A program made the position numbers and the translations under genes. The notes under the pieces were generated by a model. It was not told where the DNA came from, searched no databases, and saw only the letters and a program-made list of their open reading frames with translations. Positions 1-64,000 of a DNA stretch of 64,000 nucleotides are shown here, piece by piece (positions within the stretch are counted from its first letter, which is position 1; each line of letters begins with the position of its first letter). The DNA comes from Soehngenia sp. GTDB lineage: Bacteria; Bacillota; Clostridia; Tissierellales; Tissierellaceae. The stretch spans positions 3,817 through 67,816 of the forward strand of contig JAGXFX010000018.1 of NCBI GenBank assembly GCA_024637045.1, written 5' to 3'.

Positions 1-1
1 G

Positions 2-187
2 CTTAACTCCGCAGTTGCAAATGCAGAGAACAACTTTAATATGGATAGAGAGAATCTTTATGTATCAGAAGCATACGCAAACGAAGGTCCAAGAATGAAG
101 AGATTCAGACCTAAGGCAAGAGGTATGGCATATCCGATAATAAAGAGAAGCAGTCATATAGGAGTAGTTGTAAAAGAAAGCAATTAG
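2..187 (+). CDS. rplV: 50S ribosomal protein L22, C-terminal part (truncated by window start)
   Basis: Manual translation [12 protein letters not shown]...[15 protein letters not shown]...[14 protein letters not shown]; directly upstream of rpsC. Confidence 0.95.
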
Positions 188-204
188 AAAAGGAGGGATA
201 GTTA

Positions 205-879
205 ATGGGTCAAAAAGTTAACCCACATGGTCTTAGGGTCGGTATAATCAAGGATTGGGATTCAAAATGGTATGCTGATAAGAAGACTTTCAATTTATAC
301 TTGGTGGAAGATTTCAAAATAAGAGAATATCTGAAAGAGAAATTATATATATCAGGAATATCAAAAATAGAAATTGAGCGTGCTGCCAGCAAGATAAAAG
401 TTTCCATCTTCACTGCAAAGCCAGGAATGGTAATCGGTAGAGGCGGATCTGGAGTTGAAGAACTTAGAATTGCTATCGAAAAGATGACTAAAAAGAGCGT
501 TGTAATCAACGTTGAGGAAATCAAGGTTGCTGAACTTGACGCACAATTAGTCGCTGAAAACATTGCATCACAGCTTGAAAGAAGGGTTACCTTCAGAAGA
601 GCAATGAAGCAAGCAATCCAAAGAACAATGAGATTCGGAGCGAAAGGTATTAAAACACAGGTGGCAGGAAGACTTGGTGGAGCTGATATGGCTAGAACAG
701 AAGGCTATAGTGAGGGAACAATTCCTCTACAAACACTGAGAGCTGACATTGGCTACGGTTTTGCGGAAGCTATGACAACTTACGGGAAAATCGGTGTTAA
801 AGTTTGGCTGTACAAAGGAGAAGTACTTCCTACCAAAAAAGTGGATAGAAGCAATAAAAGAGAAGGATCATCAAAATAG
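205..879 (+). CDS. rpsC: 30S ribosomal protein S3
   Basis: [14 protein letters not shown]-terminus, [18 protein letters not shown]; S10 operon order. Confidence 0.98.
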
Positions 880-909
880 ATTAACGTCGTAGGAAGGAGG
901 AAAGTTAAC

Positions 910-1353
910 ATGTTAATGCCTAAAAGAGTGAAATACAGAAGAGTTCATAGAGGTAGAATGAAGGGAAAGGCAATCCGTGGAAACTCAATAACATACGGTG
1001 AGTTTGGATTGCAAGCTCTTGAGCCTATATGGATTACTTCAAATCAAATAGAGTCCGCAAGACGTGCTATGACAAGATACGTTAAGAGGGGCGGAAATAT
1101 CTGGATTAAAGTTTTCCCAGATAAACCAGTAACTGAAAAACCTGCTGAGACTCGTATGGGTTCAGGAAAAGGTTCACCTGAGTACTGGGTAGCAGTAGTT
1201 AAACCAGGCAGAATATTATTTGAAATGGGTGGTGTATCTGAAGAAGATGCAAGAGAAGCAATGAGACTTGCAGCTCATAAACTACCTATCAAAACAAAAT
1301 TTGTTACACGTGAAGAAACGCAAGATAAGGGTGGTGAAGCTAATGAAAGCTAA
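910..1353 (+). CDS. rplP: 50S ribosomal protein L16
   Basis: [30 protein letters not shown]. Confidence 0.98.
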
Positions 1354-1549
1354 AGAAATTCGCCAAATGTCAGACAAAGAATTAAATACAGAACTGCTTG
1401 ATCTTAAAACAGAGCTATTTAACTTGAGATTTCAATTGGCTACTGGTCAATTAGATAACCCTATAAAAATAAGTTCTGTAAGAAAAAATATTGCTCGTGT
1501 AAAAACTATCGTTCGAGAAAGAGAATTATCTATAGGGAAGGAGGTTTAA
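1343..1549 (+). CDS. rpmC: 50S ribosomal protein L29
   Basis: [10 protein letters not shown]...[17 protein letters not shown]...IARVKT; ATG 1343 chosen after GGTGGTG RBS (ORF track starts too early). Confidence 0.96.
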
Positions 1550-1555
1550 TCTCTA

Positions 1556-1810
1556 ATGGAAAGAGGAAATCGTAAAGTAAGAATAGGTACTGTTGTAAGT
1601 GATAAAATGGACAAGACAGTTGTTGTTTCAATAGAGACTTTCAAAACACATCCATTGTATAAAAAGCAATCAAAAAGAACTACAAAGTTTAAGGCTCACG
1701 ATGAGAACAATGAGTGCGGAATTGGCGACAAGGTTGAAATCATGGAGACTAGACCACTTAGCAAAGATAAATATTGGAGAGTTATAAACGTAATAGAAAA
1801 AGCAAAATAA
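1556..1810 (+). CDS. rpsQ: 30S ribosomal protein S17
   Basis: [33 protein letters not shown]. Confidence 0.98.
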
Positions 1811-1839
1811 GATATATTAGGCGAAGGGAGGTATTCTGA

Positions 1840-2208
1840 ATGATTCAAACGGAAAGCCGCATGAGAGTAGCTGATAATTCCGGAGCAAAGGAAGTATTGG
1901 TTATCAGAGTGCTCGGAGGTACCAATAAGCAGTACGCCAGCATCGGGGATGTAGTTGTATGTACGGTTAAAAGTGCAACACCTGGTGGGGTTGTAAAAAA
2001 AGGACAAGTTGTTAAAGCGGTTGTTGTTAGAAGCAAATTCGGAGTTAGAAGGCAAGATGGTTCATACATCAAATTCGACGACAACGCAGCTGTTATTATA
2101 AAAGATGACAAGAATCCAGTAGGAACCCGTATTTTCGGACCTGTAACAAGGGAACTGAGAAGAGGTAACTACATGAAGATTATATCCTTGGCACCGGAAG
2201 TACTATAA
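1840..2208 (+). CDS. rplN: 50S ribosomal protein L14
   Basis: [34 protein letters not shown]. Confidence 0.98.
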
Positions 2209-2223
2209 GAGGAGGTGTATAGT

Positions 2224-2538
2224 ATGAATGTTAAAAGTGGAGATACAGTAGTTGTAATTTCAGGAAAAGACAAAGGTAAGACCGGAAAAATCATGAAGGT
2301 TATACCTAAAGAAAATAGAGTAATTGTTGAAGGCGTTAACATGTTGACTAAGCATAAGAAACCTGCAGGACCTACAAAACCAGGTGGAATCATTAGGCTT
2401 GAAGGACCACTGAACAGTTCAAAGGTAATGTATTACTGCCCTAAGGACAAGCAGGGAGTAAGAGTTGGATATAAGGTGAAAAGCGACGGAAGCAAAGTTA
2501 GAGTCTGCAAGAAGTGCGGAGAAGTTCTAGATAAATAA
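2224..2538 (+). CDS. rplX: 50S ribosomal protein L24
   Basis: KOW motif VKSGDTVVVISGKDKGKTGK; ATG 2224 follows GAGGAGGTG RBS. Confidence 0.96.
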   Translation: MNVKSGDTVVVISGKDKGKTGKIMKVIPKENRVIVEGVNMLTKHKKPAGPTKPGGIIRLEGPLNSSKVMYYCPKDKQGVRVGYKVKSDGSKVRVCKKCGEVLDK

Positions 2539-2562
2539 TCACATGAGAGAGGAGGTAATGGA

Positions 2563-3105
2563 ATGACTTCCAGATTAAAGGTAAAATATAATGAAGAAGT
2601 TGTAAATGCTTTAATGGAAAAATTCGAGTACAGTAGTGTTATGGAAGTTCCGAGACTAGATAAAGTTGTTATCAATATGGGAATCGGAGAAGCAAGAGAC
2701 AATCCTAAAGCTCTTGAATCAGCAGTAAAGGAACTTGAAATAATTACTGGCCAAAAGCCACTTGTTACTCAAGCAAAAAAATCCATAGCGAACTTTAAAC
2801 TTAGAGAAGGCATGAAAGTCGGAGCAAAAGTTACCCTTAGGGGAGAGCGAATGTACGACTTTTTAGATAAATTGATGAATATCGCTCTACCTAGAGTAAG
2901 AGACTTTAGAGGTGTTAATGCTACTTCCTTCGATGGAAGAGGAAACTATGCAATGGGATTAAGAGAGCAGTTGATTTTCCCAGAAATAGAATATGATCAA
3001 GTTGATTCTATCAGAGGTCTTGACGTTGTTATCGTAACCACTGCACAATCAGATGAGGAAGCTAAAGTATTCTTAGAGAAAATGGGAATGCCCTTTAAAA
3101 AGTAG
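2563..3105 (+). CDS. rplE: 50S ribosomal protein L5
   Basis: [37 protein letters not shown]. Confidence 0.98.
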
Positions 3106-3123
3106 ACGAAGGAGGGGAAAATC

Positions 3124-3309
3124 TTGGCAAAGAAATCAATGATTGCTAAACAAAAGAGAAAGCAAAAGTTTAGCACACAGGAATATAATAGATGTAAATT
3201 ATGTGGTAGACCTCACGCCTACCTGAGAAAATATGGCATTTGCCGTATATGCTTCAGAGAATTGGCTTACAAGGGTCAAATACCCGGAGTTAGAAAAGCT
3301 AGCTGGTAA
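3124..3309 (+). CDS. rpsN: 30S ribosomal protein S14, Zn-binding (type Z), TTG start
   Basis: RCKLCGRP...GICRICFRE, 61 aa, two CxxC pairs. Confidence 0.97.
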
Positions 3310-3338
3310 TTCCAGGATTATGAGAGGAGGTAACAAAC

Positions 3339-3734
3339 ATGATGACAGACCCAATCGCGGATATGTTAACGAGAATTAGAAATGGTAATAATGCCAAGCA
3401 CGATTCTGTTGATGTTCCTGCGTCAAAAATAAAAAAAGAAATCGCTAAGATTCTTCTTAACGAAGGTTTCATCAAGGGATTTGATGTTATTGAAGACGGA
3501 AAGCAAGGAATCATGAGAATAGATTTAAAATATGGTCAAAACAATGAGAAGGTTATAAGTGGTATCAAGAGGATATCAAAACCTGGTCTTAAAGTTTATG
3601 TAAAAAACAACGAGATACCTAAGGTACTTGGTGGTTTGGGAATAGCTGTACTATCCACATCAAAAGGAATGATGACAGACAAGTCTGCTAGAAATGAAAA
3701 TGTGGGTGGAGAAGTAATTTGTTACGTTTGGTAA
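3339..3734 (+). CDS. rpsH: 30S ribosomal protein S8
   Basis: [31 protein letters not shown]. Confidence 0.98.
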
Positions 3735-3769
3735 TAAATTGCTAGATTATTGGAACAGGAGGTGCACTC

Positions 3770-4309
3770 ATGTCAAGAATAGGATTAAAACCAATTGATC
3801 TACCAGCGGGAGTTGAAATAACAGTAAACGAAAAGAACCTGGTAGAGGTAAAAGGACCAAAAGGTCAACTAAGTCAACAAATTGATCCAGAAATGGTAAT
3901 TAAAATAGAAGATGGCGTTCTAAATGTTGCAAGACCATCAGAACAAAAAAGACACAAGTCCGTGCACGGATTGTCCAGGACTTTGATTTGGAACATGGTT
4001 GTTGGAGTAACAGAAGGTTACCAAAAGTCATTGGATATTGTGGGTACAGGATACAGAGCTTCAAAGCAAGGAAACAAACTGGTACTTTCATTGGGATATT
4101 CACACCCAATCGAACTTGATGATCCAAAGGGTATGGAAGTAGAAGTTCCTGCACAAAACAAGATTATTGTTAAGGGAATTGACAAGCAACAGGTTGGTAA
4201 CTTTGCTGCAAAAATAAGAGACTATAGAAAACCTGAGCCATATAAAGGCAAAGGAATCAGATATACTGGCGAACACGTTAGACGTAAGGTTGGTAAAACA
4301 GGTAAGTAG
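3770..4309 (+). CDS. rplF: 50S ribosomal protein L6
   Basis: [29 protein letters not shown]. Confidence 0.98.
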
Positions 4310-4325
4310 AAGGGAGTGAACAAAT

Positions 4326-4688
4326 TTGCTTAAAAAAATAGATAAAAACAAAAACAGACAAGTCAGACATGCAAGAGTAAGGCAAAAAGTATATGGCACT
4401 CCTGCCAAGCCAAGACTAAGCATCTACAGAAGCGGAAGCCATATTTACGCTCAGATTATCGATGATGCAGCTGGTAGCACTTTGGCAGCAGCTTCTACTC
4501 TGGATAAGGACCTAAGCCTTACTTCAACGAAGAATAAGGAAGCAGCTAAAGCAGTAGGAATGGCAATTGGCAAGAAAGCTCTTGACAAAGGAATCGAAGA
4601 AGTTGTTTTCGACAGAGGCGGTTACCTATATCATGGAAGAGTTAAAGAACTTGCTGATGGGGCCAGAGAAGCTGGACTTAAATTTTAA
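4326..4688 (+). CDS. rplR: 50S ribosomal protein L18 (TTG start)
   Basis: [45 protein letters not shown]. Confidence 0.98.
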
Positions 4689-4705
4689 TAGAAGGAGGGG
4701 AAATA

Positions 4706-5212
4706 ATGGAACGCTCATATGTTGATGCAAACGAATTAGATTTACAAGAAAGAGTTGTTAATATAAATCGTGTCACTAAAGTAGTAAAAGGCGGTAGAAA
4801 CTTCAGATTCAGTGCATTGGTCGTTGTTGGAGACGGAAACGGTCACGTTGGAGTTGGAATGGCTAAAGCTCTCGAAGTACCTGAGGCAATCAGAAAAGCA
4901 GTTCAGGATGCCAAGAAGCATATTATAAAAGTGCCATTGGAAGGAACTACAATCCCTCACGAAATTACTGGAGTTTATGGAGCTGGAAGAGTATTGATGA
5001 AGCCATCAAACGAAGGTACCGGAGTTATTGCAGGCGGAGCTGTTCGTGCCGTATGCGAGCTTGTTGGAATTAGGGATATCAGAACTAAATCACTTGGTAC
5101 AAACAACCCAAGAAATGTTGTAAATGCTACAATGGAAGCTCTTAAAGGCCTCAAGACTGCAGAAAATGTTGCCAAATTAAGAGGTAAGACAGTAGAAGAA
5201 ATACTAGGTTAG
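4706..5212 (+). CDS. rpsE: 30S ribosomal protein S5
   Basis: [35 protein letters not shown]. Confidence 0.98.
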
Positions 5213-5223
5213 GGGGGAGAATA

Positions 5224-5400
5224 ATGACTATGCTTAAAATCAAGTTGGTTAAGAGTCCCATCGGGAGACCTGATACCCACAAAAAAACAGTCAAAGCCCT
5301 TGGATTAAGGAAAATCGGACAAGTAGTTGAAAAGAATGATACCCCTCAAATCAGAGGTATGATACATCAAATAGACTACATGGTTGAGCTAATAGACTAA
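5224..5400 (+). CDS. rpmD: 50S ribosomal protein L30 (58 aa; not in ORF track)
   Basis: Manual translation [58 protein letters not shown]. Confidence 0.97.
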
Positions 5401-5417
5401 TAAAGGAGGTGTACGGA

Positions 5418-5867
5418 TTGAAACTTAATGATTTAAGACCAAATGATGGTGGCGGATCCAAAGCCAGAAAAAGACTTGGTAGAGGAATTGGATCAGGTAC
5501 TGGTAAGACAGCTGGTAAAGGACATAAAGGTCAGAACGCAAGATCAGGTGGAGGAGTTAGACCTGGATTCGAAGGTGGCCAAATGCCTTTATTTAGAAGG
5601 ATGCCAAAGAGAGGATTCACTAACATCTTCGCTAGAGTATATGCTATAGTTAATCTTGAAGATTTGAATAGATTCGAAGAAAACACCGTTATTACTCCGG
5701 AACTTCTTTTTGAAGAAGGTGTCGTTAAAAAGGGTAAAGCCAAGGATGGAGTAAAAATTCTTGGAGACGGTGAATTAAATGTGAAATTGACAGTACAAGC
5801 ACATAAATTTAGCAAATCTGCTGCTGAGAAGATCGAAGCTGCAGGAGGAAAGGTTGAGGTGATTTAA
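5418..5867 (+). CDS. rplO: 50S ribosomal protein L15 (TTG start)
   Basis: [36 protein letters not shown]; TTG 7 nt after AAGGAGGT. Confidence 0.97.
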
Positions 5868-5868
5868 T

Positions 5869-7143
5869 ATGCTTTCAACCTTAAGGAATGCTTGGAGAAT
5901 TCCAGACATCAGAAAGAAGATGACCTTCACGATTCTTATGTTATTGGTAGTAAGGTTGGGGGCAGCAGTGCCTGTGCCTTTTATGAACAAAGAGATAATC
6001 GAAGGTATATTCAATGCCAGCCAGGGTGGAATATTACAATTCCTTGATATGATGGCCGGAGGAACGTTCAGTGACTTCAGTATTTTTGCCACAAATATCT
6101 ACCCATACATCACTGCTTCCATCATTCTTCAACTTTTAACAATAGCAATCCCAAAACTGGAAGAGCTAGCTAAGCAAGGAGAAGAAGGAAAGAAAAAAAT
6201 CAATCGTTACACCAGATATGGTGCGGTTGTACTGGCAGCAGTTCAGGCAATTGGTTATACTTTTGGTCTGTTCAGAAATGCTCTGGAAACTCAAAATAGT
6301 ATGCAGACAGTAATAGTAATATTGTCTATGGTTGCTGGAACAGCATTTCTTATGTGGATTGGTGAGCTAATTACTGAGAAGGGAATCGGAAATGGTATAT
6401 CGCTTCTAATATTCATTGGAATAATATCAAAATTACCATCTGATCTAATCAGTACATTCAAGCTAGTGAGCATAGGACAATTAAACTTGTTTACAGTATT
6501 GTTGTTTGGAATCGTAATGCTTATTATCATTGCTTTCGTAGTAGCTCTTCAGGAAGGACAGCGTAAAATTCCTGTGCAATATGCAAAAAGAGTAGTAGGT
6601 AGAAAAATGTATGGTGGACAAAGTACTCATATTCCCATCAAAGTATTGATGGCAGGAGTTATCCCTGTAATATTTGCTTCCTCACTTCTAGCATTACCAC
6701 AGACATTCGCACTGTTTTCACAGGGAGGAATTACTCAGTGGGTGGAGAACTACCTTACACCAGCAGGAAGTGTCGGGATATGGGTATACTCAATTCTGAA
6801 CATAGTGTTAATTGTATTCTTCACGTATTTCTACACAGCAGTACAATTTAATACAGTAGAATATTCAAAGAATCTTCAGCAAAACGGTGGTTTTATTCCG
6901 GGTATCAGACCGGGAAGACCTACATCAGACTATTTAAACAAAGTTGTTAATAGAATAGTATTTGTTGGTGGTATGTCACTTGCATTATTGGCATCAATGC
7001 CAATATTCCTGTCAAAGATTTTCGGCATGAATGTAAACTTTGGTGGAACTGCTATAATAATTGTAGTAGGTGTTGCGTTAGAGACTGTAAAACAAATAGA
7101 ATCACAAATGTTGATGAGACATTACAAGGGATTCTTGAACTAA
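5869..7143 (+). CDS. secY: Preprotein translocase subunit SecY
   Basis: Multi-TM; PYITASII.QLL, GIGNGISLLIF, GGFIPGIRPG. Confidence 0.98.
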   Translation: MLSTLRNAWRIPDIRKKMTFTILMLLVVRLGAAVPVPFMNKEIIEGIFNASQGGILQFLDMMAGGTFSDFSIFATNIYPYITASIILQLLTIAIPKLEELAKQGEEGKKKINRYTRYGAVVLAAVQAIGYTFGLFRNALETQNSMQTVIVILSMVAGTAFLMWIGELITEKGIGNGISLLIFIGIISKLPSDLISTFKLVSIGQLNLFTVLLFGIVMLIIIAFVVALQEGQRKIPVQYAKRVVGRKMYGGQSTHIPIKVLMAGVIPVIFASSLLALPQTFALFSQGGITQWVENYLTPAGSVGIWVYSILNIVLIVFFTYFYTAVQFNTVEYSKNLQQNGGFIPGIRPGRPTSDYLNKVVNRIVFVGGMSLALLASMPIFLSKIFGMNVNFGGTAIIIVVGVALETVKQIESQMLMRHYKGFLN

Positions 7144-7157
7144 CCTATAGGAGATGA

Positions 7158-7808
<651 letters not shown>

Positions 7809-7850
7809 AGGGTTCTAGCCCTTACCCAGCAGAACGAAGAGGTGAATATA

Positions 7851-8132
7851 ATGGATTCCACTAGTGACATATCCATCGGACAGGTGGTAAAGTCAAGAGC
7901 TGGCCGTGATAAAGGAAGAATATTCTTGATTTATGATGTAGCAGATGATCAATACGTATACGTAGTTGATGGAGATTTAAGAAAGCTTGACAGTCCGAAA
8001 AAGAAGAAAATCAAGCACTTAATTGTATTCAATACTGTTATGCCTGAATTCAAGGATAAGATAGAGAATAGCGTAAAGATAAATAACTCATATATTAGAA
8101 AAATTTTGGAACCTTTCAATAAGAGTTTCTAA
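7851..8132 (+). CDS. KOW-domain RNA-binding protein (L14e-like)
   Basis: IGQVVKSRAGRDKGR, VVDGDLRK...PKKKKIKHL; usual position upstream of infA. Confidence 0.85.
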   Translation: MDSTSDISIGQVVKSRAGRDKGRIFLIYDVADDQYVYVVDGDLRKLDSPKKKKIKHLIVFNTVMPEFKDKIENSVKINNSYIRKILEPFNKSF

Positions 8133-8161
8133 ATGAGAATTGAACAGGAGGTTCGAAACCC

Positions 8162-8380
8162 ATGGCTAAAGAAGATGTAATAGAGGTTGAAGGTACGGTT
8201 ATTGATGCATTGCCTAATGCCATATTTAAAGTAAGGCTTGAGAACGGACACGAAATTTTAGCCCATATTTCCGGTAAACTTAGGATGCACTACATCAGAA
8301 TATTACCAGGAGATACCGTAACAATAGAACTGTCGCCCTACGATTTAACAAGAGGCAGGATAACCTGGCGAAACAAGTAG
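8162..8380 (+). CDS. infA: Translation initiation factor IF-1
   Basis: [41 protein letters not shown]. Confidence 0.98.
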
Positions 8381-8396
8381 CATAGGAGGGATTATT

Positions 8397-8510
8397 ATGA
8401 AAGTTAGACCATCTGTTAAGAAGATGTGTGAAAAATGCAAGATTATTAAAAGAAAAGGAAGAGTAATGGTTATCTGTGAAAATCCTAAGCATAAACAAAC
8501 ACAAGGTTAA
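8397..8510 (+). CDS. rpmJ: 50S ribosomal protein L36 (37 aa; not in ORF track)
   Basis: Manual translation [37 protein letters not shown]. Confidence 0.97.
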
Positions 8511-8544
8511 TAACGAGTTTTAAAAATAGGAGGTGCAAACGTTA

Positions 8545-8907
8545 ATGGCAAGAATTGCAGGCGTAGACTTACCAAGAGATAAAAGAGTAGAAATTGGTTT
8601 GACATACATTTATGGTATAGGTAAAACAAGCTCAAATGAGATTCTAGTAAAAGCTGGAGTAGATAAGGACACAAGAGTAAAGGATCTTACTGAGTCTGAA
8701 GTATCAAATCTTAGAGCACTTATCGACAACTATCATGTTGAGGGAGATCTTAGAAGAGATATCGCCCTAAACATTAAGAGACTTAAGGAAATCAACTGTT
8801 ATAGAGGACTAAGACATAAGAGAGGACTTCCTGTTAGAGGTCAAAGAACAAAAACTAATGCGAGGACAAGAAAAGGTCCAAGAAGATTAGTATCCAAGAA
8901 GAAATAG
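8545..8907 (+). CDS. rpsM: 30S ribosomal protein S13
   Basis: [39 protein letters not shown]. Confidence 0.98.
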
Positions 8908-8925
8908 GTAAAGGAGGGGAACTTA

Positions 8926-9324
8926 ATGGCACCTAAAAAAGGTAAAGCAACACGTGTAAGAAGAAGAGAACGTAAGAATATTGAGAGAGGTCAAGCTCAT
9001 ATTTCTTCAACCTTCAACAATACAATGGTAACACTTACAGATACCCAAGGTAATGTAATATCATGGGCAAGCGCAGGACAGCTTGGATTCAGAGGGTCAA
9101 GGAAATCCACTCCTTATGCCGCACAACAATGTGCAGAGGATGCTGCAAGAAAAGCTATGGATCATGGTCTTAAAGTTGTAGAAGTATTTGTAAAGGGACC
9201 TGGATCAGGAAGAGAAGCAGCAATAAGGTCACTTCAGGCATCTGGATTGGAAGTAAGCATGATTAAGGACGTTACTCCAATTCCACATAATGGATGTAGA
9301 CCACCGAAGAGAAGAAGAGTTTAA
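8926..9324 (+). CDS. rpsK: 30S ribosomal protein S11
   Basis: [42 protein letters not shown]. Confidence 0.98.
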
Positions 9325-9343
9325 TAGGAGGTGTAAATTAAGG

Positions 9344-9967
9344 ATGGGAAGATATACAGGGCCAGTTTGTAGATTGTGCCGTAGAGAAGGTCTTAAGCTT
9401 TTCCTTAAAGGAGACAGATGTTATACAGACAGATGTGCTCTTAACAAGAGAAACTTTGCTCCAGGACAACACGGACAATCAAGAAAGAAAGTAACTGAAT
9501 ATGGAATGCAGTTAAGAGAAAAGCAAAAGGTACGTAGATTCTACGGACTTTCAGAGTCACAAATGAGTAAATATTTCATGATGGCTGACCAAATGAAGGG
9601 CGTAACCGGTGAGAACATGTTCAAGATTCTTGAGTCAAGACTTGACAATGTAGTTTACAGAATGGGATTTGCAGCTTCAAGAGCAGAAGCAAGACAACTT
9701 GTGACACATGGACACTTCCTGCTGAACGGAAATAAGGCGACAATACCTTCACTAATGACTACAGTAGGTGATGTTATCGAAGTTAAGGAAAAAAGCCGTG
9801 GTAGTGAAAAATTCAAGGCTTTGGTTGAAAACCATAGCGGAAACACTACACCATGGATAAACATAGATCTTGAAAAACTAAGAGGAACAATCGTAGCTGA
9901 ATCAACCAGAGAAGACATTGATCTTCCAGTTGAAGAACATTTAATCGTCGAGCTATATTCAAAATAA
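9344..9967 (+). CDS. rpsD: 30S ribosomal protein S4 (Zn-cysteine form)
   Basis: [34 protein letters not shown]; ATG 9344. Confidence 0.98.
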
Positions 9968-10032
9968 TCGATATAGTAGTATCAGTTGCCCTCGTCCGTT
10001 AAAAATAAAAAGATCAAGGAGGGTTATGCTTA

Positions 10033-10980
10033 ATGATGGAAATTGAAAAGCCTAGAATTGAGATCATGGAATTAAGTGAAGATGGAAGCTTTGGTAAATT
10101 TGTTGTAGAACCTCTTGAAAGAGGTTATGGAACAACTCTGGGAAACTCCTTAAGAAGAGTTTTACTTTCATCATTGCCCGGTGCGGCAATATCATCAATA
10201 AAGATCCAGGGAGTACTACATGAGTTTGCTACAATCCCAGGTGTGTTGGAAGATGTGCCCGAGATAATACTCAATATCAAGGAAATTGCAGCAAAGATGT
10301 ATACAGAAGAACCGGTTACAATGATCATTGATGTAGAAGGACCTCAGGAAATTACTGCTGGTGACATTGCGACTGGAATGGAAGTTGAAATAGTAAATAA
10401 GGATCAACATATAGCTACTGTCAATGAAGATGGAAGACTATATATAGAGCTTGAATTAATAAGAGGAAGAGGCTACTCAGTTGCCGAAAAGAACAAGAAG
10501 GAAGGTCAGCCTGTGGGAGTAATTCCTGTAGACTCGTCCTATACTCCTGTAAGCAAGGTCAACTATCAGGTTGAAAACACAAGAGTTGGTCAGATAACTG
10601 ACTATGACAAACTTGTGTTGGATGTCTGGACTAATGGAACAATGAGTGCTGATGAAGCTACCTCATTGGGAGCCAAGATTCTTACAGAACACCTTAACCT
10701 GTTTATTGGACTTACTGACCATGTCAACGAAGTAGAAATCATGGTTGAAAAGGAAGAGGACAAGAAGGAGAAGGTACTTGAAATGACAGTAGAAGAGCTT
10801 GATCTTTCAGTTAGAAGTTATAACTGTCTAAAGAGAGCAGCAATAAATACTGTTGAAGAACTGACTGAAAAAACTGAGGAAGACATGATGAAGGTTAGGA
10901 ATCTAGGTAAAAAATCCCTTGAAGAAGTACAGAAGAAACTTGCTGAATTGGGATTGGGCCTTAAATCAAGTGATGAATAA
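10033..10980 (+). CDS. rpoA: RNA polymerase alpha subunit
   Basis: [48 protein letters not shown]. Confidence 0.98.
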
Positions 10981-11004
10981 CCTAAGCAAGAAGGAGGGAT
11001 AAAT

Positions 11005-11346
11005 GTGACAACACTAAGAAAACTTGGTCGTCCTACTGCTCATAGAAAAGCGATGTTGAGAAATCAAGTTACATCATTACTAAGGGAAGAAAGAATTGAA
11101 ACCACGGTAACCAGAGCCAAAGAGACAAAAAGAATGGCAGAAAGAATGATAACTTTGGCAAAGAAAGGCGATCTTCACGCAAGAAGACAAGCACTTGCGT
11201 TCATATATGATGAAGATGTGGTGAGGAAATTATTTGATGAAATCGGTCCTAAGTATGCCGAAAGAAATGGCGGTTATACAAGAGTATTAAGAGTTGGTCC
11301 TCGTCGCGGAGATGCCGCAGAAATAGCTATATTAGAACTTGTTTAA
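11005..11346 (+). CDS. rplQ: 50S ribosomal protein L17 (GTG start)
   Basis: [37 protein letters not shown]. Confidence 0.97.
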
Positions 11347-11354
11347 TAGGGAGG

Positions 11355-11388
11355 GGGATTAAGTTGACACTTAGTCCCTTTAATTTTG
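11355..11388 (+). terminator. Intrinsic terminator ending the alpha operon
   Basis: Stem GGGATTAAG/CTTAGTCCC followed by TTTAATTTT. Confidence 0.7.
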
Positions 11389-11483
11389 TAAGTTCCACTT
11401 GTTTACCGGTAAAGGTCAATTGAAATAACATTTTTCTTGTGTTATATTAAACTGGTAATAGTAAATTTAAACAGAGGTAAATT

Positions 11484-12329
11484 ATGAATGAAAAAAACAA
11501 AAATTTAATGATAGACATACAAAATGTGAGCTATGAATATAGCTCCTATATTGACGAGAGCATCCAATTGGCCGTAAAAGACTTGAGCCTCCAAATAGAG
11601 AGAGGAGAATTTTTTGTGGTACTTGGACATAATGGATCTGGAAAATCTACTCTTGCCAAGATGATCAATGGATTAATTCTTCCATCACGAGGGGAAGTCC
11701 TTGTAAATGGTATGAACACAAGGGATGAAGACAAGATATGGGACATAAGATCAACAGCAGGCATGGTGTTTCAAAATCCCGACAATCAAATTGTTGCAAC
11801 AATCGTGGAGGAAGATGTAGCATTTGGACCTGAAAATCTAGGGATACCCCCTGCAGAAATAAGGAAGCGGGTTGATGATGCTCTTGAGGTAGTTGAAATG
11901 ACAGAGTATAAAAACCATGCTCCCCACCTTTTGTCAGGTGGCCAAAAACAAAGGGTTGCAATAGCAGGGATACTTGCCATGGAACCCGATTGTATAATTT
12001 TTGATGAGCCGACTGCAATGCTTGACCCGTCAGGCAGACTTGAGGTAATGGAAACAATTAAAAAACTCAACCAGGAGAAGAACAAGACAATTATCCTCAT
12101 TACTCACTATATGGACGAAGCAGTTGAAGCTGACAGAGTTATGGTGCTAAACGAGGGTGAATCTGTAATGTTAGGTACTCCAAAAGATATCTTCAGACAG
12201 GTTGATAAATTAAAATCTCTTGGACTGGATGTTCCACAGGTCACAGAGCTTGTCTATGAGTTGAACAAAGAAGGGTATAATATCAAGGACGATATATTAT
12301 CTGTTGAGGAGCTGGTGGATACACTATGA
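11484..12329 (+). CDS. ecfA1: ECF transporter ATPase EcfA1
   Basis: [40 protein letters not shown]; after rplQ. Confidence 0.93.
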
Positions 12330-13189
12330 TAATTCAATTAAAGGATGTTGACTATATATATAATCCGGGAACACCTTTTGAAAAGAAAGCTCTCGATGGA
12401 ATAAACCTGGAAATTGAAGAGGGTGAATTCATAGGTCTTATTGGGCATACTGGGTCTGGTAAATCAACATTGGTACAACACCTGAATGGTCTAATGAAGC
12501 CTACTAAGGGCAAGATCATCATTGACGGTCAGGACCTCTCCAGTAAAGAGACTAAAATGAAGATTATTAGACAGAAGGTAGGATTGGTTTTCCAGTATCC
12601 AGAGCATCAACTATTTGAAGAGACTATTTATAAAGATATTGCATTTGGACCTAAAAATCTGGGATTAAAAGACGATGAAATAGAGCAAAGGGTAAGAGAC
12701 GCAATGGAACTTGTAGGTCTTGACTTCGAAGAACTTAAAGAAAGGTCTCCATTTGAGCTGTCCGGAGGTCAGAAGAGACGGGTTGCGATTGCAGGTGTTA
12801 TAGCCATGAAGCCCAAAGTGCTTATACTTGATGAGCCAACTGCAGGTCTTGATCCCAAGGGTAGAGATGATATTCTCGATGAAATAAGAAAGATTTATGA
12901 TAAGGAAATGATTACAATTATTCTTGTTTCTCACAGTATGGAGGATATTGCCAGACTTGTAAACAGAATATTTGTAATGCACAAAGGCAAGGTTGCACTT
13001 GATGGTCCCACCAGAGAAATCTTTACCAGAACCGATGAGTTGGAAGCAATGGGTCTTGGAATTCCTCAGATCACCAAATTCATGAAGACTTTTAAAAGCA
13101 GAGGACATGTAATCAGGGATGATGTGTTAACAGTTGAAGAAGCCAAGGTAGAGATATTAAACTATTTAAGGAGTAAAAAGGATGCTTAA
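12326..13189 (+). CDS. ecfA2: ECF transporter ATPase EcfA2
   Basis: [39 protein letters not shown]. Confidence 0.93.
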
Positions 13190-13982
13190 AGATATTACAA
13201 TTGGACAATATTTTCCTGGAACATCTATAGTTCACAAATTAGATCCAAGAGTGAAAATAATCATTGTAGCATTGTTTATTGCATCTCTCTTCTTTGTGAC
13301 CAACTTCGTTCCCTATATTTTCATACTGGCATTTATTGCAGGGGTTATTTCAATAGCGAAACTTCCCGTGAAGTTTATTATCAAAGGATTGAAACCCTTG
13401 ATGTTTATAATTCTGATAACCTTTGCCATCAACCTATTTATGACAAAAGGTGAAGTTCTTGTGGAGCTTGGTCCTTTGGCAATAACTAAAGAAGGCTTGA
13501 GGCAATCAGTATTTATGGCACTCAGATTGGTATTCCTGATAACGGGAACATCACTCTTAACCTTAACCACTTCCCCAATCGCATTGACTGATGGAATAGA
13601 AAGACTACTTTCACCTTTCAAGAGAATAGGGTTACCTTCACATGAACTTGCCATGATGATGACCATTGCGCTTAGGTTTATACCTACTTTGCTTGAGGAG
13701 ACCGACAAGATAATGAAAGCTCAGATGGCAAGAGGAGCTGATTTTGAATCCGGGAATATCTTAAGCAGGGCAAAGAATCTGGTTCCCTTGCTTGTACCTC
13801 TATTTATCAATGCTTTCAGAAGGGCAGATGAGTTGGCTACAGCAATGGAAGCAAGATGCTACAGAGGTGGAGATGGAAGGACCAGACTGAATGAATTAAA
13901 GTTTGTAACCAGAGATTATGCTGTGTTGACAGGTATGACCCTGTTCTTTGCAGCGATTGTGTCTACTCGTTATATATGGTGA
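13182..13982 (+). CDS. ecfT: ECF transporter transmembrane component T
   Basis: [28 protein letters not shown]. Confidence 0.93.
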
Positions 13983-13986
13983 TAAT

Positions 13987-14724
13987 ATGCGAAACATTAA
14001 GTTGATAATTGAATACGACGGCACAAATTACTGGGGGTGGCAGACCCAGGAGGATTTCCCTTCGATACAGGAGGAAATTGAGAAAACAATCAAAAAAGTC
14101 ACAGGTGAGAAGGTTGTGCTTTACGGATCAGGAAGGACAGATGCCAAGGTTCATGCACTTGGACATGTAGCCAATTTCCAAACAGAATCAAGCATACCAG
14201 GTGAGAGATTCAAGTATGCTCTTAATATCAAGCTTCCAGACGACATTAGAATCATAAGCTCTCAGGAAGTGCCTCTTGACTTTCATGCAAGATACAGCGC
14301 AACTCACAAAAGATATGTATACAAAATATATAATGGTGAATCAGAAAGGCCTTTGTTGAGAAATCATACTTGCCATGTAAGATTTCCATTGGATACTGGA
14401 CTGATGAAAGAAGCAGCTGAGTTTTTTATTGGAACCCACGACTTCAAATCATTCAGAGGTAAAAAGACTTCAATAAAATCGTCAGTAAGGACAATTTATT
14501 CAATAGATATCAACAGAAATGGCGATCTGATTGAAATTACAGTAGAGGGTAACAGCTTTCTACGGAATATGGTAAGAATAATTGCTGGTACATTGATAGA
14601 AGTAGGTGCAGGTAAAAGAAGCAAGTATGAAATACCGGAGATTATTGAAAAAAGAGAACGAAAGTCTGCTGGGAAAACGGCACCAGCCCAGGGACTATTT
14701 TTAGAAAAAGTATTCTACAAGTAA
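13987..14724 (+). CDS. truA: tRNA pseudouridine(38-40) synthase
   Basis: IEYDGTNY.GWQ, GSGRTDAKVHA, FL.NMVRII.GTL, TAPAQGLFL. Confidence 0.96.
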   Translation: MRNIKLIIEYDGTNYWGWQTQEDFPSIQEEIEKTIKKVTGEKVVLYGSGRTDAKVHALGHVANFQTESSIPGERFKYALNIKLPDDIRIISSQEVPLDFHARYSATHKRYVYKIYNGESERPLLRNHTCHVRFPLDTGLMKEAAEFFIGTHDFKSFRGKKTSIKSSVRTIYSIDINRNGDLIEITVEGNSFLRNMVRIIAGTLIEVGAGKRSKYEIPEIIEKRERKSAGKTAPAQGLFLEKVFYK

Positions 14725-14732
14725 AATCAGCC

Positions 14733-14761
14733 TTGACATTGATTATTACTTGTATTAGAAT
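14733..14761 (+). promoter_or_regulatory. SigA-type promoter of rplM-rpsI
   Basis: TTGACA-17 bp-TAGAAT. Confidence 0.75.
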
Positions 14762-14769
14762 ATATAAGA

Positions 14770-14807
14770 GTGTTTAATGAGAAGTCCGGAAACTTTTTAG
14801 TAGACAC
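14770..14807 (+). ncRNA. L13 ribosomal-protein leader hairpin (autoregulatory 5' UTR, L13_leader-like)
   Basis: 16-pair stem (one A-G mismatch, several G-U) GTGTTTAATGAGAAGT/ACTTTTTAGTAGACAC with loop CCGGAA, between the promoter and the rplM RBS; family assignment from position and loop recollection. Confidence 0.65.
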
Positions 14808-14841
14808 CTTAAAACGAATGTTGTTGTAAGGAGGGAAATAG

Positions 14842-15270
14842 ATGAAAAGTTTTATGGCAAAAGCCAATGAAGTCGAAAGAAAATGGTATATAATAGACGC
14901 AGAAGATAAAGTGTTGGGAAGACTAGCCACAGAGATTGCAACTATCCTGAGAGGTAAGAACAAGCCCATCTACACACCACATGTTGATACAGGTGATTTT
15001 GTTATAGTAATTAATGCAGGTAAAGTAAGACTTACTGGAAAGAAATTACAGCAAAAGAACTACACGTACCATACAGGTTATCCAGGAGGCTTGAGACAAG
15101 TATCTTACAGCGAGCTAATGGAGAAGAATCCCGAAAAGATAATCGAGCTGGCAGTTAAAGGAATGTTGCCTAAGAATAGTCTGGGAAGAAAAATGTACAC
15201 AAAACTTAAGGTTTATAGAGGTACAGAGCACGGACACGAGGCGCAGAAGCCAGAATTTTACGAAGTATAA
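14842..15270 (+). CDS. rplM: 50S ribosomal protein L13
   Basis: WYIIDA...[29 protein letters not shown]. Confidence 0.98.
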
Positions 15271-15295
15271 TTAATTGATGAAGGGAGGACTGTAA

Positions 15296-15688
15296 ATGGC
15301 TGCAACACAATTTTTAGGAACAGGAAGAAGAAAGACATCCGTTGCAAGAGTAAGACTTGTAGCAGGTAATGGAAAAATCACGATCAACAAGAGAGATATC
15401 GAGGACTTTTTCAACTACGAGACATTAAGAGTAATTGCAAAAGAGCCTTTGACTATAACTGAAACAGCAGATAAATACGACGTAATCGTAAATGTTCACG
15501 GTGGTGGATTCACAGGACAAGCCGGAGCTATCAGACACGGTATTGCAAGAGCACTTCTTGAAACAGATGGAGAGTTAAGACCAATACTTAAGAAGGCAGG
15601 ACATCTTACCAGAGACTCAAGAATGGTTGAGAGAAAGAAATACGGTCTCAAGAAGGCAAGAAAAAGCCCTCAGTTCAGCAAGAGATAA
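15296..15688 (+). CDS. rpsI: 30S ribosomal protein S9
   Basis: [50 protein letters not shown]. Confidence 0.98.
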
Positions 15689-15692
15689 TGCG

Positions 15693-15722
15693 AAAGCACC
15701 AGAAAAGATCTGGTGCTTTTTT
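15693..15722 (+). terminator. Intrinsic terminator after rpsI
   Basis: AAAGCACCAGA/TCTGGTGCTTT stem plus T-tract. Confidence 0.85.
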
Positions 15723-15749
15723 AGTACTCATTTTTAAGGTAATTGAAGG

Positions 15750-15791
15750 TTATCCCCTGTGGACTGTGGATAATGTGGATAAAGTGGATAA
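15750..15791. promoter_or_regulatory. DnaA-box cluster
   Basis: TGTGGATAA (15765-73), TGTGGATAA (15774-82), AGTGGATAA (15783-91) in direct tandem (reverse complement of TTATCCACA), plus degenerate TTATCCCCT (15750-58). Confidence 0.75.
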
Positions 15792-15822
15792 CTCCTCGAA
15801 CATGTGTATTGCTTGCTATTTT

Positions 15823-16950
15823 TTAGCTGTATAGGTCACCCCTGGCATCCTTTAGATATTGAATTATTGTCAGATTCTGTGGACACTTTTCCTCACATAG
15901 TCCACACTCTACACATCTGGAACTGTCAGATTCCTTTTTAACAAGGTTAGAGTATGACCTCATGGAATCTTCCATGGTTCCATAGACATGTGCATTGTTG
16001 TAGAGCTCGAATATATCAGGTATTTCAACATTCTGAGGGCATGGAATACAGTATTTGCATCCTGTACAATCAACTTTAATTCTACTTCGATAGATATCAG
16101 CTGCTTCATTTACAATACTCATATCCTCAAGAGACATTGAATTTTCATAAGAACTGATTCTGATATTTTCATCCAGTTGATTCATTGTGGACATGCCACT
16201 TAAAACAACGGAGATGCCTGGGAGACTGTGAAGCCAGTTTAGAGCCCACTGTACAGGCGTACGGGTTGTTTTAGCCTTGTTCCATACCTGGAGTACATCA
16301 TCTGGAGAGCTTGCCAGCTTACCGCCTTTTAGGGGCTCCATTACGACCACATCAATTTCTTTGTTTCTAGCGTATTCAAGCCCTGCAATACCAGCCTGAT
16401 AATCCGTATCCATATAGTTTAGCTGAATTTGACAAAACTCCCAAGGATAATAATCAACAATTTCTTTAAAAACAGGAAGTTCGTCATGAAATGAAAACCC
16501 AATGTGCTTGATTTTTCCTTCTTTTTTTGCCTGATTTACAAATTTTTCGAATTCAAGTGATTTTATTTTTTTGAAAGAATCACTATTTAGGGCATGAAAA
16601 AGGTAAAAATCTATATAGTTTGTCTTTAAATTAACCAGTTGTTCATCCAGATATTTCATAAAATCATCGTGATGCTCCATCAACCATACTGGAGATTTTG
16701 TCGCCAGATGGTAATCCCCTCTCAGAATTCCTTCAAGGGCATTTCCGAGAAAAGCCTCAGATTCCCCTCCGTGGTAAGGATAAGCTGTATCAAAATAATT
16801 TATTCCATTTTCAAAAGCATGCCTTACCATTAAAGTAGCTTTGTCCACGTCAATTTTTGAATTGTCATTCTCAAGAACCGGAAACCGCATACAACCCAGC
16901 CCTAATAGTGAAACATTTAACTTGTCTCCAGTAAATTCACGGTATTGCAT
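15823..16950 (-). CDS. Aldo/keto reductase with C-terminal 4Fe-4S dicluster domain
   Basis: LGLGCMR, YFDTAYPYH, IDFYLFH, MEPLKGG; CTGCKYCIPCP and CVECGLCEEKCP. Confidence 0.9.
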   Translation of the reverse strand: MQYREFTGDKLNVSLLGLGCMRFPVLENDNSKIDVDKATLMVRHAFENGINYFDTAYPYHGGESEAFLGNALEGILRGDYHLATKSPVWLMEHHDDFMKYLDEQLVNLKTNYIDFYLFHALNSDSFKKIKSLEFEKFVNQAKKEGKIKHIGFSFHDELPVFKEIVDYYPWEFCQIQLNYMDTDYQAGIAGLEYARNKEIDVVVMEPLKGGKLASSPDDVLQVWNKAKTTRTPVQWALNWLHSLPGISVVLSGMSTMNQLDENIRISSYENSMSLEDMSIVNEAADIYRSRIKVDCTGCKYCIPCPQNVEIPDIFELYNNAHVYGTMEDSMRSYSNLVKKESDSSRCVECGLCEEKCPQNLTIIQYLKDARGDLYS

Positions 16951-17106
16951 AAAAAATCCCCCTTATGTATAATTAAAGTATACTACTGAAATACCACGGA
17001 TACGGCTAAATTCATGTAATCCTGTGTAGTTTAACTACCATTCAATGGGGTAGTTATAGGATAGTATATGGAAATTATACCACAAAAAACAGGAAGGAGT
17101 GATTGA

Positions 17107-18201
17107 ATGGACGCAAAAAAAACCCCCCTATATGAGGAGCATGTCAAGTTAGGGGGTAATGTTGTCGACTATGCAGGTTGGTTTCTTCCAGTGCAATACG
17201 AAGGACTTGTGCCTGAGCATGAGGCAGTTAGAAATGCAGTCGGTCTTTTTGATGTTTCACATATGGGAGAGATAACAATCAAGGGAAAGGATGCTCTTGC
17301 CTTTGTTGATTATCTTATGACCAACGATATAACTACTATAGTTGATAATCAGGTTATTTATACATTCATGTGCCACCCTACAGGAGGCGTCGTGGATGAT
17401 TTGCTTGTGTACAGATATGATGGGGAATTCTTCTATCTGGTAGTAAACGCAGCAAATATTGATAAGGACCATAAGTGGATTTTGGACAACAAGGGAGATT
17501 TTGACGTAAGGATTGAGAATATCTCTGATTCAGTAGGTGAGGTTGCAATTCAAGGGCCTTTAGCTGAAAAAGTATTGCAAAAGCTGACTGATTATGATCT
17601 TTCTCAGATTAAATTCTTCCATCTTAAAAGAGACGTTGAAGTAGCAGGAGTGAACTGTATGGTATCAAGAACCGGATATACCGGGGAAGATGGTTTTGAA
17701 GTTTATTCCGACAATGAGGGTATCGTAAAAGTATGGAATGCTATTCTTGAAGCAGGCAAGGATGAAGGCATAAAGCCAACAGGGCTTGGTTGCAGGGATA
17801 CATTGAGATTTGAAGCATCGCTTCCATTGTATGGTCATGAGATGGATGACGAAATCACTCCTCTCGAAGCTGGATTCAAATACTTTGTTAAACTTGACAA
17901 GAAGTCTGACTTTATTGGCAAGGATGTATTGAATAAAATGTGGAGCGAAGGTCTGAAAAGAAAGCTTGCAGGAATTGAGCTTCTTGACAGAGGTATTGCA
18001 AGAGAAGGATATGAAGTTTACAAGGATGGCGAAAAGATTGGCCATGTAACAACAGGATACAAAAGCCCAACCCTGGACAAGGTAATAGGTAATGCTCTTA
18101 TCAAGACAGAGTTTACGGAGTTGGGAACAGAGGTTGATGTAAAGATCAGAAATAAATTTGCTAAAGCTAAAGTTATAAGCAAGAAATTTCTTAAAAAATA
18201 A
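17107..18201 (+). CDS. gcvT: Glycine cleavage system aminomethyltransferase T
   Basis: GLFDVSHMGEI, SRTGYTGEDGFE, GLGCRDTLRFEA. Confidence 0.97.
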   Translation: MDAKKTPLYEEHVKLGGNVVDYAGWFLPVQYEGLVPEHEAVRNAVGLFDVSHMGEITIKGKDALAFVDYLMTNDITTIVDNQVIYTFMCHPTGGVVDDLLVYRYDGEFFYLVVNAANIDKDHKWILDNKGDFDVRIENISDSVGEVAIQGPLAEKVLQKLTDYDLSQIKFFHLKRDVEVAGVNCMVSRTGYTGEDGFEVYSDNEGIVKVWNAILEAGKDEGIKPTGLGCRDTLRFEASLPLYGHEMDDEITPLEAGFKYFVKLDKKSDFIGKDVLNKMWSEGLKRKLAGIELLDRGIAREGYEVYKDGEKIGHVTTGYKSPTLDKVIGNALIKTEFTELGTEVDVKIRNKFAKAKVISKKFLKK

Positions 18202-18219
18202 ATTTTAGGGGGTAATTAA

Positions 18220-18603
18220 ATGAAAGTTGCAAAAGGATTATTTTACACAAAAGATCACGAGTGGGTCAAGGTTGACGGAGATGTAGTGGTAATAGGTATT
18301 TCTGATTATGCACAGCATCATCTGGGGGACATAGTATATGTTGAGCTTCCCGATGTAGATGACGAATTCGAAAAAGGCGAAGACTTTGCAGCAGTTGAGT
18401 CAGTAAAAGCAGCTTCTGATGTATATATGCCTGTCGGAGGAAAAGTAGTTGCAATAAACGAGGAGCTTATGGATGATCCTGCATTACTTAACACTGATGC
18501 ATTTGAGAACTGGTTGATTAAAGCAGAGATGGCTGACAAGGCAGAACTTGAAGAACTAATGAATGATGAGGATTATGAAAAGTTTTTAGCTGAGGAGGAG
18601 TAA
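18220..18603 (+). CDS. gcvH: Glycine cleavage system H protein
   Basis: [21 protein letters not shown], lipoyl motif ESVKAASD. Confidence 0.97.
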
Positions 18604-18604
18604 G

Positions 18605-19948
18605 ATGCATCCATATATCGCTAATACACCTGAAGATATCCAGGAGATGCTCAAAGCAATAGGTCTTGAAAGCATAGACCAGTTATTTGACGACATTCCA
18701 AAGAATATCAAACTGGGGAGAGAGATTGATCTTCCGAAGTCAAAAAGTGAGCTTGAGGTAACATCATATCTGAAGAAACTGGCAGATAAGAACTGTTCCA
18801 TGAGTGATTTAACAAGCTTCCTGGGAGCAGGTGCGTACGATCATTATATACCATCAATAGTAAATCATATAATTTCAAGAAGCGAGTTCTATACTTCATA
18901 TACACCATACCAGCCTGAAATCAGTCAGGGAACATTGCAGTATATATTTGAATTCCAGACATTAATTGCAGATCTTACAGGTATGGACTCTGCTAATGCA
19001 TCCCTTTATGACGGAGGAACTGCAGTTGTAGAAGCAGCTCTTATGGCTGCTGCATATTCAAAAAAAGATGAATTAGTAATATCCAAGTCAGTTAAGCCTG
19101 ACGCAAGAAAGATTCTGTACACATATGCGCACGTTCAGAACTTGAAGGTAATAGAGATTGATGTGAAAGATGGAGTAACTGATATGGAGGCCCTGGAAGG
19201 TGTTGTCAACGACAATACTGCGGCCGTTATTGTTCAAAGCCCTAACTTCTTCGGAATAGTAGAAGACTTGGAAGCAATCGGTAAAATCGCTCACAAAGGC
19301 AAGAAGACTACATTTGTAGCTTCTGTTGATCCAATATCATTGGGAATTCTTAAGAAGCCTGGAGATATGGGTGTTGATGTAGTTGTTGGAGAAGGCCAGT
19401 CTCTAGGAATACCTGTTAGCTTTGGTGGACCTTACCTTGGATTTATGGCAATCAAAAATGAATATATCAGAAAGTTACCTGGAAGAATTGTAGGACAGAC
19501 AGAAGACCTTGACGGCAAGAGATCATTTGTATTGACTCTTACAGCCAGAGAGCAGCATATAAGAAGAGAGAAGGCGACTTCAAACATCTGTTCCAATCAA
19601 GGGATCAACTCGTTGGCAGCTGCTGTGTACATGGTTACAATGGGCAAGCAAGGTCTTAGAGAGGTTGCTATGCAATCCACCAAGAAGGCTCACTATGCTT
19701 ATGAGCAACTGACTAAATCAGGTAAATTCAAGCCAGTATTTGACAAGCCTTTCTTCAAAGAGTTTGTATTGACATCAGATATTGCACCTGAGAAGATCAA
19801 TGAAGATCTTAGGAAAGAGAATATCATCGGAGGCTATGCTCTAGGCAAAGAATATCCCCAATTTGAAAATAGCATCCTTTATGCAGTGACAGAAAAGAGA
19901 ACGAAAGATGAAATAGATAAACTGACCAGCGTAATGGAGGGGATATAA
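18605..19948 (+). CDS. gcvPA: Glycine dehydrogenase subunit 1
   Basis: [43 protein letters not shown]. Confidence 0.96.
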
Positions 19949-21402
19949 TGAGAAACTATGATAAACTAATCTTCGAACTTTCCAAACCTGGCAGAAAGGC
20001 ATATATGTTACCTGCCAATGATGTGGAGGATGTTTCTTTGGATAGCCTGATACCAGGGGAATTTTTAAATGACAAGGAACTTGATTTGCCGGAAGTATCA
20101 GAGGTGGATATTATTAGACACTACACAAACCTATCAAACAAGAACTATGGTGTTGATACTGGTTTCTATCCTCTTGGTTCATGTACAATGAAGTACAATC
20201 CAAAGATAAATGAGGATGTAGCAAGATATGATGGTTTTGCAAATCTTCATCCACTTCAGCCAGCAGACTGTATTCAGGGATCACTGCAGTTGCTTCATGA
20301 ACTGGAAGAAAGCCTTTCAGAAATTGCAGGAATGGATAGAACAACACTTCAGCCAGCTGCCGGAGCACACGGTGAGCTTACAGGAGTAATGATAATAAAG
20401 GCTTACCATGAGAAGAGAGGGGAAGCTCACAGAAACAAGATTATTGTTCCCGACTCAGCACATGGTACTAATCCTGCTACAGCAGGAATGGCCGGATATA
20501 AGATAGTTGAAATCAAATCAACAAAAGATGGACTTGTTGACCTTGATGCATTGAGAGCAGCTGTTGGAGATGATACTGCGGGGCTAATGCTTACAAATCC
20601 AAATACCCTGGGTATATTTGACAAGGGAATTCTGGAAATTGCATCAATAGTTCACGAAGCAGGGGGTTTATTGTATTACGATGGAGCCAATGCCAACGCT
20701 ATAATGGGATATGCAAGACCTGGAGACATGGGATTTGACGTCGTTCACTTTAATCTTCACAAAACTTTCTCAACACCACATGGTGGAGGAGGTCCAGGAT
20801 CAGGACCAGTAGGAGTTAAGAAGGAGCTAGTTCCATTCCTGCCTGTACCAATGGTAGAGAAGAAGGATGACGATTATTTCCTTGATTATGATTATCCAGA
20901 TTCAATAGGAAAAGTGAAGGACTTCTATGGACATTTCGGTATCCTTGTAAGAGCCTACACTTATATATTAACAATGGGATCAAATGGATTAAAGAGTGCT
21001 TCAGAGATTGCTGTATTAAATGCGAATTATATTTGCAGTCAATTGAAGGATTACTATTATCTCCCAATTGACACAATCTACAAGCATGAATTTGTATTTG
21101 GTGGCTTGAAGGACACATTAAGCGAGGTAACAACACTAGATATTGCCAAGAGACTTCTTGATCTTGGATATCATCCACCAACAATCTACTTCCCATTGAT
21201 TATAAACCAAGCGTTGATGATTGAGCCGACTGAGACAGAAAGCAAGGAAACTCTTGATGAGTTTATACAGGCAATGATTCAGATTGCCAAGGAAGCGGAA
21301 ACTGACCCAGCAATATTGAAGTCAGCTCCAAACAGAACAATTGTAAGAAGACCAAATGAAGTCAAAGCGGCACGTGACATCAATGTAAAATACGAAGGGT
21401 AG
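19948..21402 (+). CDS. gcvPB: Glycine dehydrogenase subunit 2
   Basis: [24 protein letters not shown] motif [18 protein letters not shown]. Confidence 0.96.
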
Positions 21403-21411
21403 GTGTATTGC

Positions 21412-22827
21412 TTGACAAAGAGAATAGCTATTATCGGTGCAGGACCGGGTGGCTATGTTGCAGCTATTAAAGCTGCACAACTTGAAGCAGAGGTTATTCT
21501 TATAGAAAACAGAGAAATTGGGGGTACATGCCTTAACAGGGGATGTATCCCCACTAAAACATATTTCAGAAATGCTGAAATAATGTCCTCGCTCAAGAGA
21601 GCAGATGAATTCGGTATAAAAGTAGAAGGATATAGCCTTGATGGCAAAGCACTTTTGGAAAGAAAGAACAAGGTAGTAAACGACCTTGTAACTGGAATCG
21701 AAAAGCTTATATCATCTTACAGCAATATCGAGTTTATCCCAGGAAAAGCATCGTTTAAAGACAGTAAAACATTGACAGTTGAGCTTCTTGAAGGCGGAAC
21801 AAGAGAAATAGAAGCTGATAATATTATCATATCAACAGGCTCTTACCCACAAATGACTGAGACCAAGGGAGTGGACCTACAAGGGGTTATCACATCTGAT
21901 GACCTTCTGGAATTGGACCATATTCCTGAGACTCTTATAGTAGTGGGTGGAGGCGTAATCGGACTTGAGTTTGCAAGCATATATCAGGAGCTTGGCTCGC
22001 ATGTAATACTTCTTGCTTCAAGAATACTCAAGGACGGTGACAAGGAAATCGGCAAAAGACTTCTTCCCATGCTTAAAAAGCAGGGTATCGAGACTTATGT
22101 TAATATCCGTGCGAAAGAAATTTCCAAGGAAGGCAACAAGCTGAAAGTACTGGCAAAATACAAGGAGAAAGAGGAAGAAATTGAAGTAGTTGGAGACTAC
22201 GTACTGATAGCATCAGGAAGAGGGCCACTTGTAGAAGGTTTGGGTCTTGATGATATTGGTGTTGAATACTCAAAGAGAGGTATTCAGGTTGACGACAATT
22301 ATGAGACTACGGTTCCGGGGATATATGCAATTGGTGATGTAAACTCGAAGGGAATTCAACTGGCTCATGTGGCTTCAGCACAAGGTGAGTATGTCGTGGA
22401 GAAGGTCATGGGTCATGAACCTGATATAAATCTGGAATATTGGCCGTCATGTGTATTTACAATGGCTGAAGTAGCTCAGGTAGGTTACACTGAAGAGCAG
22501 CTGAAAGAAATGGAAATTGACTATAGGTCAAGCAAATTCATGTTCTCCGCAAACGGAAAAGCACTTGCGCTGGGAGAGCCTGAAGGAATCATTAAAATTC
22601 TTGCTTCAAACGAGGATAATAAGATTCTTGGTGTTCACATACTTGGACCTCACGCAAACGACCTTATTCACGAAGGAGCATTCGCAATATCCAACGGTAT
22701 GGATGTAGCGGCAATAAATCGAACGATACATGCACATCCAACACTATCTGAGGCCTTTGCAGAGGCAGCTCTAGGTTTGGATGAAGCAGCTATTCATATT
22801 GCACCTAAGAGAAAGAGAAGAAGATAA
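21412..22827 (+). CDS. lpdA: Dihydrolipoyl dehydrogenase (L protein); TTG 21412 or GTG 21403 start
   Basis: GAGPGGYVAA, GGTCLNRGCIPTK, HPTLSE. Confidence 0.95.
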   Translation: MTKRIAIIGAGPGGYVAAIKAAQLEAEVILIENREIGGTCLNRGCIPTKTYFRNAEIMSSLKRADEFGIKVEGYSLDGKALLERKNKVVNDLVTGIEKLISSYSNIEFIPGKASFKDSKTLTVELLEGGTREIEADNIIISTGSYPQMTETKGVDLQGVITSDDLLELDHIPETLIVVGGGVIGLEFASIYQELGSHVILLASRILKDGDKEIGKRLLPMLKKQGIETYVNIRAKEISKEGNKLKVLAKYKEKEEEIEVVGDYVLIASGRGPLVEGLGLDDIGVEYSKRGIQVDDNYETTVPGIYAIGDVNSKGIQLAHVASAQGEYVVEKVMGHEPDINLEYWPSCVFTMAEVAQVGYTEEQLKEMEIDYRSSKFMFSANGKALALGEPEGIIKILASNEDNKILGVHILGPHANDLIHEGAFAISNGMDVAAINRTIHAHPTLSEAFAEAALGLDEAAIHIAPKRKRRR

Positions 22828-22830
22828 TTT

Positions 22831-22861
22831 AGGCAACGGGGCAACCCGTTGCTTGATTTTA
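22831..22861 (+). terminator. Intrinsic terminator after lpdA
   Basis: AGGCAACGGG-GCAA-CCCGTTGCTT then GATTTTA. Confidence 0.75.
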
Positions 22862-22876
22862 TTCAGGAGGAATTTC

Positions 22877-23506
22877 ATGAGCACAGGAAGAAAACTTTTA
22901 ATTGGATTAAGCTTAATTGTGTTTTTAGTTATAGGATTTATGGTTTCAGGAAAGCCCGAGGGAGTTTTATTGGACCAATCCATTATGGATTTAGTACACG
23001 CTAATAATAATATTATAGTTATAAGGATAATGGAAGTAATATCATTTCTTGGATCTGAAGTTTTTCTATTCCCAGTGATGGGTACTGCGATAGCCTATTT
23101 CACAATAAAAAAAAGATACTATATTGCAGGTCTCTTGTTGGTGTCGTCCCTTGGCAGCTTTATTGTGAACTATATTCTTAAACAGATTTTTCAGAGACCA
23201 AGACCATTCGAATATTTTTTGGTTGAACAGGGAGGATTAAGCTATCCCAGCGGACATTCCATGGTTTCAATGACTATGTTTCTTACCATCGCTTATTTGT
23301 TGACCAGAAAGCGCATGAATGGAAGATATAAAAAAAGAATCTGGATAGCAGTTTTTATATACATTCTTTTAATGGGAATCAGCAGGGTTTTTCTAGGAGT
23401 TCATTGGCCATCGGATATAATCGGAGGCTATGCTGCTGGATATTTATTCTTCGAAGCGTATATTCCATTCGTAAATTCAAGGCTATTAAAAAGAGATTCC
23501 ATCTGA
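22877..23506 (+). CDS. PAP2-family membrane phosphatase
   Basis: K..F.RPRP, YPSGH, SRVFLGVHWPSD motifs; ATG 22877 after AGGAGG. Confidence 0.9.
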   Translation: MSTGRKLLIGLSLIVFLVIGFMVSGKPEGVLLDQSIMDLVHANNNIIVIRIMEVISFLGSEVFLFPVMGTAIAYFTIKKRYYIAGLLLVSSLGSFIVNYILKQIFQRPRPFEYFLVEQGGLSYPSGHSMVSMTMFLTIAYLLTRKRMNGRYKKRIWIAVFIYILLMGISRVFLGVHWPSDIIGGYAAGYLFFEAYIPFVNSRLLKRDSI

Positions 23507-23521
23507 TTGGAATCTCTTTTT
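23488..23521. terminator. Bidirectional terminator between the convergent PAP2 and ABC genes
   Basis: AAAAAGAGATTCCA/TGGAATCTCTTTTT inverted repeat. Confidence 0.8.
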
Positions 23522-23526
23522 ATGAT

Positions 23527-25344
23527 CTATATTTCATTGATACCTTCTTCATCTAAATATTGATTTGTATACAATCTGTAATAATACCCTTTTTTGTCAA
23601 GGAGCTCCTTGTGGGTACCATCCTCGGTAATCTCACCTTTTCTAATTACAAGAATCCGATCTGCACTTCTGATTGTAGATAGTCTATGTGCAATAACAAA
23701 GCTGGTTCTTCCCGTCAGGACCTTTGTGATTGCATTCTGTATGATTTTTTCTGTTTCAGTATCTATTGAAGAAGTCGCTTCATCCAAAACAAATAGCGAA
23801 GGGTTCCTTATTATTGCCCGGGCAAATGATATCAGTTGCTTCTGACCTGTTGACAACAAGCTTCCACCTTCACCTACCTGTGTATTGTATCCATTTTCAA
23901 GATCAATTATGAAATCATGAGCGTTGACGATTCTACACGCTTCTTCGATTTCATCCTGAGTGGCGTCAAGTCGTCCATAACGGATATTATCAACAATCGA
24001 CCCACTGAACAAATGTGGACTTTGCAATACATAGCCCAGATTATTATGAATCCACTGAATAGGCATCTTGCGATAGTCTGTTCCATCAACGAGTATCCTT
24101 CCTGAGGTTGGCTCATAGAATCTGCAGAAAAGATTAACAATAGTAGATTTACCGGAGCCTGTCTCACCTACAAGAGCAACTGTTTCACCAGGTTTTACGG
24201 AAAGATTAAAATTCTTCAGTACAGGCTCCTGAGGCTGATAAGAAAAAGATACGTTTTCAAAATCGATAGTACCCTTTATTGGTGGAAGGAGTTCTTTTTT
24301 TTGATCAAAAATATTTCCAAATGTCTCAAGTACATATCCTTCGTCCCTGATTTCAGGAGTTTCCTTTAACAGTGAAAATACTCTTTCAGCCGATGCCTGG
24401 GCACTTTGGAATTCTGCAAATATTACAGCCATTTGTCTGATCGGTTCGAAAAATTGTGCTGTATAGGAAATAAATGCAACAAGAGTACCGTAGGTTATTA
24501 TCCCCTCCATTATATAGCCTGAACCATAAGAAAAGGCGAGTGCAGTACCCACGCTTCCCAGTCCGATTACAAGTGGAAGATAAATTGATGAAATTATTGC
24601 TGCCTTGATGGACTGATTTTTCATAGATCCTGTAAGATGTGAGAATTCAAAAAGATTCTTATCTTCTCGTACAAGAGTTTTTGTAGTCTTTGCGCCTTGA
24701 ATATCTTCATTGAATGCACCGGTAATCTGCGAATTAATCTTTCGGATTTTCCTCTGTGCTCCGAGAATTTTTTTCTGAAAAACAACACTTAAAACAGCAA
24801 GAGCGGGAACTACGGATAAGGTAATAAGCGCTAGCACCGGATTAAGGATTATCATGTATACAGATATTCCAGTCATTATTGCCAAGCCCCAAGCAAGATC
24901 TACAATCCCCCATGATATTGTTTCACTCAATCTTGTTACATCAGATGTCATTCTCGCCATCAACCAGCCAACTGCCTTGTTATCATAATATGATAGTGGA
25001 AGCTCTTGTAGACGAATAAATCCAAGTCTTCTTATATCATGAGCCATTGTGGTTTCAAGCCTGCCTGCCATTCTAATAAATAAAAATATCAACAGACTTA
25101 ATGAAATTACGGCGGAAAGATAAGCTCCAATAAACAATGGGAGACCATCCATGGATCCGTTTCTTACGAATTCATCTATTGCATATTTGGCAAGCATGGG
25201 AAAGCTAGCATCTATAATCCCAAGAAGAACCATCATTACAATCAATTTGATAAATCTTTTTTTATATGGCTTTAGGTAAGTATAGAAATCCCTCCATACT
25301 CCCAGGCTCAACTTTTTAGTGGTATTGAAATTTGTCTCATCCAT
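23527..25344 (-). CDS. Type IV ABC exporter half (TMD+NBD), subunit 2
   Basis: 6-TM domain + GETGSGKS, signature LSTGQ, Walker B LFVLDE. Confidence 0.92.
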   Translation of the reverse strand: MDETNFNTTKKLSLGVWRDFYTYLKPYKKRFIKLIVMMVLLGIIDASFPMLAKYAIDEFVRNGSMDGLPLFIGAYLSAVISLSLLIFLFIRMAGRLETTMAHDIRRLGFIRLQELPLSYYDNKAVGWLMARMTSDVTRLSETISWGIVDLAWGLAIMTGISVYMIILNPVLALITLSVVPALAVLSVVFQKKILGAQRKIRKINSQITGAFNEDIQGAKTTKTLVREDKNLFEFSHLTGSMKNQSIKAAIISSIYLPLVIGLGSVGTALAFSYGSGYIMEGIITYGTLVAFISYTAQFFEPIRQMAVIFAEFQSAQASAERVFSLLKETPEIRDEGYVLETFGNIFDQKKELLPPIKGTIDFENVSFSYQPQEPVLKNFNLSVKPGETVALVGETGSGKSTIVNLFCRFYEPTSGRILVDGTDYRKMPIQWIHNNLGYVLQSPHLFSGSIVDNIRYGRLDATQDEIEEACRIVNAHDFIIDLENGYNTQVGEGGSLLSTGQKQLISFARAIIRNPSLFVLDEATSSIDTETEKIIQNAITKVLTGRTSFVIAHRLSTIRSADRILVIRKGEITEDGTHKELLDKKGYYYRLYTNQYLDEEGINEI

Positions 25345-25355
25345 GATGATTCCTC

Positions 25356-27149
25356 CTAAGCTTTCATTACATCATATTCAAGAGAGGCTTGAATATCATA
25401 AATTCTTTTATACAATCCTTCCTGAAGAAGGAGTTCCTTGTGGGTTCCGCTCTGGACTATGGTACCTTTGTCCAGGACGATTATCATATCAGCATCTGAT
25501 ACAGTTGAAATTCTATGAGAAATCACGAAAGTTGTCGCCACATTTTTTCTTTTTTCAAGAGCTTTTCGTATTTCCATATCTGTTTCGGAATCAACTGCTG
25601 AAAGTGAATCGTCGAATATAACTATTGGGGTTTCACTGATTATTGCCCTTGCGATAGCCATTCTTTGTTTTTGGCCACCTGAGAGCGATACTCCACGTTC
25701 TCCAACCATGGTTTCATACTGCTTGTCAAATGACAATATATCATTGTGTATTGCTGCAACCTTGGCAGCGTTAAATACTGATTTTTCCTGCTTTTGAGGA
25801 TCAGTAAATCTTATATTTTCCTTAATAGATCTAGCGTACAGGAATGGTTCCTGTAGAACAAGGGCAATGTTGTTTCTAATCCAGTGTCTGTCGATATTCT
25901 TGAGTTCCAATCCATCAATTCTAATGGATCCAGATGAATAATCATAAAGTCGAGGCAACAGATTTACCAAGGTTGTTTTACCTGAGCCAGTTGGACCCAT
26001 TATGGCAATAGTATCCCCTTTATTTACATGAAAACTGATGTTCTGAAGCACCTGTTTCTTACCATCATAGGAAAACCCGACATTTTCGAAGTCGATCTCG
26101 CCTGCAATCTCAGGTTCCTCGCCGTTTTCTACAAGTGGTTCGACGGGGATACTTAGAATTTCGCTTACTCTGTCAATGGAAACAGTAGCCTTTCCCATAT
26201 CCGTGAGAATTCTGCCGAGCTGACGTACTGGCCAAATTAGCATATTGACATAGCTTATAAATGCAACCAGCACTCCGATTGTAATCCTTTCGTTGATCAC
26301 CATAAAAGTACCTGCCACTATTACAACTCCAACCTGGAACATACTAAGAAAGTCTGACAAGGACCAATAAATTGCCAGGTTGTCTATAAGCTTATTGACC
26401 AGTTGCCTATAAGAAGAATTATCTGAATCAAACTTTTCAAGTTCAAATGATTCCCTCCCAAAGGCTTTAACCACTCGTATACCAGTAAGATTCTCCTGTA
26501 GAGTAGTTGATAATTTAGCTTCAGCTTCATCAGCTTCTTTGAAATCTCTCTGAATTCTTTTAAAGAAAGCATATGCAAAACCAAAGATTACAGGAACCAG
26601 AGCCATTGAGTAGATTGTCATACCAACATGGAGTGAAAGCATTGACCACAAAATAAAAGCCAGCATGGACAACGAACCAGCTACTTCAACAAGCTGTATT
26701 CCTAAAAACCTTTTTATGGTTTCAACATCTGATGTGCATCGTTGAATAAGATCACCTGTGTCAGTTTTTACATGATAGCTGTATGGCAACTTTTGAATAT
26801 GGTCGTAGAGTTTATTTCTAAGATTCATTGAAATATTTTCAGATGCCTCAGCTGACAGAAATCCTTTGAAATAAAGGAAAATACCACGTAAAGCCGTATT
26901 CAGTACAATAACAACACCAATAATCCACAAGCTCCTTCGCAACAGCTCAATTCCTCCAAGAGCGTTAATTATTCTATTTGCAAGATAATTTGTGATGGGC
27001 TCACTTCCGATTACGGAATCTATTGCGGTGCTCAGTATAATAGGTCCTACAGCATAAAAAAGCTGAGAAATTGTTATGGTAAGCATCGCAAGAATAAATA
27101 TCATTCTGTACCCTTTTAAAAAGGGGTATAATTTTTTAAACTGTTTCAT
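25356..27149 (-). CDS. Type IV ABC exporter half (TMD+NBD), subunit 1
   Basis: 6-TM domain + [13 protein letters not shown], Walker B IVIFDD; ATG 27149 after GGAGG. Confidence 0.92.
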   Translation of the reverse strand: MKQFKKLYPFLKGYRMIFILAMLTITISQLFYAVGPIILSTAIDSVIGSEPITNYLANRIINALGGIELLRRSLWIIGVVIVLNTALRGIFLYFKGFLSAEASENISMNLRNKLYDHIQKLPYSYHVKTDTGDLIQRCTSDVETIKRFLGIQLVEVAGSLSMLAFILWSMLSLHVGMTIYSMALVPVIFGFAYAFFKRIQRDFKEADEAEAKLSTTLQENLTGIRVVKAFGRESFELEKFDSDNSSYRQLVNKLIDNLAIYWSLSDFLSMFQVGVVIVAGTFMVINERITIGVLVAFISYVNMLIWPVRQLGRILTDMGKATVSIDRVSEILSIPVEPLVENGEEPEIAGEIDFENVGFSYDGKKQVLQNISFHVNKGDTIAIMGPTGSGKTTLVNLLPRLYDYSSGSIRIDGLELKNIDRHWIRNNIALVLQEPFLYARSIKENIRFTDPQKQEKSVFNAAKVAAIHNDILSFDKQYETMVGERGVSLSGGQKQRMAIARAIISETPIVIFDDSLSAVDSETDMEIRKALEKRKNVATTFVISHRISTVSDADMIIVLDKGTIVQSGTHKELLLQEGLYKRIYDIQASLEYDVMKA

Positions 27150-27160
27150 AGTTTTCCTCC

Positions 27161-27191
27161 AAAAAAAAGCCATAGGTCAAAAACCTATGGC
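27161..27191 (-). terminator. Attenuator-type terminator just upstream of the ABC exporter RBS
   Basis: Minus strand GCCATAGG-TTTTTGA-CCTATGGC followed by 8 T. Confidence 0.8.
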
Positions 27192-27232
27192 TCAAGTATA
27201 ATTTATATATTCAAAAAATCATAGGCGAGCAC

Positions 27233-27331
27233 CTATAATGGACAAGTCAAAAACATCAGTCCAGGGTATAGGCCATAGTGTTCTTTGCAATTAGTAAAAT
27301 TATTTTTCATCAATCCATTCGTTAATATCAT
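27233..27331 (-). CDS. Putative 32-aa leader peptide MILTNGLMKNNFTNCKEHYGLYPGLMFLTCPL
   Basis: AAGGGAGG RBS 8 nt before ATG 27331; stop TAG lies inside a terminator-like hairpin; located between the promoter and the ABC genes. Confidence 0.6.
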   Translation of the reverse strand: MILTNGLMKNNFTNCKEHYGLYPGLMFLTCPL

Positions 27332-27369
27332 AGTCATGGCCTCCCTTCTTAGATTTTACTTACTAGTAT

Positions 27370-27397
27370 ATTTTATAACAAAGCGTTGAAATGTCAA
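27370..27397 (-). promoter_or_regulatory. SigA-type promoter for the leader/ABC operon
   Basis: TTGACA-16 bp-TAAAAT on the minus strand. Confidence 0.6.
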
Positions 27398-27412
27398 CAT
27401 TTATTTTTAGTG

Positions 27413-28090
27413 CTATTTTAGTTCTTCTTCAAGATTCTTTAGATCTAGAATCTTAATCCTATTTTTATAAAAGTCAATTAGTTCATCTTCTCTCATTCTC
27501 ATCAGCTCCCTTGAAAGAGAAGGTCTTGGAATATTGAGAAGCTCTGCCATCTTCTTTCTACTATAAGGAAGAAGTAAATATTTGGATTTTTGTCTTCCGT
27601 ATTCCAACAGGAGTATATTAACAATTTTTTTTCTAGTACTATCCAGAGAAAGGCTTGTAATTCTATCATTTAGCATGTGAATTCTTCTGGAAAGAACACC
27701 AGCAAAGTTTTCAAGGACTCTTGGGTTTCTGCTTAACACTTGAATCAGCTCAGATCTCGGGATATTCATTACGCAGCTGTCAGATGTTGACATTACTGTT
27801 GCAGGATATTCTTTTTTATCAGAGAAGACCAGAGATTCAGCAAATACATTTCCAGCTGTAAAATGGCTTATTGTTACAATTTTTCCAGATGAAAAGGGCT
27901 TATGGATTTCAATGTCTCCCGAAAGTATAATGGAGAGATTATCACAATCATCACCTTCGATTGCAACCACGTCTTGATTTTTGTAACATTTTACAGAGTA
28001 ATTAATTCCATCCATCAATGAAAGAATTTCCTCATTGGCAAGGCTGTCGAACAATATACATTTTGATAGTGCATCCATAGAAAAACTCAA
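27413..28090 (-). CDS. Crp/Fnr-family transcriptional regulator (HcpR-like)
   Basis: cNMP-type beta-barrel (GNVFAE), C-terminal HTH MAELLNIPRPSLSREL; TTG start after GAGGTG. Confidence 0.88.
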   Translation of the reverse strand: MSFSMDALSKCILFDSLANEEILSLMDGINYSVKCYKNQDVVAIEGDDCDNLSIILSGDIEIHKPFSSGKIVTISHFTAGNVFAESLVFSDKKEYPATVMSTSDSCVMNIPRSELIQVLSRNPRVLENFAGVLSRRIHMLNDRITSLSLDSTRKKIVNILLLEYGRQKSKYLLLPYSRKKMAELLNIPRPSLSRELMRMREDELIDFYKNRIKILDLKNLEEELK

Positions 28091-28245
28091 ATCTACATCA
28101 CCTCAATTTATTTGACAAATTCTATATACCCTCAATAAAATAAGTAACTCAAAAATCAATAATTGCGTTATCCTCTTAAAGTTAGGGGTATAAACTTATA
28201 AGGTATATATATATATAAATATAGATATGAAAAGGAGCATCGTTA

Positions 28246-28530
28246 ATGAACGATATTTTATTGGTCAATAAAATCAATCACAAGGATTATAGCAGTGAAA
28301 AGCAGAAGGTCTTTTTCCAAATTGGAGGTATACATATTCCAAGAGTAGAAGGACGGCTCATGGAATTAATTGGAAACAGCAGACTGATTGATGAGAAAGA
28401 TGTTGTTTATAAGTATAACGGATTTGAAGTAGATATTCTGACTCAGTCAATACCGATACTTGTAAAGATCTTAGCGGAAAATAACATACCAATTTTTGGT
28501 GTATATGCCATTTACATTCCAAGACTGTAA
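28246..28530 (+). CDS. Hypothetical protein (94 aa)
   Basis: AAAAGGAG RBS; codon usage like neighbours; no recognised family. Confidence 0.7.
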   Translation: MNDILLVNKINHKDYSSEKQKVFFQIGGIHIPRVEGRLMELIGNSRLIDEKDVVYKYNGFEVDILTQSIPILVKILAENNIPIFGVYAIYIPRL

Positions 28531-28654
28531 TTGTAAAAAGGGTATTTTGTTAAAGAATAATTGGAATGATTACAAATAATTTAGTCTGTGATTATATTTG
28601 GAATATGTGGGTATTTATGAAAAGTGAGATTAACTAAACTATGGAGGGATTATT

Positions 28655-29137
28655 ATGAGTGAAAAATTAATGAATGCATTGAATGATCAGTACAACTTTG
28701 AAATGCTGTCAGGGTATTATTACCTGGCGATGGCATCATACTTTGAGTCAGAAAACATGAGAGGCATGTCACATTTCATGGTAGCGCAGGCAAAGGAAGA
28801 GTATGAACATGCCATGAAGTTCTATGGTTTCATCAACGATATGGATGGAAGGGTTACAATGCAGGCAATACCTGAACCAAAGAATGATTACAGTTCATTC
28901 CTTGAGGTTTTTGAAACAGCACTTGGGCATGAAAAGAAGGTAACAGGAAGAATTTATGATCTGTTGAAATTGGCTGAAGAGGAGAAGAATTATCCGACAG
29001 TACAATTCCTGCAATGGTTTGTTTCAGAGCAGGTTGAAGAAGAGAACACTATGAAGGATATAATATTTAAGCTTGAGGGAGTACAAAATCAATTCCACGG
29101 TCTGATGATGGTGGACAGAGAGCTAGGATCAAGATAA
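28655..29137 (+). CDS. ftnA: Non-heme ferritin
   Basis: LNDQYNFE...YLAMASYF, Q..EE..HA.K, HEKKVT..I, FLQWFV.EQVEEE. Confidence 0.93.
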   Translation: MSEKLMNALNDQYNFEMLSGYYYLAMASYFESENMRGMSHFMVAQAKEEYEHAMKFYGFINDMDGRVTMQAIPEPKNDYSSFLEVFETALGHEKKVTGRIYDLLKLAEEEKNYPTVQFLQWFVSEQVEEENTMKDIIFKLEGVQNQFHGLMMVDRELGSR

Positions 29138-29148
29138 GCTAAAAGTAG

Positions 29149-29182
29149 AAGGCACGGTCTGTAAACTGATCGTGCCTTTTTT
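29149..29182 (+). terminator. Terminator after ferritin
   Basis: AAGGCACGGTC/GATCGTGCCTT plus T-tract. Confidence 0.8.
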
Positions 29183-29206
29183 AATGTAAAAATGATAGAT
29201 ATTTTC

Positions 29207-29235
29207 TTGACAATTACATGCAAGTATTCTAATAT
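29207..29235 (+). promoter_or_regulatory. SigA-type promoter of the ArsR-CoADR operon
   Basis: TTGACA-17 bp-TAATAT. Confidence 0.65.
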
Positions 29236-29263
29236 ATAGATATACAGATGCAGGAGGGGTCAA

Positions 29264-29554
29264 ATGAAATTTGATAGAGCAGTTTTGGAAGAAAAGGCCG
29301 CAATCCTTAAATTGATATCCCATCCAATAAGACTATGCATACTCAGGGGGTTGTCTGAAGAAGGAGAAAACAATGTTTCCTACATTCAGGGATGTCTTGA
29401 TGTACCACAGTCTACATTGTCACAACATTTGGCAAAGTTAAGACTTTCTGGTGTTGTGAAGGACGAGAGAAGGGGAACAGAGGTTTATTATTCCCTGACG
29501 GATGATGAAGTTAGAAGAATCATTAAGCTATTATTTAAATCAGAGGAGGAATAG
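29264..29554 (+). CDS. ArsR/SmtB-family repressor
   Basis: SHPIRLCIL, QSTLSQHLAKLR..GVV..ERRG.EVYYSL. Confidence 0.92.
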   Translation: MKFDRAVLEEKAAILKLISHPIRLCILRGLSEEGENNVSYIQGCLDVPQSTLSQHLAKLRLSGVVKDERRGTEVYYSLTDDEVRRIIKLLFKSEEE

Positions 29555-29556
29555 AA

Positions 29557-31296
29557 TTGGGTAAAAAAGTATTGATCGTTGGTGGAGTAGCCGGAGGAGC
29601 TACAGCATTGACAAGACTGAGAAGACTAGATGAAAAAGCAGAAATTATCATGTTTGAACGAGGTGAGTACATTTCTTTCGCAAACTGTGGACTACCATAC
29701 TATATTGGTGGGACGATCGAAGAAAGGGATGCATTAATTGTAAATACTCCAGAGGCAATAATGAAGAAGTACAATGTTGATGTAAGGAATTTTTCTGAAG
29801 TGACATCAATAGACAAAGAAAAAAAGACGGTACAAGTCAAGAATAGCAAATCAGGTGAAACATACACAGAAAACTATGACTACTTACTGCTTTCAACTGG
29901 ATCAAGCCCAATAAAACCCCCTATTCCTGGAATTGATTCTCCAAATATCTTTAGTCTTTGGAACATTCCAGATACAGATATGATAAAGAATCATATTGAT
30001 TCAACCAAGCCTAAGAGAGCTATTGTAGTTGGTGGCGGATTTATCGGTCTTGAGATGGCAGAGAATCTACACGATCAAGGTCTGGATGTATCTGTAGTGG
30101 AAATGCAGGATCAGGTTATGGCACCAATTGATTTTGAAATGGCACAAATTGTTCACGAGCATATGAAATCAAAAGGAGTACATCTACATCTAAATGATGG
30201 AGTCAGCACTTTTGAATACGAGGATGGAGTTACAACAATTACACTTCAATCTGGTGAAAAAATTGAAGGAGACATTATTATCCTTTCAATAGGGATAAGA
30301 CCCAACGGTGAGCTGGCAAAAGCAGCAGGTCTTGAGCAAAATCAACGCGGAGGCATAATAGTTGATAAAACTTTAAGAACTTCAAATGAATTTATATATG
30401 CCATTGGTGATGTAATTGAAGTTGAAGACTATGTAAATAAAATACAGACCATGATTCCTCTTGCAGGACCAGCAAACAAGCAAGGTAGAATTGTAGCAAA
30501 CAATATTCTTGGTGGAAAAAAGGATGAGTACAAGGGAACGCAAGGTACAAGCATTGCAAAAATATTTGATCTTGATGTCGCAAGTACTGGGGTAAATGAA
30601 AAAACCCTAATAAGACTTGGAAAAGAATACAAGAAAGATTATGATATGGCTTTTATCCATCAGAATTCACATGCAGGTTATTATCCTGGAGCACTTCCAA
30701 TGACCATGAAGCTTTTATTTGACATGGATGGGAAAGTTCTGGGAGCTCAAATTGTTGGTTATGATGGAGTTGACAAGAGAATCGATGTTCTTGCGACTGC
30801 AATAAGATTTAATGGAAAAGTTGAAAATCTGATAGATCTTGAGCTTGCATATGCACCTCCTTATGGATCAGCAAAAGATCCAGTGAATATGATTGGATTT
30901 GTTGCAGATAACATTTTAAACGGAATGACAGAGCAAGTACTTTGGAGGGAGCTTGACGAGCTTGATAAGGAACAATACAAGCTACTTGATATAAGAGAAG
31001 ATGTTGAAATGGAAATAGGAACAATTGAAGGCTCCATCCACATTCCATTAAATGAGCTTCGCGACAGACTTGATGAACTGGACAAAGAAAAGACATACGT
31101 TGCATTTTGTGCTGTTGGATTAAGAGGATATCTTGCAGAGAGGTCATTAAAAGACAATGGTTTTAAAGCAATGAATCTTGCAGGTGGATTTAGTACCTAC
31201 AAGAATATGTATATGCAGAGTGAAAATCCAACAAGTCAGGATCCAAAGTCATTTGATGACTCAGGAGTGGCGGGAACAAATGTGGGAAAGCAGTAA
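29557..31296 (+). CDS. CoA-disulfide/persulfide reductase with C-terminal rhodanese domain (579 aa; TTG start)
   Basis: GGVAGGA, SFANCGLPY (CoA-binding Cys), GGGFIGLE, LAYAPPY, rhodanese LLDIRE...FCAVGLRG. Confidence 0.92.
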   Translation: MGKKVLIVGGVAGGATALTRLRRLDEKAEIIMFERGEYISFANCGLPYYIGGTIEERDALIVNTPEAIMKKYNVDVRNFSEVTSIDKEKKTVQVKNSKSGETYTENYDYLLLSTGSSPIKPPIPGIDSPNIFSLWNIPDTDMIKNHIDSTKPKRAIVVGGGFIGLEMAENLHDQGLDVSVVEMQDQVMAPIDFEMAQIVHEHMKSKGVHLHLNDGVSTFEYEDGVTTITLQSGEKIEGDIIILSIGIRPNGELAKAAGLEQNQRGGIIVDKTLRTSNEFIYAIGDVIEVEDYVNKIQTMIPLAGPANKQGRIVANNILGGKKDEYKGTQGTSIAKIFDLDVASTGVNEKTLIRLGKEYKKDYDMAFIHQNSHAGYYPGALPMTMKLLFDMDGKVLGAQIVGYDGVDKRIDVLATAIRFNGKVENLIDLELAYAPPYGSAKDPVNMIGFVADNILNGMTEQVLWRELDELDKEQYKLLDIREDVEMEIGTIEGSIHIPLNELRDRLDELDKEKTYVAFCAVGLRGYLAERSLKDNGFKAMNLAGGFSTYKNMYMQSENPTSQDPKSFDDSGVAGTNVGKQ

Positions 31297-32048
31297 CCCC
31301 GGAAGGAGATTCCATTAAGCTTAATGCTTGTGGACTATCCTGTCCGGGGCCTATAATTCAGGTTGCAGAGAAAATGAAGAGCTTAAGTGACGGTCAGATT
31401 CTTGAAGTTTCTGCAACAGATCCCGGTTTTATAAGTGACATCAGGGCTTGGTGCAGAAATACCAGTAACACATTTATATGTGATGAGAAACTTGACACAA
31501 AATGGGTTGTTGAAATTCAGAAGGGTTTATCAAAACAGGCTATCGCAAAAAAAGAGTCAGCTCCGGCAGGAATCAAATCCAAAGAGAAGACCATGGTAGT
31601 CTTTTCAGGAGAGCTTGACAAGGCAATAGCATCATTTATCATTGCCAACGGTGCAGCTGCGATGGGTAACAATGTTACAATGTTCTTCACTTTCTGGGGT
31701 TTGAATGTTCTTAGAAAACCAGAACCTGTGAGCGTGAAAAAGGACTTCATGGCTACAATGTTCTCAAAGATGATGCCAAGAGGAAGTAAAAAGCTGGGAC
31801 TATCTAAGATGAATATGGCTGGAATGGGTCCTAAGATGATCAGAAAAGTAATGGCTGATAAAAACATTTCATCTCTTGAAGAACTTATAAAGACAGGTAT
31901 GGATTCTGGTATAAGAGTCGTAGCCTGCCAAATGTCAATGGATGTAATGGGAATAACCAAGGAAGAACTGATTGAAGGAGTAGAAATTGGTGGAGTAGCA
32001 ACATATCTAGACGCTGCTGATGACTCAAATGTAAATCTGTTCATATAG
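31290..32048 (+). CDS. TusA/SirA + DsrE/DrsE_2 sulfur-carrier domains, in the -1 frame relative to the upstream reductase
   Basis: Frame is open from 31260; the TusA motif LNACGLSCPGP lies upstream of the first ATG (31374); DsrE part VFSGELDKA...FFTFWGL...ACQMS. Confidence 0.85.
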   Translation, partial: AVTPEGDSIKLNACGLSCPGPIIQVAEKMKSLSDGQILEVSATDPGFISDIRAWCRNTSNTFICDEKLDTKWVVEIQKGLSKQAIAKKESAPAGIKSKEKTMVVFSGELDKAIASFIIANGAAAMGNNVTMFFTFWGLNVLRKPEPVSVKKDFMATMFSKMMPRGSKKLGLSKMNMAGMGPKMIRKVMADKNISSLEELIKTGMDSGIRVVACQMSMDVMGITKEELIEGVEIGGVATYLDAADDSNVNLFI

Positions 32049-32061
32049 AATTGATTAATGG

Positions 32062-32091
32062 AGGCAGTTCACTTGTGGACTGCCTTTTTTT
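32062..32091 (+). terminator. Terminator after the TusA-DsrE ORF
   Basis: AGGCAGTTCA/TGGACTGCCT plus T-tract. Confidence 0.8.
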
Positions 32092-32164
32092 AAATATTTG
32101 CAAAAAAGTGTGAAGAATATAAGTTATTGGGTATATTAAAAATTGAGCCTGGTATTTAATACTA

Positions 32165-32193
32165 TGGACTTAAACGGGTATGTCCTGTATAAT
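32165..32193 (+). promoter_or_regulatory. SigA-type promoter of rubrerythrin
   Basis: TGGACT-17 bp-TATAAT with extended TG. Confidence 0.6.
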
Positions 32194-32263
32194 GTAAATT
32201 GTAATGATTTCACTTTTACTATGTGAAATTGTATTTTTCAAAGACTAAAAAGGAGGAATTTCA

Positions 32264-32809
32264 ATGAACGCAATGACACAAGACAACTTAAGATCAGCTT
32301 TTGGTGGAGAGAGCCAGGCTCACATGAGATACAGAATATGGGCTGACAAGGCTACAAAGGATGGATTTCCAACAGTAGCTAGATTATTTATGGCAACATC
32401 AGATGCAGAGCAGGTTCATGCAACATTACACTTTAAAGCACTAAGAGATGTTGAAGGAGCTTTCTCAGTAGTATCAGGTGGAGAATTCGGACTTGGATCA
32501 ACATCACAAAACCTTGCAGGTGGAATTGAAGGTGAAATGCATGAAGTAACTCAAATGTATCCAGCTTACATACAGGTAGCAGAAATGCAGGGAGAAAAGG
32601 AAGCAATCAACGCAATGAGATATGCAGTTGCAGCTGAGCAGGTTCATGCAGATTGCTATACCCTGGCAAAGAAATTTGTCGATGGAGGCAAAGACCTTGA
32701 GGCAAAAGTAATTGAACTGTGTCCGGTATGTGGTTATCTTACACTAACTGGCGAAGAAGACACTTGTCCTATATGCAACGCTAAAAGATCAGTATTTGTA
32801 TCTTATTAA
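32264..32809 (+). CDS. rbr: Rubrerythrin
   Basis: AFGGESQAHMRY, EQVHA, IEGEMHE, C-terminal CPVCGY...CPIC. Confidence 0.92.
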   Translation: MNAMTQDNLRSAFGGESQAHMRYRIWADKATKDGFPTVARLFMATSDAEQVHATLHFKALRDVEGAFSVVSGGEFGLGSTSQNLAGGIEGEMHEVTQMYPAYIQVAEMQGEKEAINAMRYAVAAEQVHADCYTLAKKFVDGGKDLEAKVIELCPVCGYLTLTGEEDTCPICNAKRSVFVSY

Positions 32810-32840
32810 TAAGGACGCCCACGGGCGTCCTATTATTATT
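32807..32840 (+). terminator. Hairpin/terminator after rubrerythrin
   Basis: AGGACGCCC/GGGCGTCCT inverted repeat with AT-rich flanks. Confidence 0.65.
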
Positions 32841-32863
32841 TAAAAACTCAGGGAGATTTAGTT

Positions 32864-33412
32864 ATGATGATTGAAACTTTGGTGATAAGTATAATATTGG
32901 GGAAGCTAAGAGGTGGAAAGTTGGCAAACCTGGCAGATATATCTCTAGCAAAATGGGGATTTATTCCGGCTGGTTTCTTTTTGTCATACATATCGATTTC
33001 TCTAATTACTCAGGGAAATTCATTTCTAATGAAAAATTTTGTATTTATTCAACTTGCTTCCAATTCCCTTCTTTTATTGACATTGTACTTCAACAGAAAG
33101 ATAAAGCCTTTTAATCTTGTAACAATGGGTATAGTGTCAAATGTTATCCCCATGACATTTAACGGAGGCCGTATGCCTGTAAGTCAGTGGGCTCTACAGA
33201 AGGCGGGACTTGTTGAGGAGCTTTCATTGATAGCAGATAATCGAATTGTTACTCATACCTTAATTGACTCAAATACTGACTTTGTATTTCTAGCAGATAC
33301 CATTCCACTAATATACAAAGTTATAAGTATAGGGGACATTTTTATAGCTTTAGGAATATTTCTGATAATTCAAAACTATATGACTTCGGCTGAGCCGTTG
33401 CAGAGAAGTTAA
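32864..33412 (+). CDS. DUF5317-like membrane protein
   Basis: GKLRGGKLANL, G..SN.I....NGGRMPVS, FLADTIP...ISIGDI; family recalled from these motifs. Confidence 0.7.
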   Translation: MMIETLVISIILGKLRGGKLANLADISLAKWGFIPAGFFLSYISISLITQGNSFLMKNFVFIQLASNSLLLLTLYFNRKIKPFNLVTMGIVSNVIPMTFNGGRMPVSQWALQKAGLVEELSLIADNRIVTHTLIDSNTDFVFLADTIPLIYKVISIGDIFIALGIFLIIQNYMTSAEPLQRS

Positions 33413-33457
33413 TTTAGATGTAAAATATATATAGAGGTATATGAGAAAGGACCTATT

Positions 33458-34690
33458 ATGAAAAAGTGGATAACTATTGCGGTGTTATTGATTTCTATTG
33501 TTATGACATTTTCAGGCATGAGCTTAAACAGTGACAAGGGTATGGATAAAAAATCTGTTGAAACTGACTCTGGTGAAAACGTTCCCATAGAGAAGAGTTT
33601 AGAAGCTGACCCGACTGACAAGTCACAAGCATCACTATCTGAGCAACAGGATACAAAAGAAAATAGCACATTGAAAATATTGGCAGCAGGTGATTTGATG
33701 TTTCACTTACCTCAGATATATTCTTCAAGAACATCTAACGGAGCCTATGACTTCAATCCACCCTTTAGGTATATAAAAGATTACCTTTTGGATGCAGATT
33801 TGGCAATTGCGAATCTGGAAACTGTAACAGCTGGTGATGAGTTAGGTTTTAGTGGATATCCAAGATTCAACAGTCCTGTGGCAATACTGGATGCCATAGC
33901 TGAAACAGGATTTGATATTCTTGTAACTTCAAACAATCATAGTCTTGATAAAGGTAAAGTAGGAGTAGAAAAAACCATAAAGAATATCATTGACAGAGAA
34001 ATGGAATACGTCGGGACAAGTTTAGACAAAAGAAGACCTTATATAATCAGGGAAGAAAATGGGATTAAGATAGGACTGCTGTCATACACCTACGGCTTAA
34101 ACGGGCTGGATTCTCTATTATCAGATGAAGAGAGAGATCGAATGGTTAATATCGTGGACCAAGATAAAATGGCTGCAGATATTCAACAACTAAAGACTGA
34201 AAATGTTGATTTTATAATAGCATACATGCATTGGGGGAATCAGTTCCACAAGAATCCATCCAAGGAACAAGAAGATCTCGCTGCATTTCTTTCTGAAAGG
34301 GGCGTTGATCTAATACTTGGTACACATCCCCATATAGTACAGAAAATCGAAGAGATCAGCCTTGCATCAAGCAGAACCCAGGTTATATATTCTATGGGAA
34401 ACCTGCTTTCAAATCAGAGATACGACACCATTGGTGTAGCAGGGACAGAAGATGGGGTTCTGGTTGAAATTGAGATTGTAAAGAATTACACCGGCCAGTA
34501 CACTGAAGTTAAAAGCATCAGAACTATCCCAACCTGGATTGACAGGAGATGGGATGGAAATTCATATAGCTACAGAATTCTACCTGTGGAAAGGGCACTT
34601 GAAGGCAACCTTGACATTGAAATAGATGAAGAAACTATGGATAGATTAAAAAAATCCCTTTCCAATACCAATTATAGCCTGTACAATTGA
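33458..34690 (+). CDS. CapA/PGA_cap metallophosphoesterase-fold protein with N-terminal membrane anchor
   Basis: AAGDLMFH, ANLET, SNNHSLDKG, MHWG, GTHPH.VQ, YSMGNL.SNQ. Confidence 0.88.
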   Translation: MKKWITIAVLLISIVMTFSGMSLNSDKGMDKKSVETDSGENVPIEKSLEADPTDKSQASLSEQQDTKENSTLKILAAGDLMFHLPQIYSSRTSNGAYDFNPPFRYIKDYLLDADLAIANLETVTAGDELGFSGYPRFNSPVAILDAIAETGFDILVTSNNHSLDKGKVGVEKTIKNIIDREMEYVGTSLDKRRPYIIREENGIKIGLLSYTYGLNGLDSLLSDEERDRMVNIVDQDKMAADIQQLKTENVDFIIAYMHWGNQFHKNPSKEQEDLAAFLSERGVDLILGTHPHIVQKIEEISLASSRTQVIYSMGNLLSNQRYDTIGVAGTEDGVLVEIEIVKNYTGQYTEVKSIRTIPTWIDRRWDGNSYSYRILPVERALEGNLDIEIDEETMDRLKKSLSNTNYSLYN

Positions 34691-34763
34691 TAATTTATAT
34701 TCAATTGTACATATATATGGGGTATAATAAGTAGTAGAGACTAAACATAAAGGCGGGGTTCTA

Positions 34764-35597
34764 TTGCAATTCTTAAATAATTTATTCATGAACATCAGAA
34801 TACGAGACATAGTGGACATATTGATTGTTGCAGTTGTGTTGTATAAGCTGTACACGTTGATAAAGGAGACCCGTGCTGAGCAACTGTTAAAGGGCATAGG
34901 GGTTCTTTTAGTGCTGACCAAGGTTAGTGAATGGCTTGAACTGTACACAATAAACTGGATATTGGGAAATGCAATGACCGTTGGAACACTGGCTATTCTA
35001 ATAGTTTTTCAGCCTGAACTGAGAAGAGGACTTGAATACATAGGTAGAAGCAGATTTTTCTCGAAATCTTTAATTGAGATCAGGGGTGAGAATATATCCA
35101 AGATTGTGGATGAAATTGTCGAGGCTACGGCATCTTTGGCAAGACAAAAGATTGGAGCTCTAATTGTCCTGGAAAAGCAGACTGGCCTGAATGAAGTTGT
35201 CGAAACAGGAACAAAAATCGGAGGTAAAGTAAGTAGTGACCTTCTGATAAACATATTTATTCCAAATACACCCCTTCACGATGGTGCGGTAATAATAAAG
35301 GATGATATTATAAAAGCTGCAGCTTGCTTTTTGCCATTAACAGACAGTTCCACAGTGAGTAAGGAGCTTGGAACAAGACATCGTGCTGCACTGGGCATAT
35401 CTGAAAGATCTGACAGCCTTTCAATAATAGTATCTGAGGAAACAGGAGCCATCTCCATAGCGGAGAATGGAACCATATCAAGATACCTGGATGCAAAAAC
35501 ACTTAAACAGATACTCCTTGAGATGTACAAACCGAAGAATAGTGACCAGACTTTTATAACAAGATGGAGGAATAAGGATGAAAATGAGAGAAAGTAA
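34764..35597 (+). CDS. cdaA: Diadenylate cyclase CdaA (DacA)
   Basis: 3 TM + IVFQPELRRGL, PNTPLHDGA, LGTRHRAA, VSEETG. Confidence 0.96.
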   Translation: MQFLNNLFMNIRIRDIVDILIVAVVLYKLYTLIKETRAEQLLKGIGVLLVLTKVSEWLELYTINWILGNAMTVGTLAILIVFQPELRRGLEYIGRSRFFSKSLIEIRGENISKIVDEIVEATASLARQKIGALIVLEKQTGLNEVVETGTKIGGKVSSDLLINIFIPNTPLHDGAVIIKDDIIKAAACFLPLTDSSTVSKELGTRHRAALGISERSDSLSIIVSEETGAISIAENGTISRYLDAKTLKQILLEMYKPKNSDQTFITRWRNKDENERK

Positions 35598-36795
35598 TGT
35601 TACAGCAAAAATTCTTACTCTTGTTATTGCAATCTTTTTATGGAGCTATGTAATGAGTGAGACAAATCCTGATCAAACTCAGGAATATAGAAATATTACT
35701 GTAAACTATTCAAATACAGCTGCATTGGACAGACAGGGACTTGTGATAATGGAACCTGAGGAGGTCAAGATTAACGTAAGGGTAACTGGAAAACGATCAG
35801 AAATGGCAAAATTCAGTGCATCCAGTATTTATGCAGAGGTTGATCTTAGCGGATATAATGAGGGGAATGTCAAGATCCCTGTGACAGTAGGACTACTCGA
35901 CCAAGCCTCCGGGATAAGAGTTATCAACCATGAACCTAAAGAAGTACTGTTCTCCTTTGACAGGATAATAAGCCGAGAAATACCTGTTTCAATAGATTAT
36001 CAGGGGGAATTGCCAGAAAATTACGTTCAAGGAGCAGTGTCTTCAAGACCACAGAGCATATTGATAAGCGGTCCAAGAACCTGGATAAATGAGGTTGAAA
36101 AGGCTCAAGGGATTATCAATCTTGAAGACAAGACTGAGAGCTTTACAATATCGACACCAATTAAAATTTTGAATGACAGTGGAGAGGAAGTCCGAGGGGT
36201 CGCAAAAGATCCTGGATTTATAGATGTTACACTACCGATTTACAGAGCTGTAGAGCTTCCTGTGGAACTTGTAACAATAAACGAGCTTCCAGATAACTAT
36301 GCCATAACTGATATTGAAATCAGTCCGGAAACGGTAGCGGTAAAAGTTGATAATACAGTTGCTGGACTCACTGAGTTGAGGACCGTAGAAATTGATATAA
36401 ACTCAATGCTTGAAGCTGAGAGTATGGAAGTTAAACTTGTTTTGCCAGAAGGAGTAAGTTTACTAGATGAAAACCAGAAGATTACCATAGATTACATTGT
36501 CAGAGAAGTTGTAACTAGTACTCTTGCGTTTTCATTTGAAGATATAGAATTTATAAATATTCCAGAAGGTATGGAAATAAACCCTGATCTGCAGCAACAG
36601 ACATTTACACTCCAACTGAAAGGGTATGATGCTGAAACTGAAGAAATAACCATGGAGGATTTAAATCTGTATGTGGACTTGGAAGGATATGAGGCCGGTG
36701 AATACGAGATTGAAGTTCTCTGGGAAGAGATTGAAAACCTGTCTATCGTAGGTTTAGAGCCACCTGTGGTTCAGATTATTATTACAGACGAATAA
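35578..36795 (+). CDS. cdaR: CdaA regulator CdaR (YbbR repeats)
   Basis: N-terminal TM (IAIFLWSYV), repeated YbbR-type beta domains; overlaps the cdaA 3' end. Confidence 0.9.
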   Translation: MKMRESNVTAKILTLVIAIFLWSYVMSETNPDQTQEYRNITVNYSNTAALDRQGLVIMEPEEVKINVRVTGKRSEMAKFSASSIYAEVDLSGYNEGNVKIPVTVGLLDQASGIRVINHEPKEVLFSFDRIISREIPVSIDYQGELPENYVQGAVSSRPQSILISGPRTWINEVEKAQGIINLEDKTESFTISTPIKILNDSGEEVRGVAKDPGFIDVTLPIYRAVELPVELVTINELPDNYAITDIEISPETVAVKVDNTVAGLTELRTVEIDINSMLEAESMEVKLVLPEGVSLLDENQKITIDYIVREVVTSTLAFSFEDIEFINIPEGMEINPDLQQQTFTLQLKGYDAETEEITMEDLNLYVDLEGYEAGEYEIEVLWEEIENLSIVGLEPPVVQIIITDE

Positions 36796-36821
36796 TTATT
36801 ATTAATTACGAGGGGGATGCT

Positions 36822-37904
36822 ATGGAAAGGAAATACATATTGGCTATCAATCCGGGATCCACATCAACAAAAGTATCAGTTTTCAAGGGCCAGGATGAGA
36901 TTAAAACTAAGAAGCTGGATCATATGTTGGAGGAACTAAACAAGTTTGATACAATTACCGATCAGTATGACTATAGGATGGGTATAATAATTGACTGGCT
37001 GCACGAAGAAGAAATTCAACCAAGTGAGCTGCAGTGTGTTGTAGGTAGAGGCGGACTTTTGAAATCAATGCCTAGCGGGACTTATAAAGTAACGGAATCG
37101 ATGGCAGAAGATTTAAAAATCGGAGTACAAGGACAACACGCATCAAATCTGGGAGGACTTCTAGCAAGAGGAATAGCGGATAGTGAAGAGATACCTTCCT
37201 TTATAGTTGATCCTGTAGCTGTTGATGAGTTTCAGGAGGTAGCAAGAATATCCGGACAAAAGACAATTGAAAGAAAATCACTGGTACACGCATTGAACAT
37301 AAAGGCAGTTTGTCATAGATATGCAGTGGAAAACAATACGACTGTAGATAAGCTAAATATTATTGTAGCACATCTTGGTGGCGGCATAACGGTTTCACCA
37401 ATCCTGCAAGGGAAAATAATCGATGCCAACAATGCCAATCAAATGGGACCGTTTTCACCGGAAAGAGCTGGTGGATTACCTGTTGGGGATGTTGTGAAAA
37501 TGTGTTTCTCAGGCGAGTACACTGAGGCAGAGATGAAGAAAATGATTCAGGGCAAGGGAGGACTGATGTCTTACCTGGGTACCTTTGATGGTAGAGAGGT
37601 CATGGAAAGAATTGAATCAGGCGATGAATATGCAAAACTTATCTATGAAGCAATGGCGTATCAAATAGGTAAGGAGATAGGACTTTGTGGTGCTGTGCTT
37701 AAAGGAGACATTCAAGGAATTATTCTTACTGGAGGTCTGGCTTATTCACAATATCTGGTTGATTATATAAAAAATATGGTATCATTTATGGCTCCAGTTA
37801 CAGTCTATCCAGGAGAAGATGAAATGGAGGCTCTTAACAAAGGAGCTAGAAGGGTACTTGATGGAGAAGAAAATTTCAAGATATACGAGGAAGAGGTGGA
37901 ATAA
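36822..37904 (+). CDS. buk: Butyrate/branched-chain acid kinase, copy 1
   Basis: [39 protein letters not shown]. Confidence 0.92.
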   Translation: MERKYILAINPGSTSTKVSVFKGQDEIKTKKLDHMLEELNKFDTITDQYDYRMGIIIDWLHEEEIQPSELQCVVGRGGLLKSMPSGTYKVTESMAEDLKIGVQGQHASNLGGLLARGIADSEEIPSFIVDPVAVDEFQEVARISGQKTIERKSLVHALNIKAVCHRYAVENNTTVDKLNIIVAHLGGGITVSPILQGKIIDANNANQMGPFSPERAGGLPVGDVVKMCFSGEYTEAEMKKMIQGKGGLMSYLGTFDGREVMERIESGDEYAKLIYEAMAYQIGKEIGLCGAVLKGDIQGIILTGGLAYSQYLVDYIKNMVSFMAPVTVYPGEDEMEALNKGARRVLDGEENFKIYEEEVE

Positions 37905-38800
37905 TGGCTAAGAACTTTGAAACTTTATTCAAACTTGCCCAGGAAAAGGGACCTAAGACAATGGCTGTTGCTGTTGCGCAGGATGAAGATGTATTGGGAG
38001 CAATTAAGCTAGCATATGAGAAGGGAATAGTTGATCCGATATTGGTAGGAGACAAGGAGAGCATTGAAAAGATTGCCGAGAAGATTTCCTTTAATATTGA
38101 TGGGATCCAGATTGTAGATGAAAAGGATGGAGTTGAAGCGACAAGAAAAGCTACTGCTATGGTAAGTAGTGGAAAAGCACAGGTTCTTATGAAGGGGTTA
38201 ATTGATACATCAGTTATAATGAAGGCAGTTCTTGACAAGGAAATTGGCTTGAGAACAGACAGTATAATAAGTCACGTCGCAGTGTTTGATGTTCCGACTT
38301 ACCACAAGGTATTCATTGTAACGGATGCTGCCATGATAATAGCACCGGATTTGAATCAGAAAAAACAAATAATTGATAATGCAGTTAAACTTGCTCATTC
38401 ATTAGGTATTCCTGAACCGAAGGTTGCTGTTTTGGCAGCTAAAGAAAAGGTAAGTCCAAAAATGGAAGCTACAGTTCATGCCAAGGAGTTGGCTGATATG
38501 AACAAAGCAGGGGAAATCAAGGGATGTATTGTTGATGGACCTTTAGCTCTGGATAATGCAGTAAGCAAGGAATCAGCAAGAATAAAGGGAATAGATAGTG
38601 TAGTTGCAGGAGATGCAGATATTCTACTGGCTCCAGACATCGAAGCAGGGAATGTTCTTTACAAGGCATTAACCTTTTTAGCCAATGCAAAGTCTGCAGG
38701 TCTGATTGTAGGAACCAGCAGACCAATTGTACTGACATCAAGAGCTGATAACGAGGAAGCTAAGCTTAATTCAATTGTTCTTGCCACATTAATGGCATAA
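37904..38800 (+). CDS. ptb: Phosphate butyryltransferase
   Basis: LMKGLIDTS, SHVAVF, DGPLALDNA, PDIEAGN.LYK, LTSRAD. Confidence 0.93.
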   Translation: MAKNFETLFKLAQEKGPKTMAVAVAQDEDVLGAIKLAYEKGIVDPILVGDKESIEKIAEKISFNIDGIQIVDEKDGVEATRKATAMVSSGKAQVLMKGLIDTSVIMKAVLDKEIGLRTDSIISHVAVFDVPTYHKVFIVTDAAMIIAPDLNQKKQIIDNAVKLAHSLGIPEPKVAVLAAKEKVSPKMEATVHAKELADMNKAGEIKGCIVDGPLALDNAVSKESARIKGIDSVVAGDADILLAPDIEAGNVLYKALTFLANAKSAGLIVGTSRPIVLTSRADNEEAKLNSIVLATLMA

Positions 38801-38812
38801 CAGGAGGGATGT

Positions 38813-39886
38813 ATGAAAAACTTTAGATTATTGGTAATAAACCCGGGGTCAACATCCACAAAAATTGGCGTTTATGAAGATGAAAAATTGGTATTTGAAG
38901 AAACGTTAAGACATGATGTTGAGGAGCTTTCAGAATTTGACAAAATGATCGACCAATTACAGTTTAGAAAAGATATCATAGTGAAAGCACTTGAAAAAAA
39001 CAAGACTGAAATAGAAAGTATGGATGCAGTAGTAGGCAGGGGAGGGCTTTTAAGCCCCATCGAAGGTGGAACCTATGAAGTAAATGATAAGATGCTTGAA
39101 GATCTTAGAGCAGCCAAAAGAGGAGAGCACGCATCGAATCTTGGCGCAATCCTTGCGTTTGAAATTGCGCAACAAGCCAAGGCAAGAGCGTTTATAGTCG
39201 ATCCGGTAGTGGTAGACGAATTGCAGGATGTTGCAAGAATCTCTGGATTGAAGGAAATTGAAAGAATAAGTATCCTTCATGCTCTTAACCAGAAAGCTGT
39301 TGCGAGAAGGTATGCCAGGGAGCAGAATATAAAATATACAGATTTAAATCTTATTGTTGCCCACTTGGGTGGCGGAATTTCTGTAGGAGCTCACAAAAAA
39401 GGCAGAGTAGTGGATGTTGGAAATGCACTTGATGGAGAAGGAGCTTTTTCACCGGAAAGATCAGGTGGTCTTCCTGTCGGAGACCTTATCAAGCTTTGCT
39501 TCTCAGGCAAATACACTCTGGATGAAATAAAGAAAATGATAGTGGGAAACGGTGGTTTGGTATCTTATCTGGGAACAAATGACGCCCGCGAAGTTGTTAA
39601 GAAAATTGAAGATGGAGATGAGTACTCAGAACTTATCTTCAAAGCAATGGCGTATCAGGTATCAAAAGATATTGGTGCATGTGCAGCGGTTCTCAAAGGC
39701 GATGTGGACCAGGTAATAATTACAGGAGGTATTGCATACGACGACATGTTTACTGGCTGGATAAAGGATATGGTCAGCTACATAAGCGGAGTAACAGTAT
39801 ATCCAGGAGAAGATGAGCTTCAGGCCCTTGCTGAGGGTGGACTGAGAGTGCTTAATAATGAGGAATCTCCAAAAGTTTACAGTTAG
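38813..39886 (+). CDS. buk: Butyrate/branched-chain acid kinase, copy 2
   Basis: [40 protein letters not shown]. Confidence 0.94.
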
Positions 39887-39895
39887 GAGAAGAGA

Positions 39896-40570
39896 ATGCT
39901 AAAAGACAATAGAATTAGAATAATCATAGGACATTATGGAAGCGGCAAAACCGAATTCAGTGTAAATTATGCTGTTAAGTTGGCTGAAGAGGGCAAGAAA
40001 GTTGCTCTGGCGGATTTAGATGTTGTAAACCTGTATTTTAGAAGTAGAGAAAAGGCTGAGATTCTTGAAGCAATGGGAATAAGGGTAATAGGTGGAGCTA
40101 TCAAAGGTTCCGGTGTTGACCTTCCTGCAATAACAGGAGAAGTTTTGACGCCATTGCAGGATAAATCCTATGAAGCTATACTTGATGTAGGAGGCAATCC
40201 TCAGGGAGCAAGAACTCTTGGAAGATATCATAGCTACTTTACGGAAGGTGAGTACGATATGTTTTTCGTACTTAATGCGAATAGACCTGAAACTGCGACT
40301 GCTGAACAGGCTATAGAATATATTGTAAAGATTCAGGATGTCGCAAGAGCAAAGGTGACAGGAATAATAAACAATACACATCTTCTCAAGAGTACAACTG
40401 TAGAAGATGTTATGAAAGGCTATAAATTGGCCAAGGAGGTTTCAAAAGAGACTGGCTTGCCAATTAAGTATAATGTTTGTCTTGAGACTTTGGTAGATAA
40501 GCTTCCGGAGGAAATTGGAGACAACGTTTTCCCAATTAAGTTGTATATGAGGGAAGAATGGATGCTATAA
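39896..40570 (+). CDS. Uncharacterised P-loop NTPase
   Basis: GHYGSGKTE Walker A, DLDVVNLYFRSRE, DVGG. Confidence 0.8.
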   Translation: MLKDNRIRIIIGHYGSGKTEFSVNYAVKLAEEGKKVALADLDVVNLYFRSREKAEILEAMGIRVIGGAIKGSGVDLPAITGEVLTPLQDKSYEAILDVGGNPQGARTLGRYHSYFTEGEYDMFFVLNANRPETATAEQAIEYIVKIQDVARAKVTGIINNTHLLKSTTVEDVMKGYKLAKEVSKETGLPIKYNVCLETLVDKLPEEIGDNVFPIKLYMREEWML

Positions 40571-40589
40571 AAAAAGGAGGATCAGAAAT

Positions 40590-40811
40590 ATGGCAAAGGT
40601 AAAAGGCAGAACAACATTTGAGGAGGACCTATGCAAGGGCTGTGGGCTTTGTGTAACGGTTTGTCCTGTGAACATTATTTCACTTGATACTGCTAGGATC
40701 AATAAGAAAGGGTATCACCCAGCAGCTATAGAAGAGATGAATAAGTGTATAGCTTGTACAAATTGTGCTACTATATGTCCAGATGTAGTCATTACTGTAG
40801 AAAGATTATAA
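40590..40811 (+). CDS. 2x[4Fe-4S] ferredoxin / oxidoreductase delta subunit
   Basis: CKGCGLCVTVCP, CIACTNCATICPD. Confidence 0.92.
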   Translation: MAKVKGRTTFEEDLCKGCGLCVTVCPVNIISLDTARINKKGYHPAAIEEMNKCIACTNCATICPDVVITVERL

Positions 40812-40824
40812 GGAGGGGTTACAT

Positions 40825-41886
40825 ATGACAAAAGTTCTCATGAAAGGGAATGAAGCTGTAGGAGCAGCTGCAATTGCGGCTGGATGCCATTATTTCTTTG
40901 GATATCCAATTACTCCTCAAAGTGAAGTCCCTGAATATATGTCAAGAGAGTTACCAAAAGTTGGAGGATCTTACGTACAGGCTGAATCAGAAGTAGCAGC
41001 AATAAACATGGTATACGGAGCATCTGGTTCAGGAGCAAGAGTTATGACATCATCATCAAGTCCAGGAATCGCTCTTAAGCAAGAAGGAATATCATACTGT
41101 GCTGGAGCAGAGCTGCCTTGTGTTATAGTTGATATGATGAGAGGTGGACCAGGACTTGGAACCATCCAGCCTGCTCAGGGAGACTACTTCTTGGCGACAA
41201 GAGGCGGCGGAAACGGAGATTACAGACTAATTGTTCTTGCACCTGCAGATGTTCAGGAACTAGTGGATCTTGTAATGGAAGGATTTGACCTTGCAGATAT
41301 TTACAGAACACCGGTTATGATTCTTGGTGACGGTATGATTGGTCAGATGATGGAGCCAGTTGAATTTAAGTATCAACAAAGAACAGACTTGCCAGAAAAA
41401 GACTGGGCAACAAGAGGAAAAGGAAAAGGCAAGCAAAAAAATATCATCAATTCACTTTACCTTGAGGCAGAAGAGCTTGAAAAACACAACCATCATCTTC
41501 AGGCAAAGTATGCAGAAATAAGGGAAAAAGAGAAGAAAGTTGAAGTGTATAACATTGAGGATGCAGATATTGTAATTACAGCATACGGTACAACTTCACG
41601 TATAGCCAAGACAGCAATTGCAAAGCTTGAGAAGGAAGGCTACAAAGTTGGAATGATAAGACCGATCAGTCTATACCCATTCCCTAACGAAGCGTATGAA
41701 AAGATCAACGACAACTGTAAAGGAGTACTTACCGTAGAGATGAGTACTGGGCAGATGATTGACGATGTAAAGCTTTCACTAAACGGAAGAATTCCGACAT
41801 ACTTCCACGGACGTTCAGGTGGAATGGTTCCTGGTCCTGAGGAAATTGTTGAGAAGGTAAAGGAAATTCTTGGAGGTGGAAAATAA
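40825..41886 (+). CDS. vorB: 2-oxoacid:ferredoxin oxidoreductase alpha subunit (VorB-like, branched-chain)
   Basis: GYPITPQSE, QAESE.AA, TSSSSPG, RGGPGLG.IQP.QGDY. Confidence 0.88.
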   Translation: MTKVLMKGNEAVGAAAIAAGCHYFFGYPITPQSEVPEYMSRELPKVGGSYVQAESEVAAINMVYGASGSGARVMTSSSSPGIALKQEGISYCAGAELPCVIVDMMRGGPGLGTIQPAQGDYFLATRGGGNGDYRLIVLAPADVQELVDLVMEGFDLADIYRTPVMILGDGMIGQMMEPVEFKYQQRTDLPEKDWATRGKGKGKQKNIINSLYLEAEELEKHNHHLQAKYAEIREKEKKVEVYNIEDADIVITAYGTTSRIAKTAIAKLEKEGYKVGMIRPISLYPFPNEAYEKINDNCKGVLTVEMSTGQMIDDVKLSLNGRIPTYFHGRSGGMVPGPEEIVEKVKEILGGGK

Positions 41887-42632
41887 TGGCAATTGTATTT
41901 GAAAAAACAAAAGGATTAACTGACAAGCCTACCCATTATTGTCCAGGTTGTACGCACGGAATAATCCACAGACTTGTTGCTGAGGTAATGGAGGAAATGG
42001 ATCTTCTGGACAATGCAATAGGAGTTGCACCTGTAGGGTGTTCAGTGCTTGCATATGAATATTTTAACGTTGATATGCACGAAGCAGCTCATGGTAGAGC
42101 TCCTGCTGTAGCTACTGGAATAAAGAGAGTTCATCCTGAGAATTTTGTATTTACTTATCAGGGAGATGGAGACTTGGCATCAATCGGTACTGCTGAGATT
42201 GTTCATGCAGCTCATAGAGGAGAAAAGTTTACAACAATATTTGTTAACAATGCAATTTACGGAATGACTGGCGGACAGATGGCGCCTACTACTCTTATTG
42301 GACAGAAAACAACCACTTCACCATATGGTAGAGATGAAGCTACAACTGGTAAGCCAATCAAGATGTCAGAACTTTTGGCAACAATAGATGGTGCGGCTTT
42401 TGTTGAGAGAGTTGCAGTAAACAATCCTGCAAACATCAGAAAAGCAAAAAAGGCCATAAAAGAAGCATTCAAGGTTCAATTAGAGGGTAAAGGATTCGGT
42501 ATTGTTGAGGTGCTTTCAACTTGTCCGACAAACTGGGGTCTTACACCTGTGGAAGCTATGAAATGGTTAGAGAAGGATATGATGCCTTACTATCCATTAG
42601 GGAACTTCAGAAAGCCAGAGGAGGTTGAATAG
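41886..42632 (+). CDS. 2-oxoacid:ferredoxin oxidoreductase beta (TPP-binding) subunit
   Basis: YCPGCTHG, HGRA, TPP motif QGDGD...NNAIYGMTGGQ. Confidence 0.9.
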   Translation: MAIVFEKTKGLTDKPTHYCPGCTHGIIHRLVAEVMEEMDLLDNAIGVAPVGCSVLAYEYFNVDMHEAAHGRAPAVATGIKRVHPENFVFTYQGDGDLASIGTAEIVHAAHRGEKFTTIFVNNAIYGMTGGQMAPTTLIGQKTTTSPYGRDEATTGKPIKMSELLATIDGAAFVERVAVNNPANIRKAKKAIKEAFKVQLEGKGFGIVEVLSTCPTNWGLTPVEAMKWLEKDMMPYYPLGNFRKPEEVE

Positions 42633-42634
42633 AT

Positions 42635-43192
42635 ATGGATGAAAGATTGATTATTGCCGGATTTGGTGGACAGGGAGTCATGGCCATGGGACAGTTGTTG
42701 ACTTATTCTGGAATGATTGAAGGGAAAAACGTGTCATGGTTGCCATCATACGGTCCTGAAATGCGTGGAGGAACAGCAAACTGTAACGTAACAATATCAA
42801 CAGAGCCAGTTGGATCACCCGTTGTCCTTGAAGCAACAACTGCAGTAGTATTAAACCTGCCTTCTATGGATAAATTTGAGGAAAGTGTTGTACCAGGTGG
42901 GAATCTAATGATAAATTCATCACTGATTGAGAAGAAGGCAGAAAGAGATGACATAAATGTTTACTATATTCCAGCCAACGAAATAGCCAATGAAATCGGA
43001 AATGCTAGAATCGCGAACATGGTAATGCTGGGAGCATATATTGAAATAACTGGATCAATTAAGATTGATTCTGTATACGAGGCTTTTGGAAAGGTATTTG
43101 GAGAGACAAAGGCTCATCTACTACCAGTTAACAAGGATGCCCTTAAAAGAGGAGCAGAAGTTGTAAGAGAGCAGATGAAAGTAAACGCATAG
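42635..43192 (+). CDS. 2-oxoacid:ferredoxin oxidoreductase gamma subunit
   Basis: AGFGGQG, SYGPEMRGG, NMVMLGA. Confidence 0.9.
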   Translation: MDERLIIAGFGGQGVMAMGQLLTYSGMIEGKNVSWLPSYGPEMRGGTANCNVTISTEPVGSPVVLEATTAVVLNLPSMDKFEESVVPGGNLMINSSLIEKKAERDDINVYYIPANEIANEIGNARIANMVMLGAYIEITGSIKIDSVYEAFGKVFGETKAHLLPVNKDALKRGAEVVREQMKVNA

Positions 43193-43194
43193 CA

Positions 43195-43230
43195 TAATAA
43201 AAGCCAGACCCTAGGGTCTGGCTTTTATTA
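43195..43230. terminator. Bidirectional terminator (perfect 36-bp palindrome)
   Basis: TAATAAAAGCCAGACC-CTAG-GGTCTGGCTTTTATTA between convergent genes. Confidence 0.88.
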
Positions 43231-44289
43231 TATCAGTGCAGCTTCAAATTCATCCATAAGCTTGTCAACGGTTGTAATCTTATCGACAAGATATCCTCTC
43301 TTGCCAATAAACACCAAGCCGTTGTCCACATCACCTTCTACTGCCCTTACAAGAGCACTAGTTATACAATATGGTGTTGTCGCTGGATTACAGCCTGTCA
43401 GGCAGTTGTAGCATTTGGTTATCTTTTCTTTCTCCAAGGAGACCTTCTTAATATAAGGATTAATAACAGCCTGTCCAGGCATTCCAACAGGGCTTACAAT
43501 ATAATTGATGGTCTCTTCTTTGGATTCAACATATGCCATCTTGTAATTATCATGGGCATCACATTCCTTGGTTGCAACAAATCTGGTTCCCATTTGAACA
43601 CCATCTGCTCCTAAATCCAGGAATTTTTTTATGTCTTCACCATCATAAATTCCACCTGCTACGACAATCTGTGCTGTCTTTCCTGATTTCTCCTCAAGGG
43701 GCTTAATAGCATTCTTTACCTCAGTAAAAATATCTTCAAGTTTTGGAATAGATCCACTTGAAAGAACTTCTTTACTGAATCCAAGATGTCCGCCTGCAAG
43801 AGGTCCTTCGATTATTATCAGCTCTGGAAAATAGTCGTGTCGTTTCATCCATAACTTGGTAATTACTGCAGCAGCCTTACCTGAGGAGACTATGGGAGCG
43901 ATTTTTGTCTTACTTCCCTTTACAAGTCCCGGTAGGTCATTTGGCAAACCTGCTCCAGAAATTATCAAATCAATTTTTTCTTCCACTGCCGCTTTTACTG
44001 TTTCAGCATAATTTTCAATGGCAACCATAAGATTTACCCCAACTATTCCAAGAGGACTTTTTTCCCTTGCCAGTCTTATTTCTTTTTTTAATGCTCTGAT
44101 ATTTGCTTCTTTAGTATTGGTCATGAAATCGGGCTCTCTAAATCCTATCTGAACTCCTGAAATAACACCGACTCCACCTCTGTTTGCAACAGCTGATGCA
44201 AGTCCTGAAAGAGATACTCCTACGCCCATTCCTCCCTGAATTATGGGTAGACGGGTCGTCTTATCTCCAATTTGCAATTGTTTCATCAA
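43228..44289 (-). CDS. Nitronate-monooxygenase-family FMN protein, FabX-like
   Basis: IIQGGMGVG, GAGLP, EGPLAGGH, TRF..TKECDA, SPVG.P, C-x2-C-x3-C-x7-C cluster. Confidence 0.8.
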   Translation of the reverse strand: MMKQLQIGDKTTRLPIIQGGMGVGVSLSGLASAVANRGGVGVISGVQIGFREPDFMTNTKEANIRALKKEIRLAREKSPLGIVGVNLMVAIENYAETVKAAVEEKIDLIISGAGLPNDLPGLVKGSKTKIAPIVSSGKAAAVITKLWMKRHDYFPELIIIEGPLAGGHLGFSKEVLSSGSIPKLEDIFTEVKNAIKPLEEKSGKTAQIVVAGGIYDGEDIKKFLDLGADGVQMGTRFVATKECDAHDNYKMAYVESKEETINYIVSPVGMPGQAVINPYIKKVSLEKEKITKCYNCLTGCNPATTPYCITSALVRAVEGDVDNGLVFIGKRGYLVDKITTVDKLMDEFEAALI

Positions 44290-44301
44290 TACACCTTCTC
44301 T

Positions 44302-44733
44302 CTATTTATCTATGGCGAATAAGAATTCACCTTCTGCAGCTACTTCACCATCAACATAAGCAGTACCCTGACCGATTCCTATTGCACCACGCAATTTTAT
44401 TATCTCTACATCCATTTTAAGGACATCTCCCGGCTGGACCTTCTTTTTAAACCTGAATTTGTTTATGCCTGCAAAATAAGGTGTTTTACCTTTAAAGTCA
44501 TCTCTTGCCAAAAGAATGACTGCGCCAACCTGTGCCATGGTCTCAATTATTATTACACCAGGCATAACGGGATTTCCAGGGAAATGTCCTTGAAAAAAAG
44601 GTTCATTTATTGTAACCAACTTATATCCAGTTCCGGCTTTGCCTTCTTCGGTGATTTCAACCTTATCTACAAAAAGAAATGGTTGCCTGTGTGGAATAAG
44701 ATTCATAATATCGTTGATATTGTAGGTATTCAC
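44302..44733 (-). CDS. fabZ: 3-hydroxyacyl-ACP dehydratase
   Basis: [31 protein letters not shown]. Confidence 0.96.
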
Positions 44734-44897
44734 TAGTATACACCTCCTTTTGATTAAACGTCAGGAAATAAAATATTGATTAAATCCTCATTTTGTACTA
44801 TACTTGTCTTAAGTTTGCATGTGCCTATAAACAATAATAATTTAAAAACGAAAAATTTGCAAACTTTTAATCCCCCTAAAAAACAGGAGGTGGTAAA

Positions 44898-45905
44898 TTG
44901 AATAAAATATCTGTAGGAATCACAGGAATAGGAAGCTATGTTCCCGAAAATGTGATGACCAACGATGACCTCGCCAAGATGGTTGATACTAATCATGAAT
45001 GGATAGTGTCAAGAACCGGTATCGAGGAGCGAAGAATTGCTGACAAGGATCAACCAACATCAGATCTTGCCACGAAAGCATCATTAAAGGCTCTTGAAGA
45101 TGCATCAATTGCACCGGAGGAACTGGACCTGATAATTGTTGCAACGGCAACACCTGACTATATATTTCCTTCAACAGCTGCAATGGTACAAAAAGACATC
45201 GGAGCCACAAAAGCTGCTGCATTTGATATAAGCGTCGGTTGCTCAGGTTTTGTTTACGGTCTGGTTACCGGAGCAAACTTTATTTCATCGGGAATGTATA
45301 AAAAAGTACTTGTAATAGGAGCAGAAACCCTGTCAAAGATAGTTGATTGGGAGGACAGAAATACCTGCGTTTTGTTTGGAGACGGAGCGGGGGCGTGTAT
45401 TTTGGAACCATGTGACGAAAGTTTTGGAATTCTTTCTTCAGAGCTTGGGTCAGATGGTGTCAAAGGAGACGTTTTAATAGTACCTGGAGGAGGGTCAAAA
45501 AACCCTGCTACAGCAGAGACAGTGAAAAACAAGCTTCATGCCATCAGGATGGATGGTAAGGAAGTGTTTAAGTTTGCAGTAAGAGTAATGGAACAATCCT
45601 CAATGAGAGTTCTGGAGAGTGCAGGACTGTCGAAAGAGGAATTGGATTTCATGATTTCTCACCAGGCAAACAGCAGAATTATTGATGCAGCAATGAAAAA
45701 GCTAGGATTGAGTAAGGATAAGACCCATGTTAATCTTACAAAATATGGGAATACATCTGCAGCCTCCGTGCCAGTAGCTCTGGATGAGGCTGTTAAAAGC
45801 GAGCTTATAAAAAAAGGCGACAATTTGCTTCTTATTGCATTTGGAGCTGGATTGTCATGGGCATCTGTAGTCCTTAAGTGGAATAAGGAGGTTAGAAATG
45901 TTTGA
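44898..45905 (+). CDS. fabH: Beta-ketoacyl-ACP synthase III (TTG start)
   Basis: RTGIEERR, AFDI..GCSGF, LFGDGAGA, HQAN.RI, GNTSAAS. Confidence 0.96.
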   Translation: MNKISVGITGIGSYVPENVMTNDDLAKMVDTNHEWIVSRTGIEERRIADKDQPTSDLATKASLKALEDASIAPEELDLIIVATATPDYIFPSTAAMVQKDIGATKAAAFDISVGCSGFVYGLVTGANFISSGMYKKVLVIGAETLSKIVDWEDRNTCVLFGDGAGACILEPCDESFGILSSELGSDGVKGDVLIVPGGGSKNPATAETVKNKLHAIRMDGKEVFKFAVRVMEQSSMRVLESAGLSKEELDFMISHQANSRIIDAAMKKLGLSKDKTHVNLTKYGNTSAASVPVALDEAVKSELIKKGDNLLLIAFGAGLSWASVVLKWNKEVRNV

Positions 45906-46857
45906 TTCAAGATTGAAGGATCTTCTTGGAATCAAGTACCCCATATTCCAAGGAGGGATGGCATGGGTTGCAACAAGTGAACTGGCAGCTGCAGTTTCAG
46001 AAGCTGGCGGACTTGGAATAATTGCAGCTGGTAATGCACCTGGGGAATATGTACGGGATGAGATCAGGAAGTTAAAAGAAATGACCGACAAACCATTTGG
46101 CGTTAACATTATGCTATTATCGCCGTTTGTAGAAGATGTTGTAAATATTATATGTGAAGAAGGAGTTCCTGTTGTTACAACAGGAGCAGGAAATCCAGGA
46201 AAGTTTCTCCAAAGACTCAAGAACCATAATATAAAAGTCATTCCTGTGGTGCCTTCGGTGTCTTTGGCAAAGAGATTGGAAAAGCAAGGCGTAGATGCCT
46301 TGATCGTCGAGGGAACCGAAGCAGGAGGTCATATTGGAGAGATTACAACCATGGCTCTTGTCCCTCAGGTTTGCGATGCTGTAAGCATTCCAGTAATAGC
46401 TGCTGGAGGAATTGCCGATGGAAGAGGTGTGGTTGCAGCTCTGGCACTTGGAGCAAACGGTGTACAGTTGGGAACCAGATTTGTATGCTCAACTGAAGCC
46501 AAAGTCCACCAGAACTACAAGGATAAGCTTATCAATGCGAAGGACAGAGATGCTTTGGTAACTGGAAGAAGTACAGGACATCCTGTAAGAGTTATTAAGA
46601 ACCAGTTTACCAGAGAATTCATGGAACTTGAAAAGGCAGGAACATCATTGGAAGACCTTGAAAAGATGGGGTCAGGAAGACTTCGCCTGGCAGTAGTTGA
46701 TGGTGATGTTGATAAAGGTTCTGTTATGTCAGGACAGATTGCCGGGATGATTAATGACATCAAGCCATGTAGAGAAATAATTGAACAATTGATTAAGCAG
46801 GCTAAAGAGGCATTAGGTGGCCTTAATGGTCAGGAAGGAGGTGAGAGAAATGAGTAA
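45898..46857 (+). CDS. fabK: Enoyl-ACP reductase II
   Basis: YPIFQGGMAWVA, TDKPFGVNIML, EGTEAGGHIG, AAGGIADGRG. Confidence 0.93.
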   Translation: MFDSRLKDLLGIKYPIFQGGMAWVATSELAAAVSEAGGLGIIAAGNAPGEYVRDEIRKLKEMTDKPFGVNIMLLSPFVEDVVNIICEEGVPVVTTGAGNPGKFLQRLKNHNIKVIPVVPSVSLAKRLEKQGVDALIVEGTEAGGHIGEITTMALVPQVCDAVSIPVIAAGGIADGRGVVAALALGANGVQLGTRFVCSTEAKVHQNYKDKLINAKDRDALVTGRSTGHPVRVIKNQFTREFMELEKAGTSLEDLEKMGSGRLRLAVVDGDVDKGSVMSGQIAGMINDIKPCREIIEQLIKQAKEALGGLNGQEGGERNE

Positions 46858-47803
46858 GCGTGCATTTATCTTTCCTGGTCAAGGAGCACAACATATAGGT
46901 ATGGGCCAGGATTTTTTTCAACAGATAAAAGAATCCAAAATGATCTTTGAGGAAGCTGATGATACACTTAACAGTCCACTTTCAAAAGTGATATTCGAAG
47001 GTGACGAAGAGGATCTTAGAAAAACTGAAACTACTCAGCCTGCAATTCTTACTGCAAGCATTGCAATGCTAAGAGCACTTGAAAAAGAAGGGATCGACTG
47101 TGATTGCACAGCGGGGCTTAGTCTTGGTGAATACAGTTCACTTGTAATGAGTAAGGCCTTGAGATTTCAGGATGCTCTGTCCATAGTAAGACAAAGAGGG
47201 AAATTTATGCAGGAAGCAGTACCTAACGGTGTAGGAGGCATGGCAGCAATACTTGGGTTGGACAGATCAAAGTTGCCGGAGGTTCTCTTGGCTGCAAAGG
47301 ATTATGGTATTGTGGAGGTTGCAAACTACAATAGCCCAGAGCAGATTGTAATATCCGGAGAAAAGAAGGGATTAAAAATTGCCTGTGCAAAGGCTTTGGA
47401 GGTAGGCGCCAAAAGAGCTGTTGAGCTCCCAGTAAGTGCTCCATTCCATACATCAATGCTTTCTCCTGCAGGGGAGAGACTTAAGATTGAGCTTGAAAAA
47501 TTGAGTATAGGAGAATTTCAGAAGAAGGTAATTACAAATGTTGACGGAAAGGCAATAGACAGCAAGGATCAACTGGTATCAAAGCTTGTTGACCAGGTTT
47601 CGCATTCCGTACTTTGGCATCAATCAATTGAATACATGATAAATGAAGGAGTAGATACATTTGTTGAAATAGGTCCCGGGAAGTCATTGTCAGGCTTTGT
47701 CAAAAGGATTGGTAAATCCATGGACAAGGATGTAACGGCAATGAATATTTCAGATATGGACAGCTTCAGAAATACAGTTGAGAAGCTGACTAAGGGGGCT
47801 TAA
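46850..47803 (+). CDS. fabD: Malonyl-CoA:ACP transacylase
   Basis: FPGQGAQ, TQPAI, AGLSLGEY, SAPFH. Confidence 0.96.
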   Translation: MSKRAFIFPGQGAQHIGMGQDFFQQIKESKMIFEEADDTLNSPLSKVIFEGDEEDLRKTETTQPAILTASIAMLRALEKEGIDCDCTAGLSLGEYSSLVMSKALRFQDALSIVRQRGKFMQEAVPNGVGGMAAILGLDRSKLPEVLLAAKDYGIVEVANYNSPEQIVISGEKKGLKIACAKALEVGAKRAVELPVSAPFHTSMLSPAGERLKIELEKLSIGEFQKKVITNVDGKAIDSKDQLVSKLVDQVSHSVLWHQSIEYMINEGVDTFVEIGPGKSLSGFVKRIGKSMDKDVTAMNISDMDSFRNTVEKLTKGA

Positions 47804-47805
47804 TA

Positions 47806-48543
47806 ATGAATGGAAAAGTAGCTTTGGTTACTGGAGGAAGCAGAGGCATAGGCAGAAATATTGCAAAGATACTTGCCGGTGAAGGCTACAATGTAGCCAT
47901 AACATATAATAGCAATGAAGAGTTGGCAAAAGAAGTAGTAAAAGAACTTGAACACTCAGATGTGAAGGCAGCCTGCTTCAAAGCTAATATAAGCATCAAA
48001 GACCAGGTAGACAATCTTATCAAGGAAATTGAAAAAGAACTTGGTTCGATATGTGTTCTGGTAAATAATGCCGGAATAACTAAAGACAATCTCTTAATCA
48101 GGATGTCTGAGGACGACTGGGATTCAGTTATGGATGTAAATCTAAAAGGTGCGTTTCTAACCACCAAGGCAGTTGCAAGAGGAATGATGAAGAAGAGATA
48201 TGGTAAAATTATCAACATATCCTCTGTAGTAGGAGTGATGGGAAATGCAGGGCAGGGAAATTACTCTGCATCCAAGGCGGGACTCATAGGATTTACAAAA
48301 TCAATGGCAAGGGAACTTGCAAGTCGAGGAATCAGGGTAAATGCAGTTGCACCCGGATTTATCAGTACAGATATGACAGACAGTTTGAAGGAAGAAGTAA
48401 AAGAGGCTATGCTTTCAAAAATACCCCTGGGTTATTTTGCAGAGCCAGAGGAAGTTAGCAATCTGGTAGCATTTCTGGCAAGTGAAAAATCTGATTATAT
48501 AACTGGGCAGGTTATTCAGATTGACGGTGGAATGAACATATAA
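47806..48543 (+). CDS. fabG: 3-oxoacyl-ACP reductase
   Basis: [31 protein letters not shown]. Confidence 0.96.
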
Positions 48544-48562
48544 ATCTAAGGAGGAAATAAAA

Positions 48563-48793
48563 ATGATATTTGACAAGGTAAAGGAAATTATTGCAGAGCA
48601 GTTGGATGTAGAAATGGAAAGAATAACATTGGAAACTTCACTAATGAAGGATCTTGAAGCAGATTCATTGGATGCTGTTGAAATAATGATGGCTCTAGAA
48701 GATGAGTTTGAAATTGAGGTACCTGATGAAGATGCAGAAGGTTTCAAGAATATCGGAGATATCGTAAAATACGTTGAAGCTAAGTTGGCCTAG
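48563..48793 (+). CDS. acpP: Acyl carrier protein
   Basis: [11 protein letters not shown] phosphopantetheine motif. Confidence 0.96.
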
Positions 48794-48812
48794 ACTAAAG
48801 AGAGGTGTTAGT

Positions 48813-50048
48813 ATGAATAGAGTAGTTATAACAGGTCTTGGTGCCATAACACCTGTGGGATCAGGTAAGAATGAATTCTGGAACTCGCTTGTATCTGGGA
48901 AATCAGGCATTGACTATTTAACAAAATTCGACACAAAGGATCATGATGTTAAAATCGCAGCTGAAGTAAAAGATTTTGATCCTACAGAATATATGGGCAA
49001 AAAAGACGCAAAGAGAATGGATCTGTTTAGCCAGTATGCAATAGCGGCAACAAAACAGGCGCTTGATGATTCAGGGATAGATATGGAAAAGGTAGATACC
49101 GAAAGAGCAGGTACCATAATTGGTTCAGGCATAGGCGGAATATCAACTCTGGAGTCAGAAAAAGAAAAAATGGATGAAAAGGGACCAGGAAGAATAAGTC
49201 CACTATTTATTCCGATGATGATTTCAAATATGGCCGCAGGACAAGTATCTATGGCTTTCGGGCTGAAGGGTTCATCTATGACAATCACAACAGCGTGTGC
49301 ATCAGCTACCCACGCCATAGGTGAAGCCTTCAGAATGATCAAGTCGGGAAACCTTGATTTCGCAGTGACAGGTGGTACAGAAAGCTCAATAACCCCACTT
49401 TCAATGGCAGGATTTATTTCCATGAAGGCCTTGTCAACAAATAATGATAATCCTCAGTCGGCAAGCAGACCATTTGACAAAAACAGGGATGGCTTTGTTA
49501 TGGGTGAGGGATCCGGAATTATTATTCTGGAGGATCTTGACCATGCCTTAAACAGAGGAGCAACAATCTATGCAGAAATAATTGGATATGGTTCCACCTC
49601 AGATGCATTCCACATAACTCAACCCGATCCGGAAGCTAAAGGTGCCAGAAATGCAATGGCGCTGGCGATAAGAGAAGGTGACATTCAGTTGGAAGATGTA
49701 CATTACATTAATGCACACGGAACCAGCACATATTTTAACGACAAGCTGGAAACCCTTGCTATAAAGACTTTATTTGGTGACCATGCCAAGAACATAAATG
49801 TAAGCAGTACCAAGTCCATGACTGGACATTTACTTGGGGCAGCTGGCGGAATTGAAGCGATTGCAACTGCATTAGCCCTATATAACGGGATGATTCCACC
49901 AACAATCAATTATGAGACTGAGGATGAGGAATGTGATCTTAACTATACTCCAAATGTTGCTGTTGAAAGGGATATAACACATGCTCTCTCAAATTCTCTG
50001 GGATTTGGTGGACATAACGCAAGTATACTGTTGAAAAAGTACAATTAA
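48813..50048 (+). CDS. fabF: Beta-ketoacyl-ACP synthase II
   Basis: RVVITGLG, TACAS, SRPFDKNRDGFV.GEG, HGTST, GHLLGAAG, GFGGHN. Confidence 0.96.
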   Translation: MNRVVITGLGAITPVGSGKNEFWNSLVSGKSGIDYLTKFDTKDHDVKIAAEVKDFDPTEYMGKKDAKRMDLFSQYAIAATKQALDDSGIDMEKVDTERAGTIIGSGIGGISTLESEKEKMDEKGPGRISPLFIPMMISNMAAGQVSMAFGLKGSSMTITTACASATHAIGEAFRMIKSGNLDFAVTGGTESSITPLSMAGFISMKALSTNNDNPQSASRPFDKNRDGFVMGEGSGIIILEDLDHALNRGATIYAEIIGYGSTSDAFHITQPDPEAKGARNAMALAIREGDIQLEDVHYINAHGTSTYFNDKLETLAIKTLFGDHAKNINVSSTKSMTGHLLGAAGGIEAIATALALYNGMIPPTINYETEDEECDLNYTPNVAVERDITHALSNSLGFGGHNASILLKKYN

Positions 50049-50058
50049 AACACATTAT

Positions 50059-50093
50059 GCTGATCGGGAAATGACCCGGTCAGCTATTTTTTT
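50059..50093 (+). terminator. Terminator after fabF
   Basis: GCTGATCGGG/CCCGGTCAGC plus T-tract. Confidence 0.82.
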
Positions 50094-50147
50094 ATCCAGT
50101 AACATGGGTTTTATGCTATACTATTAGGTATACGATGGAGGTAAATA

Positions 50148-51488
50148 ATGGAGATAAGTATACCCATATATATAGAAAATATTATTGAGAGATTGGAAAA
50201 GGCAGGATTCAGCGTGCATCTTGTAGGTGGTTGTGTAAGAGATTCAATTCTAGGGAAAACACCTGTGGACTATGATCTTGCAACTTCTGCTACACCCGTT
50301 CAGATTATCGCACTATTCAGTGATAAAAAAACCGTTGAATTAGGCAAGGAATATGGAACGGTTGTAATCGTTGAAAAAGAAAGTAATGTAGAGGTCACTA
50401 CTTACAGGATAGATGGAGCTTATTTGGATGGAAGAAGACCAGACAAGGTAGGTTTTACTGAAGACATTTTGGAGGATCTTAGACGTAGGGATTTTACAAT
50501 TAACGCAATTGCGTATCATCCTGATAGAGGGTTGATGGATCCTTTCAATGGGATAGGGGATATAGGAGACAGTTTAGTTCGGAGTGTGGGAAATCCAAGA
50601 GCGAGGCTATCAGAGGATCACTTGCGAATTTTAAGAGCTGTAAGATTTGCCACGCAATTGGATTTTCTAATAGATATCAAGACATCGGAGGCATGCATGG
50701 ATTTGGCTCCTAAACTTGAAACTGTAAGTATTGACAGAATAAGAGATGAACTTTTCAAAATTATTTTAACTAAAAAGCCTTCAAGAGGATTTCTGCTTAT
50801 GAGAAGTCTGGGCATACTTAAAGAAGTCATTCCGGAACTAATACCTGCAATAGGTTTTGATCAACGGAATCCTTATCACGATAGATCCGTATTCCAGCAT
50901 ACTCTTACTGTTATGGACAATACGCCACCTGTTCTCCATGTGAGATTGGCAGCATTGCTTCATGACATTGGCAAACCATATACTTTTACCTTGGATGACA
51001 AAGGTGTGGGGCATTTCTATGGACACGATAAAAAAAGTGTAGAGATTGGAAAAGAGATTCTAACTAGACTTAACTGTTCAACAGAGCTTATAGACTCGAC
51101 ACTAAGACTTGTAAAAGAGCATATGATACATCATCCTGATCTTAAAAAGAAGGGTCTAAAAAGACAACTACAAAGAGTTGGAGAAGACAGAATATATGAC
51201 CTGGTTGATCTTCAAGTAGCTGACAGGCTAAGTAAAAGTGGCAATAAAGATATTTCCAACCTTCTAGCAAAGAAGAAGGCAATAGATTCAATCCTTTATG
51301 CAAAAGAGCCTTTCCGAAGGAAGCATATGGCAATAAATGGTGATGACCTAAAAGAGATGGGTTATACGCAGGGGAAGATCATAGGCAAGATACTGGAGTA
51401 TCTTTTAAATTGTGTATTGGAGAAGCCAGAACTGAACAAGAAGGAAACACTGAAAGATATTGCAAGAGATATTTATCCTTTGGATTAG
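50148..51488 (+). CDS. cca: CCA-adding tRNA nucleotidyltransferase / poly(A) polymerase family with HD domain
   Basis: VGGCVRD...DYD, EVTTYR, RRDFTINA, EDHLRILRA.RF, ALLHDIGKP. Confidence 0.88.
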   Translation: MEISIPIYIENIIERLEKAGFSVHLVGGCVRDSILGKTPVDYDLATSATPVQIIALFSDKKTVELGKEYGTVVIVEKESNVEVTTYRIDGAYLDGRRPDKVGFTEDILEDLRRRDFTINAIAYHPDRGLMDPFNGIGDIGDSLVRSVGNPRARLSEDHLRILRAVRFATQLDFLIDIKTSEACMDLAPKLETVSIDRIRDELFKIILTKKPSRGFLLMRSLGILKEVIPELIPAIGFDQRNPYHDRSVFQHTLTVMDNTPPVLHVRLAALLHDIGKPYTFTLDDKGVGHFYGHDKKSVEIGKEILTRLNCSTELIDSTLRLVKEHMIHHPDLKKKGLKRQLQRVGEDRIYDLVDLQVADRLSKSGNKDISNLLAKKKAIDSILYAKEPFRRKHMAINGDDLKEMGYTQGKIIGKILEYLLNCVLEKPELNKKETLKDIARDIYPLD

Positions 51489-51516
51489 ACAGAACAATGA
51501 TAATGGGGGAATTTAG

Positions 51517-52866
51517 ATGGGAAAACTATTTGGTACTGATGGAGTGAGAGGAGTTGCCAATGAAGAATTGACACCAGAGTTGGCATTTCAGATTGGAAGA
51601 GCAGGAGCATATGTGTTGGCCAGAGAAAAAAAGGGGAAGGTCATCGTTGGTAAGGACACAAGGGTTTCAGGCGATATGCTTGAAGCTGCTTTAACAGCAG
51701 GAATTTGCTCCATGGGATTGGATGTTGAATCTGTTGGAATTATACCGACACCAGCAGTGGCATATCTTACCAGAAAATATGGAGCAGTGGCAGGTGTTGT
51801 TATTTCAGCATCCCATAATCCAGGTGAGTACAATGGAATTAAGTTCTTCAATGGAGAAGGCTTAAAGCTACCAGATTCAACAGAGGAAGAAATAGAAGAC
51901 TTATTGATGAACAAGGGAGAAATAGCAGATAGACCAATTAAGAATCTTATTGGAAGGGTATATATAAACGAGAATGCAGCTTATGATTACAAGGAATTCC
52001 TCAAGTCCACTATTGAAACTGACCTATCGGGAATAAAAATTGCAATGGATTGCGGTCATGGTGCACTGTATGAAATTGGTCCGCAGTTGGTAAAGGAAAT
52101 GGGAGGCGAAGTTTTTGCAATTAATACAGAGCCTGATGGAATGAATATTAATGATGCATGTGGATCCACTAAACCTCAGTTGGTTCAGAGACTTGTGCTG
52201 GAAAAGGGTGCAGATTTAGGTATTGCCTTTGATGGTGATGCAGACAGGATAATAGCAGTAGACGAAAAAGGTGAGATTATTGATGGTGACCATATTCTCG
52301 CGATTTGTAGCAGATACCTTAAGAAGAAAGGTAAACTTGCTAAGGATACTGTTGTAGGAACTGTTATGACCAATATGGGCCTTGATGAATTTCTAGGTAA
52401 TAATGGAATGGAAATTGTAAAAACCGCCGTCGGAGACAGATATATTCTCGAGGAAATGATTAAGGATGGCTATAATCTAGGAGGAGAGCAATCCGGACAT
52501 ATTATATTTCTTGAGTACAACACCACAGGTGACGGTTTGGCAACTGGATTACAGTTAATCCAGGTAATCAAGGAAACAAATGAAAAAGCCTCTGACTTAA
52601 ACTCACTGATGAAGAATTATCCACAAGTACTTGTAAATGCAAAGGTAGAAAATGCATATAAAACAAAGTACATGGAAATTCCTGAAATTAAGGAAGAGAT
52701 ACTGAAGCTTGAGAATTATTTTGCTGGCGAAGGAAGAGTGCTGATAAGACCATCAGGCACAGAACCCCTGGTCAGAGTTATGATTGAAGGAAAGAATCAG
52801 GATACAATATCTAAGAAGGCCCATGAATTAGCTGCATTTATCGAATCAGTGATAGGACCAAAATAA
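51517..52866 (+). CDS. glmM: Phosphoglucosamine mutase
   Basis: LFGTDGVRG, SASHNP, FDGDADR, GGEQSGH, RPSGTEP. Confidence 0.96.
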   Translation: MGKLFGTDGVRGVANEELTPELAFQIGRAGAYVLAREKKGKVIVGKDTRVSGDMLEAALTAGICSMGLDVESVGIIPTPAVAYLTRKYGAVAGVVISASHNPGEYNGIKFFNGEGLKLPDSTEEEIEDLLMNKGEIADRPIKNLIGRVYINENAAYDYKEFLKSTIETDLSGIKIAMDCGHGALYEIGPQLVKEMGGEVFAINTEPDGMNINDACGSTKPQLVQRLVLEKGADLGIAFDGDADRIIAVDEKGEIIDGDHILAICSRYLKKKGKLAKDTVVGTVMTNMGLDEFLGNNGMEIVKTAVGDRYILEEMIKDGYNLGGEQSGHIIFLEYNTTGDGLATGLQLIQVIKETNEKASDLNSLMKNYPQVLVNAKVENAYKTKYMEIPEIKEEILKLENYFAGEGRVLIRPSGTEPLVRVMIEGKNQDTISKKAHELAAFIESVIGPK

Positions 52867-52882
52867 GTCAAGGAGTGATGAA

Positions 52883-53716
52883 ATGGATTACAAAATCGTA
52901 GCAGACAGTAGTTGTGATACAAACGAACAATTGGACAAGTTTATGGAAATACACAAAGTACCGTTCAAGATTGACATCGATGAAAGATCATTTATCGACA
53001 ATGAAGAGCTGGATCTTGAAGATATGGTCAAGACCATGAAGGAAAGCCCAAATCCCATTAAGTCATCCTGTCCTTCACCTGGTGACTTTAAGGAAGCGTA
53101 TGGGGATGCTGAAAATGTATTTGTGGTAACTATTTCCAAAGAACTATCAGGAACATACAACAGTGCTGCGCTTGCAAAGGATATGGCAATGGAGGAGAAT
53201 GAGAATCAGTTTGTTCATGTATTCAATTCCAAGGCTGCAAGTACAGGTGAAACTCTTACTGCCATGAAAATCCAGGAGTGTGTCAACAAGGGTATGACAA
53301 AGGATGAAATCGTTGAAACTGTAGAAAATTACATCAAGGACACAAAGACATTCTTTATATCCGAAGACCTGAGTAATCTTATCAAGAATGGAAGAATATC
53401 GAAGACACAGGGTCTGATTGCAAATGTATTGAATATCAAACCCATTATGCGAAGAGATGAAGAGGGTAACATTGAGCCTGTGGAAAAAATCAGGGGCAGC
53501 AAAAAGGCATTCAAACGACTAGCAGAAGTGATTGGTGAAAATGGATCCAATTTTGAGGAGACAGTTATTGCCATATCTCATGCAAATGCTTTGGATAAAG
53601 CTATGGAGTTGAAAAAGGACCTCGAAAAGTATAATTTCAAGGAAGTAGTAATCGTGGAAACCAAAGGCTTATCAACAGCTTATGTAAATGATGGAGGAAT
53701 AATAGTCTCCTTTTAA
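52883..53716 (+). CDS. DegV-family fatty-acid-binding protein
   Basis: IVADSSCD, SSCPSPG, ISKELSGTY.SA, L.NL.KNGRI. Confidence 0.9.
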   Translation: MDYKIVADSSCDTNEQLDKFMEIHKVPFKIDIDERSFIDNEELDLEDMVKTMKESPNPIKSSCPSPGDFKEAYGDAENVFVVTISKELSGTYNSAALAKDMAMEENENQFVHVFNSKAASTGETLTAMKIQECVNKGMTKDEIVETVENYIKDTKTFFISEDLSNLIKNGRISKTQGLIANVLNIKPIMRRDEEGNIEPVEKIRGSKKAFKRLAEVIGENGSNFEETVIAISHANALDKAMELKKDLEKYNFKEVVIVETKGLSTAYVNDGGIIVSF

Positions 53717-53743
53717 TGGTCAAAAATAGCACCCGGAAAATGT

Positions 53744-53771
53744 TTGACAAATCATTTTTGGGTGCTATAAT
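53744..53771 (+). promoter_or_regulatory. SigA promoter of tRNA-Leu
   Basis: TTGACA-16 bp-TATAAT with extended TG. Confidence 0.8.
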
Positions 53772-53805
53772 AGTAAGAGTGAGTGATATTCACTTAACGT
53801 TTTAT

Positions 53806-53889
53806 GCGGGAATGGCGGAATTGGCAGACGCGCTAGACTTAGGATCTAGTGTCATTGACGTGGGGGTTCAAGTCCTCTTTCCCGCACCA
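53806..53889 (+). tRNA. tRNA-Leu (anticodon TAG), encoded CCA end
   Basis: Acceptor GCGGGAA/TTCCCGC, anticodon arm CTAGA-CTTAGGA-TCTAG, long variable arm, GGTTCAAGTCC T-arm. Confidence 0.97.
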
Positions 53890-53894
53890 GATTT

Positions 53895-53923
53895 AACCAG
53901 TGGTTATTGCCATTGGTTTTTTT
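53895..53923 (+). terminator. Terminator after tRNA-Leu
   Basis: AACCAGTGG/CCATTGGTT plus T-tract. Confidence 0.78.
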
Positions 53924-54015
53924 ATTGTACCAAAACAGCACCTAATATGTTATAATATTATGATGAGACTAAAATTCGGAACAGAATTAAAAAAATACAC
54001 TAGGGGGTTCATTGA

Positions 54016-55311
54016 ATGAAGGCAGTTTTTGAGAAAAAAGAAAAAAATTCGGTACACTTTAATATGGAATTACCAGCAGGTGATTTTGAGAAAGCACTAC
54101 AACAAGCTTATCTGAAGGATAGAGGGAAATTTAACATTCCTGGATTCAGAAAAGGCAAAGTGCCAAGAAAGATCATAGAAATGAATTATGGAGAAGAAAT
54201 CTTCTTTGAGGATGCAATAAACATACTTCTTCCAGAAGCTTATTCCAATGCAGTTGAGGAACTCCAACTGGAGCCTGTTGATAGTCCGGAAGTTGACGTA
54301 GAGGAAATAAAACTTGGAGAACCTATAAAGGTAAATTTCAACGTTGAAGTTAAGCCTGAGGTTAAGTTGGGTGACTACAGTGAGATTGAGCTCGAAAAGG
54401 TTGATTATTCAGCTACTGATGAAATGGTTCAGGCAGAGCTGGATAAAGCAAGAGATATGAACGCAAGGATGGTTGATGCTGGAGACAGAGAAGTACAGGA
54501 AGGCGACATCCTAACAATAGATTTTGCAGGATATGTTGATGATGAGCAGTTCCCTGGAGGAACAGCTGAAGATCAGACGCTTGAAATCGGAGCAGGACAG
54601 TTTATTCCTGGATTTGAAGAAGGTCTTGTTGGAAAGTCAAAAGGTGAAGAAGTAGAAGTAGAGGTAACATTTCCTGAGGACTACCAGGAAGAATCACTTA
54701 AAGGAAAACCTGCAATTTTCAAAGTAACAATAAAAGAGATTAAAACTAAAGAGCTTCCTGAACTTGATGATGAGTTTGCAAAGGATGTAAGTGAATTTGA
54801 TACTCTTGAAGAATACAAAAATAGCTTAAAGGAAGAACTTGAAAAGTCACTTGAGAGCCAGGAGAAAATTGAAACGGAAAACAATTTGGTAGACAAGGTT
54901 GTTGAAATGTCAGAAGTTGAGATTCCTGAAGCGATGATACAGTCACAAGTGGAAAATGAAATCAAAGACTTTGAATACAGAATAAAAAATCAGGGGTTTG
55001 AAATGGATAAGTATCTCGAGTTGACAGGTACTACCATGAATGATCTTGAACTGAATTTCAGACCAATGGCAGAGAAGAGAGTCAAGGCTGATCTTGTTCT
55101 TGAAGCAATTGGAGAAGCTGAAGGAGTTCAGGTAACAGATGAGGATCTTGATGCTGAGCTGGAGAAACTTGCAGAACAGTACAATCAAGTAGAAAACAAA
55201 GAAAACTTCATTGATCAAATGAAAAAAGGAGATTTAGGTTTCCTAAAAGCGGGTATATCTAATACCAAGGTTTTGGAGTTACTGAAGGATAAAGTTAAGT
55301 ATATTGATTAG
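54016..55311 (+). CDS. tig: Trigger factor
   Basis: Ribosome-binding signature [10 protein letters not shown]; FKBP domain FIPGFEE. Confidence 0.97.
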
Positions 55312-55322
55312 GAGGATTTAAT

Positions 55323-55907
55323 ATGTCATTGGTTCCAATAGTTGTAGAACAGACTAACAGAGGCGAAAGGTCATATGATATCTACTCGAGATTGTTAAAG
55401 GATAGGATTATAATTCTTGGTTCAGAAGTCAACGATACAGTAGCAGATTTGGTTGTTGCTCAGTTGCTGTTTCTTGAAGCAGATGACCCAGAAAAGGATA
55501 TCCAGATATATATAAACAGCCCAGGTGGATCTGTAAGTGCAGGATTTGCAATATATGATACAATACAATATATAAAGCCGGACGTCACTACAATATGTAT
55601 AGGTAGAGCTGCAAGCATGGGAGCATTCCTACTGGCAGCAGGGACTAAAGGCAAGAGATTCGCGTTGCCTAACTCAGACATTATGATTCATCAGCCATTG
55701 GGTGGAACTCAAGGTCAAGCTGAGGATATTAGGATACAGGCAGAAAAAATAATTGAAATCAGGGAAAGAATTAACAGAATATTATCTGAAAGAACTGGAC
55801 AACCCCTGGAAAGAATAGCAAAGGATACAGACAGGGATTATTATATGAGTGCTACAGCAGCTGTAGAGTATGGAATAATCGATGCTGTTATGGAGAGAAA
55901 GAAATAA
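55323..55907 (+). CDS. clpP: ATP-dependent Clp protease proteolytic subunit
   Basis: [34 protein letters not shown]. Confidence 0.98.
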
Positions 55908-55918
55908 GAGGTGATTCC

Positions 55919-57196
55919 ATGGCAAAGAATGAAGACAAGCAATTAAGATGCTCGTTCTGCGGAAAACCACAGGATCAGGTAAAAAGACTTATAGCAGGTC
56001 CGAATGTATATATCTGCAATGAGTGTATTGAGCTGTGTCAGGAGATAATCGACGAAGAATTCGTAGATTATAACCAGGAGTACGAGTTAAGCGAGCTACC
56101 CAAACCTTCAACAATTAAAGATACTCTTGATGAGTATGTAATCCAGCAGGAGAGGGCTAAGAGAAATCTTGCAGTGGCAGTTTATAACCATTACAAGAGA
56201 ATAAATAAAAAGGCATCAAAATCAGAAGAAGTTGAGTTGCAAAAAAGTAATATTCTGATGATCGGACCAACCGGTTCAGGAAAGACATTACTTGCTCAGA
56301 CTTTAGCCAGAATTTTAAACGTTCCTTTTGCAATAGCAGACGCGACGTCCTTGACGGAAGCCGGTTATGTAGGAGAGGATGTTGAAAACATAATTCTGAA
56401 GCTTATTCAAGCTGCTGATTATGATATTGAGAAGGCAGAAAAGGGTATAGTATATATAGATGAAATAGACAAGGTAGCCAGGAAGACGGAAAATCCTTCG
56501 ATTACCAGAGATGTAAGTGGTGAAGGAGTCCAACAAGCCTTGCTTAAAATTCTTGAAGGTACTGTTGCAAATGTTCCGCCTCAGGGTGGCAGAAAGCATC
56601 CACATCAGGAATTCATTCAGATTGACACCACTAACATTCTGTTTATTGTCGGTGGAGCTTTTGATGGTCTTGACAACCTAATACAGTCAAGAGTTGGTAA
56701 AAAGACAATGGGATTTGGAGCTGAAGTTAAGTCAATAAAGAAAAACATTGGAGAGCTTTTAAAGCAAATCCAGCCAGAGGATCTTATTAAATTCGGTTTA
56801 ATTCCTGAGTTTGTAGGAAGATTGCCAGTTATAGCAACTTTGGAAGAACTTGACGAAAATGCTCTTGTAAGAATTCTTACAGAACCTAAAAACGCTCTCG
56901 TCAAGCAATATACTGAGCTGTTCAGCATGGATGGAATAGAGCTTGAATTTGAAGAAGAGGCTCTTTCAATCATTGCCAAAAAAGCAATCGAGAGAAAAAC
57001 AGGCGCCAGAGGATTAAGAAGTATAATTGAAGAAAAAATGCTTGATATAATGTATGAGCTTCCTACCAGAGAAGACGTTCAAAAATGCATTATAACTAAG
57101 GATACAATTGAAAATGGAACAGAGCCTACGCTTGTGCTTTCAGACAAGAAAAAAAGTAGGACAAAAGAAAATAGCAGTAAGGAATCTGCATCTTAA
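55919..57196 (+). CDS. clpX: ATP-dependent Clp protease ATP-binding subunit
   Basis: Zn-binding [37 protein letters not shown]. Confidence 0.98.
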
Positions 57197-57222
57197 AGGC
57201 TCACAACTGTGAGCTTTTATTT
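57195..57222 (+). terminator. Weak terminator between clpX and lon
   Basis: GCTCAC-AACT-GTGAGC plus TTTTATTTT. Confidence 0.55.
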
Positions 57223-57242
57223 TGCATTTAGGAGTGACGAAA

Positions 57243-59597
57243 ATGAATAACCCTTATTTAATAGAAGAGAAAAAACTTCCTTTGATACCATTGAGAGGAA
57301 TATCAATTTTTCCTCATATGGTAATACATTTTGATGTTGGAAGAGAAAAATCAGTGCAAGCTCTTGAAAAATCAATGATGGACGATTCACTGATCCTGTT
57401 GTGTACTCAGATAAATCCAAAGGTTGAAGAACCTGGCTTTGATGATTTTTACCACGTTGGAACAATATCCAAGGTAAAACAAATGCTAAAGCTTCCAGGA
57501 GGTAGTATAAGAGTTTTGGTTGAGGGAATAAACAGAGGCAAAGTCAAGAGTCTAAGTCAAGAGGAACCATACTTTGAAGCTGTTGCGGATATTTACAGTT
57601 ATGAAAGTGAAGAATTTGAGCAGAGTCAGGATCTAGAGGCTGCTATGAGACTAGTCGTTGAAGACCTTGAGGAATACATTAGTCTTAACCCAAAGGTTTC
57701 TTCAGAGGTTCTGTACACAATATCTGATATTGAAGATCCAGGCAGACTTGCCGATGTAATTGCATCATATGTTTTCCTTAAGCAAGAGGATGATCAGAAA
57801 ATTCTCCAGACATTTGATTTTTTTGAAAGACTTGAACACCTTCATGAGATTCTACAAAAGGAGATTGAGCTTTTAAGAATTGAGGAAAAAATAAATCAAA
57901 GAGTTAAAAAACAGATAAACAAGGTACAAAAAGATTATTATCTTAAGGAGCAAATCAAAGCGATTCAGAAAGAACTTGGAGAGGATGACAGCTTTTCTGG
58001 AGAAATCGAAGAGTATCAGAAAAAAATCAAGAAAATAAAAATGCCTAAGGAAGTAAAGGAAAAGGCATTAAAAGAAGTTGAGAGGTTGGCAAAAACTTCA
58101 CCACATTCAGCAGAAGTTGGAGTCATTAGAACTTACCTTGACTGGATAGTAGAACTACCTTGGGACAAGGAAACCAAGGAGAAAATAGATATAAAGGTAG
58201 CTAGAGAAATACTTGATAATGATCACTATGGTCTTCAGGATGTTAAAGAAAGGATTCTTGAGTTTATTGCAATAAGGAAGCTTACTAACTCAATTAAAGG
58301 TCCAATACTATGTCTGGTAGGTCCTCCTGGAGTAGGTAAGACATCAATTGCTCGATCAATTGCATCATCATTGAACAGAAACTTCGTAAGGATGTCTTTG
58401 GGTGGCGTAAGAGATGAAGCTGAAATCAGAGGTCATAGAAGGACTTACGTTGGAAGTATGCCTGGAAGAATAATCAGTTTAATCAAGAAATCAGGCACTA
58501 GAAATCCGGTGTTTTTATTTGATGAAATTGACAAGCTTGCAAGTGATTTTAGAGGGGACCCAGCAAGTGCACTACTGGAGGTGTTGGATCCTGAACAGAA
58601 CTCAACATTCACAGACCATTTCCTTGAAGCACCTTTTGACTTATCAAAGGTAATGTTTATCACTACTGCAAATACAACATCATCCATACCTGCTGCTCTT
58701 TTGGATAGGATGGAGGTTATTAGAATCAGTGGTTACACTGAGGAAGAAAAGCTACAAATTGCAAAGATATATCTTCTTCCAAAACAAATGAAGGAACACG
58801 GATTAAAAGATGGTCAGCTCAAATTATCTGATGCAGCGCTAAGAGCTGTAATAAACTATTACACCAGAGAGGCTGGAGTCAGAAATCTTGAAAGAAATAT
58901 TGCAAATCTATGTCGAAAAGTTGCAAAAAAAATTGTTGAAGATGGAAAGAAATCCGTAACGATAAATGCTGGTAATATTACAACATATCTTGGAACAAAA
59001 AAATTCAGATATGACAAACTTGAAGAAAAGAATCAAATAGGGGTAGCCAATGGCCTTGCATGGACTGCTGTAGGTGGAGAAACATTGTCGGTAGAGGTTA
59101 CTTCAATGAAAGGTACAGGTAAGACCCAACTAACTGGTAAGCTGGGAGATGTAATGAAGGAATCTGCAATGGCTGGCATCAGTTATGTAAGAGCCAATGC
59201 AGAGAGATTGAATATTTCACCTGATTTTTACAAGGATGTGGATATTCACATACACGTACCTGAAGGAGCTATTCCAAAGGATGGGCCATCTGCAGGAATA
59301 ACAATAGCAACTGCTGTTATTTCAGCATTAACAGAAAGACCTGTTCTTAGAGAAGTTGCAATGACTGGTGAAATTACTCTAAGAGGTAGGGTGTTGCCAG
59401 TAGGGGGTATAAAGGAGAAACTGCTTGCTGCCCATAGGATGGGAATAGAAAAGGTACTTCTACCCTTTGACAACAATAAGGATTTGGAAGAAATCCCAGA
59501 CAAGATAAAGAAGAAAATGGAATTTGTACTGGTAGAAAATCTGGATCAGGTTCTTGAACATGCACTGGAAAAGGGTGACAGCGATGAAAATAATTAG
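57243..59597 (+). CDS. lon: Lon protease (LonA)
   Basis: LPLIPLRG, GPPGVGKTS, GGVRDEAEIRGHRRTY, catalytic PKDGPSAG. Confidence 0.97.
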   Translation: MNNPYLIEEKKLPLIPLRGISIFPHMVIHFDVGREKSVQALEKSMMDDSLILLCTQINPKVEEPGFDDFYHVGTISKVKQMLKLPGGSIRVLVEGINRGKVKSLSQEEPYFEAVADIYSYESEEFEQSQDLEAAMRLVVEDLEEYISLNPKVSSEVLYTISDIEDPGRLADVIASYVFLKQEDDQKILQTFDFFERLEHLHEILQKEIELLRIEEKINQRVKKQINKVQKDYYLKEQIKAIQKELGEDDSFSGEIEEYQKKIKKIKMPKEVKEKALKEVERLAKTSPHSAEVGVIRTYLDWIVELPWDKETKEKIDIKVAREILDNDHYGLQDVKERILEFIAIRKLTNSIKGPILCLVGPPGVGKTSIARSIASSLNRNFVRMSLGGVRDEAEIRGHRRTYVGSMPGRIISLIKKSGTRNPVFLFDEIDKLASDFRGDPASALLEVLDPEQNSTFTDHFLEAPFDLSKVMFITTANTTSSIPAALLDRMEVIRISGYTEEEKLQIAKIYLLPKQMKEHGLKDGQLKLSDAALRAVINYYTREAGVRNLERNIANLCRKVAKKIVEDGKKSVTINAGNITTYLGTKKFRYDKLEEKNQIGVANGLAWTAVGGETLSVEVTSMKGTGKTQLTGKLGDVMKESAMAGISYVRANAERLNISPDFYKDVDIHIHVPEGAIPKDGPSAGITIATAVISALTERPVLREVAMTGEITLRGRVLPVGGIKEKLLAAHRMGIEKVLLPFDNNKDLEEIPDKIKKKMEFVLVENLDQVLEHALEKGDSDENN

Positions 59598-60186
59598 TTC
59601 AGATCTTCAGGCAATGGCAGTTGCTCCAAAGGGATACCCGGAAGACGGATTTCCTGAGCTCGCATTTGCTGGAAGGTCAAATGTTGGCAAATCATCATTT
59701 ATTAATGCAATGCTTAATAGAACAAACCTTGCTAGAACCAGTGGAAAGCCTGGTAAGACAAGAACTATCAACTTTTACCTGATTAATGAGAATTTCAGGT
59801 TTGTTGACTTACCTGGGTATGGGTATGCTCAGGTATCAAAATCAGAGAGGAAAAAGTGGGGAGACATTATTGAGAAATACTTAAGAAAAAGAGATAATCT
59901 CAAGGCTGTAGTACTCTTGGTTGACATCAGACACAAGCCTTCCGGACAAGATGTGGACATGTATCATTGGATTAAGAGCTTTCATTATAATGCAATAATT
60001 GTTGCCACAAAGGCAGATAAAATAGCACGTGGACAGTGGGAAAGACACATGAAAATAATCAGGGAAGAATTGGAGATAGAGGGGAATGACATAGTGGTAC
60101 CTTTTTCATCATCCAAGAAGCTTAACGTTGATAAGCTCTGGGAAATATTCGAGCCAATGCTTGTCCAACACGATAATATAATATAA
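59584..60186 (+). CDS. yihA: Ribosome-biogenesis GTPase YihA/EngB (YsxC)
   Basis: GRSNVGKSS, PGKT, DLPGYG, TKADK. Confidence 0.96.
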   Translation: MKIISSDLQAMAVAPKGYPEDGFPELAFAGRSNVGKSSFINAMLNRTNLARTSGKPGKTRTINFYLINENFRFVDLPGYGYAQVSKSERKKWGDIIEKYLRKRDNLKAVVLLVDIRHKPSGQDVDMYHWIKSFHYNAIIVATKADKIARGQWERHMKIIREELEIEGNDIVVPFSSSKKLNVDKLWEIFEPMLVQHDNII

Positions 60187-60188
60187 AC

Positions 60189-60220
60189 AAAAAAAGAGCC
60201 ATGGTTACCACTGGCTCTTT
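60189..60220. terminator. Bidirectional terminator between yihA and rubredoxin
   Basis: AAAGAGCCA/TGGCTCTTT inverted repeat with A-tract. Confidence 0.75.
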
Positions 60221-60230
60221 GTAAGTACTA

Positions 60231-60389
60231 TTACTCTTTTTCGAACATGTCCTTAGTTGCTCCACATACGGGGCAAACCCAATCTTCCGGAAGATCTTCA
60301 AAAGCTGTTCCTGGTGCTATACCTCCATCTGGATCTCCTTCAGCAGGATCATAAACGTATCCGCATGGTCCACATACCCATTTATCCAT
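60231..60389 (-). CDS. Rubredoxin (52 aa; not in ORF track)
   Basis: Manual translation [52 protein letters not shown]; AAAGGAG RBS. Confidence 0.97.
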
Positions 60390-60550
60390 TATGCATTCTC
60401 CTTTCATAAGTGAATTTACTTAGTTACCTTATTATACCATATTTTCTAGAGATTAAACATTTAAATTTTGTAAAAGTAACTGTTAAATTAGATTATAATG
60501 CTGTAGAAGGGGTAAAAACTATATGACTAGATAATTTGGATGTGATAGCG

Positions 60551-60940
60551 ATGAACTATAATTACAAAGGTACAGTCTGCAGTGATTTGGAAACCATAAA
60601 ATCCTTTATCGACCAGACTGTAAGCAATCTCGACAGTTTAATATCTGATAGTGACCTGATTTTCGATATTAAGGTTATTCTCAATGAACTTATTGTCAAC
60701 GGAGCACTCCATGGCAACGAATGTGTGCCCTCAAAATGCATTAGTTTGACCTTGAAAATGAACAGTAAAACACTTACTATAGAGGTTCAGGATGAAGGGA
60801 ATGGAATCGATTACGATCCAGAGGAATATAAATCAAAAGAACTTAAGTCCTGGGGTAGAGGTTTGGTTTTGGTAAACGGGCTTTCAGATGAGTTTTATGT
60901 AGACAGAAATAAGGTTGTATCTGTAAAGAATATAGTTTAG
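60551..60940 (+). CDS. RsbW/SpoIIAB-like HATPase_c protein (anti-sigma-type kinase fold)
   Basis: N-box ELIVNGALHG, G1 DEGNGID, G2 GRGL; start codon uncertain (60536-60551). Confidence 0.8.
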   Translation: MNYNYKGTVCSDLETIKSFIDQTVSNLDSLISDSDLIFDIKVILNELIVNGALHGNECVPSKCISLTLKMNSKTLTIEVQDEGNGIDYDPEEYKSKELKSWGRGLVLVNGLSDEFYVDRNKVVSVKNIV

Positions 60941-60967
60941 GGACTAATAGTATTCGATTTTAATTTG

Positions 60968-61018
60968 ATTCTTAGTATTATCCCAAACCTGGGATAATAC
61001 TAAGAATTTTGTATTTTT
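60968..61018 (+). terminator. Long-stem terminator after the RsbW-like gene
   Basis: Perfect 18-bp inverted repeat ATTCTTAGTATTATCCCA/TGGGATAATACTAAGAAT, then T-rich. Confidence 0.75.
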
Positions 61019-61089
61019 TGCAAAAGTATGATAGTATTATAAAGTTAAGCATATGATAATTTATTTATAGAAGGGATTTGTAATATTTT

Positions 61090-62904
61090 ATGAAAAGAAA
61101 TGATATTAGAAATGTAGCAATTATAGCCCATGTTGACCATGGAAAGACAACTTTGGTTGATAGTCTTCTGAAGCAATCAGGTATATACAGAGACAACCAG
61201 GTTATTCAGGAGAGAGTTATGGACTCGAACGACATAGAAAAAGAGAGAGGAATCACAATACTTGCCAAGAACACGGCCATAACTTACAAGGACACTAAGA
61301 TTAACATCGTAGATACTCCGGGACATGCTGATTTTGGAGGAGAAGTAGAACGGGTTTTAAAGATGGTAAATGGTGTAGTACTTCTTGTAGACGCCTTTGA
61401 GGGATCAATGCCACAAACAAAGTTCGTGTTAAGGAAGGCTCTGGAACTTGAATTACCGGTAGTAGTTGCAATAAACAAGATTGATAGACCACAGGCTCGA
61501 CCTGAGGAAGTAATTGATGAAATTCTCGACTTATTTATTGAGCTTGGAGCCAACAACAATCAGCTTGATTGTCCGTTTGTTTTCACATCAGCCACAGAAG
61601 GTACTGCAACACTTGATCTTGAGGACAAAACGGATTCAATGAAGGACTTGTTTGAGACAATAGTAAAGTATATTCCAGCGCCTGAAGGCGATCCTGAAGG
61701 TGAGACACAAATACTTATTTCCACTATAGATTATAATGAGTATGTTGGTCGTATTGGAATAGGCAAGGTTGAAAGAGGAGTAATTCATACCAACCAGGAA
61801 GTAATAATTGTAAACGCGGTAAAGCCCGAAAGAAGAGTAAAGGCTAAGATTAACAAACTTTACGAATTTGAAGGTCTCAACAGAGTAGAGGTTGAAAGCT
61901 CAACCATGGGAAGTATTGTAGCACTTTCAGGTCCTGCTGACCTTGAAATCGGAGATACACTATGTGATTTGGATACACCTGAAGCAATAGACTTTGTGAA
62001 GATATCAGAGCCAACACTTGCAATGACTTTTTCAGTAAACAACAGTCCTTATGCAGGAATAGAAGGTGATTTTGTAACATCGAGACAACTTAGAAACAGA
62101 CTTTATAAAGAAATCCATACAGATGTCAGTCTTAGGGTTGAAGATACAGACCAAACGGACTCATTCAAGATATCTGGAAGAGGGGAACTTCACTTGTCAG
62201 TATTGATTGAAAACATGAGGAGAGAAGGTTACGAATTCCAGGTCTCAAAACCAGAGGTTTTATATAAAACCGTAGAAGGCAAGAAACATGAACCGATGGA
62301 GAAGGTAACAGTTGATGTCGACAATGAATTTGTGGGAGCTGTAATCGATAAGCTAGGACAAAGAAAAGGCGAGCTGGTAAGCATGTCAGAACCAGTTGGA
62401 GGATATGCTAGGCTGATATTTTCAATTCCGGCACGTGGTCTGATAGGATATAGACAGGAATTTCTAACAGATACAAAGGGAAATGGAATATTGAATACGA
62501 TATTTGATGGCTATGCACCCTATAAGGGTGACATACCTAGAAGAAAATCTGGTTCAATAATCGCTTTTGAAACCGGACAAGCTACAGGCTATGGGTTGTA
62601 TTCCGCACAGGAAAGGGGTATATTATTCATAGGTGCAGGAACAGATGTTTATGAAGGCATGGTTGTTGGATCCAATCCAAAAGGACTTGATATTGAAGTC
62701 AATGTTTCAAAGAGAAAACAACAGTCTAATGTTAGAGCTTCTGGATCTGATGATTCTCTAAGGTTATCACCTCCAAAATATATGTCCCTTGAAGAGGCAT
62801 TGGAATTCATTGCAGACGATGAACTTATTGAAGTTACTCCAATGAATATCAGAATCAGAAAAAGAGTTTTGCAAACCAATAAGCGATATAAATCAAAAAA
62901 ATAA
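61090..62904 (+). CDS. typA: Translational GTPase TypA/BipA
   Basis: AHVDHGKTT, ERGITILAK, DTPGHADFGGEVER, GRGELHL, RREGYE. Confidence 0.97.
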   Translation: MKRNDIRNVAIIAHVDHGKTTLVDSLLKQSGIYRDNQVIQERVMDSNDIEKERGITILAKNTAITYKDTKINIVDTPGHADFGGEVERVLKMVNGVVLLVDAFEGSMPQTKFVLRKALELELPVVVAINKIDRPQARPEEVIDEILDLFIELGANNNQLDCPFVFTSATEGTATLDLEDKTDSMKDLFETIVKYIPAPEGDPEGETQILISTIDYNEYVGRIGIGKVERGVIHTNQEVIIVNAVKPERRVKAKINKLYEFEGLNRVEVESSTMGSIVALSGPADLEIGDTLCDLDTPEAIDFVKISEPTLAMTFSVNNSPYAGIEGDFVTSRQLRNRLYKEIHTDVSLRVEDTDQTDSFKISGRGELHLSVLIENMRREGYEFQVSKPEVLYKTVEGKKHEPMEKVTVDVDNEFVGAVIDKLGQRKGELVSMSEPVGGYARLIFSIPARGLIGYRQEFLTDTKGNGILNTIFDGYAPYKGDIPRRKSGSIIAFETGQATGYGLYSAQERGILFIGAGTDVYEGMVVGSNPKGLDIEVNVSKRKQQSNVRASGSDDSLRLSPPKYMSLEEALEFIADDELIEVTPMNIRIRKRVLQTNKRYKSKK

Positions 62905-62933
62905 TTTAAAGAACAAAAAGCGGGGAGACTGAA

Positions 62934-64000
62934 ATGGAAAGCCTGTTTTCATCTTACATGTTCATATTTAGCAACCTTATATGGATCAATATACTACTTG
63001 CATTGGTGTTGGTTTTCTTCGAAAGAAGAAACCCAACTTCAACATGGCTGTGGCTTATGGTCCTGCTTTTTTTGCCTGGTGTAGGATTTATTTTCTACCT
63101 TTTTGTTGGACAGGATATGTCAAAGAAAAAAATGTTCAAGTCAAAAGCTGATGAGGATGATTGCTTTGATATCCTTATTGCAGATCAAGAGAAAGATTTC
63201 AACACGAGAGAATTTTTAAAAAGAAACCCGGAATACAAAGCCTATGCTGATATAGTCAAGCTTCATTTGATGGGCAGTAATTCTGTTTTCACATCAGACA
63301 ACGAAGTTGAACTATATTTCAGTGGTGAAGACAAGTTTAAAGCGCTTCTTGAAAGCATAGCTAAAGCTGAAGAATATATCCACATGGAGTATTACATATT
63401 CAATGATGATAAAATGGGAAACGTCGTAATGGAAGCATTAGCTCAAAAAGCCAGTGAAGGAATTGAAGTAAAGCTTCTCATAGACGGAATGGGAAGTAGA
63501 AAACTAGGTAGGAGAATAACTAATGTATTGAGGGAAGCTGGAGGAGAGGTTGTATTCTTTTTCCCTCCATTTATTCCTGTATTTAACGTAAGAATAAATT
63601 ACAGAAACCATAGAAAAATATGTATTATAGATGGAAAAGAAGCTTACATTGGAGGTTTTAATGTAGGAGATGAATACATTGGATTATCTAGCAAGTTTGG
63701 ATACTGGAGGGACACTCATATCAGGATAAAGGGTTCTGCAATCAGTGCCATGCAATGGCAATTCTTTTTAGATTGGAGATTTGCATCAGGCGAGGAGATA
63801 GAGGGATGCCAAAGCTATATTGGTACCCAGGATGAAGATAACAAGGTGGGTATCCAGATAGTAAGCAGCGGACCTGACTCTAAATGGCCAAGTATAAAAG
63901 ATGGTTATCTAAAAATGATTAACAATGCCGAAAAACGACTGTACATTGAGACGCCGTATTTTATTCCTGATGACAGTATTTTTGAAGCTCTTAGAATTGC
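62934..64000 (+). CDS. cls: Cardiolipin synthase (runs off the window end; not in ORF track)
   Basis: Manual translation: N-terminal TMs ERRNPTSTWLWLMVLLFLPGVGFIFYL, first HKD motif NYRNHRKICIIDG, WRDTH. Confidence 0.93.
   Translation, partial: MESLFSSYMFIFSNLIWINILLALVLVFFERRNPTSTWLWLMVLLFLPGVGFIFYLFVGQDMSKKKMFKSKADEDDCFDILIADQEKDFNTREFLKRNPEYKAYADIVKLHLMGSNSVFTSDNEVELYFSGEDKFKALLESIAKAEEYIHMEYYIFNDDKMGNVVMEALAQKASEGIEVKLLIDGMGSRKLGRRITNVLREAGGEVVFFFPPFIPVFNVRINYRNHRKICIIDGKEAYIGGFNVGDEYIGLSSKFGYWRDTHIRIKGSAISAMQWQFFLDWRFASGEEIEGCQSYIGTQDEDNKVGIQIVSSGPDSKWPSIKDGYLKMINNAEKRLYIETPYFIPDDSIFEALRI

Follow-up and report, generated by a model that had tools for sequence, protein, structure and literature searches.

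In the trp leader of Escherichia coli, the position of the ribosome selects among three states: in the absence of translation, segments 1:2 and 3:4 pair and transcription terminates; full translation masks segment 2 and transcription terminates as well; and a ribosome stalled in segment 1 allows 2:3 to form, giving read-through. In the ermK leader, a leader peptide and two rho-independent terminators in series precede a gene that is induced by a ribosome-targeting drug. In the bmrB-bmrCD system of Bacillus subtilis, slowed translation of the leader ORF in the presence of lincomycin, erythromycin or chloramphenicol relieves a terminator (Reilman et al. 2014, PMC4191407). The bmrB leader comprises a terminator, an antiterminator and an anti-antiterminator, the last of which was predicted and given no role (PMC4191407). 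At msrD and mef(E)-mel, leader-peptide stalling relieves a rho-independent terminator before macrolide-resistance genes coding for the Mef efflux pump and the ABC-F factor MsrD, and sequestration of a Shine-Dalgarno sequence (SD) is also part of the control (PMC10314930, PMC4335068).

The leader described here precedes a pair of ABC exporter genes in a stretch of 64,000 nucleotides from Soehngenia sp. (hereafter, the window). We suggest that a uORF-ABC1-ABC2 operon is gated by this leader, which is probably a leader-peptide transcription attenuator that depends on the ribosome, works in a bmrB-bmrCD-like manner and is ON when a ribosome is held near the start of the leader ORF (uORF). As far as sequences can tell, this proposal is supported by (i) the order-wide conservation of the leader, (ii) a uORF that is open far beyond chance, and (iii) covariation in the terminator and antiterminator pairings.

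Compared by layout, the window and bmrB-bmrCD are alike in that a short leader ORF, equipped with an SD of its own, precedes a heterodimeric ABC exporter with one degenerate ATP site, together with terminator, antiterminator and anti-antiterminator folds, and in that read-through is proposed upon slowed translation of the leader; the analogy drawn in the original prediction is supported. The two differ in that bmrB has 162 nt and a single terminator inside its coding region, whereas the uORF described here has 99 nt and two terminators at or after its stop codon; moreover, the predicted anti-antiterminator here is the uORF's own SD/start region, unlike in bmrB. The ermK leader controls an rRNA methylase and has a defined macrolide-responsive leader peptide, whereas the leader in the window precedes a pump. 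The msrD/mef(E)-mel leaders resemble the one described here in using SD sequestration; however, MsrDL is a specific, conserved arrest peptide and the sequestered SD there is that of the downstream gene, whereas the leader peptide here is not conserved and the SD that would be sequestered is the leader ORF's own (PMC10314930, PMC4335068).

Table 1. Features of the leader and its surroundings. Positions are those of the window; energies (kcal/mol) are those of predicted sub-folds in the window.
Feature	Position	Strand	Sequence, basis or remark	Sub-fold energy
Crp/Fnr-family regulator gene	27413-28090	-	directly upstream of the leader, same strand	
Sigma-70-type promoter	27397-27370	-	TTGACA-16 nt-TAAAAT; consensus at 11/12 positions	
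SD of uORF	27347-27340	-	AAGGGAGG, core GGAGG; read from sequence	
S0 (uORF SD + spacer; 5' strand of helix P1)	27347-27335	-	AGGG 27346-27343 + AGGCCAUG 27342-27335	
uORF, 32 codons + TAG	27331-27233 (ATG 27331; TAG 27235-27233)	-	product MILTNGLMKNNFTNCKEHYGLYPGLMFLTCPL	
S1 (switch segment within uORF)	27278-27263	-	CUAUGGCCUAUACCCU; P1 3' strand = UAUGGCCU 27277-27270 + CCCU 27266-27263	
AT1 strand in S1	27273-27267	-	GCCUAUA; pairs with hairpin-1 5' arm	
P1 (S0:S1)		-		-16.8
P2 (small hairpin between S1 and T1)	27263-27239	-	UGGAC ... GUCCA; sub-fold; counterpart of other sequence in most leaders	
AT1 (S1:B), including P2		-		-13.8
T1 (hairpin 1)	27239-27218, U6 run to 27213	-	AUUAUAGGU-GCUC-GCCUAUGAU; 5' arm = B, 3' arm = C	-8.5
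AT2 (C:D)		-	6 bp	-8.2
T2 (terminator 2), 12 bp	27193-27167, U8 run to 27161	-	GAGCCAUAGGUU-UUU-GACCUAUGGCUU; 5' arm = D, 3' arm = E	-17.6
ABC exporter subunit 1, 597 aa	25356-27160, including SD 27160-27156; ATG 27149	-	ABC exporter models, PDB matches	
ABC exporter subunit 2, 605 aa	23527-25344	-	ABC exporter models, PDB matches	
Operon-end terminator-like hairpin	23488-23521	-	AAAAAGAGAUUCC-loop-GGAAUCUCUUUUU; read from sequence, directly 3' of subunit 2; not in terminator scan output	

All elements of the leader lie on the minus strand in the 250 nt between the Crp/Fnr-family gene and the ABC exporter gene, and the positions and sequences originally claimed for the promoter, the ribosome-binding site, the 32-aa uORF, hairpin 1 with its U6 run and terminator 2 with its U8 run all match the minus-strand reading (Table 1). 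The promoter is the top promoter-like site of the minus strand within 7 kb, its -35 region (AAATGTTGACAT) is kept in loci of the same genus, and transcription is expected to start near 27363. A second in-frame ATG at 27337 is just 2 nt from the SD; the ATG at 27331 has the 8-nt spacing, and it is this spacing, GGAGG-8 nt-ATG, that is conserved among relatives. The intrinsic terminators predicted between the uORF start and the ABC gene are two stem-loops with U-runs, of which T1 appears to be the first, weaker one and T2 the second, strong one. The uORF stop codon lies within the 5' arm of T1, and T2, the strongest minus-strand terminator-like site in the scan, adjoins the SD of the ABC gene.

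The arrangement is more than chance would give: the whole leader folds at -54.3 kcal/mol (z = -3.85), none of 200 shuffles being as stable. An alternative fold containing S1:B is present. The basis for alternative folds is a core, CCUAUG/A, that is common to S1, C and E and the complement of which, C/UAUAGG, is found in B and D, making both S1:B and C:D pairings possible. Because the small hairpin P2 puts S1 beside the 5' arm of T1, AT1 would stack on P2.

The genes downstream were claimed to encode a heterodimeric ABC exporter, and this is what is found. Both products are full-length matches to MsbA-like exporter models (MsbA/ABCB fold), and they are half-transporters, i.e. fusions of a TMD and an NBD, encoded by adjacent genes. 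The PDB chains TM288, TmrB and BmrC are matched over their full length by the ABC subunits. The bacterial heterodimers in the PDB match about equally, the ABC proteins here being no nearer to BmrCD (295 and 271 bits) than to TM287/288 (313 bits) or TmrAB (308 bits). Subunit 1 has the Walker B motif IVIFDD, with Asp in place of the catalytic Glu (degenerate site), and the signature LSGGQ, whereas subunit 2 has kept the catalytic Glu (FVLDE) and has a non-canonical signature, LSTGQ. In these motifs, the two subunits show the asymmetry typical of heterodimeric exporters in which one ATP site is degenerate. The terminator-like hairpin after subunit 2 suggests that the operon consists of uORF-ABC1-ABC2. 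In 17 of 31 related loci, some of them distant (48-60% identity), the leader likewise follows directly on an ortholog of the Crp/Fnr-family gene, which suggests that many lineages pair promoter-level control with attenuation.

RNAalifold, run on 17 leaders, predicts P1, T1 and T2 independently. P1 brings together the SD, spacer and start region of the uORF (AGGCCAUG) and a segment inside the uORF (UAUGGCCU), and is lengthened in the window by AGGG:CCCU. It is paired in 100% of the 17 leaders, three of its pairs have changed on both sides, and AGGCCAUG:UAUGGCCU is replaced by AGGUCGUG:CACGACCU in most other lineages; P1 is the best-supported helix of the leader. Since P1 engages the SD and start codon with S1, the ribosome-binding site of the uORF would be shut once S1 has been transcribed. 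The terminator stems also covary, with four such pairs in T1 and three in T2. For P1, T1 and T2 combined, 95.2% of the cells of the alignment are paired and 10 pairs have changed on both sides, which is matched in 0 of 500 shuffles, and slid controls reach 27-49%. The covariation falls mostly at a few clade boundaries and therefore represents few independent events. P1 was absent from the original prediction.

The alternative fold, which consists of AT1 and AT2, is 92.3% paired on the alignment as opposed to 19-46% in slid controls. AT1 (S1:B) is 95% paired and contains two covarying pairs, one of which occurs as G-C, A-U or G-U while the other changes from G-C to A-U. AT2 (C:D) is conserved and essentially invariant, no pair having changed on both sides. 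In a co-evolution test in which bulges were tolerated, the duplex energies of cognate segments were compared with those obtained after the partners had been permuted across 30 leaders. Cognate segments outperform permuted ones for S0:S1, S1:B, B:C and D:E (0 of 3000 permutations), C:D is marginal (p = 0.02), and no co-evolution signal is seen in these 30 leaders for the control pairs S1:D, B:E, S0:B and S0:D.

These results separate two antiterminator pairings that had been proposed together for CUAUGGCCUAUA (27278-27267), a segment complementary to the 5' arms of both hairpin 1 and terminator 2. The pairing of CCUAUA with hairpin 1 is upheld in that it co-evolves; CUAUGGC can be paired with the 5' arm of terminator 2 in this sequence, but that pairing shows no co-evolution (p = 0.995) and was rejected as an antiterminator. 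Because S1:D lacks this signal, we have put a C:D relay in its place, and T2 is more likely to be opposed by the freed 3' arm of T1 than by S1. By its complementarity, S1 would then pair with either S0 or B and appears to be a mutually exclusive antiterminator that is set by ribosome position.

Leader DNA is found by BLAST in 12 of 41 related genomes, with near-identical loci in Gudongella sp. and in Tissierella / Tissierellaceae, and the same leader lies ahead of orthologous ABC pairs in Gudongella, Tissierella and relatives. A search with a covariance model, as had been proposed, reached much further, and the whole arrangement is conserved in relatives with compensatory changes. The model was built from the S1-to-T2 part only, i.e. 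without the SD and the uORF start, and matches 88 of 401 genomes of the order Tissierellales, in 39 of 114 genera and at about one copy per genome. Each of the 13 newly inspected loci found with the model has an SD, a uORF of 21-28 codons, P1 and an ABC ortholog downstream; the identity of the latter is 51-67%, save for 43% at a locus that is cut at 95 aa by the end of the contig. Outside Tissierellales, the model gave two weak matches only in approximately 380 genomes of the same class. One of the two, L127, is probably a false positive, having neither a uORF nor an ABC gene downstream.

The other weak match, L126, is a look-alike leader in another order; it has a 27-codon uORF and precedes the gene for an MFS efflux transporter. 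Its 13-bp P1 is of entirely different sequence (GGGGUUUUAAUGAU:AUCAUUAA.UAACC), its S1 is AACCUAUGUG, its T1 is GCCACAGG/CCUGUGGC, and it possesses a second terminator. The position of this leader ahead of an MFS pump would fit a tie between this leader design and efflux pumps.

The original prediction had described the switch as possibly uncharacterised. Searches of Rfam with permissive E-values returned chance-level matches only, the best of which was the trpB motif RF04312 (25.2 bits compared with a gathering score of 59; E = 1.1), and no description of a Tissierellales leader family was found in the literature searched. The leader family is new to Rfam and its mechanism class is textbook. 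Two of its architectural features appear notable, i.e. the self-sequestered leader SD and the predicted relay across two terminators by means of shared arms.

The uORF is maintained throughout the family. The 19 leaders first collected all have GGAGG, a spacer of 5-11 nt (mostly 8) and an ORF of 21-33 codons, and when the 13 leaders found with the model are included, an SD and a uORF of 21-33 codons are present in 32 of 32. In all 32, the uORF is open from its start through S1, compared with 4.4 expected from dinucleotide shuffles. The geometry of these leaders is narrow, with 43-70 nt from the AUG to S1 and the stop codon located between 7 nt inside and 21 nt before the 5' arm of T1. Combined with the order-wide conservation and the covariation, the openness of the ORF argues for what had been claimed from the window, namely that the exporter is controlled through translation of a leader ORF together with mutually exclusive folds.

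The leader peptide, on the other hand, is not conserved and differs even between leaders that are 93% identical. The RNA core is read as YGLY in the window, as HDLC or RDLC in other Gudongella lineages and as (T/A/S)RPM in Tissierella-type leaders, corresponding to two frames. Given that the peptide varies and the reading frame shifts, the conserved thing is likely to be translation and the RNA rather than a peptide motif. A conserved arrest peptide at YGLY was considered and rejected because the same RNA motif is read as these other peptides elsewhere, and no conserved arrest motif is present in the leader peptides of the 32 leaders. A macrolide-type R/K-x-R/K motif is only weakly enriched (14 of 32 leaders; 8.9 expected) and absent from the clade of the window, and it is no more than a lead. 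In line with the lack of a specific arrest motif, the peptides indicate no particular drug.

Combining the conservation, covariation and co-evolution data, we suggest a switch with the three-state logic of trp-type attenuators, in which S0, S1, B and C take the places of segments 1, 2, 3 and 4: (i) in the absence of a ribosome, S0:S1 would form P1 and lock S1, T1 and T2 would form, and the RNA would stop before the ABC genes, (ii) during normal translation, the ribosome would cross S1 and reach a stop codon that lies at T1 or shortly before it, keeping S1 masked while T1 or T2 forms, and (iii) a ribosome detained on the start codon or within roughly the first twelve codons would block S0 and free S1, which would pair with B to give AT1 stacked on P2, after which the freed C would pair with D to give AT2, leaving E unpaired and allowing RNA polymerase to read into the exporter genes. 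The natural signal for the third state may be translation arrest, e.g. by ribosome-targeting antibiotics, or may be some other translation stress. The proposed switch differs from the trp leader in that segment 1 of the latter is a run of regulatory codons, whereas here it is the SD and start codon, without a bias for codons of a single amino acid; in addition, the second terminator here would be chained to the first via shared arm sequences, and exporters are controlled. RNA polymerase can outrun the ribosome in Bacillota, which makes the timing of the ribosome in such an attenuator uncertain.

To imitate a parked ribosome, the SD/AUG region was held unpaired in folding. This mask abolishes P1, and AT1 replaces T1 at equilibrium (P = 0.6-0.9) in five of the seven leaders of the window's clade; T1 persists under the mask in the other two (L015 and L016). 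The mask also cuts the cost of an unpaired terminator 3' arm, on average by 5.3 kcal/mol for T1 (29 of 30 leaders) and by 4.4 kcal/mol for T2 (27 of 30). In the window, this cost decreases from 8.5 to 2.6 kcal/mol for T1 and from 15.0 to 6.3 kcal/mol for T2. The lowering of both costs suggests that occupancy of the start region is coupled to T1 as well as to T2. In the window's clade, T2 is fully formed at equilibrium despite the mask on S0 and AT2 is weak compared to T2 (Table 1); read-through of T2 in this clade would therefore need kinetic trapping. C:D spans the half of D nearest the loop, at which the T2 hairpin would need to nucleate, and kinetic escape may be possible in this way. In Tissierella-type leaders, AT2 (-10 to -22 kcal/mol) equals or exceeds T2 (-12 to -19 kcal/mol) in strength.

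A more far-reaching reading, which we put forward tentatively and would not yet bet on, is that of an order-wide SD-gated 'domino' attenuator in which the leader SD is the anti-antiterminator and the succession S0:S1 to S1:B to C:D, extending over ~150 nt, defeats two terminators. Such a device would be a sequence-independent sensor of arrest in initiation or early elongation and not depend on a specific arrest peptide, and it would apparently have been reused before an MFS pump in another order. With the leader SD as anti-antiterminator, ribosome loading would be confined to the brief time until S1 has been made, and the switch would be turned on solely by a ribosome that is frozen during initiation or close to it.

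Several other explanations have to be weighed against a ribosome-dependent attenuator that responds to translation arrest. The same attenuator could answer a non-antibiotic signal, early elongation being slowed by starvation for Ile, Leu, Asn or Lys, by lost translation capacity or by stringent conditions, with the pump serving physiological export. In the first part of the leader peptides, Ile makes up 18%, Leu 15.5%, Asn 14% and Lys 10.6% and a conserved arrest motif is lacking, the pump family gives no hint of the substrate, and the frequent linkage to a Crp/Fnr-type regulator suggests physiological control; however, this amino acid composition is that of an AT-rich genome, a single run of regulatory codons as in classical amino-acid attenuators is missing, exporters rather than biosynthetic genes are controlled, and the experimentally studied analogue answers ribosome-targeting drugs (PMC4191407). 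On balance, we regard a non-antibiotic signal as unlikely. More improbable still is a real RNA switch that is set by an RNA-binding protein, a small RNA or a ligand at the CCAUAGG/CCUAUGG hairpins, the uORF being incidental or modulatory. Although the hairpin core of both terminators shows an unusual degree of conservation from genus to genus, the shared core is accounted for by the two partners that each segment has. L009, a short leader from the same genus, has a single terminator with the core sequence and no uORF, which also speaks against the attenuator proposed here; yet all 32 full leaders have retained the uORF, the SD and the 8-nt spacing, far more than chance would allow. Moreover, the conserved nucleotides all lie in mutually pairing segments and the linkers and loops vary in length and sequence, unlike in an aptamer, and no Rfam family is matched. 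The CCATAGG-N-CCTATGG hairpin has a single occurrence, at the leader, in the 2.37-Mb genome; a genome-wide repeat or regulon motif is thereby ruled out, and the absence of a regulon counts against a protein, small RNA or ligand as trigger.

The remaining two explanations do without an attenuator. With its promoter, strong SD, ORF and terminators, the leader has all the parts of a complete transcription unit, and the uORF could be an independent small-protein gene, the ABC genes being transcribed separately or by leakage. Yet even leaders of 93% identity encode different peptides, the conserved RNA motif is read in another frame in other clades, the unit invariably accompanies the ABC pair, and between T2 and the ABC SD there is neither room for nor sign of a promoter, the U8 run abutting GGAGG; we consider this explanation very improbable. 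We give least credence to the idea that the inverted repeats act at the DNA level, as operators of the neighbouring Crp/Fnr-family regulator, rather than as RNA structures. The proximity of this gene in 17 of the 31 loci is what speaks for it, but the regulator is absent from about half of the loci, and each repeat is followed by a U-run. The loops, which would be the spacing between half-sites, measure 3-12 nt in most hairpins and far more in one, and the stems stay paired by means of G-U pairs, which are meaningful only in the sense-strand RNA; the G-U pairs and variable loops point to a constraint on this RNA and not on DNA operators.

Anaerobes of the order Tissierellales are common in digesters, sediments and animal-associated sites and, to our knowledge, almost nothing is known about their regulation of efflux. 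The general picture is unchanged by our analysis, leader-peptide attenuators ahead of exporters being already established by bmrB. What the ribosome-dependent attenuator proposed here adds is an unannotated and testable regulatory RNA family in about a fifth of the sampled Tissierellales genomes, which is a candidate for inclusion in Rfam and in genome annotation. It would also provide a natural example of how a single conserved core with five uses may make two terminators depend on ribosome occupancy of a start codon. Should the switch answer ribosome-targeting drugs, the leader would mark an inducible efflux system in these organisms and give a compact sensor part for anaerobic Bacillota.

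The leaders ahead of the ABC exporter orthologs vary in length and in the number of terminators. In L027 and L028, two loci from Clostridia MAGs that lie upstream of ABC orthologs with 47-48% identity, one terminator is present and the uORF comprises 21 codons, giving a peptide that ends in ...LNRPPVFII; here, GGCCUCC close to the uORF end pairs with the SD GGAGGUC, and S1 (CCUCCGG), the segment inside the uORF, and the terminator arms (CCGCAGG/CCUGUGG) are altered jointly compared to the main family. L009, from one genome of the same genus, is a leader of just ~85 nt in which the promoter is conserved and which has a single terminator, AGCCGUAGG-CCAAGA-CCUAUGGA followed by U8; ahead of this ABC ortholog the leader has neither an SD, a uORF nor S1, and this version may have decayed or be subject to another kind of control. 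L024 from a Tissierella MAG carries ~200 nt of additional, strongly folding sequence in the stretch that separates T2 from the ABC start codon, a feature shared by none of the other leaders.

A look-alike, L126, is found in a genome from another order of the same class, where an MFS efflux transporter gene is located downstream in place of the ABC pair. This leader has a 27-codon uORF, a CCUAUG-type S1, two terminators and an SD-sequestering helix of 13 bp that is unrelated in sequence. In a genome from another family of the Tissierellales, two leader copies with equal scores and opposite orientation share a single contig, suggesting a duplicated or inverted segment.

Within the coding region of ABC-1, the exporter subunit 1 gene, the palindrome UACCCCUUUUUAAAAGGGUA covers the codons for YPFLKGY; a terminator scan scored it as terminator-like, on the + strand. 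A CCC...GGG hairpin is kept at this site in several orthologs with differing loops, and the palindrome may be a mere consequence of conserved Pro and Gly codons.

Features of the leader region and of related loci
Feature	Location	Strand	Context
Crp/Fnr-family regulator gene	window 27413-28090	-	upstream of leader promoter
Palindrome around -35 box	window 27383-27400
Palindrome in ABC-1	window 27107-27130		20-40 nt into coding region
L126	G583:C7, about 1340-1720
L009	G005:C105, about 1500-1640
Leader copy	G143:C124, 23457-23647	-
Leader copy	G143:C124, 50294-50484	+

In the window, a gene for a Crp/Fnr-family regulator stops 15 nt short of the leader promoter's -35 box, and these 15 nt contain no terminator. 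An ortholog of this gene lies immediately upstream of the leader in 17 of the 31 related loci. Throughout the leaders of the Gudongella clade, an imperfect palindrome encloses the -35 box; this palindrome reads TGTTGACATTTCAACG in the window and TGTTGACATTCCAACA in relatives, and could be the operator of the Crp/Fnr-family regulator.

Follow-up and report, generated by a model that had tools for sequence, protein, structure and literature searches.

The gene for a CoA-persulfide reductase, a sulfur-detoxifying enzyme, very probably contains a programmed −1 ribosomal frameshift site in species of the anaerobic genus Gudongella (Tissierellaceae). Our observations supporting this are the anatomy of the sequence and its conservation throughout the genus, purifying selection that acts on the downstream frame, the absence of any start codon for that frame and two independent natural restorations of the reading frame at the heptamer. 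Slippage would be the only route to the full-length ancestral protein, and the site persisted through the radiation of the genus. In public annotation, the gene is called as two separate pieces, an oxidoreductase of 578/579 aa and a TusA-DsrE protein that is truncated and starts after its catalytic cysteine; the function predictions at this locus in these genomes are therefore wrong. We found no published description of this recoding in the literature on TusA, DsrE, CoA persulfide reductase, rhodanese or Gudongella. Viruses and mobile elements commonly use programmed −1 frameshifting; among ordinary bacterial genes, to our knowledge, very few cases have been described, such as dnaX, copA, csoS2 and cdd. 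The site described here would add a metabolic enzyme that handles reactive sulfur to the few cellular −1 frameshift genes.

Two overlapping reading frames in one operon

The window is the 64,000-nt stretch of DNA, from a Gudongella species, that was analyzed, and all coordinates refer to it. The relevant features are as follows.

29207 to 29235, + strand: promoter-like site 5' of the operon (TTGACA and TAATAT, spaced by 17 nt), a consensus match only
29264 to 29554, + strand: first gene of the operon, encoding a 96-aa regulator of the ArsR/SmtB family (ORF list and NCBIfam NF033788)
29557 to 31296, + strand: ORF1 in the 0 frame, predicted CoA-disulfide/persulfide reductase plus rhodanese, 579 aa, ending in NVGKQ
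31284 to 31290, + strand: slippery heptamer G_GGA_AAG in the X_XXY_YYZ phase of ORF1, proposed site of the −1 shift
31294 to 31296, + strand: 0-frame stop TAA, one codon past the heptamer
31297 to 31349, + strand: stem-loop of 53 nt, 6 nt 3' of the heptamer, proposed frameshift stimulator
31290 to 32048, + strand: −1 frame segment that would be read after the shift, with linker AVTPEGDS, TusA (CPGP) and DsrE_2, 252 aa plus stop
29557 to 32048, + strand: predicted trans-frame product, 830-aa CoADR-RHD-TusA-DsrE
32060 to 32087, + strand: intrinsic-terminator-like hairpin with T-run, end of the operon
Predicted Glu-C junction peptide of the 830-aa trans-frame product: SGVAGTNVGKAVTPE

A preliminary description of this DNA had proposed the frameshift and placed the heptamer, the stop, the −1 frame, its first ATG, the stem arms and an upstream AGGAG; all of these coordinates hold. 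In particular, we confirmed the phase of GGGAAAG in the 579-aa ORF1, the pairing of CCCCGGA (31297-31303) with TCCGGGG (31343-31349), the position of the first ATG of the TusA-DsrE frame (31374) 3' of the CPGP motif and the sum of 578 and 252 aa that gives an 830-aa isoform. An open −1 frame spans 31260-32048, and Pfam identifies TusA and DsrE_2 in it. There is no terminator between ORF1 and the TusA-DsrE ORF, and both ORFs belong to a single transcription unit. The regulator encoded by the first gene scores 83.8 bits against NF033788 (cut-off, 55) and below the cut-off of the BigR-like model, and the gene order at the locus is repeated in L257, L258 and L259. An internal promoter-like site at 31615-31642, which lies downstream of the TusA domain, was rejected because consensus matches in this region occur at chance level (13 versus 9.6 ± 3.1).

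ORF1 matches the Pfam families Pyr_redox_2 (PF07992; E, 4.6e-66), Pyr_redox_dim (PF02852) and Rhodanese (PF00581; residues 467-550). It reaches 396.1 bits against the NCBIfam CoA-disulfide reductase model NF010037 (cut-off, 394) and scores 522 against TIGR03385, below the cut-off of 578.8. An N-terminal redox Cys motif of the SFANCG type (ISFANCG) and the rhodanese active-site Cys motif FCAVGLRG are both visible. As judged from its fold, dimerization domain, redox Cys and rhodanese Cys, ORF1 meets the description of a CoADR-RHD, and its enzymatic activity is inferred. The −1 frame segment matches TusA (PF01206; E, 3e-19) and DsrE_2 (PF13686; E, 8e-67), with the motifs LSCPGP and ACQMS, respectively. 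Because this segment scores below the cut-offs of the NCBIfam DsrE2 and TusA models, the TusA/DsrE2 assignment is at the family level only.

We propose that ribosomes would translate the CoADR-rhodanese frame up to G_GGA_AAG. Those remaining in frame would terminate one codon further on and release the 579-aa reductase-rhodanese, while a fraction may stall at the GC-rich stem-loop starting 6 nt downstream. In the stalled ribosomes, tRNA-Gly and tRNA-Lys would slip one base back, from GGA AAG to GGG AAA, and the shifted ribosomes would read AVTPEGDS, TusA and DsrE in the −1 frame to yield an 830-aa protein laid out exactly like the enzyme that other Bacillota encode in a single ORF. The shift is probably made more efficient by the adjoining 0-frame stop and by the absence from this genome of a cognate tRNA-Lys(CUU). 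Slippage itself, its efficiency and the importance of the isoform ratio are inferred, because no expression data, either RNA or protein, exist.

Conservation of the break, the heptamer and the stem-loop

Of 16 Gudongella species genomes, 13 carry the frame break, as do three further contigs. In all 16 of these frame-broken sequences, GGGAAAG is identical and in phase, and the 0-frame stop follows the heptamer after 0-1 codons, as CAG TAA in eight and as an abutting TAG in eight; the heptamer is also kept in the three in-frame Gudongella species that carry a G insertion (see below). Consistently, 15 distinct 90%-identity protein clusters from four public sources terminate in [V/L]GK or [V/L]GKQ. 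The assemblies with the break come from independent sources (NCBI, JGI, ENA, and Logan), and a metagenome scan for additional Gudongella loci gained only two. The conserved break at a conserved heptamer that the preliminary description had named as support for recoding is thus found, and the single-base error or strain-specific mutation that it had named as refuting explanations are themselves refuted by the occurrence of the break in 13 of 16 species genomes from independent assemblies; in particular, a sequencing error is excluded because the break is conserved across multiple species and sources.

We checked ~150 loci outside Gudongella, in other Bacillota. Almost all of them are in-frame fusions, and the preliminary description was correct in that Clostridia encode a fused CoADR-RHD-TusA-DsrE. 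None of these loci has the heptamer break; the six exceptions to the in-frame layout are either arranged differently or broken at a poly-A, without heptamer or hairpin. The predicted 830-aa product has the same linear arrangement as the proteins of 820-850 aa that other Bacillota encode in a single ORF, and every residue of the linker following the shift agrees with the in-frame orthologues. One relative (L254) has no TusA-DsrE at all.

When the frame-broken species are compared, the median dN/dS of TusA-DsrE is 0.055 at a saturated dS of ~1.9, which matches the 0.043 of the upstream enzyme. The downstream frame is intact in every frame-broken genome, and the catalytic Cys motifs are all retained. 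By this measure of substitution rates, TusA-DsrE is under strong purifying selection. As the preliminary description had anticipated for recoding, synonymous variation is suppressed, and the heptamer is the strongest point in the whole gene: in a 747-codon alignment, synonymous diversity has its minimum in the 9-codon window NVGKAVTPE (0.143 versus a mean of 0.528; sd, 0.074), and the next-lowest cluster is the 3' stem arm. In-phase occurrences of G_GGA_AAG are rare, with only 53 in ~507,000 codons of the long ORFs of this genome.

The stem-loop has an MFE of −30.8 kcal/mol compared to −15.3 ± 2.8 for shuffled sequences (z, −5.47; 0 of 200 shuffles as good). Its 3' arm consists of the CCG GGG codons of the TusA CPGP motif. 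The arms use codons that are rare in this genome (38% GC), i.e., ACC (17% of Thr), CCG (11% of Pro) and GGG (10.5% of Gly), and the joint expectation for ACC, CCG, CCG and GGG is ~2e-4. In the consensus fold, 87% of cells are paired compared to 33-55% in slid controls, and the mean MFE of the 53 nt is −28.0 kcal/mol in 18 Gudongella sequences compared to −10.6 kcal/mol in 77 outgroups. These folding models support that the stem-loop is conserved in Gudongella and absent in outgroups; its stimulatory effect is predicted only. Of the covarying hairpin that had been put forward as a mark of recoding, the conservation is borne out, while covariation is limited, with double changes at only two pairs, because the stem overlaps conserved coding sequence. 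Likewise, the AGGAG at 31263-31267, 16 nt 5' of the heptamer, is present, but its suggested role as an SD-like stimulator has no support, since relatives do not conserve it (GGAATGG in three species), and the spacing of 16 nt is long. A search of Rfam identified no known RNA family, and the lone match was at chance level (E, 0.46).

Two groups of Gudongella sequences have restored the frame. One clade is in-frame via an extra G after the heptamer (GGGAAAG-G-CGGTA), and a separate lineage within the window's own clade is in-frame via an extra A (GGGAAA-A-GCA). In each case, a single nucleotide was inserted within or beside the heptamer, and both restored frames encode VGK-A[V/I]TP, which is exactly the predicted trans-frame peptide (GK-A). 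An AU test rejected a single in-frame clade (p = 1.2e-8), and the distribution of frame states on the tree needs at least four changes; these are forced by L257 and L259, which rule out a single origin followed by a single reversion. As far as these phylogenies can tell, the two in-frame lineages arose independently. In the A-insertion revertant L259, the hairpin has decayed to an MFE of −15.7 and the codons are back to the common CCA GGT. In the G-insertion species, the heptamer and the greater part of the hairpin persist, a point against programmed frameshifting that calls for either a recent reversion or a second function of the site.

Alternatives to ribosomal frameshifting

The break could also reflect gene fission with translational coupling, in which ribosomes terminating at the ORF1 stop would melt the hairpin, uncover the SD-like GGAGA within it and reinitiate at ATT 31314 to make a separate TusA-DsrE protein of 244 aa. 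We regard this as very unlikely, although the layout, with a hairpin that sequesters a ribosome binding site next to an upstream stop, is the classic one for coupling and both the hairpin and the position of the stop are conserved. An SD-like purine run is located 5 nt 5' of ATT 31314, the Pfam TusA profile begins exactly at the residue encoded by this codon, and an SD-like GG[A/G/T]GA is located inside the hairpin 5-7 nt before the Ile/Val codon, which would also fit coupled termination and reinitiation. However, the in-frame outgroup Soehngenia has GGAGA too, where it forms Gly-Glu codons; the motif is therefore inherited coding sequence rather than a newly evolved ribosome binding site. Moreover, the putative start codon drifts between ATT, ATA, ATC and GTT across the frame-broken species and is never ATG, GTG or TTG despite saturated synonymous divergence. 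ATT 31314 thus behaves as an internal Ile/Val codon, and the separate start at this position, which the preliminary description had listed as a finding that would refute recoding, is not borne out. No ATG, GTG or TTG is present in the −1 frame ahead of the TusA catalytic Cys in any frame-broken species; ATG 31374 was rejected as a start, as it follows the CPGP motif and is not conserved (TTT in L014). Reinitiation also offers no account of the invariance of synonymous sites in GTG/CTG GGA AAG, the most constrained spot in the gene, nor of the fact that both frame repairs are at the heptamer and preserve the GK-A peptide.

Correction at the RNA level would dispense with ribosomal slippage altogether: RNA polymerase would slip in GGG/AAA and add a base, and the fused protein would be made from the edited mRNA. 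The natural revertants are exactly the +1 G or +1 A variants that this predicts, and transcriptional slippage supplies the alternative dnaX products in some bacteria. However, productive transcriptional slippage needs roughly 7-9 identical bases, far more than the runs of three present here, and a conserved hairpin 6 nt downstream together with an in-phase X_XXY_YYZ are features of slippage by ribosomes rather than by RNA polymerase. This explanation is scarcely credible.

Finally, a non-functional break, in which TusA-DsrE is an untranslated pseudogene remnant or the break an artefact of assembly or sequencing, leaving the 579-aa enzyme as the sole product, would fit a one-base deletion in GGG/AAA, the lack of TusA-DsrE in some relatives (L254) and the annotation of two pieces, but it is already effectively refuted, as far as genomic data can do so, by the same break in 13 species genomes from many independent assemblies, the everywhere intact downstream frame with its low dN/dS, the retention of all catalytic Cys motifs and the extra constraint on heptamer and hairpin.

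Known frameshift systems and tRNA-Lys

The gene with the proposed −1 frameshift has its closest parallels in four groups of genes. The site of the phage lambda G/GT tail-assembly chaperone has the identical G_GGA_AAG with a 0-frame stop immediately downstream, and in both systems, by prediction in Gudongella, the short product comes from the 0 frame and the extended product from the −1 frame. We know of no strong downstream hairpin described for lambda G/GT, whereas the Gudongella site has a −28 kcal/mol stem-loop 6 nt downstream. The lambda genes form a phage structural module, the Gudongella site is in a chromosomal redox enzyme, and the proteins are not homologous. The shift in lambda G/GT occurs at ~4% and depends on 2-thiolation of tRNA-Lys(UUU) (PMC3296357).

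The dnaX gene (tau/gamma; A_AAA_AAG) is alike in being a cellular gene that yields two isoforms from one mRNA with tRNA-Lys at A_AAG. The dnaX shift truncates the protein, the long form being the 0-frame product, whereas the Gudongella shift would extend it. In dnaX, an upstream SD and a downstream stem-loop stimulate the shift; the upstream SD has no conserved counterpart in Gudongella. The in-frame Gudongella species with the G insertion would, by analogy, resemble dnaX if their retained site were active, and this activity is hypothetical. Escherichia coli copA(Z) and carboxysome csoS2 are rare −1 frameshifts in ordinary bacterial metabolic or homeostasis genes and, as proposed for Gudongella, the shift splits a multidomain protein into short and long isoforms. 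These genes use other heptamers, belong to other families and obtain the short product by frameshifting, whereas in Gudongella frameshifting would be required for the ancestral full-length protein. The single-ORF CoADR-RHD-TusA-DsrE proteins of Soehngenia, Tissierella and Caloranaerobacter (820-850 aa) are orthologous and share all four domains and the catalytic cysteines, and in close relatives the operon context is the same, with an ArsR-type regulator upstream and rubrerythrin downstream. Unlike the broken gene, those of the single-ORF Bacillota are in one frame, lack the heptamer and have common CPGP codons, and their homologous 53 nt average −10.6 kcal/mol.

Most frame-broken species lack tRNA-Lys(CUU): this genome and six other frame-broken species have no copy in the syntenic tRNA cluster. 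All three in-frame Gudongella species have the gene. The dnaX shift reportedly depends on the absence of the CUU-anticodon tRNA-Lys, as Tsuchihashi and Brown are said to have found in 1992. In Gudongella, such absence is not a strict requirement, because G001 and G005 are frame-broken and yet carry the gene. The association with the frame break is a correlation only, phylogenetically non-independent and at most suggestive. The locus has natural controls built in, with two independent in-frame revertants, one of which has lost the hairpin, and the polymorphism in tRNA-Lys(CUU) presence.

We tentatively consider, with low confidence, that the frameshift may act as a sensor of sulfur status, and we extend the same low confidence to a related reading in which the in-frame and broken states have inverted default isoform ratios. 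In this genome, A_AAG is read only by tRNA-Lys(UUU); the gene for the CUU isoacceptor is deleted from its syntenic position. MnmA, of which this genome encodes a homologue, 2-thiolates the wobble uridine of tRNA-Lys(UUU). In lambda, the same heptamer shifts more often when thiolation of tRNA-Lys(UUU) falls (PMC3296357). With such a dependence at A_AAG, the efficiency of the shift, and therefore the share of TusA-DsrE-tethered reductase, would track sulfur-transfer capacity. As for the related reading, at least four frame flips and the heptamer and hairpin kept in the G-insertion species suggest that both states may make both isoforms. Because the heptamer is identical to that of lambda G/GT, with its thiolation-dependent rate, a link between sulfur status and recoding is directly testable.

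Anatomy of the reductase/TusA-DsrE junction

The preliminary description proposed a programmed −1 frameshift between ORF1, the 0-frame CoA-disulfide/persulfide reductase-rhodanese (CoADR-RHD) gene, and a −1-frame TusA-DsrE continuation. When re-checked on the window sequence, all of its coordinates for the locus were correct, as was the predicted length of the product of a shift at the heptamer (578 + 252 = 830 aa). The features are as follows.

29557-31296: ORF1, 579 aa, with Pyr_redox_2, Pyr_redox_dim, and Rhodanese domains (Pfam)
31260 to 32048: open −1 frame, with TusA (PF01206) and DsrE_2 (PF13686)
31284-31290: heptamer G_GGA_AAG, in the X_XXY_YYZ phase of ORF1
31294-31296: 0-frame stop
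31297-31349: stem-loop, beginning 6 nt past the heptamer

ORF1 is assigned as a CoA-disulfide reductase by NCBIfam NF010037 (396.1 bits vs a cut-off of 394). The stem-loop folds at −30.8 kcal/mol, compared with −15.3 ± 2.8 in dinucleotide shuffles (z −5.47). A search of Rfam returned no family match. The mechanism that this layout of X_XXY_YYZ heptamer, spacer, and hairpin implies is canonical. In the −1 frame, the Ile codon at 31314 is the first residue of the TusA profile match; the first ATG, at 31374, was rejected as the TusA-DsrE start, as it lies downstream of the CPGP cysteine and is TTT in one species. Public annotation enters the ORF1 and TusA-DsrE pieces as separate proteins, and a full-text literature search found no description of recoding in the CoADR-RHD-TusA-DsrE family or in Gudongella.

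One promoter-like site lies ahead of the ArsR gene, and the sole terminator lies past TusA-DsrE. The best sigma-70-like match of the region (TTGACA, 16 nt, TATCAT; 11/12) lies inside the TusA-DsrE linker at 31615-31642 (+); the count of promoter-like matches across the region, this site included, is at chance level. The operon neighbors are a ferritin-like gene upstream (28655-29137) and a rubrerythrin gene downstream (32264-32809). Both also flank the Gudongella loci L257 and L258, and L260 has the downstream rubrerythrin only, which suggests a conserved oxidative or sulfur-stress neighborhood.

Conservation of the frame break and its nucleotides

We compared 16 species genomes of Gudongella (family Tissierellaceae), namely, that of the window and 15 others. 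The junction sequence [G/C]TGGGAAAG is present in all 16, and in 13 of them the frame is broken and a stop follows, as CAG TAA in some and as a TAG abutting the heptamer in others. Metagenome and assembly collections contributed three more frame-broken sequences (L118, L257, and L258). With these included, the alignment of orthologous loci bears out the conserved break at a conserved heptamer that the preliminary description had named as support for recoding. In the protein database, proteins of 578/579 aa with the C-terminus [V/L]GK or [V/L]GKQ fall into 15 distinct clusters at 90% identity, originating from NCBI, JGI, ENA, and Logan. Of ~150 loci checked in other Bacillota, nearly all lack the heptamer and encode the fusion in a single frame (820-850 aa); six (L072, L121, L129, L163, L164, and L255) depart from this, either in architecture or through a break in a poly-A run. 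Because the break recurs across the genus and across sources, a sequencing error or strain-specific lesion is excluded, based on this conservation rather than on raw reads.

Other splits occur in this family. In a JGI metagenome contig of another genus (L255:1750-1790; enzyme 70% identical), a different break between the rhodanese and TusA-DsrE parts falls within ~11 consecutive A residues (GAT A11 CAGATGA). It may reflect misassembly, slippage during transcription, or a further site of recoding; in L072, a comparable A10 run lies just before the TusA part. Anaerosalibacter, Dethiothermospora, and relatives (P0058-P0067, P0075, and P0099) have other domain splits, some proteins of 661-668 aa end past TusA without DsrE in the same ORF, and in the L254 lineage CoADR-RHD is directly followed by rubrerythrin, TusA-DsrE having been lost.

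For 15 species, a trans-frame alignment of 747 codons was scanned for synonymous variation in 9-codon windows. The gene-wide minimum is the window NVGKAVTPE (0.143 vs a mean of 0.528, SD 0.074), in line with the suppression anticipated earlier. All eight lowest windows overlap the heptamer, and the next-lowest cluster, NACGLSCPG, is the 3′ stem arm. The residues immediately upstream of VGK are highly variable, so the constraint acts at the nucleotide level. Rare codons form the stem arms (ACC 17%, CCG 11%, and GGG 10.5%, in a 38% GC genome). Across 18 Gudongella sequences, the folding energy of the homologous 53 nt averages −28.0 kcal/mol (range −22.2 to −36.7); across 77 outgroups it averages −10.6, and the best-folding of these are high-GC genomes. 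L004/L031, on a G013 contig, was excluded from codon and structure analyses for a 10-nt N run just past the 5′ stem arm. A covarying hairpin, also anticipated, was only partly recovered: the hairpin is conserved in the genus, with 87% of stem alignment cells paired vs 33-55% in slid controls, but, as coding sequence that is itself conserved runs through the stem, covariation is limited to double changes at two pairs. The covariation score was matched or exceeded by 1/500 shuffles.

Natural frame restorations

Four Gudongella sequences are in-frame. Three (G007, G014, and G015; G-type) read GGGAAAG-G-CGGT[A/G]ACC, with an extra G directly past the heptamer; the fourth, in a Logan SRR29564169 contig (L259:2150-2260), reads GTG GGA AAA GCA ATT ACC, with an extra A in the A-run (GGGAAAAGCA). 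Both alleles encode VGK-A[V/I]TP, exactly what a −1 shift at G_GGA_AAG is predicted to yield. Tree positions and AU tests indicate that the two restorations arose independently: the G-type trio branches from among frame-broken species, L259 falls within the clade of the window (support 100/100), and the frame-broken L257 nests within the G-type group. Monophyly was rejected for frame-broken (p = 4e-5) and for in-frame sequences (p = 1.2e-8), and the tree requires at least four frame-state changes. The case is notable because few bacterial enzyme genes on chromosomes use −1 frameshifting and because Gudongella provides revertant controls of its own.

The L259 hairpin has decayed (CPGP codons now CCA GGT; segment MFE only −15.7 kcal/mol), as expected if the hairpin persists only for as long as slippage is required. 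G-type species retain the heptamer and a hairpin of −23 to −26 kcal/mol (L007, L009, L013, and L260), and a −1 shift there would hit a stop after 7-10 codons. These species might thus make a short CoADR-RHD isoform by slippage, similar to dnaX gamma; activity of the retained site is untested.

Probable frameshifting, its alternatives, and tRNA-Lys context

Conservation, selection, the absence of start codons, and the restorations at the heptamer support the programmed −1 frameshift of the preliminary description. We consider −1 ribosomal frameshifting at 31284-31290 very likely to be how TusA-DsrE is made, although direct protein or ribosome-profiling evidence is lacking. The only serious alternative is termination-reinitiation at an Ile/Val codon behind an internal GGAGA, which would account for the hairpin and the stop position. 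However, it would leave unexplained the invariant in-phase heptamer, the two frame repairs there, and why a canonical start codon was never acquired: in 13/13 frame-broken species, no ATG, GTG, or TTG precedes the catalytic Cys codon from the preceding stop in the TusA frame. The fallback start suggested earlier, ATT at 31314, varies between ATT, ATA, ATC, and GTT among these species, as an internal Ile/Val codon would. Moreover, in-frame Soehngenia also has GGAGA, as Gly-Glu codons, so the motif is inherited coding sequence; the eight linker codons in the −1 frame read [A/V]-V-T-P-x-G-[D/E]-x, colinear with in-frame orthologues, and have the G-E/D-T stretch in common with in-frame Soehngenia. 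Transcriptional slippage at the heptamer is implausible with runs of only three bases. That the break is a pseudogene or artefact is refuted by its conservation and by selection: among frame-broken species, the median dN/dS of TusA-DsrE is 0.055 at dS ~1.9 (0.043 for the upstream enzyme), which indicates that it is not a pseudogene.

In E. coli, efficient slippage at A_AAG depends on the absence of a CUU-anticodon tRNA-Lys. In the genome of the window, both tRNA-Lys genes are of the UUU type, and tRNA-Lys(CUU) is missing.

Contig C15:102193-102530 (outside the window): syntenic tRNA cluster Gly(CCC)-His(GUG)-Lys(UUU)-[Lys(CUU)]-Leu(UAG)

At this locus, midway along a 200-kb contig, the Lys(UUU) and Leu genes are just 3 nt apart, and Lys(CUU) is cleanly absent. 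Six other frame-broken Gudongella species show this deletion too; the gene is present in 3/3 G-type species and two frame-broken ones (compared loci L227 [G015], L242, L250, and L252), and most of the family's other genera carry it. This pattern fits a selective link between Lys(CUU) loss and the frame break, based on phylogenetically non-independent gene distributions; as a strict requirement, Lys(CUU) absence was rejected, given the two frame-broken species with the gene. At the identical heptamer of lambda G/GT, shifting is more frequent when tRNA-Lys(UUU) is under-thiolated (PMC3296357). Because of this dependence and because the genome of the window has an MnmA homologue, we speculate that frameshifting at the heptamer may act as a sulfur sensor.

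Follow-up and report, generated by a model that had tools for sequence, protein, structure and literature searches.

Here, we show that the fab cluster of a Gudongella (Tissierellaceae) genome contains a FabX-like gene (43228..44286, minus strand; positions refer to the window, the 64,000-nucleotide stretch of DNA analyzed), whose product is an orthologue-grade member of the FabX/UfaA family, separate from FabK. The protein of 352 amino acids combines an FMN TIM barrel with a C-terminal four-cysteine [4Fe-4S]-type subdomain and is an additional member of an already known, widespread family. It likely takes part in making unsaturated fatty acids. Our best explanation as a whole, a FabX/UfaA member acting at the unsaturated fatty acid branch point, has in our estimation about an even chance of being correct.

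Assignment to the FabX family

The segment 43228-44733 holds two minus-strand ORFs, encoding FabZ and a protein of the nitronate monooxygenase (NMO) fold. The latter ORF spans 44289..43228; translation probably begins at the ATG at 44286, with the ribosome binding site GAGAAGG in front, resulting in a length of 352 amino acids that matches the lengths of homologues. All motifs listed in the initial annotation of this region (GGMGVG, GAGLP, EGPLAGGH, TKECDA, SPVG, and C-x2-C-x3-C-x7-C) were found in the protein. It matches PF03060 with 141 bits over residues 11-347 and, as that annotation had anticipated, carries the database labels "NAD(P)H-dependent flavin oxidoreductase" and "nitronate monooxygenase family protein".

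Sequence, fold, phylogeny, and residue conservation all support the FMN/[4Fe-4S]-type FabX identity originally proposed. In a PDB sequence search, Helicobacter pylori FabX (HpFabX) entries ranked at the top (E 3e-60, 207 bits, full length), FabKs reached about 85 bits, and true NMOs, such as PA1024-type enzymes and 4Q4K, gave local matches only, over 50-120 residues with 30-43 bits. Foldseek aligned the AF2 model (pLDDT 96) to FabX (9LT5/7E1Q) with TM scores of 0.91/0.89 and an rmsd of 2.0 Å, compared to TM scores of 0.75 for FabK and 0.65-0.74 for true NMOs. A phylogeny against FabX and FabK had been suggested at the outset; in our tree, the protein groups with the FabX family (62 rows), and the split between this family and FabK (6 rows) has an SH-aLRT support of 100%. 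P0262 (466 bits to 7E1Q) served as a stand-in for the HpFabX sequence in the family comparison. HpFabX belongs to a different subclade from the Bacillota branch and is 37% identical to the Gudongella protein.

Catalytic residues His167 and Glu160 and ACP-binding residues Arg149 and Lys137 were assigned by alignment to HpFabX, whose H182, E175, G180, R164, and K152, with roles described in PMC8626469, align to H167, E160, G165, R149, and K137. The EGPLAGGH motif supplies E160, G165, and H167. These three residues, which include the catalytic His and Glu, do not vary across alignment A1, which comprises 39 diverse family representatives, and neither do the four cluster cysteines. These cysteines (Cys292/295/299/307, C-x2-C-x3-C-x7-C) align with C300/C304/C308/C320 of HpFabX, although pairwise alignment places the first of them one residue off; their subdomain is a predicted [4Fe-4S] site. 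Among the ACP-docking positions of HpFabX, K152 and R164 of helix alpha7 are kept as K137 and R149, and R160 of this helix and T130 are replaced by Leu and Asn. The tunnel residue Y277 of HpFabX corresponds to Met in this protein and to Leu in most family members.

The standard FabK paralogue recognized in the cluster by the initial annotation (45898-46857) indeed scores 523 bits with TIGR03151, above the cutoff of 453. The FabX-like ORF reaches only 116 bits with this model and is 27% identical to the neighboring FabK, which is devoid of all four cluster cysteines. FabK was excluded as its identity, considering the score below the TIGR03151 cutoff and the C-terminal cysteine motif, which is missing from FabK.

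Genomic context and distribution

fabZ (44302..44733, minus strand; 143 amino acids; NF000582, 178 bits; TIGR01750, 171 bits) is located directly upstream of the FabX-like gene. Because the spacer comprises 15 nt, no terminator is predicted, and the pairing is conserved across the genus, the two genes are presumably co-transcribed. The divergent promoter region (44734..44897) separates this pair from six plus-strand genes: fabH (44898..45905; NF006829, 460 bits), the canonical enoyl-ACP reductase II gene fabK (45898..46857), fabD (46817..47803; TIGR00128, 321 bits), fabG (47806..48543; TIGR01830, 357 bits), acpP (48563..48793; 76 amino acids with a DSLD motif, matching ACP genes of related fab clusters in tblastn), and fabF (48774..50048; TIGR03150, 644 bits). 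fabF probably has its true start near 48810; no other long-chain ketosynthase is encoded in the genome.

Promoter-like sites were found at 44862-44834 (minus strand) and 44814-44841 (plus strand). Their -35-like boxes, TTGCAA and TTTGCA, are conserved between fabZ and fabH, the -10-like boxes overlap, and the promoter-like blocks are invariant across nine Gudongella sequences (alignment A4). The region separating fabH from fabZ also has conserved inverted TTTGCA elements. An operator was considered for these and dropped, as their positions are those of the -35 boxes in the two divergent promoter-like sites. An adjacent 2-oxoacid:ferredoxin oxidoreductase (VOR) was also ruled out as a partner, being convergent, part of a ptb-buk-VOR catabolic operon, and not a recurrent neighbor.

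The proposed linkage to fabZ and the fab cluster holds beyond this locus. The related-locus search used 9 alignment rows. The fabZ-fabX pair and its divergent arrangement relative to fabH were kept in 11 of 11 Gudongella loci, down to 70% identity, and fab clusters surround homologues elsewhere: 31 of the 80 named homologue loci, all from anaerobes, have fab/acc surroundings with fab genes within 6 kb. fabZ directly precedes the FabX-like gene in some Lachnospiraceae (L066, L075, and L077) and is non-adjacent in most homologue loci. When two flanking ORFs per side were clustered for the 80 loci, acc/fab genes and MarR were the only recurrent neighbors, and no recurrent ferredoxin, flavodoxin, or ETF gene emerged from these ORFs as a conserved electron partner. 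A rubrerythrin neighbor occurred in one genus only. The sole FabZ-NMO fusion (P0268, Paceibacterota) is without the four cysteines and was not counted as a Rosetta-stone fusion of FabZ and FabX; other long representatives are MarR fusions.

Of the 53 sampled Clostridia genomes that carry a FabX-like gene, 48 also encode FabZ, versus 197 of 300 overall, and approximately 140 sampled genomes possess FabZ without a FabX-like gene. FabK was found in 41 of the 53 genomes, FabI in 3, and FabV in 3, the remaining six being fragmentary. Given this co-occurrence, the FabX-like protein does not serve as the housekeeping enoyl reductase. A function as sole enoyl reductase in fabK-less clusters (L066, L055, and L025) was rejected since these genomes carry FabV or FabI; the L066 genome has FabV, too.

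Proposed role in unsaturated fatty acid synthesis

In its most likely role, with substrate, product, and reaction direction inferred, the enzyme, an FMN TIM barrel with a predicted C-terminal [4Fe-4S] subdomain, would bind acyl-ACP and stand where the pathway branches toward unsaturated fatty acids. The product would be cis-3-decenoyl-ACP or a near-length equivalent, to be elongated by the single FabF. FabZ and the FabX-like enzyme would be supplied from one transcript, its conserved promoter diverging from fabH-fabK-fabD-fabG-acpP-fabF.

The cluster was described initially as lacking a fabA/fabM-like gene, which we confirmed. fabZ itself is the one FabA/FabZ family gene genome-wide (single PF07977 match), fabF is present once (single strong PF00109 match), and no PF00487 desaturase gene was detected in this genome, which is 93% complete. 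Two enoyl-CoA hydratase genes lie outside the cluster, a crotonase gene beside hbd and an orphan; the latter gave the best score (150 bits, cutoff 400) in a genome-wide search that found no FabM-grade gene. Hence, this genome yielded no alternative enzyme among those known to introduce the double bond. FabM scored above the cutoff in 0 of 300 sampled Clostridia. Within the same family, Soehngenia saccharolytica is reportedly rich in unsaturated fatty acids (41% C16:1 plus C18:1), and a FabX-like gene was not found in the four Soehngenia species representatives. This suggests that a further, unknown double-bond route exists in Tissierellaceae.

The major fatty acids of G. oleilytica are iso-C15:0, C14:0, C16:0, and iso-C13:0 (PMC7763609), and those of Tissierella are dominated by iso-C15:0 (PMC9558573). 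Since no unsaturated species is among these reported major fatty acids, any product of the proposed pathway would be minor or conditional. Both these profiles and the Soehngenia result count against the initial proposal that the protein is the entry enzyme for unsaturated fatty acids.

Ferredoxin had been put forward in the initial annotation as an acceptor replacing O2. With the enoyl/acyl-thioester couple at approximately -10 mV and ferredoxin at approximately -400 mV, the transfer of two electrons would be uphill by roughly +75 kJ/mol, rendering ferredoxin thermodynamically implausible in this role. Compared with ferredoxin, trace amounts of O2, a second enoyl-ACP, or a mid-potential carrier would each be a more plausible electron sink in an aerotolerant anaerobe. 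O2 is the only known acceptor of FabX (PMC8626469).

Alternative functions

The acceptor problem of an anaerobe would disappear if the protein were a redox-neutral isomerase, analogous to FabM, converting trans-2-decenoyl-ACP from FabZ to the cis-3 isomer in competition with FabK. No net electron acceptor would be needed, and flavin and cluster would be structural or involved only transiently. The 15-nt distance from fabZ, the pairing throughout Gudongella, and the adjacency in L066, L075, and L077 agree with such a reaction, as do the findings that the isomerization step is oxygen-independent and set by the shape of the tunnel and that Escherichia coli FabA is able to substitute for FabX (PMC8626469). 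However, fabZ is not adjacent in most homologue loci, the only FabZ-NMO fusion is without the four cysteines, and the invariance of these cysteines and of the catalytic His argues for retained redox chemistry. Moreover, no FabX is known to use free trans-2-decenoyl-ACP efficiently. We regard an isomerase of this kind as unlikely.

An auxiliary enoyl-ACP reductase, whose [4Fe-4S] domain would stand in for the NAD(P)H site of FabK and take electrons from reduced ferredoxin or rubredoxin, appears quite unlikely. Low-potential donors make the reductive direction strongly favorable, and the operon of a ferredoxin-producing 2-oxoacid oxidoreductase adjoins. Furthermore, overexpression of the F. nucleatum homologue increased the MIC of a FabK inhibitor 8-fold (PMC11091888), which is compatible with some reductase activity but could also reflect titration of the drug by a structurally similar protein. 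The VOR operon, however, is convergent, belongs to the ptb-buk catabolic unit, and does not recur as a neighbor, and since 47 of the 53 sampled genomes also encode a complete FabK, FabI, or FabV and the other six are fragmentary, the FabX-like protein is nowhere clearly the sole reductase.

It is very unlikely, in our view, that the enzyme acts on a different acyl carrier substrate, such as branched-chain or longer acyl-ACP, or in a lipid-modifying side reaction, with a product that is not a precursor of bulk unsaturated fatty acids. The mostly iso-branched and saturated fatty acids of Gudongella and Tissierella (PMC7763609, PMC9558573), the lack of the FabX-like gene in the four representatives of Soehngenia, a genus with a species rich in unsaturated fatty acids, the presence of a homologue in Bacteroides rich in branched-chain fatty acids (PMC11300592), and the replacement of tunnel residue Y277, by Met in this protein and by Leu in the majority of the family, would all fit such an activity. 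In contrast, the gene is linked to core fab/acc genes and to no specialized lipid pathway, its neighbors suggest no alternative substrate, and the catalytic and ACP-anchoring residues are conserved. A genuine NMO or generic NAD(P)H flavin oxidoreductase with no role in lipid synthesis is hardly credible: although the Pfam NMO model matches and the source annotations agree, true NMOs align over 50-120 residues only (approximately 40 bits; TM, 0.65-0.74), the cysteine subdomain occupies the NAD(P)H site, and the surroundings are fab genes.

Implications

A FabX/UfaA member acting at the unsaturated fatty acid branch point would bear on a long-standing problem. The oxygen-free insertion of double bonds in clostridia and related bacteria has been debated as a question since Goldfine and Bloch. 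Zhu et al. (2009) attributed clostridial anaerobic unsaturated fatty acids to a "novel and unknown enzyme" (PMC2700279). FabX family genes inside the fab operons of many strict anaerobes are obvious candidates, and the sole known FabX mechanism needs O2. We tentatively consider it possible, albeit doubtful, that the Bacillota FabX branch represents this missing enzyme and operates independently of O2, either as a FabZ-coupled, redox-neutral trans-2 to cis-3 isomerase or as an oxidoreductase whose surface [4Fe-4S] cluster would hand electrons to a partner of mid-potential. This partner could be rubredoxin, which the genome encodes at 60231-60407, or, by dismutation, another enoyl-ACP molecule. 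The general idea of a role for FabX homologues in anaerobes is already published, as far as can be told from the title of Isabella and Clark (2011), cited in PMC11300592, and from PMC8626469 and PMC11091888. The Gudongella fabZ-fabX operon offers a compact pair for probing oxygen-independent catalysis and the acceptor.

Auto-annotation as nitronate monooxygenase conceals the FabX family. FabX inhibitors were presented as H. pylori specific, the assumption being that few human-associated bacteria carry homologues (PMC12079444). This assumption contrasts with homologues approximately 37-40% identical to HpFabX in Blautia, Agathobacter, Clostridium, Dialister, Prevotella, Bilophila, and Romboutsia.

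Comparison with known systems

H. pylori FabX (HP0773; PDB 7E1Q/7E1R/7E1S and 9LT5; PMC8626469) shares with the Gudongella protein its full-length fold (TM, 0.91; rmsd, 2.0 Å), and the FMN TIM barrel with a C-terminal four-cysteine [4Fe-4S] subdomain, predicted in the latter. The E-G-P-x-x-G-G-H motif with its catalytic His is conserved between the two, as are Glu175 and, as residues anchoring ACP, Arg164 and Lys152 (HpFabX numbering). Both genomes lack FabA/FabB and possess a single FabZ and FabF. The two proteins differ in cysteine spacing, C-x3-C-x3-C-x11-C in HpFabX versus C-x2-C-x3-C-x7-C, and in T130, R160, and Y277 of HpFabX, replaced by N, L, and M. H. pylori is microaerophilic and employs FabI, with O2 as the acceptor, whereas the host of the FabX-like gene is an aerotolerant anaerobe with FabK. 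Unlike H. pylori fabX, the Gudongella gene presumably forms an operon with fabZ.

Neisseria gonorrhoeae UfaA (NGO1024) is reported as a homologue on which the anaerobic synthesis of unsaturated fatty acids depends, its electron acceptor being unknown (Isabella and Clark, 2011, as cited in PMC11300592). By this description, it would pose the same physiological acceptor problem; however, Neisseria respires and has quinones, whereas Gudongella ferments. F. nucleatum C4N14_08920 and the Bacteroides "FabX" homologues (PMC11091888, PMC11300592) are likewise FabX family genes of strict anaerobes with FabK, annotated as nitronate monooxygenase, with inferred function. They occur in other phyla and not beside fabZ, and their overexpression phenotypes are FabK inhibitor and ceftriaxone tolerance.

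FabK belongs to the same NMO/FMN TIM barrel superfamily and shares GGM and GGH with the FabX-like protein, whose substrate would likewise be an acyl-ACP, but carries an NAD(P)H site in place of the cysteine subdomain. FabM, the trans-2-decenoyl-ACP isomerase with a crotonase fold, and FabA/FabN have folds unrelated to that of the FabX-like protein. With these enzymes there may be a functional analogy, namely the diversion of a C10 intermediate away from the competing enoyl reductase and into the cis-3 isomer.

A fabZ-fabX pair divergent from the fab cluster

The interval 43228-44733 comprises two genes, both on the minus strand: fabZ (44733..44302, 143 aa; NF000582, 178 bits), whose GTG start codon is preceded by the ribosome-binding site AAGGAGG, and a FabX-like ORF of 352 aa (44286..43228). 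They are separated by a 15-nt spacer containing GAGAAGG, and site prediction found no terminator-like site between them or just 3' of the pair. The ORF caller started the FabX-like gene at a TTG one codon upstream of the ATG at 44286; since homologues measure 352 aa, the ATG is the likely start. A gap of 164 bp separates fabZ from fabH, fabK, fabD, fabG, acpP (48563-48793), and fabF on the opposite strand. The neighboring FabK scored 523 bits on the FabK equivalog model (cut-off 453), confirming the standard FabK paralogue described in the initial annotation.

The nearest database proteins to the FabX-like protein (96% and 90% identity) both belong to Gudongella spp., and the source organism is a Gudongella (Tissierellaceae). 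The gene is present in 14/15 Gudongella species genomes, and the divergent order of fabH and fabZ-fabX was found at all 11 fetched Gudongella loci, at protein identities down to 70%. The divergent intergenic region of this genus retains two -35-like boxes (TTGCAA, TTTGCA) and overlapping -10-like boxes, and is predicted to be a compact divergent promoter pair.

A plus-strand branched-chain 2-oxoacid fermentation unit (36822-43192) lies upstream of the FabX-like gene in convergent orientation and encodes two butyrate-kinase-like proteins, a phosphate butyryltransferase, a P-loop protein, VorB-type alpha, beta, and gamma subunits, and a 73-aa delta subunit with 2x[4Fe-4S] (40590-40811). This unit could supply iso-acyl primers for FabH in an iso-C15:0-rich genus. 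Further downstream, some 3 kb from fabF and past the genes for a CCA-adding enzyme and GlmM, is a DegV-family gene (fatty-acid-binding, FakB-like; 52883-53716, plus strand).

Family membership

Pfam recovered only the nitronate monooxygenase (NMO) fold in the FabX-like protein, which reached 116 bits on the FabK equivalog model (cut-off 453). Among all PDB sequences, its top four matches were Helicobacter pylori FabX (HpFabX) entries (E 3e-60, 207 bits, residues 2-348), followed by FabKs at about 85 bits and true NMOs at about 40 bits, the latter as local matches only. An AlphaFold2 model built from an alignment of 39 family representatives (pLDDT 96, pTM 0.94) matched FabX structures in Foldseek with TM scores of 0.91/0.89 (rmsd 2.0 A) and FabKs with 0.75.

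When 1.84 billion cluster representatives were searched exhaustively with HMMER, 439 clusters matched at E<=1e-30; among them, the H. pylori cluster (P0262; 466 bits to 7E1Q) is 37% identical to the FabX-like protein. A maximum-likelihood tree with six FabKs as the root splits off the 62 FabX-family rows with an SH-aLRT support of 100%. The FabX-like protein falls into a mostly Bacillota subclade, beside Maledivibacter, Anaerovirgula, Peptoclostridium, and Clostridium, and the H. pylori cluster into a separate 15-row subclade (support 96%).

All motifs listed in the initial annotation were found, the cysteine motif being C292-x2-C295-x3-C299-x7-C307. Across the 39 aligned full-length representatives, E160, G165, G166, and H167 are among the invariant residues; the HpFabX counterparts of E160, G165, and H167 are E175, G180, and the catalytic base H182 (PMC8626469). 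Likewise invariant are the four cysteines, counterparts of the HpFabX cluster ligands C300/C304/C308/C320, with both C-x2-C and C-x3-C spacing in the family. Thus, a grouping with FabK or true NMOs does not hold, because PDB scores, fold, conserved residues, and tree place the protein with FabX. The nearest proteins carry the names "NAD(P)H-dependent flavin oxidoreductase" or "nitronate monooxygenase family protein", much as had been predicted for automatic annotation.

Some of the clusters recovered are fusions. Six 50%-identity clusters (P0124, P0161, P0172, P0217, P0232, P0249) are fusions of about 500 aa in which a DNA-binding domain of the MarR (FabT-like) type, at the N-terminus, precedes a FabX-like domain; in one, the NCBI product measures 355 aa and that of another caller 503 aa on the same contig. 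In several, the catalytic His has given way to Gln, Tyr, Pro, or Thr, the four cysteines are missing, or both, and these fusions may be FabX-derived pseudoenzyme acyl-ACP sensors joined to a fab regulator. P0268/P0271 (Candidatus Paceibacterota) combine a FabA/FabZ hotdog and an NMO-fold domain in 503 aa, annotated by NCBI as one protein on several contigs; the NMO domain keeps GGH and lacks the four cysteines.

Distribution and gene neighborhoods

In the GTDB family, the gene is present in 40/60 other genomes and 16/24 genera, and an even sample of the class (n=300) contained 53 other genomes whose match spans the full length and scores 296 bits or more. FabZ is present in 48 of these 53 versus 197/300 overall, counts cross-tabulated by hand, like those for FabK below, from representatives among which related genomes are not independent; the five gene-bearing genomes without FabZ are assemblies of 100-300 contigs, and about 140 FabZ-bearing sampled Clostridia are without the FabX-like gene. 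A shorter variant (ORFs of about 316-361 aa; 163-216 bits, 41-46% identity) occurs in G122 (C37:86359-87354), directly adjoining FabK and 3 kb from FabZ, and in eleven class-sample genomes.

Anaerobes account for all 80 of the best-matching named loci in species genomes, including Clostridium, Peptostreptococcaceae, Lachnospiraceae, Dialister, Prevotella, Desulfovibrionaceae, and Bilophila. Within 6-kb flanks, 31/80 have fab genes, in three main layouts, among them fabG-fabF-fabZ-accC-accDA-fabX in many Lachnospiraceae and fabF-fabZ-fabX-fabH in three. Common gut genera (Blautia, Agathobacter, Clostridium, Dialister, Prevotella, Bilophila, Romboutsia; L014-L093) carry family genes at 49-63% identity to the protein described here, which sits uneasily with the premise that human-associated bacteria rarely carry FabX homologues (PMC12079444).

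Role in fatty acid synthesis

As to known ALTERNATIVES for introducing the double bond, the source genome (93% complete) has one FabA/FabZ-family gene and one FabF, and no membrane desaturase was found in it. One of its two crotonase-fold genes is the crotonase adjoining hbd; the other is an orphan with 150 bits on the FabM equivalog (cut-off 400). FabZ is nearly always single-copy in the 300 sampled Clostridia, none of which had FabM above cut-off, a result of undemonstrated sensitivity as the model's control genomes likewise gave no match. [quoted passage not shown]

The FabX-like enzyme might instead run in the reductive direction, a minority possibility that fits a Fusobacterium nucleatum overexpression result (PMC11091888). 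As some clusters lack fabK, the FabX-like gene was also considered as the only candidate reductase. FabK is present in 41/53 gene-bearing genomes; the other 12 comprise three with FabI (45-46% identity to E. coli FabI), three with FabV, and six that are fragmentary. FabI lies on the same contig at the fabK-less loci L055 and L025, and the genome of the fabK-less locus L066 has FabV. Since it accompanies three unrelated reductase types, the gene serves an accessory function rather than that of the housekeeping enoyl reductase.

The enoyl/acyl thioester couple lies at about -10 mV and clostridial ferredoxin at about -400 mV; two-electron transfer would thus be about 75 kJ/mol uphill, making ferredoxin, proposed earlier as acceptor for an unsaturated-fatty-acid entry enzyme, unlikely. 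On the same grounds, rubredoxin is a more plausible one-electron partner than ferredoxin for a surface [4Fe-4S] cluster. Electrons might pass to such a mid-potential acceptor, or to O2 where present; alternatively, the enzyme might perform dismutation with a second enoyl-ACP or redox-neutral isomerization of trans-2-decenoyl-ACP supplied by the presumably co-expressed FabZ. Assays of FabX-family enzymes are reported for HpFabX only, whose only known acceptor is O2, yielding superoxide (PMC8626469). Neighbor genes of the 80 homologue loci included no recurring electron-carrier gene. The single rubredoxin gene of the genome (60231-60407, minus strand) and the fab cluster are about 16 kb apart. 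At four Herbinix loci (including L044, 4923-5516), the FabX-like gene directly follows rubrerythrin on the same strand, which may indicate a peroxide-handling link or mere shared ancestry.

Gudongella oleilytica, described as aerotolerant, has iso-C15:0, C14:0, C16:0, and iso-C13:0 as major fatty acids (Table 1, PMC7763609), and Tissierella, which also has the gene, is marked by iso-C15:0 (PMC9558573). Any unsaturated product would therefore be minor or conditional there. Genus g2 of this family is Soehngenia, the FabF of genome G065 being identical to that of S. longivitae, and S. saccharolytica proteins group with it. None of four Soehngenia species representatives had the FabX-like gene, with FabK-level matches alone (67-69 bits); the reported fatty acids of S. 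saccharolytica include 20.5% C16:1 and 21.1% C18:1. If S. saccharolytica itself is among the four genomes and these acids are made de novo, Tissierellaceae would have another route.

Comparison with known FabX systems

FabX homologues with >50% identity were reported from 1650 species in 7 phyla, "most under anaerobic conditions" (PMC8626469), those of F. nucleatum and Bacteroides already bear the name FabX, and the title of the 2011 paper on the Neisseria homologue UfaA refers to "obligate anaerobes that lack FabA". The protein described here is therefore a further member of a known family. Our analysis adds the absence of a conserved redox partner beside the family, the finding that family genes systematically accompany FabK, FabI, or FabV, a discrepancy in Tissierellaceae between carriage of the gene and the fatty acid profiles reported, and a predicted fabZ-fabX operon kept across a genus. 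Compared with HpFabX, the protein keeps the ACP anchors K152 and R164, whereas T130 and R160 are replaced by Asn and Leu.
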